This document shows positions 1 through 64,000 of a stretch of DNA of 64,000 nt, piece by piece (the first letter of the stretch is position 1; each line of letters begins with the position of its first letter). The DNA comes from Octopus bimaculoides. Its lineage: Eukaryota. Under the pieces are notes generated by a model. That model was not told the origin of the DNA. It searched no databases and was given only the letters and a program-made list of their open reading frames with translations. Both the position numbers and the translations under genes were made by a program. Where the stretch lies: NCBI RefSeq assembly GCF_001194135.2, contig NC_068987.1, positions 25,702,925 to 25,766,924 on the forward strand, read 5' to 3'.

Positions 1-25607: not shown

Positions 25608-26030
25608 CCATCCATCCATCCCTCTTCTCCGCTGACCATCCCTGGGAGGGTCATGGGGGTAGAGTTCTCAGACATCTCCATAAGTTCCTATCAGAAGCAA
25701 CCGTCATTAGACTTTCCGGATGGATCTCTAAGTGATGCCAAATTAAGACTATGGATATTATCTAACCACTTCGTTCTTGGTCCTGCCAGTTTGCTCGGCT
25801 TCAAGAATTCTTGCGATTCTTTCCTGTGACATTCTAATCACACGTTCGTTGTACCGGAGCTGTAACCACTTAATGTGAAATAGTGGCTCGACCTGGAGAA
25901 ACTCCCAGATCTCCTAGCTATGTACCCTTCAAATAACGTTACTCTAGAGAACTTTCGGAGGGCCCCATTTCGGCCGCTTGTATTCGCGATGGTTCTCTTT
26001 CGGTTAGATTATATTTTCAGTTTCGTTCCA
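25608..26030 (-). mobile_element. RTE-clade LINE 3' fragment (Rex3/Expander-like) with (GATG)n tail
   Basis: Broken minus-strand frames: RIQAAEMG, EFLQVEPLFHIKWLQLR, VIRMSQERIARILEA, PRTKWLDNI, HPESLMTVASDRNLWRCLRTLPP. These are followed by CAGCGGAGAAGAGG-GGATGGATGGATGG, the characteristic Rex3/Expander C-terminus and tail. Confidence 0.8.
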
Positions 26031-26539
26031 ATTTATCAATCGTCTTACGAATGATATAAATGTTGTGTGTATTATAGGTTCTGTCTTCAATTTTGTTCCA
26101 TAGTTAAAGCATTATATCCGCCGACTGTAGCAGAATAATAAAAGGATGCTTACTAAAAGGCACGATATTTAATTGTAAAAACATACCACTTATTGTGGTA
26201 ATTTATAGCAGCATTTCATGTTATAAAAAAACTTGTGGTAATGAGGAAGCATATTAGTACTGGATGGCAGAATTGGCAGTGCACCGGACGAAATACCTTT
26301 AGGTATTTTGTTACGTTCATTTTATATATAAGTATCAGTCAAGTGCTTCTTTTCCTGAAATTCCTGGCCTTCTGCCAATGTCAGACATCATTACCATCGT
26401 CGCTGTAGTCGCCATTGCCGTCATAGTTTAGGCGTTAAAAGCCAAAATCGGTTTAAGAGTTGGACAAATGAGTTTCAGATAAGTTTCCTACTCCTCCGCT
26501 CTACAAATGAAAGAAGAAAAAAAATCATTTTAGTAGAAC

Positions 26540-26880
26540 CGATACCTTGCAGTATTTCAACTCTTTGCTTTCTGAGTTCAAATTACACCCAGGTTAGCTT
26601 TGACTTTCATCCTTCAGGGGTCGATAAAATAAATACCAGCCGATTGCCTGCTTTGTGCTGAAATTAAACATTTTTTAACATTATTAGACTGGCAAAAGCG
26701 TTAGAACGTTTAACAAAATGCCTAACGGCATTTGTTCCAGACATTCACGTTATAAGTTCAAATGATACCGAAGCCAACTTTACTTTGCCTCTCTTCAGAA
26801 ACGATAAAATAAGCTATCAATCGTAGTTGATATAATCAAATGTTCCCATCATCACGAATATTTCTGACTCTGTGCTAATT
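26540..26880 (+). mobile_element. Two tandem degenerate SINE family B fragments
   Basis: TTCTGAGTTCAAATT...CTTTCATCCTTCAGGGGTCGATAAAATAAATACCAG (26570-26640), then a more decayed second copy from about 26685. Confidence 0.55.
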
Positions 26881-27254
26881 TATTTACATTGCTAATTTAT
26901 TTATATTGTTTTCTATTATTAAGATTCTTGATGAAAAATCAGTAGAGCGCTGTATTTCGGGAGTGTGTCCAATCGTTGGTGGGTATGGTGATAACTCCAA
27001 AAGTGTTTTGCTCTTATTGGAGTTTTTCAGCTACGCACTTCCTGATCACAGGAAGCAGTAGCATACTCTGTGAAGAAAGTGCATACAAGATGTTTTGGCT
27101 GGTCCAATATAATAGTTACTTCATGTTGTTGATATAACCAGATGTTATTTACCTCTCCACATTTTTTCTCCAGCACACAATGACAGAAAATATAAGTGAT
27201 GCCTGTCTAGATATATGAGTTTCCACAGTAGTAAATATTACTACTGTGTGTGTT

Positions 27255-27626
<372 letters not shown>

Positions 27627-28215
27627 GCATTTATAATCACAGGAATGTATGACGAAGGCGTGAACAACTTCAGAAATACCACTTCACTTGAAGTTTCTGA
27701 TAATGAAAGTCAATTGAAAATAACTCTCCCTTTCACCCTTTCCTCCTTCCCCCTTTCCTCCTTTCCCCCTTTCCTCCTTCCCCCCTCTCTTGTTCTGTCT
27801 ATTCTTCCTCCTTCTACTCCTCAATCATTTCTCAGCTGCCTACTTCAACTTCTCACTCCGGTCTCTCCCCCTCCTCTTTCTCTCTTTCTCTCTCATAAAT
27901 ACTATACACACATATACACAAATATTATGTGTATATTTATTATTGTTCTTATCGTTCTTACCATTACATTCTTTACGCATATATATTAATATTTGCTACC
28001 ATTTATTTGTCCTCCACTGCACTGTTCCTACACAAAGCCCGTCTATATTTACTATAAATATAAACTAAGAAGCCACACATTTCTTATTCTTCTCTGAGGA
28101 GACGAAAGTCGTTACATCTGGCCGTGTTGTAAAAAGACAATATATAACAAGTGTCTTTACCCTGTGTCATAGAGTTTCATTTTGTTACTGATTACAATCA
28201 CTATCTGATTGAAAT

Positions 28216-28273
<58 letters not shown>

Positions 28274-29082
28274 ATTTATCTATCGATGCGGATATACATA
28301 CATGCGCATATATATATATATATATATATATATNNNNNNNNNNNNNNNNNNNNNNNNNNNNNNNNNNNNNNNNNNNNNNNNNNNNNNNNNNNNNNNNNNN
28401 NNNNNNNNNNNNNNNNNNNNNNNNNNNNNNNNNNNNNNNNNNNNNNNNNNNNNNNNNNNNNNNNNNNNNNNNNNNNNNNNNNNNNNNNNNNNNNNNNNNN
28501 NNNNNNNNNNNNNNNNNNNNNNNNNNNNNNNNNNNNNNNNNNNNNNNNNNNNNNNNNNNNNNNNNNNNNNNNNNNNNNNNNNNNNNNNNNNNNNNNNNNN
28601 NNNNNNNNNNNNNNNNNNNNNNNNNNNNNNNNNNNNNNNNNNNNNNNNNNNNNNNNNNNNNNNNNNNNNNNNNNNNNNNNNNNNNNNNNNNNNNNNNNNN
28701 NNNNNNNNNNNNNNNNNNNNNNNNNNNNNNNNNNNNNNNNNNNNNNNNNNNNNNNNNNNNNNNNNNNNNNNNNNNNNNNNNNNNNNNNNNNNNNNNNNNN
28801 NNNNNNNNNNNNNNNNNNNNNNNNNNNNNNNNNNNNNNNNNNNNNNNNNNNNNNNNNNNNNNNNNNNNNNNNNNNNNNNNNNNNNNNNNNNNNNNNNNNN
28901 NNNNNNNNNNNNNNNNNNNNNNNNNNNNNNNNNNNNNNNNNNNNNNNNNNNNNNNNNNNNNNNNNNNNNNNNNNNNNNNNNNNNNNNNNNNNNNNNNNNN
29001 NNNNNNNNNNNNNNNNNNNNNNNNNNNNNNNNNNNNNNNNNNNNNNNNNNNNNNNNNNNNNNNNNNNNNNNNNNNNNNNNNN

Positions 29083-29121
<39 letters not shown>

Positions 29122-29297
29122 TCCATATATACATATGAGTTTGTGCGTATGTTTTTTTTGTTTTTGTTTTTTGTGACATCTAGTGTGTATTGAACAGTCC
29201 AATTCTCTGTGGGCATGGCCTAGTTTCTCTGCATCGTCGATGGACTACTACGTACTTGCTGTCGTTGTTATTACCGTTGAATTTGTTATAAGAAATG

Positions 29298-29344
<47 letters not shown>

Positions 29345-29651
29345 NNNNNNNNNNTGTTGTTGTTGTTGTTGTTGCTGCTGCTATTACTTGTGATGTTGAT
29401 GGCGGTGATAATAGTGGTTGGGTGCTACTCCTGTTGGCGTGGTTGTTTGTGTGATAATGACAAATTGCTTGGACTAGGAAGAAGAATTCTTTTTTCCGAG
29501 TCGATTAAAAACAATCCTCATTGCATAAAATGTAAAGGGAGTATGAGGTGTTTCAGCAATCTGCTGACATAAGTCCGGGAAGTTCTGGCTTTCATATCTT
29601 TACTTGACAGTAAAGGATGTAACTATTCGCCCATCTTAGGTACTGTACACT

Positions 29652-30038
29652 GTTGTTGTTGGCACTCTGTCGCTTACGACGTCGAGGGTTCCAGTTGATC
29701 CGATCAACGGAACAGCCTGCTCGTAAAATTAACGTGCAAGTGGCTGAGCACTCCACAGACACGTGTACCCTTAACGTAGTTCTCGGGGATATTCAGCGTG
29801 ACACAGTGTGACAAGGCTGGCCCTTTGAATTACAGGCACAACAGAAACAGGAAGTAAGAGTGAGAGAAAGTTGTGGTGAAAGAGTACAGCAGGGTTCGCC
29901 CCCATCCCCTACCGGAGCCTCGTGGAGCTTTTGGTGTTTTCGCTCAATGAACACTCACAACGCCCGGTCTGGGAATCGAAACCGCGATCCTATGGCCGCG
30001 AGTCCGCTGCCCTAACCACTCGGCCATTGCACCTCCAC
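29652..30038 (-). mobile_element. SINE family C, full length, (AAC)n tail, 14-bp TSD
   Basis: Same sequence as 16039-16413. Perfect TSD AGGTACTGTACACT at 29638-29651 and 30039-30052. Confidence 0.94.
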
Positions 30039-30088
30039 AGGTACTGTACACTAACCACAACATAACGTAATTAATATATATGAACTGA

Positions 30089-30304
30089 GTAAAGCGGCGA
30101 GCTGGCAGAATCATTAGCACGTTGAGCACGATGCTTAACGACATTTGAACCGTCTTTATGTTCTGACTTCAAATACCGCCGGGGTCTACTTTGCCTTTCA
30201 TCCTTTCGGGGTCGATAAAATAAGTACCAGTTGATCACTGGAGTCGATGTAATCGACTTAATCCTCTCCCTTAATCGCTGGCCTTGTGCCAAAATTTGAA
30301 ACCC
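30089..30304 (+). mobile_element. SINE family B, full length, 15-bp TSD
   Basis: GCGGCGAGCTGGCAGAATC...CTTTGCCTTTCATCCTTTCGGGGTCGATAAAATAAGTACCAG. Perfect TSD ATATATATGAACTGA at 30074-30088 and 30305-30319. Confidence 0.92.
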
Positions 30305-30769
30305 ATATATATGAACTGAAGATCCTCAAGTAGGCAAGCAAGTACCTATCTTGTCAGAGAGGGATTCTGGGGAGTTTCTTCCTGATCATTTCATTCATTA
30401 ATTCATTCACCAGGTTACAAGTCTCTCTTGATAGTGGTACCCCTCACTGGACTCCGCCTAGCACTATCTATTCGGTATTGGCCTTTGCTTCAAGGATTTA
30501 CCTCATCCACCACCGTAGGCCAGCGACGGTGCATTTCAGATACCTCGGCGGAATTTCAACTCAGAATGCAGAAAGTCGGTACAAAATCCACGAAGCAAAC
30601 AATCTGACATTCTTAAAAGATCCACCAATCCACTGTCTGGAATGGTAGTTTCATTGATCTTGAAAGTATGAAAAGCAAAGTTGACCGCAAATGTATTTGA
30701 TCTCAGATCGCAGTACGTCAGCGCAAACTCTGTAAAGCATTCAGCTCGCCGTGTCCGTTTCAAATCCTA

Positions 30770-30990
30770 GAAATAACACCCAAATATCCCCCGACATCAC
30801 AACCTACCGTATCAAATAGACACTGGATAATGTAGCCCAAGGCATAATCCTAAATACGCTGGCTGGTCACAGCTGAATTGCATTGATCATGGTTGACCTG
30901 ATCAACAAACCAATGACAACGTGGTCATTTTGACAATCCAACTAGAAAGCGTATAAATGCCCTACCGACTCGAAATAGCAGGTAAATCTT
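30770..30990 (+). mobile_element. Family D repeat fragments
   Basis: CTAGAAATAACACCCAAAT...GACACTGGATAATGTAGCCC...GGTCACAGCTG; second partial core near 30950-31000. Confidence 0.55.
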
Positions 30991-31631
30991 CCTTAAATCA
31001 CGCAGAATGGCGTGTTTGTGAAGCGAATTTCTTCAGCATATGATATAGCAATATAATTACACTTATATCTTTAAAAAGACATAAAGACGATAATAATTAC
31101 CAGCGACATCGTTGTCATTGTTACCTTCACCACCACCACCACCACCACCACCGTCATCATTATCATTATCGTTATCGAAAAACATTAAAGAATTCTAGTT
31201 TTACTCCTTGGGATTTCAAATTCAAAAACGGAAAACTTTATTTCTTAATTGAATTTTCTCATTTTCTCTTTAACTGTTTTCTTTTCTTTTCTTTTTCCTG
31301 CTTTATTTATTTTAACCAACATTTTACTTCAGTTTTGAATTCTTAGACGTTTGAAACTGTTTACATCTCGGTAGGAGCTCGGTCTAAGTGGTTGATTCCG
31401 TCACAAAATCTATTGGGGACGTATGTAGAGCAGACACCGCCGCTAGTTTCAAGGCGCCACCTGCTGTGTGTGTGAATCATGGGTGGAGGCGTTTGTTGTA
31501 TCAAGTGGATACTTTTCTCGGTATAGTCAAAACGAGAGGCACATTGCTATTTTTACATAATTTAATTAAAAGTCATTAACAGAAAGTGGAGAGAAATGGA
31601 GGCTGAGATACAGAGAGGAAGAGAAATAGAG

Positions 31632-31674
<43 letters not shown>

Positions 31675-32323
31675 GTGTGTCTGAGGATGAGGAGCAGAGT
31701 GAGGTAGACAAATAGGCCAAGTAACCAAATGATGTTGAATGAAGGAAGAAAAAGAGACAGACAGAAGGTCGCTGTGAGCTGACTCGGTGTGTATACATCT
31801 ATTAGTCTACAGCGAGAAGTTTTCTCCATGATAACTTGAGTGAATGTCTTCCTCGCGAGTATGAATAAACTTCAGTCATATTTGAATTAGCAGCAAGTTT
31901 GGTTTTATACACATCACTGCTTTGTGCTGTTGCCCCCGTATTTTACTTACGGCAAGCTCCTGAATGGCGCAACTAGTCATTGGCCGATGACGAGAATAAC
32001 AAAGGAAGCACCTACCTCTCGTGTCAGTTCACAGCGTCTGTCTTTACGGTCTCTTTTCCTGAACAGGAGTTAACTTCTCCGAAATGCATGCATCTAACAG
32101 TCTGGTTAGGAAGTGTTGTAAGCTGACTCGGTGTATTTGTCTACAAATGTTTACAATGTCTACGGTGTATTTGTCTACAAATGTCTACAATTTGTCTACA
32201 ATGAGAAATTTTCTCCATGACAAAATACAGTGAATGGTTTTCGTACAGGTTCGTATATGTATCAAATTTGTAAAAGACAGATGACAGACATTCAAAAAGA
32301 AAAAAAAAGAAATATCAGTAGAA

Positions 32324-32356
<33 letters not shown>

Positions 32357-32821
32357 GAGACAGAGAGAGAGAGACAGACAGACAGATGATGCTGATGATG
32401 AGGGAGAGAGGTTTATCAATTTAAAATAAAATAAAATAAATATATTTCATAGAATAAAAATTAAACTTTCTGCTCATGCCCAAGGTTTGTATAAATTACC
32501 TAGCGCAGGAATTGAACACACGCCCGCCTGGTAAACGGCAACATTAATCGACACATTCTCTATATAAACCAGTACATTCACATTATCATTGATAATGTGT
32601 CGAGCGACACATTACCAGTGTTTCACTTTCAAGAATTTACACCAACTACTCTATTCAAACCTTCCCAGAATTCTCCATTCCTATTTCTAGATGTTGTGCG
32701 TGAGATCAATCTCTGGATCTGTCAATCTGTATAAACATCAGGTTCAGTTGCTGAAATCCGCAGCAACTACTCGATCCTGTCTTTCCCAGAATTCTTCCAC
32801 CACCCACTCACACCGTCTCTC

Positions 32822-32880
<59 letters not shown>

Positions 32881-33686
32881 TCTAGATGTCTCCCTCCGTG
32901 TACTGATTCGCAAAACTTTTAATGAAACATCAAATGTATAAAATTTTCCCAGTCCAGAATTATGGGTATTGCCTTTGTCGTACCTCGCAGTAAATTATTA
33001 AGATATCAGAAACTTCGATTATCATTAGATTTGTACGTAATTAACAAACGACATCATGCTAATCTTTCAATTAGCAGACGACAGCTTGAAGACAAGCAGC
33101 CAATTTGCAATTTATGACGATAAATTACTTCCTGTCCACCAAACAGATAAGAACTGATGTTTCTAAATTAACCATCTACATTTTGGTGTTTAATTATTTT
33201 GATAAATGTGTATACTATGACCGTGTAATAAATATCTTTGAAATTTTAGTATATGAATTACTAACGAATAAATTGACTAATATGCAATCGTTTACGATTG
33301 TGATTTGTTTAACTGATTATTGATGTGAAACGATATGAATGCTCGCTCGAGAATCGAAGCGAATTTGATTCTTGTAAGAAATGTAATGCATCGGTGGATT
33401 TGATTTTGACTTCCCTTCTATTCACACACGGTTCATAAGATTGTGTATCGCTCCAGGGAACTGAATCTATGATATTTTTAGTTTGTGAAATAAACTTCAT
33501 TGACCATTACATGGACTCTCGAGAATGTACTCGATTAGTTAAGACCAGTAACTACTTAAATATAACTGAATTAGTCGAATCAATAATGTTTACTCTATCT
33601 ACTAATATTCGAGGTTGACAAACCTGCAACTCGTAAACTACAAATAATACTCACCAAGAAAAAAAAAAAACATTTATTTACATCGG

Positions 33687-33882
33687 CATAAGGTGACGAG
33701 CTGGCAAAATCGTTAACTCACTGGACAAAATGTTTAGCGACATTTCGTCCGTCTTTACGTTCTGATTCGATTTTACCTTTCATCCCTTTGAGCTCGATAA
33801 AATAAGTCCAGCTGAACACTGGAGACAAGTGTAATCGACAGGCCCCGCCTCCAACAAAATCTCAGTACCTATAGTAGAAAGA
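33687..33882 (+). mobile_element. SINE family B with 15-bp TSD
   Basis: AAGGTGACGAGCTGGCAAAATCGTTA...CCTTTCATCCCTTTGAGCTCGATAAAATAAG. TSD ATTTATTTAC(A/C)TCGG at 33672-33686 and 33883-33897. Confidence 0.85.
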
Positions 33883-34343
33883 ATTTATTTACCTCGGTGG
33901 TTCTCAAGATCAGGCGTAACCCTTAACAGATAATTTAATAGTAACGATGAGGAATAATTTAATTTTAAAATCCAAAAGAGCCGATTCTGTTTGTTTTTTT
34001 TTCTGCTTTGTTTAAAGAATAAAAAGAATTATACAGAAAGTTTAAATCTGATAATAACTGTAAAAACATGTAAAAACACTTAACCTGGATGTGACCAGCG
34101 AAATAATACACCCACTGTAGTTAGGTAGCATTTTACATTGGAAGCTGGGTGAATGATTAGATGCTTACCAAAGCTTTAAGGAGAGAGCAGACTTAATACG
34201 TTTGACAACTAATCTACATTCGGTTTATGTCATCAGACGTAAACCCTAACCCCACTTTCTTACTCGAGAAACAGACACAGCATTTTGTTTCTAACAACCT
34301 ACTATTCTGTATTGTTAGCTATAAACTTAATATTTACTAACAA

Positions 34344-34476
<133 letters not shown>

Positions 34477-35724
34477 CTGTAACTTTCAGATATACACGTT
34501 AGTACCCACCGACGGGTTACATGCGATCTGATTTAGTCTCTAGAACAGAACACATTTCGTAAACACTTCACGTCTGCAATAATATGTCCGCTACTTCAAG
34601 ATGTATGCAAAACTATCAACAACTATCTGTCCATTTAGATGTACATTAGAAGTAACGTTATCTTACTTCTCTATTCAATTCACACTATCAGTATATTTGT
34701 CTAAGTATATACACAAACCTCACTTACTGAGCTTCAACAACTCAATGAAGGAGCTACTATGTGATCACTTGAGCCGACTAGAAAAATCATTCATTATGTA
34801 TTCACTTGACCCAACAAGTTGACCTTAATGCGATCACTTGAGTCAATAAGACTACCTCAATATGGTTAGATTGAGGAACGATACAACCTCAGTGAGGTCA
34901 CTCGTACCGAAGACTTCTATTAAATCTCTTCACATGCTAAAACTATGAGCCAAATTTGCTTCAAACTGCACCTTACTGCCTTTAAAAAATAGGACGAATT
35001 AGTGTAGTCTTAGATACACAATACCGGAAAAAACGATGGGATGTCCACAGTTTAAATAACTTTGATTACCATATTTTCTGGCATACAACTTGAATATTTC
35101 TGACCAAAATTTACAACCAAAAAAGAGACCTTGGAGAGCCAAAAGTTTCATCCAATAGAAATTAAAAAGATAGTGACAATATTTGAATGCTTAACTACAT
35201 GTTTGCACTATATACTACATAGACAGCTATGTCCCAAAATACGATGTTGGTTTACTCAGTTACACCTGACCTGCGGATAAACAACAACTAGGTATCTGCC
35301 AACATTATATTTGTCTCTTTAAGTGTTGAGATCCCACCTACATTCATTGAAAACTAAGCTTTTACTCTGTATTACTAATACCCACATAACTTTTTCCATC
35401 TGTCCTGATGCCTGTGGAAATATAATTTGAAGAATATTTGCATGCGTAAGTAAATAGTTTCATCAAGTAATAATAACTACATTCTATAATATACAATCAG
35501 GATAATTACATTAATTCTTTTTTTTTTGTCTTTTTTACATAATTAATCTTTTGTTATGATTTGAAGTGGGAGGTCTCTCTGTCTTTATCCCTTTGTCATA
35601 CATTCACATCTACTAACGCTCTCCTGCACATATATACATACTTGCATACGTGTATGTATGTGTGCTAGATTTCGTTTTTAGTAATCTGATAGAATTTCAG
35701 CTGACAGTATGTCGTTTTATTCTT

Positions 35725-35887
35725 TTACTTGTTTGTCATTTGACTGCAGCAATGCTGGGGCACCACCTTGAAGGTTTTTTCTCTAACAAATCAAACCCCA
35801 GGACATTTTCTTAAAACCTAGACTTATTCTATTGGTGTCTTGTGCTGAACCGCTAAGTTACGGGGACGTAAACACACCAATATAGAC
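35725..35887 (-). mobile_element. SINE family A 3' half, interrupted by a MITE
   Basis: TTTGACTGCAGCAATGCTGGGGCACCACCTTG...GAACCGCTAAGTTACGGGGACGTAAACACACCAA. Confidence 0.75.
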
Positions 35888-36236
35888 CAGGGGTTCTCGA
35901 TCATTTTTTATCTACAGACCCCTTTGAAAACTATTTTATTCTAGTGGACCACCAAAGCCATTCTGTGTTTAGAAACTAGTTGTATAGAAACTTCTTTCAA
36001 AATACCTAACTTGTTTTCCACACATTAACTTGTGTAGGTTGAACTATGTAAAACATTTTGGGAAAAAACCTAACTGTTTCTTGTAATACATACCAATACA
36101 TACTTCTAAAGCAAAATTTTTCAGGAGCCCTTAAAATACAATTGTGGATCCCCAATTTACTATTTTGTTGCATGGGCCCCTCCAAAATTTAACATGGACC
36201 CTCAGGAGTCATGCGGACCCCAGTTGAGAACCACTG
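35888..36236. mobile_element. hAT (Charlie-type) MITE, 349 bp
   Basis: Termini CAGGGGTTCTCGA / TTGAGAACCACTG (11/13 complementary). Flanks ATATAGAC (35880-35887) and ATATCGGC (36237-36244) match 6/8, fitting the 8-bp NTNTAGAN-type Charlie TSD. No coding capacity. Confidence 0.82.
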
Positions 36237-37024
36237 ATATCGGCACTTCATGTTCCTAACCATCGGTTAGTAATAGGAGGGTCATCTATCCAGCTGTAAA
36301 ACCAACTGTAACTGCGTTACCAAATATGCCTATTTAAATACAACAGTATTTAATTATGTGATACTTCAAAAATCAATGATTCACTTTGAGCAACATTTTG
36401 TAATTTAAATTTTGCCAGATTTTCTGTTACATCCGCCCTGCCATTCTAGTGAAGTAAAAGTTTTGTATTTAAAAGGTCAGAGAAGCTTAATTAGTCAAGT
36501 AGTATGCTTTATACAAATCTGTTTTTAACACATACCAACTACTAATAGATATTTATTAGAGAGAGAGACAGAGAGAGGAGGGAGAGAGAGAGGGTGGTGG
36601 TCTTGTTTTGGGGGTGGGTGTTTTTTTAACTAGAATGGTTGAAACTTCATACATACATACATATACACATGCATGTGTGTCTGTGTATGTATTCATGTAT
36701 GCTTGTATGTATGTATGTATGTATGAATGTATATTTGTATGTATGCATGAGTGTATATATGTATGTAGATAAACAGACAGACATAAATAGAAATATATTG
36801 TGTGTATGTATATATGTGTGAGTATATGCATAATGATATATACACAAACACATCTTATGTCTGCTTTCCCTTGCTAGCATGGATTACGTACGTCTGTAAT
36901 ATAAAAATTATAACATAAAAATACGTGTATCTGTATGTTTTTATGAGAGCTCTCTCTCTCTTTCTCTCTCTCTCTCTTTCTCTCTCTCTCTTTCTCTCTC
37001 TCTCTCTTTCTCTCTCTCTCTATT

Positions 37025-37063
<39 letters not shown>

Positions 37064-37678
37064 GTTATCTGTCGATATCGTTCAACTGCATTTAAATGCC
37101 ACGTGACCCTATACATCCTAAATGTCAAACTCAGAGTGTGTGTGTATATGTGTGTGTGTCTTGTGTGTTTGCATGTAAGCATGTATGTGTATATCTGTGT
37201 ACTTACATACATGCATACATACATACATACATACATACATACATACATACATGCATATATACAGTCTTACAAGCATGCATGAATGTGTTGGGGAGGGGCT
37301 TTTCCTGCAACCAATTATATAAAAACGTTGATCACCTCAACCCTAATTAATCCAGCCCTACCCCGCCAATCTCCCTTCTCCCCGAACACACTATTTGCTT
37401 GTTTATTTTGTTTTGTTTCTTTTGTTTTCGTCTCCAATTTGGGTAATCAATTTCTTTCCTTATACTGTTATTGTTGTTGACCTTCTTCTTGGAATACACA
37501 AATAATCGAAGATATTCCAGTAGTGACCATCGCCATTTTTGGATGACTACCTAATCTAATGTGTTCTTTTGCTTTTATTAAATCAGTAGAGCGTAATATG
37601 AGTGGGAATATGGCTACTGTTTCTAGCATGTCGTGCGACCATGTAGCGGAACTCTCTGTCACTCGTTTTGTGTGTGTG

Positions 37679-37737
<59 letters not shown>

Positions 37738-39262
37738 ATCATTGGTATGTTGTGTAGTGAATACTGTGAGGCGAGTGAAACCGGTATGCAATTGGCAAGT
37801 TTAAATCTGCGTACGTGTTTCGAATCCAGAGAAAAGAAGTTCACATACGAACTGCTTCTAAGAAATGCACCGTAATTACCTAATCAGAGANNNNNNNNNN
37901 NNNNNNNNNNNNNNNNNNNNNNNNNNNNNNNNNNNNNNNNNNNNNNNNNNNNNNNNNNNNNNNNNNNNNNNNNNNNNNNNNNNNNNNNNNNNNNNNNNNN
38001 NNNNNNNNNNNNNNNNNNNNNNNNNNNNNNNNNNNNNNNNNNNNNNNNNNNNNNNNNNNNNNNNNNNNNNNNNNNNNNNNNNNNNNNNNNNNNNNNNNNN
38101 NNNNNNNNNNNNNNNNNNNNNNNNNNNNNNNNNNNNNNNNNNNNNNNNNNNNNNNNNNNNNNNNNNNNNNNNTATATATATCCATATAATTTTTAGTCAA
38201 TTTAAATTTCTTAGTTTTCTCCCTTGTTCTTTTTGAAAAAGACTTTCATTACCGCTAATGAATAAACTTATTCTTAGATAATTTCATATGATAATTAGAT
38301 AATTTCATATGAAATTAGATAATCTCATATGAGTAAAAATTATTCTTTACTCAGTACATCATGTTCGTTCGTACTTAATTGTATATTTACTGTCTCGGAC
38401 TTAATTATTAAACAGATCGATCGCGAGGTTAAAAATATAAAGCATAATAATGCATAATATTACTTGATCAGTTTGCTTTTACCTCGACAAACATAGGAGA
38501 CAACTTGTATATTGAGCTGTTAGGACATCAGCTTGCGAATTTAGCATGCTAATCACAAAGTTTCTCGATCCCAAGAAAGAGCTTTATCAAAATTTCACTA
38601 TCATCGTTTCGCCTCTACATAGTACTTATTTAAAAAAAAATAATTTTATATTTTGCGTTCGTTGAATGATCATTTATTTTTTTCTTTCCGTAACAACCTC
38701 CACGTAAATATGAAACAGTTTAGATGGTAAATGCGATCAGGTAGTGCCATATAGCCGGCGGACACAGTTTCAGTTCTTGGTTGCTATAAGTTTACTGGTG
38801 GCACTAGTGTCCTTTAAAAAGAGTTGCTGTGTCGTCGTTGCACTCTCTAGATACAGCAGCCCAATGAAGATTGATAGACCGAGATGATGTAGTCCTATAC
38901 ATGCAACAGGCGTAATGCGTATGGCTTCAATTCCATAGGTCTGCTCGGTCAAGAATTACTATTTCAGTGATCTTATCGAGTGTTGAAGGTCGTTAAAGCT
39001 GAGCATGTGTGTGTGTAAGCATATTAATGGTAATGAATGGGGGGAAAAAAATACCCAATACAGATATTGAGTATAGATAATTTAACTTTGTCAGTCAAAC
39101 CAAAACTGGTTAAAATTACCAGTTTCAGCAAAGGCATATTAAACATGTCTCCTTGGTTAAAATAGCTGACATATATTACGATTCAGGCGCATATTATGAT
39201 TTATTGAAATTAGCAGTTTTAGCAAATTTGGTTACCAAATTATATACGTGTGTGTGTGTGTT

Positions 39263-39301
<39 letters not shown>

Positions 39302-39656
39302 GCGTGGTGTGATTGTGTGTTTGTATGTGTACACAAACACCCACGCATATAGACACGTATTCGTAGTTATCTCTTTACCTATGTAGCTATAAGCATGACT
39401 CTGCTCTTACTTTCTGTTATTGCTTAGAAGTCTGAAATGTTAAACTGCTTTTAATTACATATAATATTAAAGTCTCACTCTAGCAACATAAAAACCACAA
39501 TAGTAAATATAGTCTTCCCCCTTCCTTTGTTTTCTACATCACCCCTTATTTGACTGGTTGGCTCTTTGATGTTTTCCACATTTGTGCATATATATATATG
39601 TGCGTGTGTGTGTGTTGCATACGTGTTTGTGTATGTTTTATTTTTATTATTATTAT

Positions 39657-40150
39657 AAGTGGCGCGCTGGCAGAATCGTTAGCACGCCGGGCGAAACGCT
39701 TAGCGTTACGTTCTGAGTTCAAATTCCGTCGAGGTCGACTTTGCCTTTCATCCTTTCGGGGTCGATAAAATAAGTACCAGTTGAACACTGGAGTCGATGT
39801 AATCGACTCATCCCCATCTCCCCCAAGCTGCCCTTGTGGAAAAAAAATTGAAATAATAATAATAATAATAATAATGATAATAATAATAATTATTATTATT
39901 ATTACAATAAAAGGTGGCGAACCGGCAGAATCGTTAGTATGCCAGGCAAAATGCTTACCAGTACTTCGTCTGTCTTTACACACTGAAGTCGATGTAACCG
40001 ACTAGCCCCTCCCACCAAAATTTCAGGTCATGTGCCTATAATAGAAAAGATTGTTTATTATTATTAGTATTAATATTAATATTATTATAAAAGTCGGCGA
40101 GCTGGCAGAATCGTTACAGCACTGAACAAAATGCATAGCTGCATTTTATC
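39657..40150 (+). mobile_element. Head-to-tail chain of three SINE family B copies separated by (ATT)n/(AAT)n
   Basis: Heads at about 39657 (GGCGCGCTGGCAGAATCG), 39910 (GGTGGCGAACCGGCAGAATCG) and 40089 (GTCGGCGAGCTGGCAGAATCG). Second copy has an internal deletion; third is head only. Confidence 0.85.
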
Positions 40151-40199
40151 AATGAGTTTATAAAATCGTCACTCGCAAAACTTTTATTTCGACCTTTAA

Positions 40200-41260
40200 C
40201 CCTTGGACCCAATAATTTTCTTTTAATTAAATTTTATTCAAACTACCACTATTTCTTAGCTACATTGTATATACTATCAGGTGAATGAAGAATTACTATT
40301 TCTCACAAATTTTAATAAAAAAAAATACAGCTTACAGAATATATTATAAATTTTAAAAATTACAAAAATACAGAATTACAGCTCTTCATGGCAGTGGGTG
40401 CATATAACATTGGAATGTTCTTGGCAAACATGGATATTACAATTCTTACATGTAGTACGATTTTTCCTGTGTTTTTGGGGGCCACACAAAGAACATTTTT
40501 TTTTTAACTTTGGCTGAGGAATTTCAAATGAGGTTGAAGATCGTCTTCTTCTTTTACTTGGTTGAGATACGTTAACGGAACTAGAAGATTGTTTGTCATG
40601 TTCTTTCTTAGCATTAACTCCAGCAAGTTCCTTTCCTAACTGAATTAAGCAGTCTTCTTTTATCCTTGAAACTTTGCAAGTGAAGCTGTTTAGCAACTAT
40701 GAAAGCATTCACTGCACTTATATCAATCATGTTGTAGAATATAACCATAGGCCATCTTCAAGTCATTCTTTTGCAAGTGTATGTATGTCCTTACCATCTT
40801 ATCTAGTGTATCTAATCTTCCTTTTGTTTTGTCGTAACATGTAATAACTTCAGGTGTCTTTTTAGCTCCTTTTGAATCAATTGAAGGCTGAGAGTACATT
40901 GTACTCATAAGTGTGACTACATAATTTTTCTTGGGACAATAAGATAGGATCAGAGAATCCTTTGAAATCCAAATATTGAAGCTGTTAATTTCTCTTTCTT
41001 TTTCCATTTGTGAAAGCACTTGGGAGTTCAACTCTGTTCTTTCTAATTGTTCCAACTAAAGTATTTTTCTTGCTAAGCAGCTTTCGATCCAATACCAGAC
41101 TTGTAAGTTATATTGCGACAGGTATTTTCAAGTTCTTTTACTAGGTCTTCAACAACTCTTGAACCTTGATTTGTCTCTCCCCCTTTTACTGGATCTTTTC
41201 CAGTGTAGATTTGCATTTTCCAGGCATAAGATGTTTCCCATTAGTAGACAGACGGTTGAA
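40200..41260 (-). mobile_element. piggyBac transposon fragment (3' half of transposase pseudogene plus right end)
   Basis: Broken frames: SYAWKMQIYTGKD..GSRVVEDLVK..TLVGTIRKNRVELP, then SYCPKKNYVVTLMSTM..TPEVITCYDKTKGRLDTLDKM (third catalytic Asp region). These are followed by a basic NLS-like PSKRRRR and the Cys-rich domain CSLC..C..C..HVCQEH..IC..C. End reads TTAA (40196-40199) + CCCTTGG. Confidence 0.92.
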
Positions 41261-41371
41261 CATATGTAGAGCTCATGTATTCCATATACAAGATGAGGTT
41301 TCAATGGTAGATCAAATCCTATGGTGTACCACTTGTTAAACTAAGAAGCTCGATATTGGTCTGGTGGCGTT

Positions 41372-41383
41372 TGTAGTAGTAGC

Positions 41384-41443
<60 letters not shown>
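41372..41443. repeat. (TAG)n microsatellite
   Basis: Directly visible. Confidence 0.95.
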
Positions 41444-41444
<1 letters not shown>

Positions 41445-41679
41445 TGATTGTTGATATTGGTGGTGGTGGTGTGACTGGTCAACAGTGGAGACAAGAAAGG
41501 CATTGATTTCTTCGCTTCCAATCTTGACATTGCAACACGAACCGAAACCTAATCTCGGTCTTGTAGTTTGAAATAGTCGAGACAGAGTTTTATATCTAAA
41601 TAAATGTTTGTTGACTGAGAAATGTTTATAGTTTCACTTCAACTACGATATATTTGATGTTATCACGAAAATAACCAAA

Positions 41680-41751
<72 letters not shown>

Positions 41752-41799
41752 TGCATAGCACACCACGCCATACATTCACTCAGTTCATCATACCTACAC

Positions 41800-41970
41800 A
41801 TGGTAGAAACAGTAGCCAAATATTCCTCTAGCATGGCTGCAGTCCTACGTCTGAAACCATTTAAAGAATAAAGAATTAGCATTTCGGAAAAGGGACAGAA
41901 AACGAAGTAGTCATGACTGGAATGCTTTTGAATAAAGGTCTGGTTCCGCTTGGGGCTAAGCAACAACGAC
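41800..41970 (+). mobile_element. Family D repeat
   Basis: GGTAGAAACAGTAGCCAAAT...GTCATGACTGGAATGCTTTTG...GGGGCTAAGCAACAACGAC tail. Confidence 0.6.
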
Positions 41971-42230
41971 TATTCATTGTACCTACACCACGCCCCCTAT
42001 ATATGCACCGTACTACATCACAGTATACCTACAGCATACTATACCCACAGCACAATGCATACACACATTAGATTACATCAATCATCACACTAACCTATTC
42101 ATATACACACCGTACACGTAATACATCTTATACATACACCGTATAAGACACACACACACACTCACATCCTGCATACACATCACGCCACATCATATCTACC
42201 TTTACATTTATGGAATTTCGATGGTGGAAA

Positions 42231-42332
<102 letters not shown>

Positions 42333-42757
42333 GTACATATACACACAGACATAAATACATACCTGCACACGCATATACATACACAGACACACATGTATAA
42401 ATATACATATAAGCAGACATATACACACATATACAGAAATACACAAATTTACATATACATATACATACATACATACATACTATGAATGTGTGTGTGTGTG
42501 GTAACTGTGTGTATATATGTGAGTGTGCGTCTGTGTTAAGTGCTATAAGTGATATGAAAGCAATGGTGATAGACGCGATGTTAAGAGTGTTTATTTTACC
42601 AAACTCTAAGCCCAAGCCACTAATAGTCTGGGTTTACATCTCCGAGGTTTTAACGTCCACCATATCTTTTATATAACTATTTATCTAATGGCTACATTCC
42701 GTCAGTCTTTTGATCATCGTTATTGGTGTTGTTTGTGTTATAGAAGAAACTGTAGTG

Positions 42758-42822
<65 letters not shown>

Positions 42823-42944
42823 TGCTGTTGTTGTTATGTTATTGGTGTTGTTGTTATTGTTATTGGTGGTCTTATATTTGTTGACATTACTGTTAAAATG
42901 GCTGCTGTGTTAGTTTGTTTATTTTTATTAGTGGGGTAGCGAGA

Positions 42945-43165
42945 AAGGGTGGTGAAACGGAAGAATCGTTAGAGCATCAGATAAAATTCCTTGAGGTATT
43001 TTTTCTTTTTTTTTCTGGTTTCTTTACGTTCTGAGATCAAATCCGGCTGAGGTCAATTTTATCATACTTTCGGGGTCGGCAAAATAAAGTACCAGCCACA
43101 TACTTGGATAGATTTGCCTGACTAATTCCTGCCCTCAAATTTCATGCTTTGTGCCTGTATTAGTG
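42945..43165 (+). mobile_element. SINE family B, degenerate
   Basis: GGGTGGTGAAACGGAAGAATCGTTAGAGCA...TTTACGTTCTGAGATCAAATCC...CTTTCGGGGTCGGCAAAATAAAGTACCAG. Confidence 0.7.
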
Positions 43166-44131
43166 CAATGACTACCAGACTCTTTCTTTCTCCCTTTTTC
43201 CCGTTCTTCATTTTTTATTTAATATAACTTATTCAGAGGAGAAACATTAGTGACCATGGTCTCTTTCAGAGCCTCTAAGGCTGGTGTATAGCTGGAAAGC
43301 AGCCATTATCAGATCAAAGAACTGGCCCTTTATGCTTCCAACAGAATGAACTCTGCTAAAGGGTCCCAAAGACCCAGTGGTGTTGTTAAATCGATCGACA
43401 AATTGAGTTGACCATTAAAAGGCAGCAACACTCCCTCTGATGGGCCTCTACACAGTTTTAGCTAAACCAAATTTCATTCTCAAGGCATTGGTTGACTCGA
43501 GACTATGATAGAAGACACTTAGGATGTTCCTTCTAAAAGACACAGCCTTGCCTGCACACATTACTAGACCTTAAAACAAATATGCATCAGTTATATTCTA
43601 AGTTCAAAGCTCGCTAAGGTCTACATTTTACTTTTGTGTTCGTGATGTGTTAAAATTTCCAAAGACATCAATGAGGTTATATTATGTTCAATCCATAAAT
43701 GAGAAAGCAAAGAAACTCCAGACTTATATCTCTTCCCACGTGAGTCTGCTACATTGCAAGTAAATTTCTGTACTTACAACATTCATTGACCTCAGAATCA
43801 ACATCGCTCACGGAGGTCAACATTGTTTTGTGTCATTCTGAATCCGGTAAAATAAAGAGACAGTCAGTTATTGGTGTCCCTTATATCATCTACAGTAGGA
43901 GCGCGTGTATGTGTATGATTATGCAAATGAATATATATGGTAGAAAAATATAAAATATACGAAGACAAGGTAAAATAACAAGAAGGGTGTATTAAGTTGA
44001 CTCTTAAGAAAATTGGAAGAAGTCTCTAACGTTTCGAGCATACGCTCATCTACGAAAGAATAGAGGAGAGAGAAAAATAAAGAGAAAAGAACAAACGTGT
44101 CTCAATTAGACGAACATCGCGCGCGCGCGCA

Positions 44132-44187
<56 letters not shown>

Positions 44188-44250
44188 GAGAGAGAGTGGG
44201 GGAGATAGATAGATAGATGAACTCACGCGCAGAAGTACATACATACACAG

Positions 44251-44298
<48 letters not shown>

Positions 44299-46981
44299 AT
44301 GTATATACATATATGTGGAAGGGTATTAATGTATGTATGTATGTATGTGTGTTAAAAAAGCGAAAAAGAAGAAAATGTTTTAACACATATATGTCACTTG
44401 ATAGACGTATGTGCGCTGCGCGTCGGTGTGCCGAACATACATAGGCATATATAAAAAGTGTGCACAATTTTCTTGTAATAGATTCCTCTATGCAGACGTA
44501 TACATGTGTTGTATGCGTGTAACTTGTTAAATTACGATTGTCAATACCATGTCATTCTACGCACCAGTCGATGGCTGGCTCAGTACGCACGCGCATGTAA
44601 ATGGAATAGAAAGGGCGGTTCAGAAACAAGAGGCAATTAGTTAAGGGTGGGATTCCAAGCAAGTATTGTTTACCCTCATTGTGAAACCATAACAGTCCGA
44701 ATTAAATTTTCATTTCTGCTGCTGAAATAATTGGACAACTCTAGCTCAATTATCACAAACTTTGACCCTCATCACCATCATCATCATCGTCGTCGTCGTT
44801 TTCGTTGTCAGAGCAACAGTGGCAATAGCAAGAACAACACTACTGACCTAGAAATAAAATAAGAACATTCTTACCAAAAAATAGTTTGAATCGTAACACC
44901 TAGTTTTAATTGTTTATCTTTTAAAAAAATCAAATTCTACAACCACCACCACAGCCATAACCACTACCACCAACACCACTATCACTACAAACAACGCCAT
45001 TACCAATACTACCGCCAGAACCACCATTGCCATCAACCCCCAAGAGTTATAGGTCAAATAGCAGATGGCCCTGTACCTAAGGTATACAAGATTCGAAGGA
45101 GGTTTGATTCCTTGGCATGATTTGTTTCACGGGCCCACTGGTGTGTGTATTTGCCTCGATGTCATTTGATCGAGGTTCCCCTACCTAAGGTTTAAAAAGG
45201 TCCTGTGCCTTAAGAGTAAGCTTGTGGGTGCAGTGTAGTGAGTAAACGCTGTAAATAAACGGATAGAAGCAACGGATAACCACTATTGTATCTTTCCCAA
45301 GAAAAACCTTAATTCTTCAGGTTTTAGCATTGAAGCCTATGATCACCATTGCCTGTAGACATGGCTCATAAAGAGAGAGAGGGATCGGGGACAGAAAGAT
45401 GGTAGTGATGATGAGGATGATGATGATGAGGAAGAGGATGTGAGGTTGTGAAATTCATGCTATACTGAAATATTGTTGACGAGGTGTTAACCAACCAACT
45501 GAAGATTTCCCAAGTCACTACCCATCCCCAGTGCTCTGCTGGTTCTTTGGCTCTGTTAAATCGCGCTGTAAATAGGTGCCATGAGGACGTTATAGCTAGA
45601 TCATTGCTCTAAAGCGGTGCACATATTTTATAATCAACAACAGTTTCGTTAGTTTGTAATGCTAAGTTCATATTTTTCCCATCCATATAAAGACCAAAGA
45701 AAGACCTCGAGTGGTATGGGGGTTCTATCGAACTGATTTGTTCCAAATGGAATTCTTCAAGTATATCTGCCCCTAGCACTTAGATACCTCACATTCTATA
45801 CATCCAGTATTTTTATTGCTCGCCCTCTACGCACATATATAGCCTAGAATCCTATACACTTACATTGCCTAACCTTCTACGCACTTTACTTAGCATGTTG
45901 AATCATTTTGTATCAAGAATTACCCGCTCCCCTCTGTCTCTTTCCCTCTGTCTCTTTCCCTCTGTCTCTTTCCCTCTGTCTCTGTCTCTGTCTCTCTCTC
46001 CCTCTCTCCCCTCTCTCTCTCTGTATTTGTTAGTCTTGTTATTACTACCCAGATTCAGTAAATCTACAAATAAAAGCTTTCTCGTTGTGAGCATTCCATC
46101 TTTTTCCGATGGCACAATGCAACGGGCTATTTGCACTACACCCAAACCTTAAGATGGCACTGCGGGAACCTCATTATACAATTTAGCTTTATTTTAAAAG
46201 TTTACAATGAGTTATTTAAATGAAATTTAGCTGCTATTTTTAGCAGATCGCGCACCCACGTGGATGATCTTTCATTGGCGCGTGTGGATATTTGTCTCCA
46301 TACTGGGGTATTTTTGCCTGTTTGTTTGTTTCGTGTTTGTCATATGTTTGTATTTCTATATAAATACACTATTCCCGACAGAATATCATAAAATAAACAC
46401 AAGAAATCTTTTTATAGCTTAATTACATTAGCCTTGACAAGAAGAAATTGTTTCAAAAATTTCTGTAATCTCTCTCATAGTATTATTATAAATATACCAA
46501 ACCGAAGAGAAAAAGAAAACGAGAAGTAAAAACAAAAACAATATATATTCTTTTAAAATATGAGCTCGAAATTAGATTATTTTATTTAATTAGACATAAA
46601 TTATATTCTACCAATTCAGCGCTGTTGTTTGCTCGAGCGAACTCTTCAAGGACAAAAAAACTGTTTCTTAAGCGTTGTCGCCATTTTAGACATTATGAGC
46701 ATAATGTCCCATGAGCAGCTTTACAATTCACTTCCTGTTGTGTCGCTATTTCGTTACACTGAAAGCCACTAATGTCTTTTAGATGGGCTTGCATGTTACA
46801 CAGCCTTCCTTCCATCCTTAAATTAAGACGAATTTATTTTCTAGAGGTAAAGTGTTTCCAGACATTTAATTTTTAAACCAGAACTGTTAACCTAATATTT
46901 TCGTGTTCATTTTTTAAATTTTTGGCGGTTGGGAGGTTAAGTAAAATATAACATTTCACAACGGTTTGGTGTCTGTTCGGC

Positions 46982-47366
46982 ATCAGAGGAGTTGCAAGTG
47001 TGGTAAGTAGCTTGCTTACCAACCACTGCGTGGCACCTTGTTCAGTCCCACTGCGTGGCACCTTGTTCAGTCCCACTGCGTGGCACCTTGGGCAAGTGTC
47101 TTCTACTATAGCCTCGGGCCGACCAAAGCCCTATGAGTGGATTTGGTAGAGGAAAACTGAAAGAAGCCTGTCGTATATATATATATATATATATATATAT
47201 ATNNNNNNNNNNNNNNNNNNNNNNNNNNNNNNNNNNNNNNNNNNNNNNNNNNNNNNNNNNNNNNNNNNNNNNNNNNNNNNNNNNNNNNNNNNNNNNNNNN
47301 NNNNNNNNNNNNNNNNNNNNNNNNNNNNNNNNNAGTCAAATGACTGAAACAAGTAAAAGAATAAAA

Positions 47367-47372
<6 letters not shown>
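46982..47372 (+). mobile_element. SINE family A, young copy with 25-bp internal triplication, internal (TA)n and gap
   Basis: TGTGGTAAGTAGCTTGCTTACCAACC...GGCACCTTGGGCAAGTGTCTTCTACTATAGCCTCGGGCCGACCAAAGCC...NNN...AGTCAAATGACTGAAACAAGTAAAAGAATAAAAGAAT. Confidence 0.9.
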
Positions 47373-47406
<34 letters not shown>

Positions 47407-48226
47407 CAATATAATTCGGAGCTTGGCGAAGCGAAATCGCGGTCACTTCTTGGACGATATCGTTTCGCCTAACTCTGGAGCATATTGTGTTTTTTTAACA
47501 CTATACGTCTATAAATAGATTTTTCCAGAACGAAAACTGCAGCGCCTTGCATTTCAATTACGCACATACACTTAGTATGTTGTATTGATAGAATATATAT
47601 ATAGAATGAGCTTCCGCGCAGTTTTCTGCCTGCCAATTGCATTCACAAAGCATTGGTTGGTTCGAGACTACAGGAGAAGAAACTTGTCCAAGAATCCACG
47701 CAGTAGATCTGATTCCGAAAGCATTTTGTTGCCAATGCATGAATTTTCTTAAAAATTCATTACTAGAAACTTATTTCTTTATCATAATTCTTGTCTTGCA
47801 GAATCAGGAAATAATTTAGTCATAATTTAGTTTTAAAATCTAATAATACACACCCAAGAGCAAAGAATAAGTTGTATAATTTATAGAAATGGCTTAAAGT
47901 GTCTATGTTTAATTTCAAATAATACTTATCTCCAATGATGTAGCTAGATTGTGTGCTATCTGAGTTTGCGCACCCTCAGGCCCTGAAGTCTATTATGCTT
48001 ATACAGCATCTCCATAAAAACGTTGCTCGGAGTGAACCAATCTTAGTTACTACCTTACTGTATTTTAAGAGTAGTTGGTTCTGTCCAGTGGCACAGAGGT
48101 GCCCACTGTGAACATCGTGACAATTCACGACAGTGCCACCACCACCTCCACCAAACAATACCATATCTTCCACAGCTATAGCTGAAAATCATCGCCCTCA
48201 AGACTCCTATCACTTTCACAACATTA

Positions 48227-48443
48227 CTGGCTTCAAATTTCGGTACAAGGCCAGCAACTTCGGGAGTTGGATGATGTCGATTACACTGACCCCAGTGCCT
48301 AACTGGTTCTCATTTTATAGACCCCGAAAGGTTGAAAGGCAAAGTCGACTTCGGTGGCATTTTAAACTCAAAACGTTGAGCCGGACGAAATGCTGCTAAG
48401 CATTTTGTCCGGCGTGCTTAACGGTTCTACCAGCTCGTCACCC
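48227..48443 (-). mobile_element. SINE family B, full length, 17-bp TSD
   Basis: Reverse-complement family B. TSD TCACTTTCACAA(C/A)ATTA at 48210-48226 and 48444-48460 (16/17). Confidence 0.9.
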
Positions 48444-48473
48444 TCACTTTCACAAAATTATTATCACTATTAC

Positions 48474-48878
48474 TAAGACGGTGAGAAAAATCATTAACAC
48501 GCCAGACAAAATGCTTAGCAGCATTTCGTCCGTCTTTATGTTCTGAGTTCAAATGCCGCCGAGGTCGACTTTGCCTTTTATCCTTTCGGCTTGATAAATC
48601 AAATACTAGTCGAACACTGGGGTTGATAGACCCTCCCGCAAAATTTCAGTCCTTGAGCCAATAACAGACAGGATTATTATCAATAACACTAAGGCGACGA
48701 ACAGGCAGAATCGTTAGCAAGCCGGAGAAAATGCTTATCGGCATTTCATCCCTCTTTATGTCCTGAGTTCAAATTCCACCGAGATCAGCTTTGCGTTTCA
48801 TCCTTTCGAGATCGTACTGGGGTAGATCCAACCCCCTCCCACCACATTTCAGACCTTGTGTGTCTATAATACAAAGGA
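48474..48878 (+). mobile_element. Two tandem SINE family B copies (48474-48672 and 48689-48878)
   Basis: Both carry CAAAATGCTTA..GCATTTC..CTTTATGT.CTGAGTTCAAAT..CGAG.TC..CTTTGC.TTT.ATCCTTTCG and are separated by ATTATTATC. Confidence 0.85.
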
Positions 48879-51303
48879 TTATCATCACCACCACTACAAC
48901 CACCAACATTATTGCTATTCCCAGTACTGTCATAATCATTACTACCGCAATCCTAGTATACCCTCTATAACTTAGTTTCACATCCCCAACACCACCACCG
49001 CAACTTGGAACAAGCCATATTATACTCAAGTACAAAGTGCATGACATATCCGCCCCAAACAGTTTTGGTTTAAACCAAAATTGGAGAGTTGGATGGTATT
49101 TCTTACTTTATGTTGTTATTTAAATTATTTTTTTCCTGTTTCTTCTCTGAATATGTAAATGAGATTCAAGCGTTTTGAGGTATACGATGGTGATTGTGAT
49201 AGACGTTCTGGTAAAGGTGATGGTTGTTGGGTCGTCCTTAATAGCTTCGAAAGAGGAGGAGGTGGTGATGGCGGTTGGTGACGGTGGTGCTGGTGCTGGC
49301 TGCATCAACGAAGAATTGCTTATGTGCCGGAAGTGATGGCGCAGGGGATTGGTGGTGGTGGTGGTGGTGAGGAGGAGTGCTGTTAGGTCGGTTGTTAATA
49401 GTGCAGGAGGTTGTTAATGGGGAATGATGTTAGCAGTGGGTCGTTAATAGCGGTAGTGGGAGCATATTGGTTGGGCTAATTGTGGTGCGGTGTGAGTTCA
49501 GTCTCAGATGATGGTAGTGGAGTAGGCCATGGTGCTGGTGTCGGCGGTTAAGGAACAAACATGGTGCTAGTCCATCGGCTAATGCTGCTATTAACCGGGA
49601 TGATGCTAGGTCGTATGATGGTAGCAGTAGCAACAGTAAAACTAGTGGTGGTGGTGGTGGTAGTAGTAGTAGTTATTGTAAAGATGATGGCCCTTGTGGT
49701 CGTACTAGCAGTTGTGTTTGATGATGGTGGTGGTGTAGATGGAGTTAGTGGCTGTGAAGGCGGTGGTGGTAGTGGTAGTGGTTTTGGTGACGGTTGTGGT
49801 AGTGGTGGTTATGGTCGGGAAGGCAACCATCTCTTCAGTTTGGTTCGCCTGATCACCAAAATTCTGCGGTGCTGATTTTCTCACCCTATTCTTTAAAGGC
49901 AAATTGACATTTCCGTTCCCCCCACATCATCACCTTCACCACCAATCAGAGACCGGATTTACCAAATAATAATAATAATAATAATAATAATAAAGTAAGC
50001 CAGTTTCGAAAATTACTTCTTTTTTTATTGTTGTTTAGTGGTTTGTGTTGTTGATCTATTGTTGTGCTTTTTTTTCTTTTCTTTTTTCTTTTTGTTATTG
50101 TTATAACTGAAAACAGTCTCTTTAGCATCTCTATTATCTTTCAATCTGAAAGACTACTAGAATATAGAGCAAAAATTTGAACTACAAAACTTAAGAACAA
50201 AGTTGTCTAGCAGATAGCGATTGGGGTGAAGGGGTAAAGGAAGGTTTTGTTATTTTATTTTGTTTTTCATCAATTTATCTTTTTACATTTTCTTTTATTT
50301 TTGTTGGAATTCTTGTTTCTTCATTTCATTCTTCTGTTTTGGAATTACAAGCTGAGACACGTTGTTAATGATTCTACCATAAGTAGCAGATTTGATCTCG
50401 TCATTACAAACAAGAGAAATTCTTGAGCTGCAGCACTTATTTGCAGTTAACCCGTCGTCCCGTTTAATGCCACCAAGTGGTCTTCCAGTGCTTTTAGCAG
50501 TGGCCCGAAAGCTGGCAACAAAGTGGAATCTACTTTTAGCAAACTCCACTTTGTTTCAAAATTCGGATCAATTCACTGGCCTGAAGATAATTTCTTCCCT
50601 TTTTTCTGTCAGTTTCGGATGCTCAGAAAAAGGGTCTTGGGTGCTGCTTTTCTTTCCATCCCTTATTAATAATACAAAAAAAAAAAAAAAAAAGCAAAAC
50701 AGAAAATATAATTGCTGGCTGTCGACTGTGCCACTGATGTAGGTTAACTGTCTTGGCTGTCTGTAAACGCCAGTGCAACGGTTCCGAAGAGGAAACACGA
50801 ATCCCGGTCAGTAAAACTGGATGTTCGACAGACTACCGATTCAACTGTCAGCTACTTATTGCCTTCTAATGCAAGTCAACGAAGGGATAATTAAGTGGTC
50901 ACTCGACATGCTACAAATAGCAGCTAATAATGCTTCAAATCCAGCCCTGCCAGCTTTATTGAAAGACATTGGACAACATTGTCTTGGATATACAAAAAGA
51001 GGGGGACGCTCACCTCATGCCATAGTAATGCTCGATCATGACTTATTTGGATTAAAACAACAATAAAATGAAAAGCAACAACTGCATTCGATTATTCTTA
51101 CTCACGTTTGTTGTTTCTCTCTAACTCTCACTAAGTATTGGTTTTGTGCTTGTGTGTATGTATTTATGCACACATATATGTTAGTGCATGTATGTCCTTA
51201 TTCAGTTTTTATTTCAAAATTTCTTGTCGATAGAGAAAGAGCTGGTTTCTAGCTTGGATCCAAGGCTCCTTCATTAGAATTTCATCGACAAAGTATGTAT
51301 GTA

Positions 51304-51334
<31 letters not shown>

Positions 51335-51533
51335 AGTAGTAGTAGTATTTGGAATCAGTGCATATGCAGATTTGTATGTTTTATGTATGTGACGTATGTA
51401 TGTTGGCGTGCATACATGTGTGTACGTATGTATGTGACGGCATCTAATATTGTGTTGTTTGGATCTCTTAGCCGTGACAATTTTTACCTATTGAATATAA
51501 TTACGAAGTTCTTGTTCTGATGTCATATTTTTG

Positions 51534-51593
<60 letters not shown>

Positions 51594-51611
51594 GAGAGAG
51601 TGAGTGTGTGT

Positions 51612-51812
51612 TATTTCTTTACTACCCACAAGGGGTACACACAGAGGGGACAAACAAAGACAGACAAACGGATTAAGTCGATTATATCGACCCCAGTGCC
51701 TAACTGGTACTTATTTAATCGACCCCGAAAGGATGAAAGGCAAAGTCGACCTCGGCGGAATTTGAACTCAGAACGTAGCGGCAGACGAAATACCGCTAAG
51801 CATTTCGCCCGG
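51612..51812 (-). mobile_element. SINE family B variant, head truncated
   Basis: GTCGATTATATCGACCCCAGTG..ACTGGTACTTATTTAATCGACCCCGAAAGGATGAAAGGCAAAGTCGACCTCGGCGGAATTTGAACTCAGAACG...GCTAAGCATTTCGCCCGG, very close to consensus. Confidence 0.88.
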
Positions 51813-53770
51813 ACATACACACACAGACGCACATACATACACAAGGCATAGATAACTGTCATTAGATATATTTTCTTTATTTTAGAATGAAGAAAACGAC
51901 TATTATTTATGTTTTGTCTTGTATATCACTCTGTGTAAAAACCATATAAATGGAACACAACCATGGCTTTACAATATAGAATGGTGATGAACTATGACCT
52001 CAGACCCTGCCACAAGAATACGCGGAGTTCTTTATTAATCTAAACAACATTGTTAACCTGGTGTACTAACAGAGAGCTTAGAAAGTATTTGCCCGGATTG
52101 ATCTCTCACTAATAACTCTCTTGTATGTGTGTGTGTGTGTTGTGTGTTCATACATTTTAGCCAGAGGTTCTCATAGGTGAAGAGCTTGTTCAAGGATTGA
52201 AAAATAAGCGGACGAATAGTGGTTTTTAGCAAAATTAAGATGGCTCTAAACTGTTTAAACTTACTCAGCACTGTGGTGGACGAACGAAGAATTATACGGA
52301 TGTAAAACTCCATTTTCTCTTCTCACTAATAAAATGAAGGTGGGTGAGGGGCTTAAATTTTACAAATATTTTTTGAGAGGCGGGCATATGGAACCGGCAT
52401 CCGTCACAGAAACGCTACCCTGGTCTATATCAACAAATGTGTCCTGTTTTTCAAGGCGGTATAATGTTATTAAGAACAAATTCATTTGACTGTTATTACA
52501 AGCAGGTTGAGCAACTACGTAGGATTGAATGATATTATATTGAAACTATTAATAGAGGGTTAATAAATGATATACCCATATTATTTATTACATAAGTTAA
52601 GTAGTAAGGCCAATGCTATTTAGTGCATAGTTTTTATTCAAAAAAATCGATTAATGCAATTATATTCAGAGAAAAATCTATTTAATCTACGGCTAACGAA
52701 ACAAATACAACGGTAAAACTATAGATTAATAAAAACAAACAAACAAGAAAATGGAAAACATTGAAAGGATTAATGCCTGAGATACAGAGATCGGGATAGG
52801 TTGAGTATAATTGGAACACTAGTGAAGATTCCGTCTTTATCTATATGTATCTGGAATAAATTAATCTACTGGAGACTGTCCATCCTTGTTATGTGGATTG
52901 CGGCCATCCTGGGGCACCACCTTCAAGAGTTTTGTAGTTTGTTATATCGGCCCATGGATTTTTGTCTGGTGGTATTCATTTGGTCATTTTCGTAAGATAT
53001 GAGATATAAGAAGACATTAGTGTAAGGAAAGATAACTCAGTCGGATATTAGTGCAGAAAGTTATTTCTGTTTGAATGTACCGATTCTCAATTTACACTCA
53101 TATAAACATACACAAACACGTGTGTGTATATGTGTATGTATATATGTGCATGTGTGCATGTGTGTGTGTGTGTGCGCTTTTCTGTGTGTGTGTGTGTGTG
53201 TGTGGTTTATGAGTATCAAATTCTGTTCGCAAAATATTAGCGAATCCGACTGAAGACACTTGTTCAAACCGCTGTGCAGTGGGGTCGAACCTGAAGACAT
53301 TTTGACCAATAGATTGATTCTTCCTCTGAGTTCAAATCCCGCCAGAGTCGATTTTATCTTTTATCCTTCCAACGTCGATAAACTAAGTATCTGTTATATA
53401 CTGGTGTCGATATAACAGACTATGCATTTGTACATGTATGTTAGAAATTATTGTTACTGACGACCTCTCCCGGTTTTCTAATAAGTTTATAACATCACTC
53501 AAAATTCATTCACTAAAATCCAATACACTTCTCTATAGATAATACGGTTAGACTATTTCACTAATGAGATTTATGATCATAATAATGACCATTATCCAAT
53601 AAGGGCGAATTATTATCTGAGAAAAAACATTCTAAGTATTCCACCCATGTAAGGTTTATAATGGCCTCCGATGAGGAATAATATTATTATTTCAGAAGTA
53701 TGTTTTTCTCCTTGCCTTCTTCTGAGAATATTTCCACATATGTCATCTGTTCATTTGACAGTATATAGAC

Positions 53771-53992
53771 AGGCAAAGGCAGCGAGCTAGCAGAATCGTT
53801 AGCATGCCGGGCAAAATGTTTAGTAGCATTTCGTCCGTCTATACGTTCTGAGTTCAAATGCTGCGGAGGTCAACTTTGCCTTTTATCGTTTCAGGATCGA
53901 TAAAATAAGTACCAGTTGAACGCTGAAGTCGACGTATTTGACTAATCCCCTCTTGTAAAAATTGCTGGCCTTGTACCTATAGCAGAAAGGAA
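53771..53992 (+). mobile_element. SINE family B, full length, 9-bp TSD
   Basis: GGCAGCGAGCTAGCAGAATCGTTAGC...TACGTTCTGAGTTCAAATG. TSD TATATAGAC at 53762-53770 and 53993-54001. Confidence 0.88.
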
Positions 53993-54699
53993 TATATAGA
54001 CTGCCCTTTGATAAAAGTAAACATAGACTATGCATGTGAATACGTAAGTTAAAAACTGATCATTGCTTTCTTTAGCATGAAAGAAATAAGCATGAAAGAA
54101 AAACAAAAACAAAACGTCACATCTGATCTGGTGAAACGAGACAATGAAACGGTGACATGTTTTGTGGAGTAATAACGAAAAAGTGCCGTTCTGTCTGCTT
54201 GTATGTTTTGTAAATCAATGAATCTGAGGAAATTGAGAGTCCAGTTGGGACTTGCAGTGTCTTGCACGTTCTTGTCTCCTCCTCCTTTTCTTTTTTATTA
54301 ACTTTTTAAAATTTTTTTATATGTATATATTTATGATATTTAAAGGCTGGTTTGTTCTGTTCATGCATAGCTAAGTTCTTTCTGAACCTGTTGCATGACT
54401 TGGTTCATAAGGTTTCTATGTGTGTGACTCAATAATTGTAGCTTTTAAAGAGTAGAACGTTTAAAGATATTTTGTAATTTCGATGATAATAATTGTTTAA
54501 TGATTTAGTTAGAAGGTGCACATTATCAAACAAGACAATTTCTAGGTCTCCGTGATCCTCTTAAAAGAAAAAGATTGTTATTCTCGAACCAGTTTCCAAG
54601 CCATTATTCTCACAATAGAGTTGGCTCTGCTAAAGACATTTAGCTGTCAAATGGTGATGATAAACTCTGTGGAAAATTAAGTCGATTACCCACTGAACA

Positions 54700-54850
54700 T
54701 AAATGGATCCTCCTATAATGGGAGTCTACACAATTTCTGTCTATTCAGTTTTATTTTCTAGGCTTTGATTGAACCAAGGCTATAGTAGAAGGTTCTTATC
54801 CAGGGTGTCATGCAGTAACACTGAACCTCAAACCAAGCAACCACGCAAAG
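54700..54850 (-). mobile_element. Degenerate SINE family A-related head
   Basis: AGGCTATAGTAGAAGG...GGTGTCATGCAGTAACACTGAACC matches reverse-complement family A head. Confidence 0.45.
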
Positions 54851-55661
54851 TATAAGCGTCTGCGCCCAGATAAGGCATATAGTGTTCTATAAGTCATACA
54901 ATTAAGATTACCATCGTCTTTATTTACGGAAGTTTTTGATACTTTGATTAAGCGACAAAATTATAAGCGGTTTAGCAGCGCGTTCGATGAAACGATCGAC
55001 TGACCACAGCTTTACTATAATGCAGTTTTTAAGGGACCAGGAAAAATATATATGTATGAGAAAGAGAGACAGAGAGAGAAAGAATAAAAATATTTAATTA
55101 CTAAAAGCGAAAAGGTATTTGTTTTCTATCAGAGTATCAGCAAAGCTATGCCAGTAATATATTTTCTAAGAAATTTTAATCTATAGTCAAAACAACACAG
55201 TGTAGCCCTGAGAAACACCACCCAAGGGAAGAGAGAGGGTGAGAAAGATTCTCTGTGTTATAGAAAACAGCCGGTTTGATCTCCGATTGTCATTAGTTAT
55301 CTCATTCCCGAATATAAACATATGAGACTGGACTCGATCTAGGAACTTGTGTTTTAAAACTGACGATAATAATAATGTTCTTTTTCTTTAAACCACTGTT
55401 CCCTGTACCAATGAACAAGAATTTCATTGCCCTTATTTTAGAAACGAGGATCCGTAGTTCTAATCCAGCCAGGCACTATATGCATATGTAGGTACAAAAC
55501 ACTACATCTGCATTAAAGATCAAATCAATCGAAATAGAATATTGACGAATATTGAAATTATAACATTTCTAAAGATGAGTATGGAAAATGGAAATCTTTG
55601 TGGTTTTCAATTTAACTCAATAAACATAACGCTGTTGTTGTTGTTATTGTTGTTATTATTA

Positions 55662-55707
<46 letters not shown>

Positions 55708-55734
55708 ATTTTGTGTTTTTGAAGTAAAAAGAAA

Positions 55735-55843
55735 ACTAACGATTTTTTCTCTTTTATTTTTTTCAGGTAAGTGTTCTAAAGAATTTATTCTGGTCTGCCT
55801 GCAAGTTATTTTCATCAATTTCTATTTCCTTATAACGGTATGT
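55735..55843 (+). promoter_or_regulatory. Candidate recursive splice site (AG|GT ratchet point) with 71-nt cryptic exon
   Basis: ACTAAC at 55735-55740; 20/21 pyrimidines at 55743-55763 with no intervening AG; CAG at 55764-55766 immediately followed by the perfect donor GTAAGT at 55767-55772; second donor ACG|GTATGT at 55835-55843. Confidence 0.6.
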
Positions 55844-56826
55844 TTCGGTTTTCATCTTACAATTTTCCCCCATTTCCCGGCATTTAAGCGAAAAAGCAAT
55901 CCTAGGTTATCATGGAAGATAAATGTACAATCATTTCCCCACCAACTCAATGCTTTTCCTTTACAATAGTCTCTTTTTTTTTAACAACCTTTTGAGCAGA
56001 CATTTCGAAATATGTTATTACAACCTCTTCCAATATAGACTAACCTGTTTCAGTGTTACATCTGGGCTTATTTCTAAAGCTTTCTGTTTTGGTTGTATAT
56101 TTAGACGTTTTCACAGACATAGGGATATGGGAATTAAAAAAAAAAAAAGAAAAAAAGAACGCTTTATATAATTTTCTCATCAACGTCTTGATTCGTATTT
56201 CAACTCATGATTTTGCTATAGATAATCTACTAAGCATCTCCTTATTTGATCTAAATTGGTTAAATAAGGCAAAAACAACGTGAGGAAAAACTGAATGAAT
56301 ATAATGAACTAAGATGTTGTCATATCGTATAACGAATGTACGATATCTTGTTTGCTTGTTTATATATGAGCCAGAGATGTAACACAAAGTACATAAGTGA
56401 AATAAAATGATGAAACAACTATGAATCGAAACCTTACGTTGACTCCTTGCTTACTGAAAGCTTTCACTTCTGCAAGATAGTTTATATTAACCGCATGATA
56501 TTCAATATATTTTGCTGGCTCTGTTTGAAGTGGTTAAGAATTTGCTCACTAATATCTCCAGAGTAATACTAAATCGTTCTTTCGTATCGATTTCTTTGAG
56601 TTCTTTCAACAATTCCTTTTTTGATCATCTGCTTTATGCATTGTGTTTTATGAGCGCAAACATAAAGAAAGAAAGAAAATGTGAGCAGAGAAATTGATAA
56701 ATTTTCTCTCATCTTCCTTCACATTCATTCACTTCGGATAAATAATAAATAAAATTAATTTTCAATGAATAGCTATTGATTGCAGCTGCAGGTTTCGTAA
56801 ACGAGCCTGAAAAGATGTATGTTCTG

Positions 56827-56869
<43 letters not shown>

Positions 56870-57242
56870 AATCATAACGCACACACATTCTGTTTCTATA
56901 GTATTTTGTATTTGTTAAAACGCATGGGCTAATATGATTATTTATTCAGATGAGTAGACAATCGGATGTCATACGTCCGAATGTTGATATAATACTGCAG
57001 ATATGCATATATGGTAAAAATATAATTTATTCCTACATACTGCTTTGATCTTCAGTCTTCAACTTGCTACAAGATTTTTGCCAACTTTCAAAAGATACAC
57101 AGTTGTTAACATAACACACTCATTTGTTTGCTTTACATTTCTGCTTATCCCATCACTGTAGTACTTCTATGAATTAGTTCGTTCATTTCGCCAATGCTTG
57201 CACGATTATGCAAATTAAACCAATATAGTATTACCCAAATGT

Positions 57243-57305
<63 letters not shown>

Positions 57306-57989
57306 TGTGTGTGTGCTTGTGTGTGTGTGTGTGAATGGCAGATAAACACACATAAGCTTAAGTATATTCACAATTAATACAAATTAAAGAGTACGGAATA
57401 AGAATACAAACATGAAAGGACATTTGTATTAGTCTTTTCTTGACAGCTGTTTCGGGTGAACTATGGCTTATGTTGTAACCACGGTCATTACATAATACAT
57501 TACAGAATAAACACCCATAATGTCGTAAATGTATAGAATAACACAAGTTTTTATGGCTCCGTTAAGGAAAGCCAGTCCATCCACATCGAAATAATGTACT
57601 ATAAACAGCTATAAACTACTAGTCTCTGGATTACTAGGGCTGAGTGACTGATTTCCAACGAAACTTTAACGAAAGCTAGTCAGATGGATCTCATTTCCTG
57701 GTCACAGAGAGTGAGAAAAAAAATCTGTGATTTAACCCCAGTACGTTTTATAAAATCACACGGCTATGCTTTTTATCTTACCCAAACAAACCCTTTTGTC
57801 GTAAGAATCTACTATTTAGTATGTGTGTGTGCGTAGTTGATGATGATTTCCTCTGTCAAAAATGACAGATGAGGAGTTCTGCAATTTCTTGACGAAGAAC
57901 CTCTGCAGAAGATTTGTTTACAATGACCAAATGTTTGTGCTGTACAATAAGCTTATTCACTCTATCTAATCGACATTACATATTCAGGT

Positions 57990-58135
57990 GCATGGCGTGC
58001 AACACGTCAGATGTTGAACTGATCGCAGGAGAACGTGAAATGTTTACTCAAGAGCACAACACACCTCCTGATCCGGGAATTAAAATCTTGATCTTGCGAT
58101 CACAAATGCAGTACCCAAGGTCACGAGCCTTCACT
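57990..58135 (-). mobile_element. Degenerate C'-type SINE head fragment
   Basis: GGAGAACGTGAAATGTTTACTCAAGAGCACAACAC...CCGGGAATTAAAATC..GATCTTGCGATC resembles 16855-16960. Confidence 0.5.
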
Positions 58136-58466
58136 ATATATGCACACACTGCGCCAAGCTGATTGTGTCGGAGAAATACGAAAAAGGTAGACCTGTCTAT
58201 AGAACGTTCAGCCATTTACACGCTAATTCAAATTGCAAGAAATTCATTTGATCGAACAACTGAATAGACGGAGATCCATTGATATACATATATATATAAG
58301 CATTGATTTATGTTGAATGGATGAGAGACGAGTGTTCACTGAGCTTTGAATAGGACATTGTTTATTTTTATTGAAACTGACAGTTTGTCTTGTGGCGCAG
58401 GTTTCACTCAACTGCGATCTTCGGCGTAAGACAGGTTTTTTGCGAGACGCACTCTCAGTTTCAGTC

Positions 58467-58533
<67 letters not shown>

Positions 58534-58694
58534 GTATGTGTGTGTGTGTGTGTGTAACACTCTCACACACAAGATACATTTTGTCTGATTAAAAGATGGC
58601 GTGATCAAGATTTCCGGTTATAAATCAGATCGATTTGAACTCAGCTGAGGTTAAATAATAATAGCGCACGCAAGCACATGAACGTATATGCGTG

Positions 58695-58734
<40 letters not shown>

Positions 58735-59993
58735 CTGAATTTAATTCAGGTATGTATGTATGTATGTAACCAAAATTCCAAATTCGGAAACGTTTGGTCA
58801 ACTCACGTTTCGCAATCAGTCTTTCTTCCTTCCGACATTTATACGNNNNNNNNNNNNNNNNNNNNNNNNNNNNNNNNNNNNNNNNNNNNNNNNNNNNNNN
58901 NNNNNNNNNNNNNNNNNNNNNNNNNNNNNNNNNNNNNNNNNNNNNNNNNNNNNNNNNNNNNNNNNNNNNNNNNNNNNNNNNNNNNNNNNNNNNNNNNNNN
59001 NNNNNNNNNNNNNNNNNNNNNNNNNNNNNNNNNNNNNNNNNNNNNNNNNNNNNNNNNNNNNNNNNNNNNNNNNNNNNNNNNNNNNNNNNNNNNNNNNNNN
59101 NNNNNNNNNNNNNNNNNNNNNNNNNNNNNNNNNNNNNNNNNNNNNNNNNNNNNNNNNNNNNNNNNNNNNNNNNNNNNNNNNNNNNNNNNNNNNNNNNNNN
59201 NNNNNNNNNNNNNNNNNNNNNNNNNNNNNNNNNNNNNNNNNNNNNNNNNNNATATATATATATATATATAGAGTAGTCGCATCCAAAATGGACGTGACTA
59301 CCAACGTTTCAAAGTGGAACACTTGAAGAATTGTGAATTTTTACCACATGAAACCATTGGTATTCTTTTTAATCCACACAGAAATAAATATACAGGTAGT
59401 ATGTATACACTAAACACACACACACGCTCATTTATATGTAAACGCACATGCAAGCACCTCGTCGTCTGCTATGAACTGACATCTGCTACGAAACTATATA
59501 TATAGAGATAGATACAGGAAGAGAAAGAGAGAATGAAAGAAAGACATACAGACAAAAGGAGAGGTACATGCAGATGTATACAACTAACTTTTAACGCGCT
59601 CTCTATTACAAACAGCATAGAAGTAGCGGAGGGGCAATGGAATGAAAGATATGAAGAGAGGGGGGTGATTATGTGATAGAAGTGATACGGTTAGACAGGG
59701 GTGAGAAATATTTTGTAAGGCTGTGTATGAGATAAAGTGAGAGCGAGATACCGAGATAGAGGGAAACTGTGATGATAGAGTGAGAGAAAGAGAGAGAGGG
59801 GGGGAGTGAAAGGTAGGTCTACATTTGAATGACTATCTTACATAGACCCCCCCTACCGTGTGTGTGTGTGCATATATGCTTATATGCATACATATTTTCG
59901 TACAGATGCTTATAATAAATAAATGTGTGTGTGTTTGTGTATGTGCGCGTGTGTGTGTGGTTGAGTGCCCTTCTTTCGTTTGTCCACTCACTC

Positions 59994-60032
<39 letters not shown>

Positions 60033-60466
60033 NNNNNNNNNNNNNNNNNNNNNNNNNNNNNNNNNNNNNNNNNNNNNNNNNNNNNNNNNNNNNNNNNNNN
60101 NNNNNNNNNNNNNNNNNNNNNNNNNNNNNNNNNNNNNNNNNNNNNNNNNNNNNNNNNNNNNNNNNNNNNNNNNNNNNNNNNNNNNNNNNNNNNNNNNNNN
60201 NNNNNNNNNNNNNNNNNNNNNNNNNNNNNNNNNNNNNNNNNNNNNNNNNNNNNNNNNNNNNNNNNNNNNNNNNNNNNNNNNNNNNNNNNNNNNNNNNNNN
60301 NNNNNNNNNNNNNNNNNNNNNNNNNNNNNNNNNNNNNNNNNNNNNNNNNNNNNNNNNNNNNNNNNNNNNNNNNNNNNNNNCCAAACCCAAACATACAGGT
60401 AATACCGAGTAAGTGCTATAAAATATATTTCTAACTTTGCCATTGTTCTCTTTATCCTTTTCTCTT

Positions 60467-60514
<48 letters not shown>

Positions 60515-60945
60515 GGTAAACATCCCACTACGGGCAACCGCCTAGTGCGATGGAGGTGTTTTTCCTACTATGCGTATGTGTGTGTGCTTCTGTGTGGCGT
60601 ATTGTGTGTGTGTGTGTGTGTGTAGTACGGACGTTTATGCATACACATGATTTCAAATACACATGGAAACTCCTATATGTATGTTTGCATGTGTGTGAAG
60701 TCTTGCCTTTCTGAAAATTGCCAAAAATGTTGTTTCTGGTGCCAAGATGAAGTCTGTAGCCAAGTTCACTAGAATCCACACCATTCCACCTACTTCCAGT
60801 CTGGTTGCTAGGGATTTCAAGTTACTAAGTATCCACCATCGTGACTATCAATTTCCTTATAGTAGCAACATTTCCACCATCACCACCACCACCACCACCA
60901 CTGACACCGCCGCCATAACAACTACATGACTTCCTTTAAATAACA

Positions 60946-61055
60946 TCTTAGTACTAGGCTTAGTACTAGGCTTCCAAAGAATAAGTCCTGGGGTCGATTT
61001 GCTCGACTAAAGGCGGTGCTCCAGCTTGGCCGCAGTCAAAAGACTGAAACAAGTA
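60946..61055 (+). mobile_element. SINE family A 3' fragment
   Basis: AGTACTAGGCTT (duplicated), then AAAGAATAAGTCCTGGGGTCGATTTGCTCGACTAAAGGCGGTGCTCCAGC.TGGCCGCAGTCAAA.GACTGAAACAAGTAAA. Confidence 0.85.
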
Positions 61056-61199
61056 AATGAGTAAACGAAAAGTATGAAAAATTCTTGATTCTGTAATTTG
61101 ATTATTTGAGTATTAGTACATAAAGCGGCCCTCAAAAAAACTTTCTGTGATTAAAGTGACCCGCAATGTAATTCGAGTTGGCCAGGCCTGCTCTACTTG

Positions 61200-61570
61200 A
61201 TCGCTAGGCCTTCTAGAAATAACAGCCAAACCCTCTTGAATTATACTTTACCCCCAGGGCTGTCTAAGCAGTATTGTAGCCCCCCCCCCCCCCGGAAAAT
61301 CCATGCACTGAGACGTATACTGTTTATTTATTGAGAGCAAGCCACAGCGCACAAAGATTGTAAGTGATCCCCTTAGATCCATGAGGCTCTCGGGCAACTG
61401 TCCAGTGTACCTATGTCTGGAGATGGCATGGACCCTATCGTCTTAAAAATATGATAAACACACTGGCCAATGTAATGTTAGATATAGAAACTAAGTGGGT
61501 GGTCACGGTTGATGTGGCATTGATGATATTTTTGCTCAGTCAGAGCCCACCTAGGGCTGAACACCAATTA
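61200..61570 (+). mobile_element. Family D repeat split by a probable decayed MITE (about 61254-61430)
   Basis: D core CTAGAAATAACAGCCAAACCCTC..CTTACCC stops at CAGGGCTGTCTAAG and resumes CCCTATCGTCTTAAAA...GGTCACGGTTG. The insert ends resemble CAGGGCCGTCTTAA-type termini. Confidence 0.45.
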
Positions 61571-62565
61571 CCAAGTATCATCATCATCCTCATCATCATC
61601 ATCACCACCACCACCACTACCATCATCTCCACCACCATCTTCATTACCACTACTACTAGTCATCACAACTATTATCATCACCATTACCACGCCACCATCA
61701 TTCTACAGACGGTTCCATAGAATTCACAGAATCTCCGAGGTCATTGATTATCGATACTGTTAATGTTCTTCTTGAATAAATAACTTCAGCTTGACGGTAA
61801 CAAGTAAGACATAATCAGTGCACATGGAGCAAGAACTTTGCCTTAAATTTTGCTGCAAAGTTGCATTCCACACAAGTTATATTGAGATACGAACGGTGAA
61901 GCATCGACGCGAGCGCTTCTACGAGGTTGCACATGCTGTTGTAACGTGCTAGAAATAACAGCTAAATCTTCCTCAAAATCACACCGTTCTGTCTGAAAAT
62001 AAGGAAAGAAAATGCACGTATTAAGTTATATGGTCTTGAGCGAGCAGTTGTTGAGCCCCCATCCTAAAAAAAAATTGGGTTGTCATCGCTGGGCATGTCA
62101 TTGGTGTGTATATATATATTTGTATGTTTGTGTATAAAGAGAATGTTGTTCTGTGCTATATCTTGTTCTTGTCCCCGTTTGTATTGCTACAGCTGTGCTG
62201 CCCTCTTTTGTCAGCCACGTATTAACCCACCAACTACAGGATCTCTACATCAACTGACACAGACAGTGAAACCCTTGTGTGTTTCCTTCCAGCATCTCTC
62301 CGCCCCACATCATACTCTGTCTTTTCCCCCAATTTATAATCAGGACGTTTACATACACAAACACACGCATACACGCACCCCACACAAACACACACACTTT
62401 CTCCTTCCCTCTCTCTCACACACATATACACACATTCATAGATACAGACATGTATATATGTATATATCTATGTATGTATGGATAGATAGATAGATATACA
62501 TACATATACGTATACCCATACACACATCTCTCTCTCTCTTTCTCTCTCTCTCTCTGTCTCTCTCT

Positions 62566-62632
<67 letters not shown>

Positions 62633-62874
62633 CATATGCGTGTCCAACTATGTGTACATTCACACAACATGCGCGCACGCGTTTCTGCGTGTGTGTGTGA
62701 GAGAGAGAAACAATATAAATAAAGGCGATAAAGGAATGGATATTTTGAATGGGTTAATGTAATGTTTATATTTTAAGCAAGTACTGGTTGTGTGCCGGGC
62801 TGGAGGTAAAAACGTCTGTATATGCATAGCCACACACACCTACTGAACATTATATGCGGGTGTTAGTACACACA

Positions 62875-62991
<117 letters not shown>

Positions 62992-63089
62992 CTAGCAAGG
63001 TTGGTGCTGTCCTACACCCCTTAGTCACTTTTAGTAACGGTTGAATTTTTCCTTTTCGGTTTTAAATTGCGTCTAGCCACCATAATCAT

Positions 63090-63132
<43 letters not shown>

Positions 63133-63271
63133 GAAATGCTAGATAGATAGATAGATAANNNNNNNNNNNNNNNNNNNNNNNNNNNNNNNNNNNNNNNNNN
63201 NNNNNNNNNNNNNNNNNNNNNNNNNNNNNNNNNNNNNNNNNNNNNNNNNNNNNNNNNNNNNNNNNNNNNNT

Positions 63272-63314
<43 letters not shown>

Positions 63315-63355
63315 GAAATGCTAGATAGATAGATAGATAAACAGACAGACAGACA
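63090..63355. repeat. (AGAT)n then (AGAC)n microsatellite spanning a gap
   Basis: Directly visible. Confidence 0.95.
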
Positions 63356-63789
63356 GACTGACTTACACAAATACCCACCCCTACAAACACACACGCAACA
63401 CTCACATAGGCATCATTACACTCGAACAAGACCGTCTATTAATAGTTTCCTCCCTTGAAAGCATCCATCCACCCGACCCGCCAGTCATACATTTACACAT
63501 TCCCAGTCACCCTATCCCATCCGACCCAGTACACTTGTTTTGTTTTTTAACCTTTGTGAATTGTGTGTCTCGCCGCGTAACCTCTCCCTTCATTATAAAT
63601 CTCTGCTCTCTGCCCTCCACCCGACTCGTAACACGAAAAGTAGTGCATCCAGCACTATTTCCACTCCTAATGGGTAGAAACGAACGTTCTGCGAGCGACA
63701 GTGACTTTATTGGTGATGCTACAACGATGGTGTTGGTGATGATACTTGTGCTGGGTGGTAGTGATGATTATCGTCGTCGTGGTGGTGGT

Positions 63790-64000
63790 GGTGGTGGTGA
63801 TTATTGTTGCGGTGGTAGTAGTAGTTAAGGTTGCAGTAATAGTTGTGTCGGTGGTGGTGGTGGTGATAGCAGTGGTGGTGATTATTGTTGCGGTGGTAGT
63901 GGTAGTTAAGGTTGCAGTAATAGTTGTGTCGGTGGTGGTGGTGGTGATAGCAGTGGTGGTGATTATTGTTGCGGTGGTAGTGGTAGTTAAGGTTGCAGTA
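63790..64000. repeat. 81-bp minisatellite (at least 2.5 units, runs off the window)
   Basis: GATTATTGTTGCGGTGGTAG recurs at 63799, 63880 and 63961 (period exactly 81); units differ at about one position. Confidence 0.93.

What the first reader, a model, noticed from the sequence alone, without database searches (positions are those of the whole stretch)
55735..55843. Textbook recursive-splicing (ratchet) site with cryptic RS-exon, implying stepwise removal of a giant intron in a probable cephalopod gene
Seen: branch-like ACTAAC (branch A at 55739, 27 nt before the AG), a 21-nt pyrimidine tract with one purine and no other AG, and CAG directly followed by GTAAGT. A second donor ACG|GTATGT lies exactly 71 nt downstream. 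I found no other site in the window combining all four elements. Established: Drosophila ratchet points and vertebrate RS-sites in long introns have this AG|GT architecture and use a short downstream cryptic exon for exon definition; that exon is often frame-shifting. Here 71 is not a multiple of 3 and two of three frames contain TAA. Inference: the window, which has no recognisable exon, lies in a very long + strand intron spliced recursively, something I am not aware of being described in molluscs. Alternative: a real 71-nt cassette exon (the third frame is open: KCSKEFILVCLQVIFINFYFLIT) that happens to begin with GTAAGT.
Basis: partly seen in the sequence, partly recalled or inferred. Interest (0 to 1): 0.85.

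Follow-up and report, generated by a model that had tools for sequence, protein, structure and literature searches.

The report
Recursive splice-site motif in octopus DNA
A near-perfect "splice in, then splice out again" signal sits in repeat-rich octopus DNA with no detectable gene; it is rarer than chance predicts and may mark stepwise removal of a giant intron, but nothing here shows it is transcribed or used.

Summary

The site is the only AGGTAAGT on either strand of the window and by far its best acceptor-donor composite. I measured background in 186 kb of octopod DNA. About 5e-4 sites this strong are expected per window from tract plus GTAAGT alone. A conservative combination of all four features gives 6e-4 to 3e-3 per window, or tens to about 100 per genome.

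The window is octopod. Its Helitron remnant matches Octopus proteins best, and 12.5% of it matches repeats in two other Octopus loci.

I found no exon, RNA gene or strand signal, and no orthologous sequence could be retrieved. Intron context, transcription, strand and conservation therefore remain untested.

Published motif counts show 4- to 22-fold sense-strand enrichment of such sites in giant introns of five invertebrates, but not vertebrates. No mollusc has been examined.

- **Best reading (about 0.45):** a genuine intronic recursive splice site with a cryptic 71-nt exon.
- **Main rival (about 0.35):** an unused chance motif.

If real, it is a new member of a known kind.

The parts
55633..55706 (.). 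(TGT)n then (TTA)n microsatellite upstream of the site. It is low-complexity, T-rich context and is not part of the splice signals.
   Evidence: Tandem Repeats Finder; sequence
55735..55740 (+). Branch-point-like ACTAAC, with the branch A at 55739, 27 nt upstream of the acceptor G.
   Evidence: A CTAAC with its A 18-40 nt upstream occurs at 1.8% of random positions.
55743..55763 (+). Polypyrimidine tract, 20 of 21 pyrimidines (mostly T), with no AG between branch and acceptor, and TT at -5/-6.
   Evidence: Only 9 of 20,939 AG dinucleotides in 186 kb of octopod DNA have at least 21 of 22 pyrimidines upstream.
55764..55766 (+). CAG acceptor (putative 3' splice site; the junction lies after 55766).
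55767..55772 (+). GTAAGT directly after the acceptor. This is the 5' splice site that would be regenerated once an upstream exon is joined here.
   Evidence: It scores 12.7 bits on a generic donor matrix and is the only donor of that strength in the window.
55767..55837 (+). Putative cryptic RS-exon: 71 nt, 31% GC (same as the flanks), TAA in two frames, third frame open.
   Evidence: It was also the best of only 14 exon-like intervals in the window.
55838..55843 (+). Downstream donor ACG|GTATGT, which would define the RS-exon. It is weaker than the regenerated donor.
   Evidence: It scores 7.9 bits and is the only donor above 4 bits within 330 nt downstream.

Best explanation
This is an intronic recursive splice site (ratchet point) on the + strand of a very long intron of an unidentified octopus gene.

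The inferred mechanism has four steps:
1. U2AF and U2 bind the T-rich tract, the CAG and the ACTAAC branch, while U1 binds the downstream ACG|GTATGT. Together they define a 71-nt cryptic exon.
2. The distant upstream exon is spliced to 55767, releasing the first intron segment as a lariat branched at about 55739.
3. The new junction recreates a strong donor (exon end|GTAAGT). It outcompetes the weaker donor at 55838, so the 71 nt and the rest of the intron are removed in the next step and nothing of the site remains in mRNA.
4. If the cryptic exon were retained, it would shift the frame and probably trigger decay.

Shown here: the signals exist, they are arranged correctly, and they are rare by chance. 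Inferred: everything about transcription, strand and use.
For: - All signals are at the stated coordinates.
- The site is the single top outlier among 297 AG|GT sites in the window and the only AGGTAAGT.
- From 186 kb of octopod background, the chance expectation is 4.6e-4 per window for tract plus GTAAGT, and 6e-4 to 2.7e-3 with all four features Fisher-combined.
- A 20-nt Y-tract-YAG|GTRAGT pattern is expected 0.07 times by shuffling.
- The regenerated donor (12.7 bits) is stronger than the downstream donor (7.9 bits), which is the only one within 330 nt. Efficient recursive splicing requires this (PMC6224609, PMC8605326).
- The downstream donor lies less than 100 nt away, as at most Drosophila sites (PMC6224609).
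- TT at -5/-6 is found in 99.5% of Drosophila ratchet points (bioRxiv 10.1101/006163).
- The cryptic exon is short and out of frame (PMC8605326).
- The region is single-copy in the window and is not matched by repeats of other Octopus loci.
- No exon is detectable within 55 kb upstream or 8 kb downstream, as a giant intron would require.
- All five non-vertebrates examined by Shepard et al. show 4- to 22-fold sense-strand enrichment of this motif in introns over 50 kb (PMC2773006, Table 2).
Against: - There is no evidence of transcription, strand or a host gene. No exon, Pfam domain (other than transposon remnants), Rfam family or tRNA was found.
- There is no strand asymmetry of T/A runs, and CpG o/e of 0.73 is uninformative.
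- A 64-kb exon-free stretch fits intergenic DNA equally well.
- Conservation could not be tested.
- Thresholds were chosen after seeing the site. The conservative estimate still allows tens to about 100 equally good chance sites in a roughly 2.5-Gb genome.
- The tract lies next to a microsatellite in a genome where about 1% of positions sit in pyrimidine tracts.
- Octopus genomes are vertebrate-sized and repeat-rich, and vertebrates show no motif enrichment (PMC2773006) and only about 10 efficient intronic sites (PMC6224609).
- There is only one such site in 64 kb.
Confidence: 0.45

Rival explanations
1. This is a chance juxtaposition with no function. A T-rich low-complexity tract next to a microsatellite happens to end in CAG and to be followed by GTAAGT, in DNA that is intergenic, untranscribed or antisense to a gene.
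For: - AGGTAAGT itself is not enriched: 1 observed against 2.3 expected.
- About 1% of positions lie in pyrimidine tracts of at least 20 of 21.
- The tract lies 37 nt 3' of a 74-bp (TGT)n/(TTA)n array.
- The Fisher-combined expectation is 26-114 equally good sites per 2.5-Gb genome.
- There is no exon, gene or strand signal in the window.
- The downstream donor is a 4-6% coincidence, and stops in two frames are expected at 31% GC.
- The features were picked post hoc by a reader looking for something interesting.
Against: - The per-window probability is only 5e-4 to 3e-3 even on the conservative estimates, and 4e-7 to 2e-6 if all four thresholds are required jointly.
- The site is a lone extreme outlier in the window and in a further 127 kb of non-gap Octopus DNA.
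- The relative strengths of the two donors happen to be in the functional order.
Confidence: 0.35
2. This is the 3' splice site of a real expressed exon that merely begins with GTAAGT. It could be an alternative, poison, UTR or lncRNA exon of 71 nt, or one ending at another donor. That would make it an 'expressed RS-exon' of the kind common in deuterostomes.
For: - A real internal exon automatically brings branch, tract, AG and a downstream donor, so only the GTAAGT start needs to be a coincidence.
- One frame is open.
- It is the best exon-like interval in the window.
- Thousands of annotated human exons regenerate a donor in this way (PMC6224609).
Against: - GC content is 31%, identical to the flanks.
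- The open frame encodes a hydrophobic, low-complexity peptide typical of translated AT-rich DNA. One open frame in three is expected about 40% of the time (my arithmetic from base composition).
- 71 nt is not a multiple of 3.
- A query containing this peptide found no protein at E <= 1e-3 among 5.8 billion, including Octopus RefSeq sets, and Pfam found nothing.
- A GTAAGT this strong would favour skipping (PMC6224609).
Confidence: 0.12
3. This is another non-recursive origin for the acceptor. It could be an acceptor-like site created by the reverse complement of an A-rich/(AAT)n tail of a - strand retroposon (the route by which antisense Alu elements are exonised). Or it could be the acceptor of a cryptic alternative last exon that uses a downstream poly(A) signal.
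For: - On the - strand the region reads as an A-rich stretch followed by an (AAT)n/(AAC)n array, which resembles a retroposon tail.
- ATTAAA at 56133 and AATAAA at 56401 follow the acceptor.
- Transposon remnants are frequent in the window.
Against: - No repeat-family match was found for 54,840-60,960, either within the window or in 127 kb of non-gap Octopus DNA from other loci.
- Poly(A) hexamers are expected by chance in 32% GC DNA.
- Neither idea explains the perfect GTAAGT abutting the AG.
Confidence: 0.05

Closest known systems
Drosophila intronic ratchet points with cryptic RS-exons (Ubx, kuz, Bx; Burnette 2005, Duff 2015, Joseph 2018/2021)
   Same: - Long T-rich tract, then CAG|GTAAGT.
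- TT at -5/-6.
- A short, out-of-frame cryptic exon closed by a weaker donor less than 100 nt downstream.
- Located far from any exon.
   Different: - A different phylum, and a genome about 20 times larger.
- No junction, sawtooth, lariat or conservation evidence here.
- The host intron is not identified.
- Only one site in 64 kb, whereas fly recursive introns often carry several.
Vertebrate recursive sites in long neuronal genes (e.g. CADM2; Sibley 2015, as described in PMC5126111 and PMC6224609)
   Same: - YAG|GT core.
- Recognition by exon definition through a downstream donor.
- A cryptic exon that would introduce a premature stop.
- The regenerated donor must beat the downstream one.
   Different: Vertebrate sites are few (about 10 efficient ones), and the motif is not enriched over the antisense strand (PMC2773006). 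This matters because motif alone predicts poorly in vertebrates, and the octopus genome resembles vertebrates in size and repeat load.
Annotated (expressed) RS-exons kept in mRNA by the exon junction complex (Blazquez 2018, PMC6224609)
   Same: An exon whose first bases regenerate a 5' splice site after upstream splicing.
   Different: Those exons are coding and are included. Here the 71 nt look non-coding (31% GC, no homologue), and the regenerated donor is maximal, which favours skipping.
RP-site motif enrichment in giant introns of invertebrates (Shepard, McCreary & Fedorov 2009, PMC2773006)
   Same: The same kind of purely sequence-based call. It supplies the only available prior: sense/antisense ratios of 4-22 in sea urchin, fly, mosquito, bee and beetle.
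   Different: No mollusc was analysed. That study knew each intron's strand, whereas here the strand is unknown.
Exonisation of antisense retroposon tails (Alu-type)
   Same: A poly-T tract from a reverse-complemented A-rich tail supplies a polypyrimidine tract and a cryptic acceptor.
   Different: No retroposon body was detected next to the tract, and the abutting GTAAGT is not part of that model.

Membership tests
Intronic recursive splice site (ratchet point) with cryptic RS-exon | [quoted passage not shown] | tested here: met
   T-rich 20/21 tract + CAG|GTAAGT at 55743-55772. It is the top outlier of 297 AG|GT sites.
Intronic recursive splice site (ratchet point) with cryptic RS-exon | TT at positions -5 and -6 of the acceptor (99.5% of Drosophila ratchet points; bioRxiv 10.1101/006163) | tested here: met
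   T at 55761 and 55762.
Intronic recursive splice site (ratchet point) with cryptic RS-exon | A downstream 5' splice site within about 100 nt that defines a short cryptic exon, usually out of frame or stop-containing | tested here: met
   ACG|GTATGT at 55838 gives a 71-nt interval with TAA in two frames. The weight is weak: this is a 4-6% coincidence.
Intronic recursive splice site (ratchet point) with cryptic RS-exon | Regenerated donor stronger than the RS-exon donor | tested here: met
The first value includes the genomic CAG, which would be replaced by the upstream exon's last bases.
Intronic recursive splice site (ratchet point) with cryptic RS-exon | Lies on the sense strand inside a long (>10-20 kb) intron of a transcribed gene | tested here: inconclusive
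   No exon, domain or RNA gene was found on either strand in 64 kb. There is no strand signal. The window's own record could not be reached.
Intronic recursive splice site (ratchet point) with cryptic RS-exon | Core motif conserved across related species well above the flanking intron | not testable with these tools
   No cephalopod DNA collection is searchable by DNA. Indirect attempts through called ORFs and an exact 24-mer found nothing.
Intronic recursive splice site (ratchet point) with cryptic RS-exon | Splice-junction reads into the site, a sawtooth in nascent/total RNA coverage, and lariats to and from the site | not testable with these tools
Expressed RS-exon / ordinary cassette exon | The interval is present in mature transcripts; if coding, it has coding composition and protein homologues | tested here: not met
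   - GC is 31%, equal to the flanks.
- No Pfam hit.
- No protein at E <= 1e-3 for a query containing the open frame.

Presence in transcripts itself is not testable here.

The most novel reading that the evidence does not exclude
Octopuses, and probably coleoid cephalopods generally, use fly-style zero-nucleotide recursive splicing routinely to remove the giant introns of their large genes. This site would then be one of hundreds of conserved ratchet points. That would extend the mechanism to Lophotrochozoa. It would also show that a vertebrate-sized, repeat-rich genome can still rely on recursive splicing.
Probability: 0.3. Interest if true: 0.55.

Novelty: new member of a known kind. Interest (0 to 1): 0.3.

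Why it matters
Recursive splicing has been demonstrated in flies and vertebrates. From motif counts alone it has been inferred in a few other invertebrates. No mollusc has been examined in the literature I could search.

Cephalopods combine an invertebrate lineage with a vertebrate-sized, repeat-laden genome and very long neuronal genes. They are therefore a natural test of whether recursive splicing tracks ancestry or genome architecture.

One motif cannot answer that. It does justify a cheap genome-wide test: compare sense and antisense counts of this motif in annotated long introns of Octopus, squid and cuttlefish. It also supplies a concrete site for RT-PCR.

If the site is unused, the result is still useful. 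It calibrates how often 'textbook' splice composites arise by chance in this kind of genome.

Tried and rejected
**Finding the window's own record or same-locus contigs**
- Exact-product look-ups of ORFs 55923-56171(+) and 6095-6610(-) found nothing on record.

**Finding orthologous loci**
- I searched a chimera of 12 ORF translations from within about 1 kb of the site, including the 23-aa open frame. It drew 8000 candidates, and none scored E <= 1e-3.
- An exact 24-mer scan of metagenome contigs gave 0 hits.

**Checking whether the Octopus Helitron loci are orthologous to the window**
- L001 and L002 share only the transposon and scattered repeats with the window, so they are not collinear.

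**Exon hunt**
- I reviewed stop-free segments on six frames.
- A splice-site-flanked open-interval scan gave 14 weak candidates.
- Amino-acid composition log-odds reached at most 11.7 bits.
- Pfam on single ORFs found only transposon domains.
- Pfam on four chimeras covering all non-repeat segments of at least 40 aa found nothing. The chimeric format also lost the known piggyBac hit, so that negative is weak.

**Homology searches on individual ORFs**
- A full HMMER scan of ORF 50815-51063 against 1.84 billion representatives gave one spurious hit, to a repeat motif in a bacterial HYR protein.
- The last homology search, on the transposon pieces, found no self-match. The window's remnants are therefore not annotated proteins, and the host record stays unknown.

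**Other features checked**
- Rfam and tRNA scans found nothing.
- I rejected a U1 snRNA gene on the - strand. ACTTACCTG is only the complement of the donor, and there was no Rfam hit.
- Strand evidence from T/A runs, repeat orientation (12:5) and CpG o/e was uninformative.
- RNA folding of the site gave z = +1.4, so there is no structure.
- The annotated 34-kb Octopus sinensis 'gene' in L003 joins two Helitron fragments, so it is not a usable intron control.
- One multi-term literature search returned only irrelevant papers.

Full report
**The observation**

ACTAAC lies at 55735-55740, with the branch A at 55739. A 21-nt tract follows at 55743-55763, with 20 pyrimidines, almost all T. No AG occurs between the branch and the acceptor. 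CAG at 55764-55766 directly abuts GTAAGT at 55767-55772. A second donor, ACG|GTATGT, has its GT at 55838, which leaves a 71-nt interval. Two frames of that interval contain TAA, and the third is open. T occupies -5 and -6, a feature of 99.5% of Drosophila ratchet points (bioRxiv 10.1101/006163).

The tract lies 37 nt downstream of a (TGT)n/(TTA)n microsatellite at 55633-55706.

**Is it more than chance?**

The octamer AGGTAAGT is not enriched. It occurs once on both strands, against 2.3 expected from dinucleotide shuffles. The composite is what is unusual. Ranked by upstream pyrimidine content and donor match, this site stands far above the other 296 AG|GT sites in the window.

I built an empirical background from the window plus five Octopus loci, 186 kb of non-gap DNA counted on both strands:
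- Only 9 of 20,939 AG dinucleotides, including this one, have at least 21 of 22 pyrimidines upstream with no intervening AG.
- Only 0.36% of GT dinucleotides start GTAAGT.
- A CTAAC-type branch at 18-40 nt occurs at 1.8% of random positions, and the looser CTRAY at 7.2%.
- A donor of at least 7.8 bits at 30-120 nt downstream occurs at 4-6% of positions.

Treating the halves as independent gives these expected numbers of chance sites per window:
- 4.6e-4 for tract plus GTAAGT.
- 4e-7 to 2e-6 if all four observed thresholds must be met together.
- 6e-4 to 2.7e-3 with Fisher's combination, which allows trade-offs among features and so partly corrects for choosing thresholds after the fact.

I scaled these to a genome of about 2.5 Gb. 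That size is from my own knowledge; the two Octopus chromosome records seen here are 192 and 213 Mb. The result ranges from under 1 to about 100 equally good chance sites. The site is therefore rare, but chance is not excluded.

The stops and the non-multiple-of-3 length add essentially nothing in 31% GC DNA.

**What the window is**

The window is 37% GC, with 16 assembly gaps (4,656 N) and dinucleotide microsatellites throughout.

Its longest real ORF (6098-6640, - strand) is a Helitron/Pif1 helicase remnant (Pfam PF21530). The best named relatives of that ORF are Octopus bimaculoides and O. sinensis proteins at 69-78% identity, against 55-60% for other animals. The corresponding Octopus loci share the element at 82-85% nucleotide identity, along with many short interspersed repeats, but they are not collinear with the window. 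Just 43 kb of those loci match 12.5% of the window.

A piggyBac remnant (40379-41340) and a reverse-transcriptase tail (14225-14617) also lie on the - strand.

'Probable cephalopod' is therefore supported, and the genome is specifically octopod. The gap style resembles the O. bimaculoides assembly, but the species is not established.

**Is it an intron, and which strand?**

I could not establish this. Several exon searches found nothing convincing:
- stop-free segments on six frames;
- open intervals flanked by acceptor-like and donor-like sites, which gave 14 weak candidates with the finding's own interval the best;
- amino-acid composition scoring;
- Pfam on single ORFs;
- Pfam on chimeras of all non-repeat segments, a low-sensitivity test because the known piggyBac hit was lost in that format.

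The most protein-like + strand ORF, 50815-51063, has no real homologue among 1.84 billion representatives. Rfam and tRNA scans were empty.

T-run against A-run counts, repeat orientation (12:5) and CpG o/e (0.73) give no usable strand or gene-body signal. The three protein-coding transposon remnants all lie antisense to the proposed transcript. That is the usual bias inside genes, but three cases prove nothing.

An exon-free 64 kb fits a giant intron and an intergenic desert equally well.

**Conservation**

Conservation was not testable. No tool searches cephalopod DNA by nucleotide sequence. Indirect routes failed: exact look-ups of window ORFs, a protein search with translations of everything within about 1 kb of the site, and an exact 24-mer scan of metagenomes. 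The third protein search showed that the window's transposon remnants are not annotated proteins, so its source record stayed out of reach.

**Mechanism if functional**

The anatomy fits the current model of recursive splicing (PMC8605326, PMC6224609).
1. Exon definition across a short cryptic exon.
2. Splicing of the upstream exon to the acceptor.
3. Regeneration of a donor at the junction.
4. Use of that donor in preference to the cryptic exon's own donor, so that nothing remains in mRNA.

The required asymmetry is present. No other donor above 4 bits lies within 330 nt. CAG|GTAAGT is fully complementary to the 5' end of U1 snRNA (established knowledge). After recursion, the three exonic positions would come from the upstream exon. 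The RNA around the site is, if anything, less structured than shuffled controls.

**Weighing the readings**

The deciding unknown is how many true recursive sites an octopus genome holds.

Shepard et al. (PMC2773006, Table 2) counted this motif in introns over 50 kb. They found sense/antisense ratios of 21.7 (fly), well above 10 (mosquito), 8.0 (beetle), 8.2 (sea urchin) and 4.0 (bee). The eight vertebrates gave ratios of 1.5 or less. Background was about 0.1 per 100 kb.

If octopus behaves like the other invertebrates, true sites of this strength should outnumber chance ones several-fold. If it behaves like vertebrates, which it resembles in genome size and repeat load, chance wins. Efficient intronic sites number 197 or more in flies but about 10 in humans (PMC6224609).

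I put roughly two-thirds weight on the invertebrate pattern. My estimates are:
- about 0.45 for a genuine intronic recursive site;
- about 0.35 for an unused chance motif;
- about 0.12 for the acceptor of a real expressed exon that happens to start with GTAAGT, disfavoured by non-coding composition and the absence of any protein match;
- about 0.05 for other origins, namely a retroposon-tail-derived acceptor or a cryptic last exon.

**Comparison and novelty**

The site meets every sequence-level criterion of a ratchet point with a cryptic RS-exon. The context, conservation and usage criteria are untested, so I do not file it as a demonstrated member.

No paper in the searchable library mentions recursive splicing together with octopus, and only two papers mention it incidentally alongside molluscs. 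The library omits most subscription journals.

If confirmed, this would be a new member of a known kind in a new phylum, not a new mechanism. As it stands it is a good, cheap-to-test lead of modest interest.

Noticed in passing
window 5870-7011 (ORF 6098-6640, - strand): Helitron/Pif1-helicase remnant (Pfam PF21530). Its closest named proteins are from Octopus bimaculoides and O. sinensis, and copies in those genomes are 82-85% identical in DNA. This is the main evidence that the window is octopod.
   Followed up: yes
window 40379-41340 (- strand): piggyBac transposase remnant broken into three or four frames (PF13843). It includes the Cys-rich C-terminal piece at 40379-40696. The best relatives are only 28-39% identical, so this is an old copy.
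   Followed up: partly
window 14225-14617 (- strand): An intact 131-aa ORF that forms the C-terminal tail of a reverse-transcriptase protein (53-56% identity to PF00078-bearing proteins). The rest of the element was not delimited.
   Followed up: partly
window, 17 places, e.g. 12787-13025, 22904-23117, 29900-30450, 39657-39844, 48229-48437, 53776-53998: A SINE-like interspersed repeat family at 70-94% identity, also present in the fetched Octopus loci. Its orientation is 12:5, which is not significant.
   Followed up: partly
L002 (Octopus sinensis CM016873.1) position 18721, + strand: Another acceptor-like AG|GT with a perfect 22/22 pyrimidine tract (…TTTTCTTTTCTTTTTTCTTTTCAG|GTTAAG), but a poor donor. 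It shows that strong acceptor-like tracts abutting GT do occur elsewhere in Octopus DNA.
   Followed up: no
L003 (Octopus sinensis CM016859.1) 10001-44056: The annotated gene LOC115209711 (193 aa) joins two Helitron-derived fragments 33 kb apart. It looks like a doubtful gene model rather than a real long-intron gene.
   Followed up: partly
window 48000-51300: This is the most GC-rich part of the window (about 44%), with several 80-120-aa open segments on both strands. They have no Pfam or protein match, and the only hit was a spurious one to a bacterial HYR repeat. It is possibly an unrecognised old transposon.
   Followed up: partly
window, 16 N runs (e.g. 2821-3331, 14925-15668, 28334-29082, 58846-59251): 7% of the window is assembly gap, mostly flanked by dinucleotide microsatellites. 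Short exons could be hidden in the gaps. The nearest gap to the site is 3 kb away.
   Followed up: no
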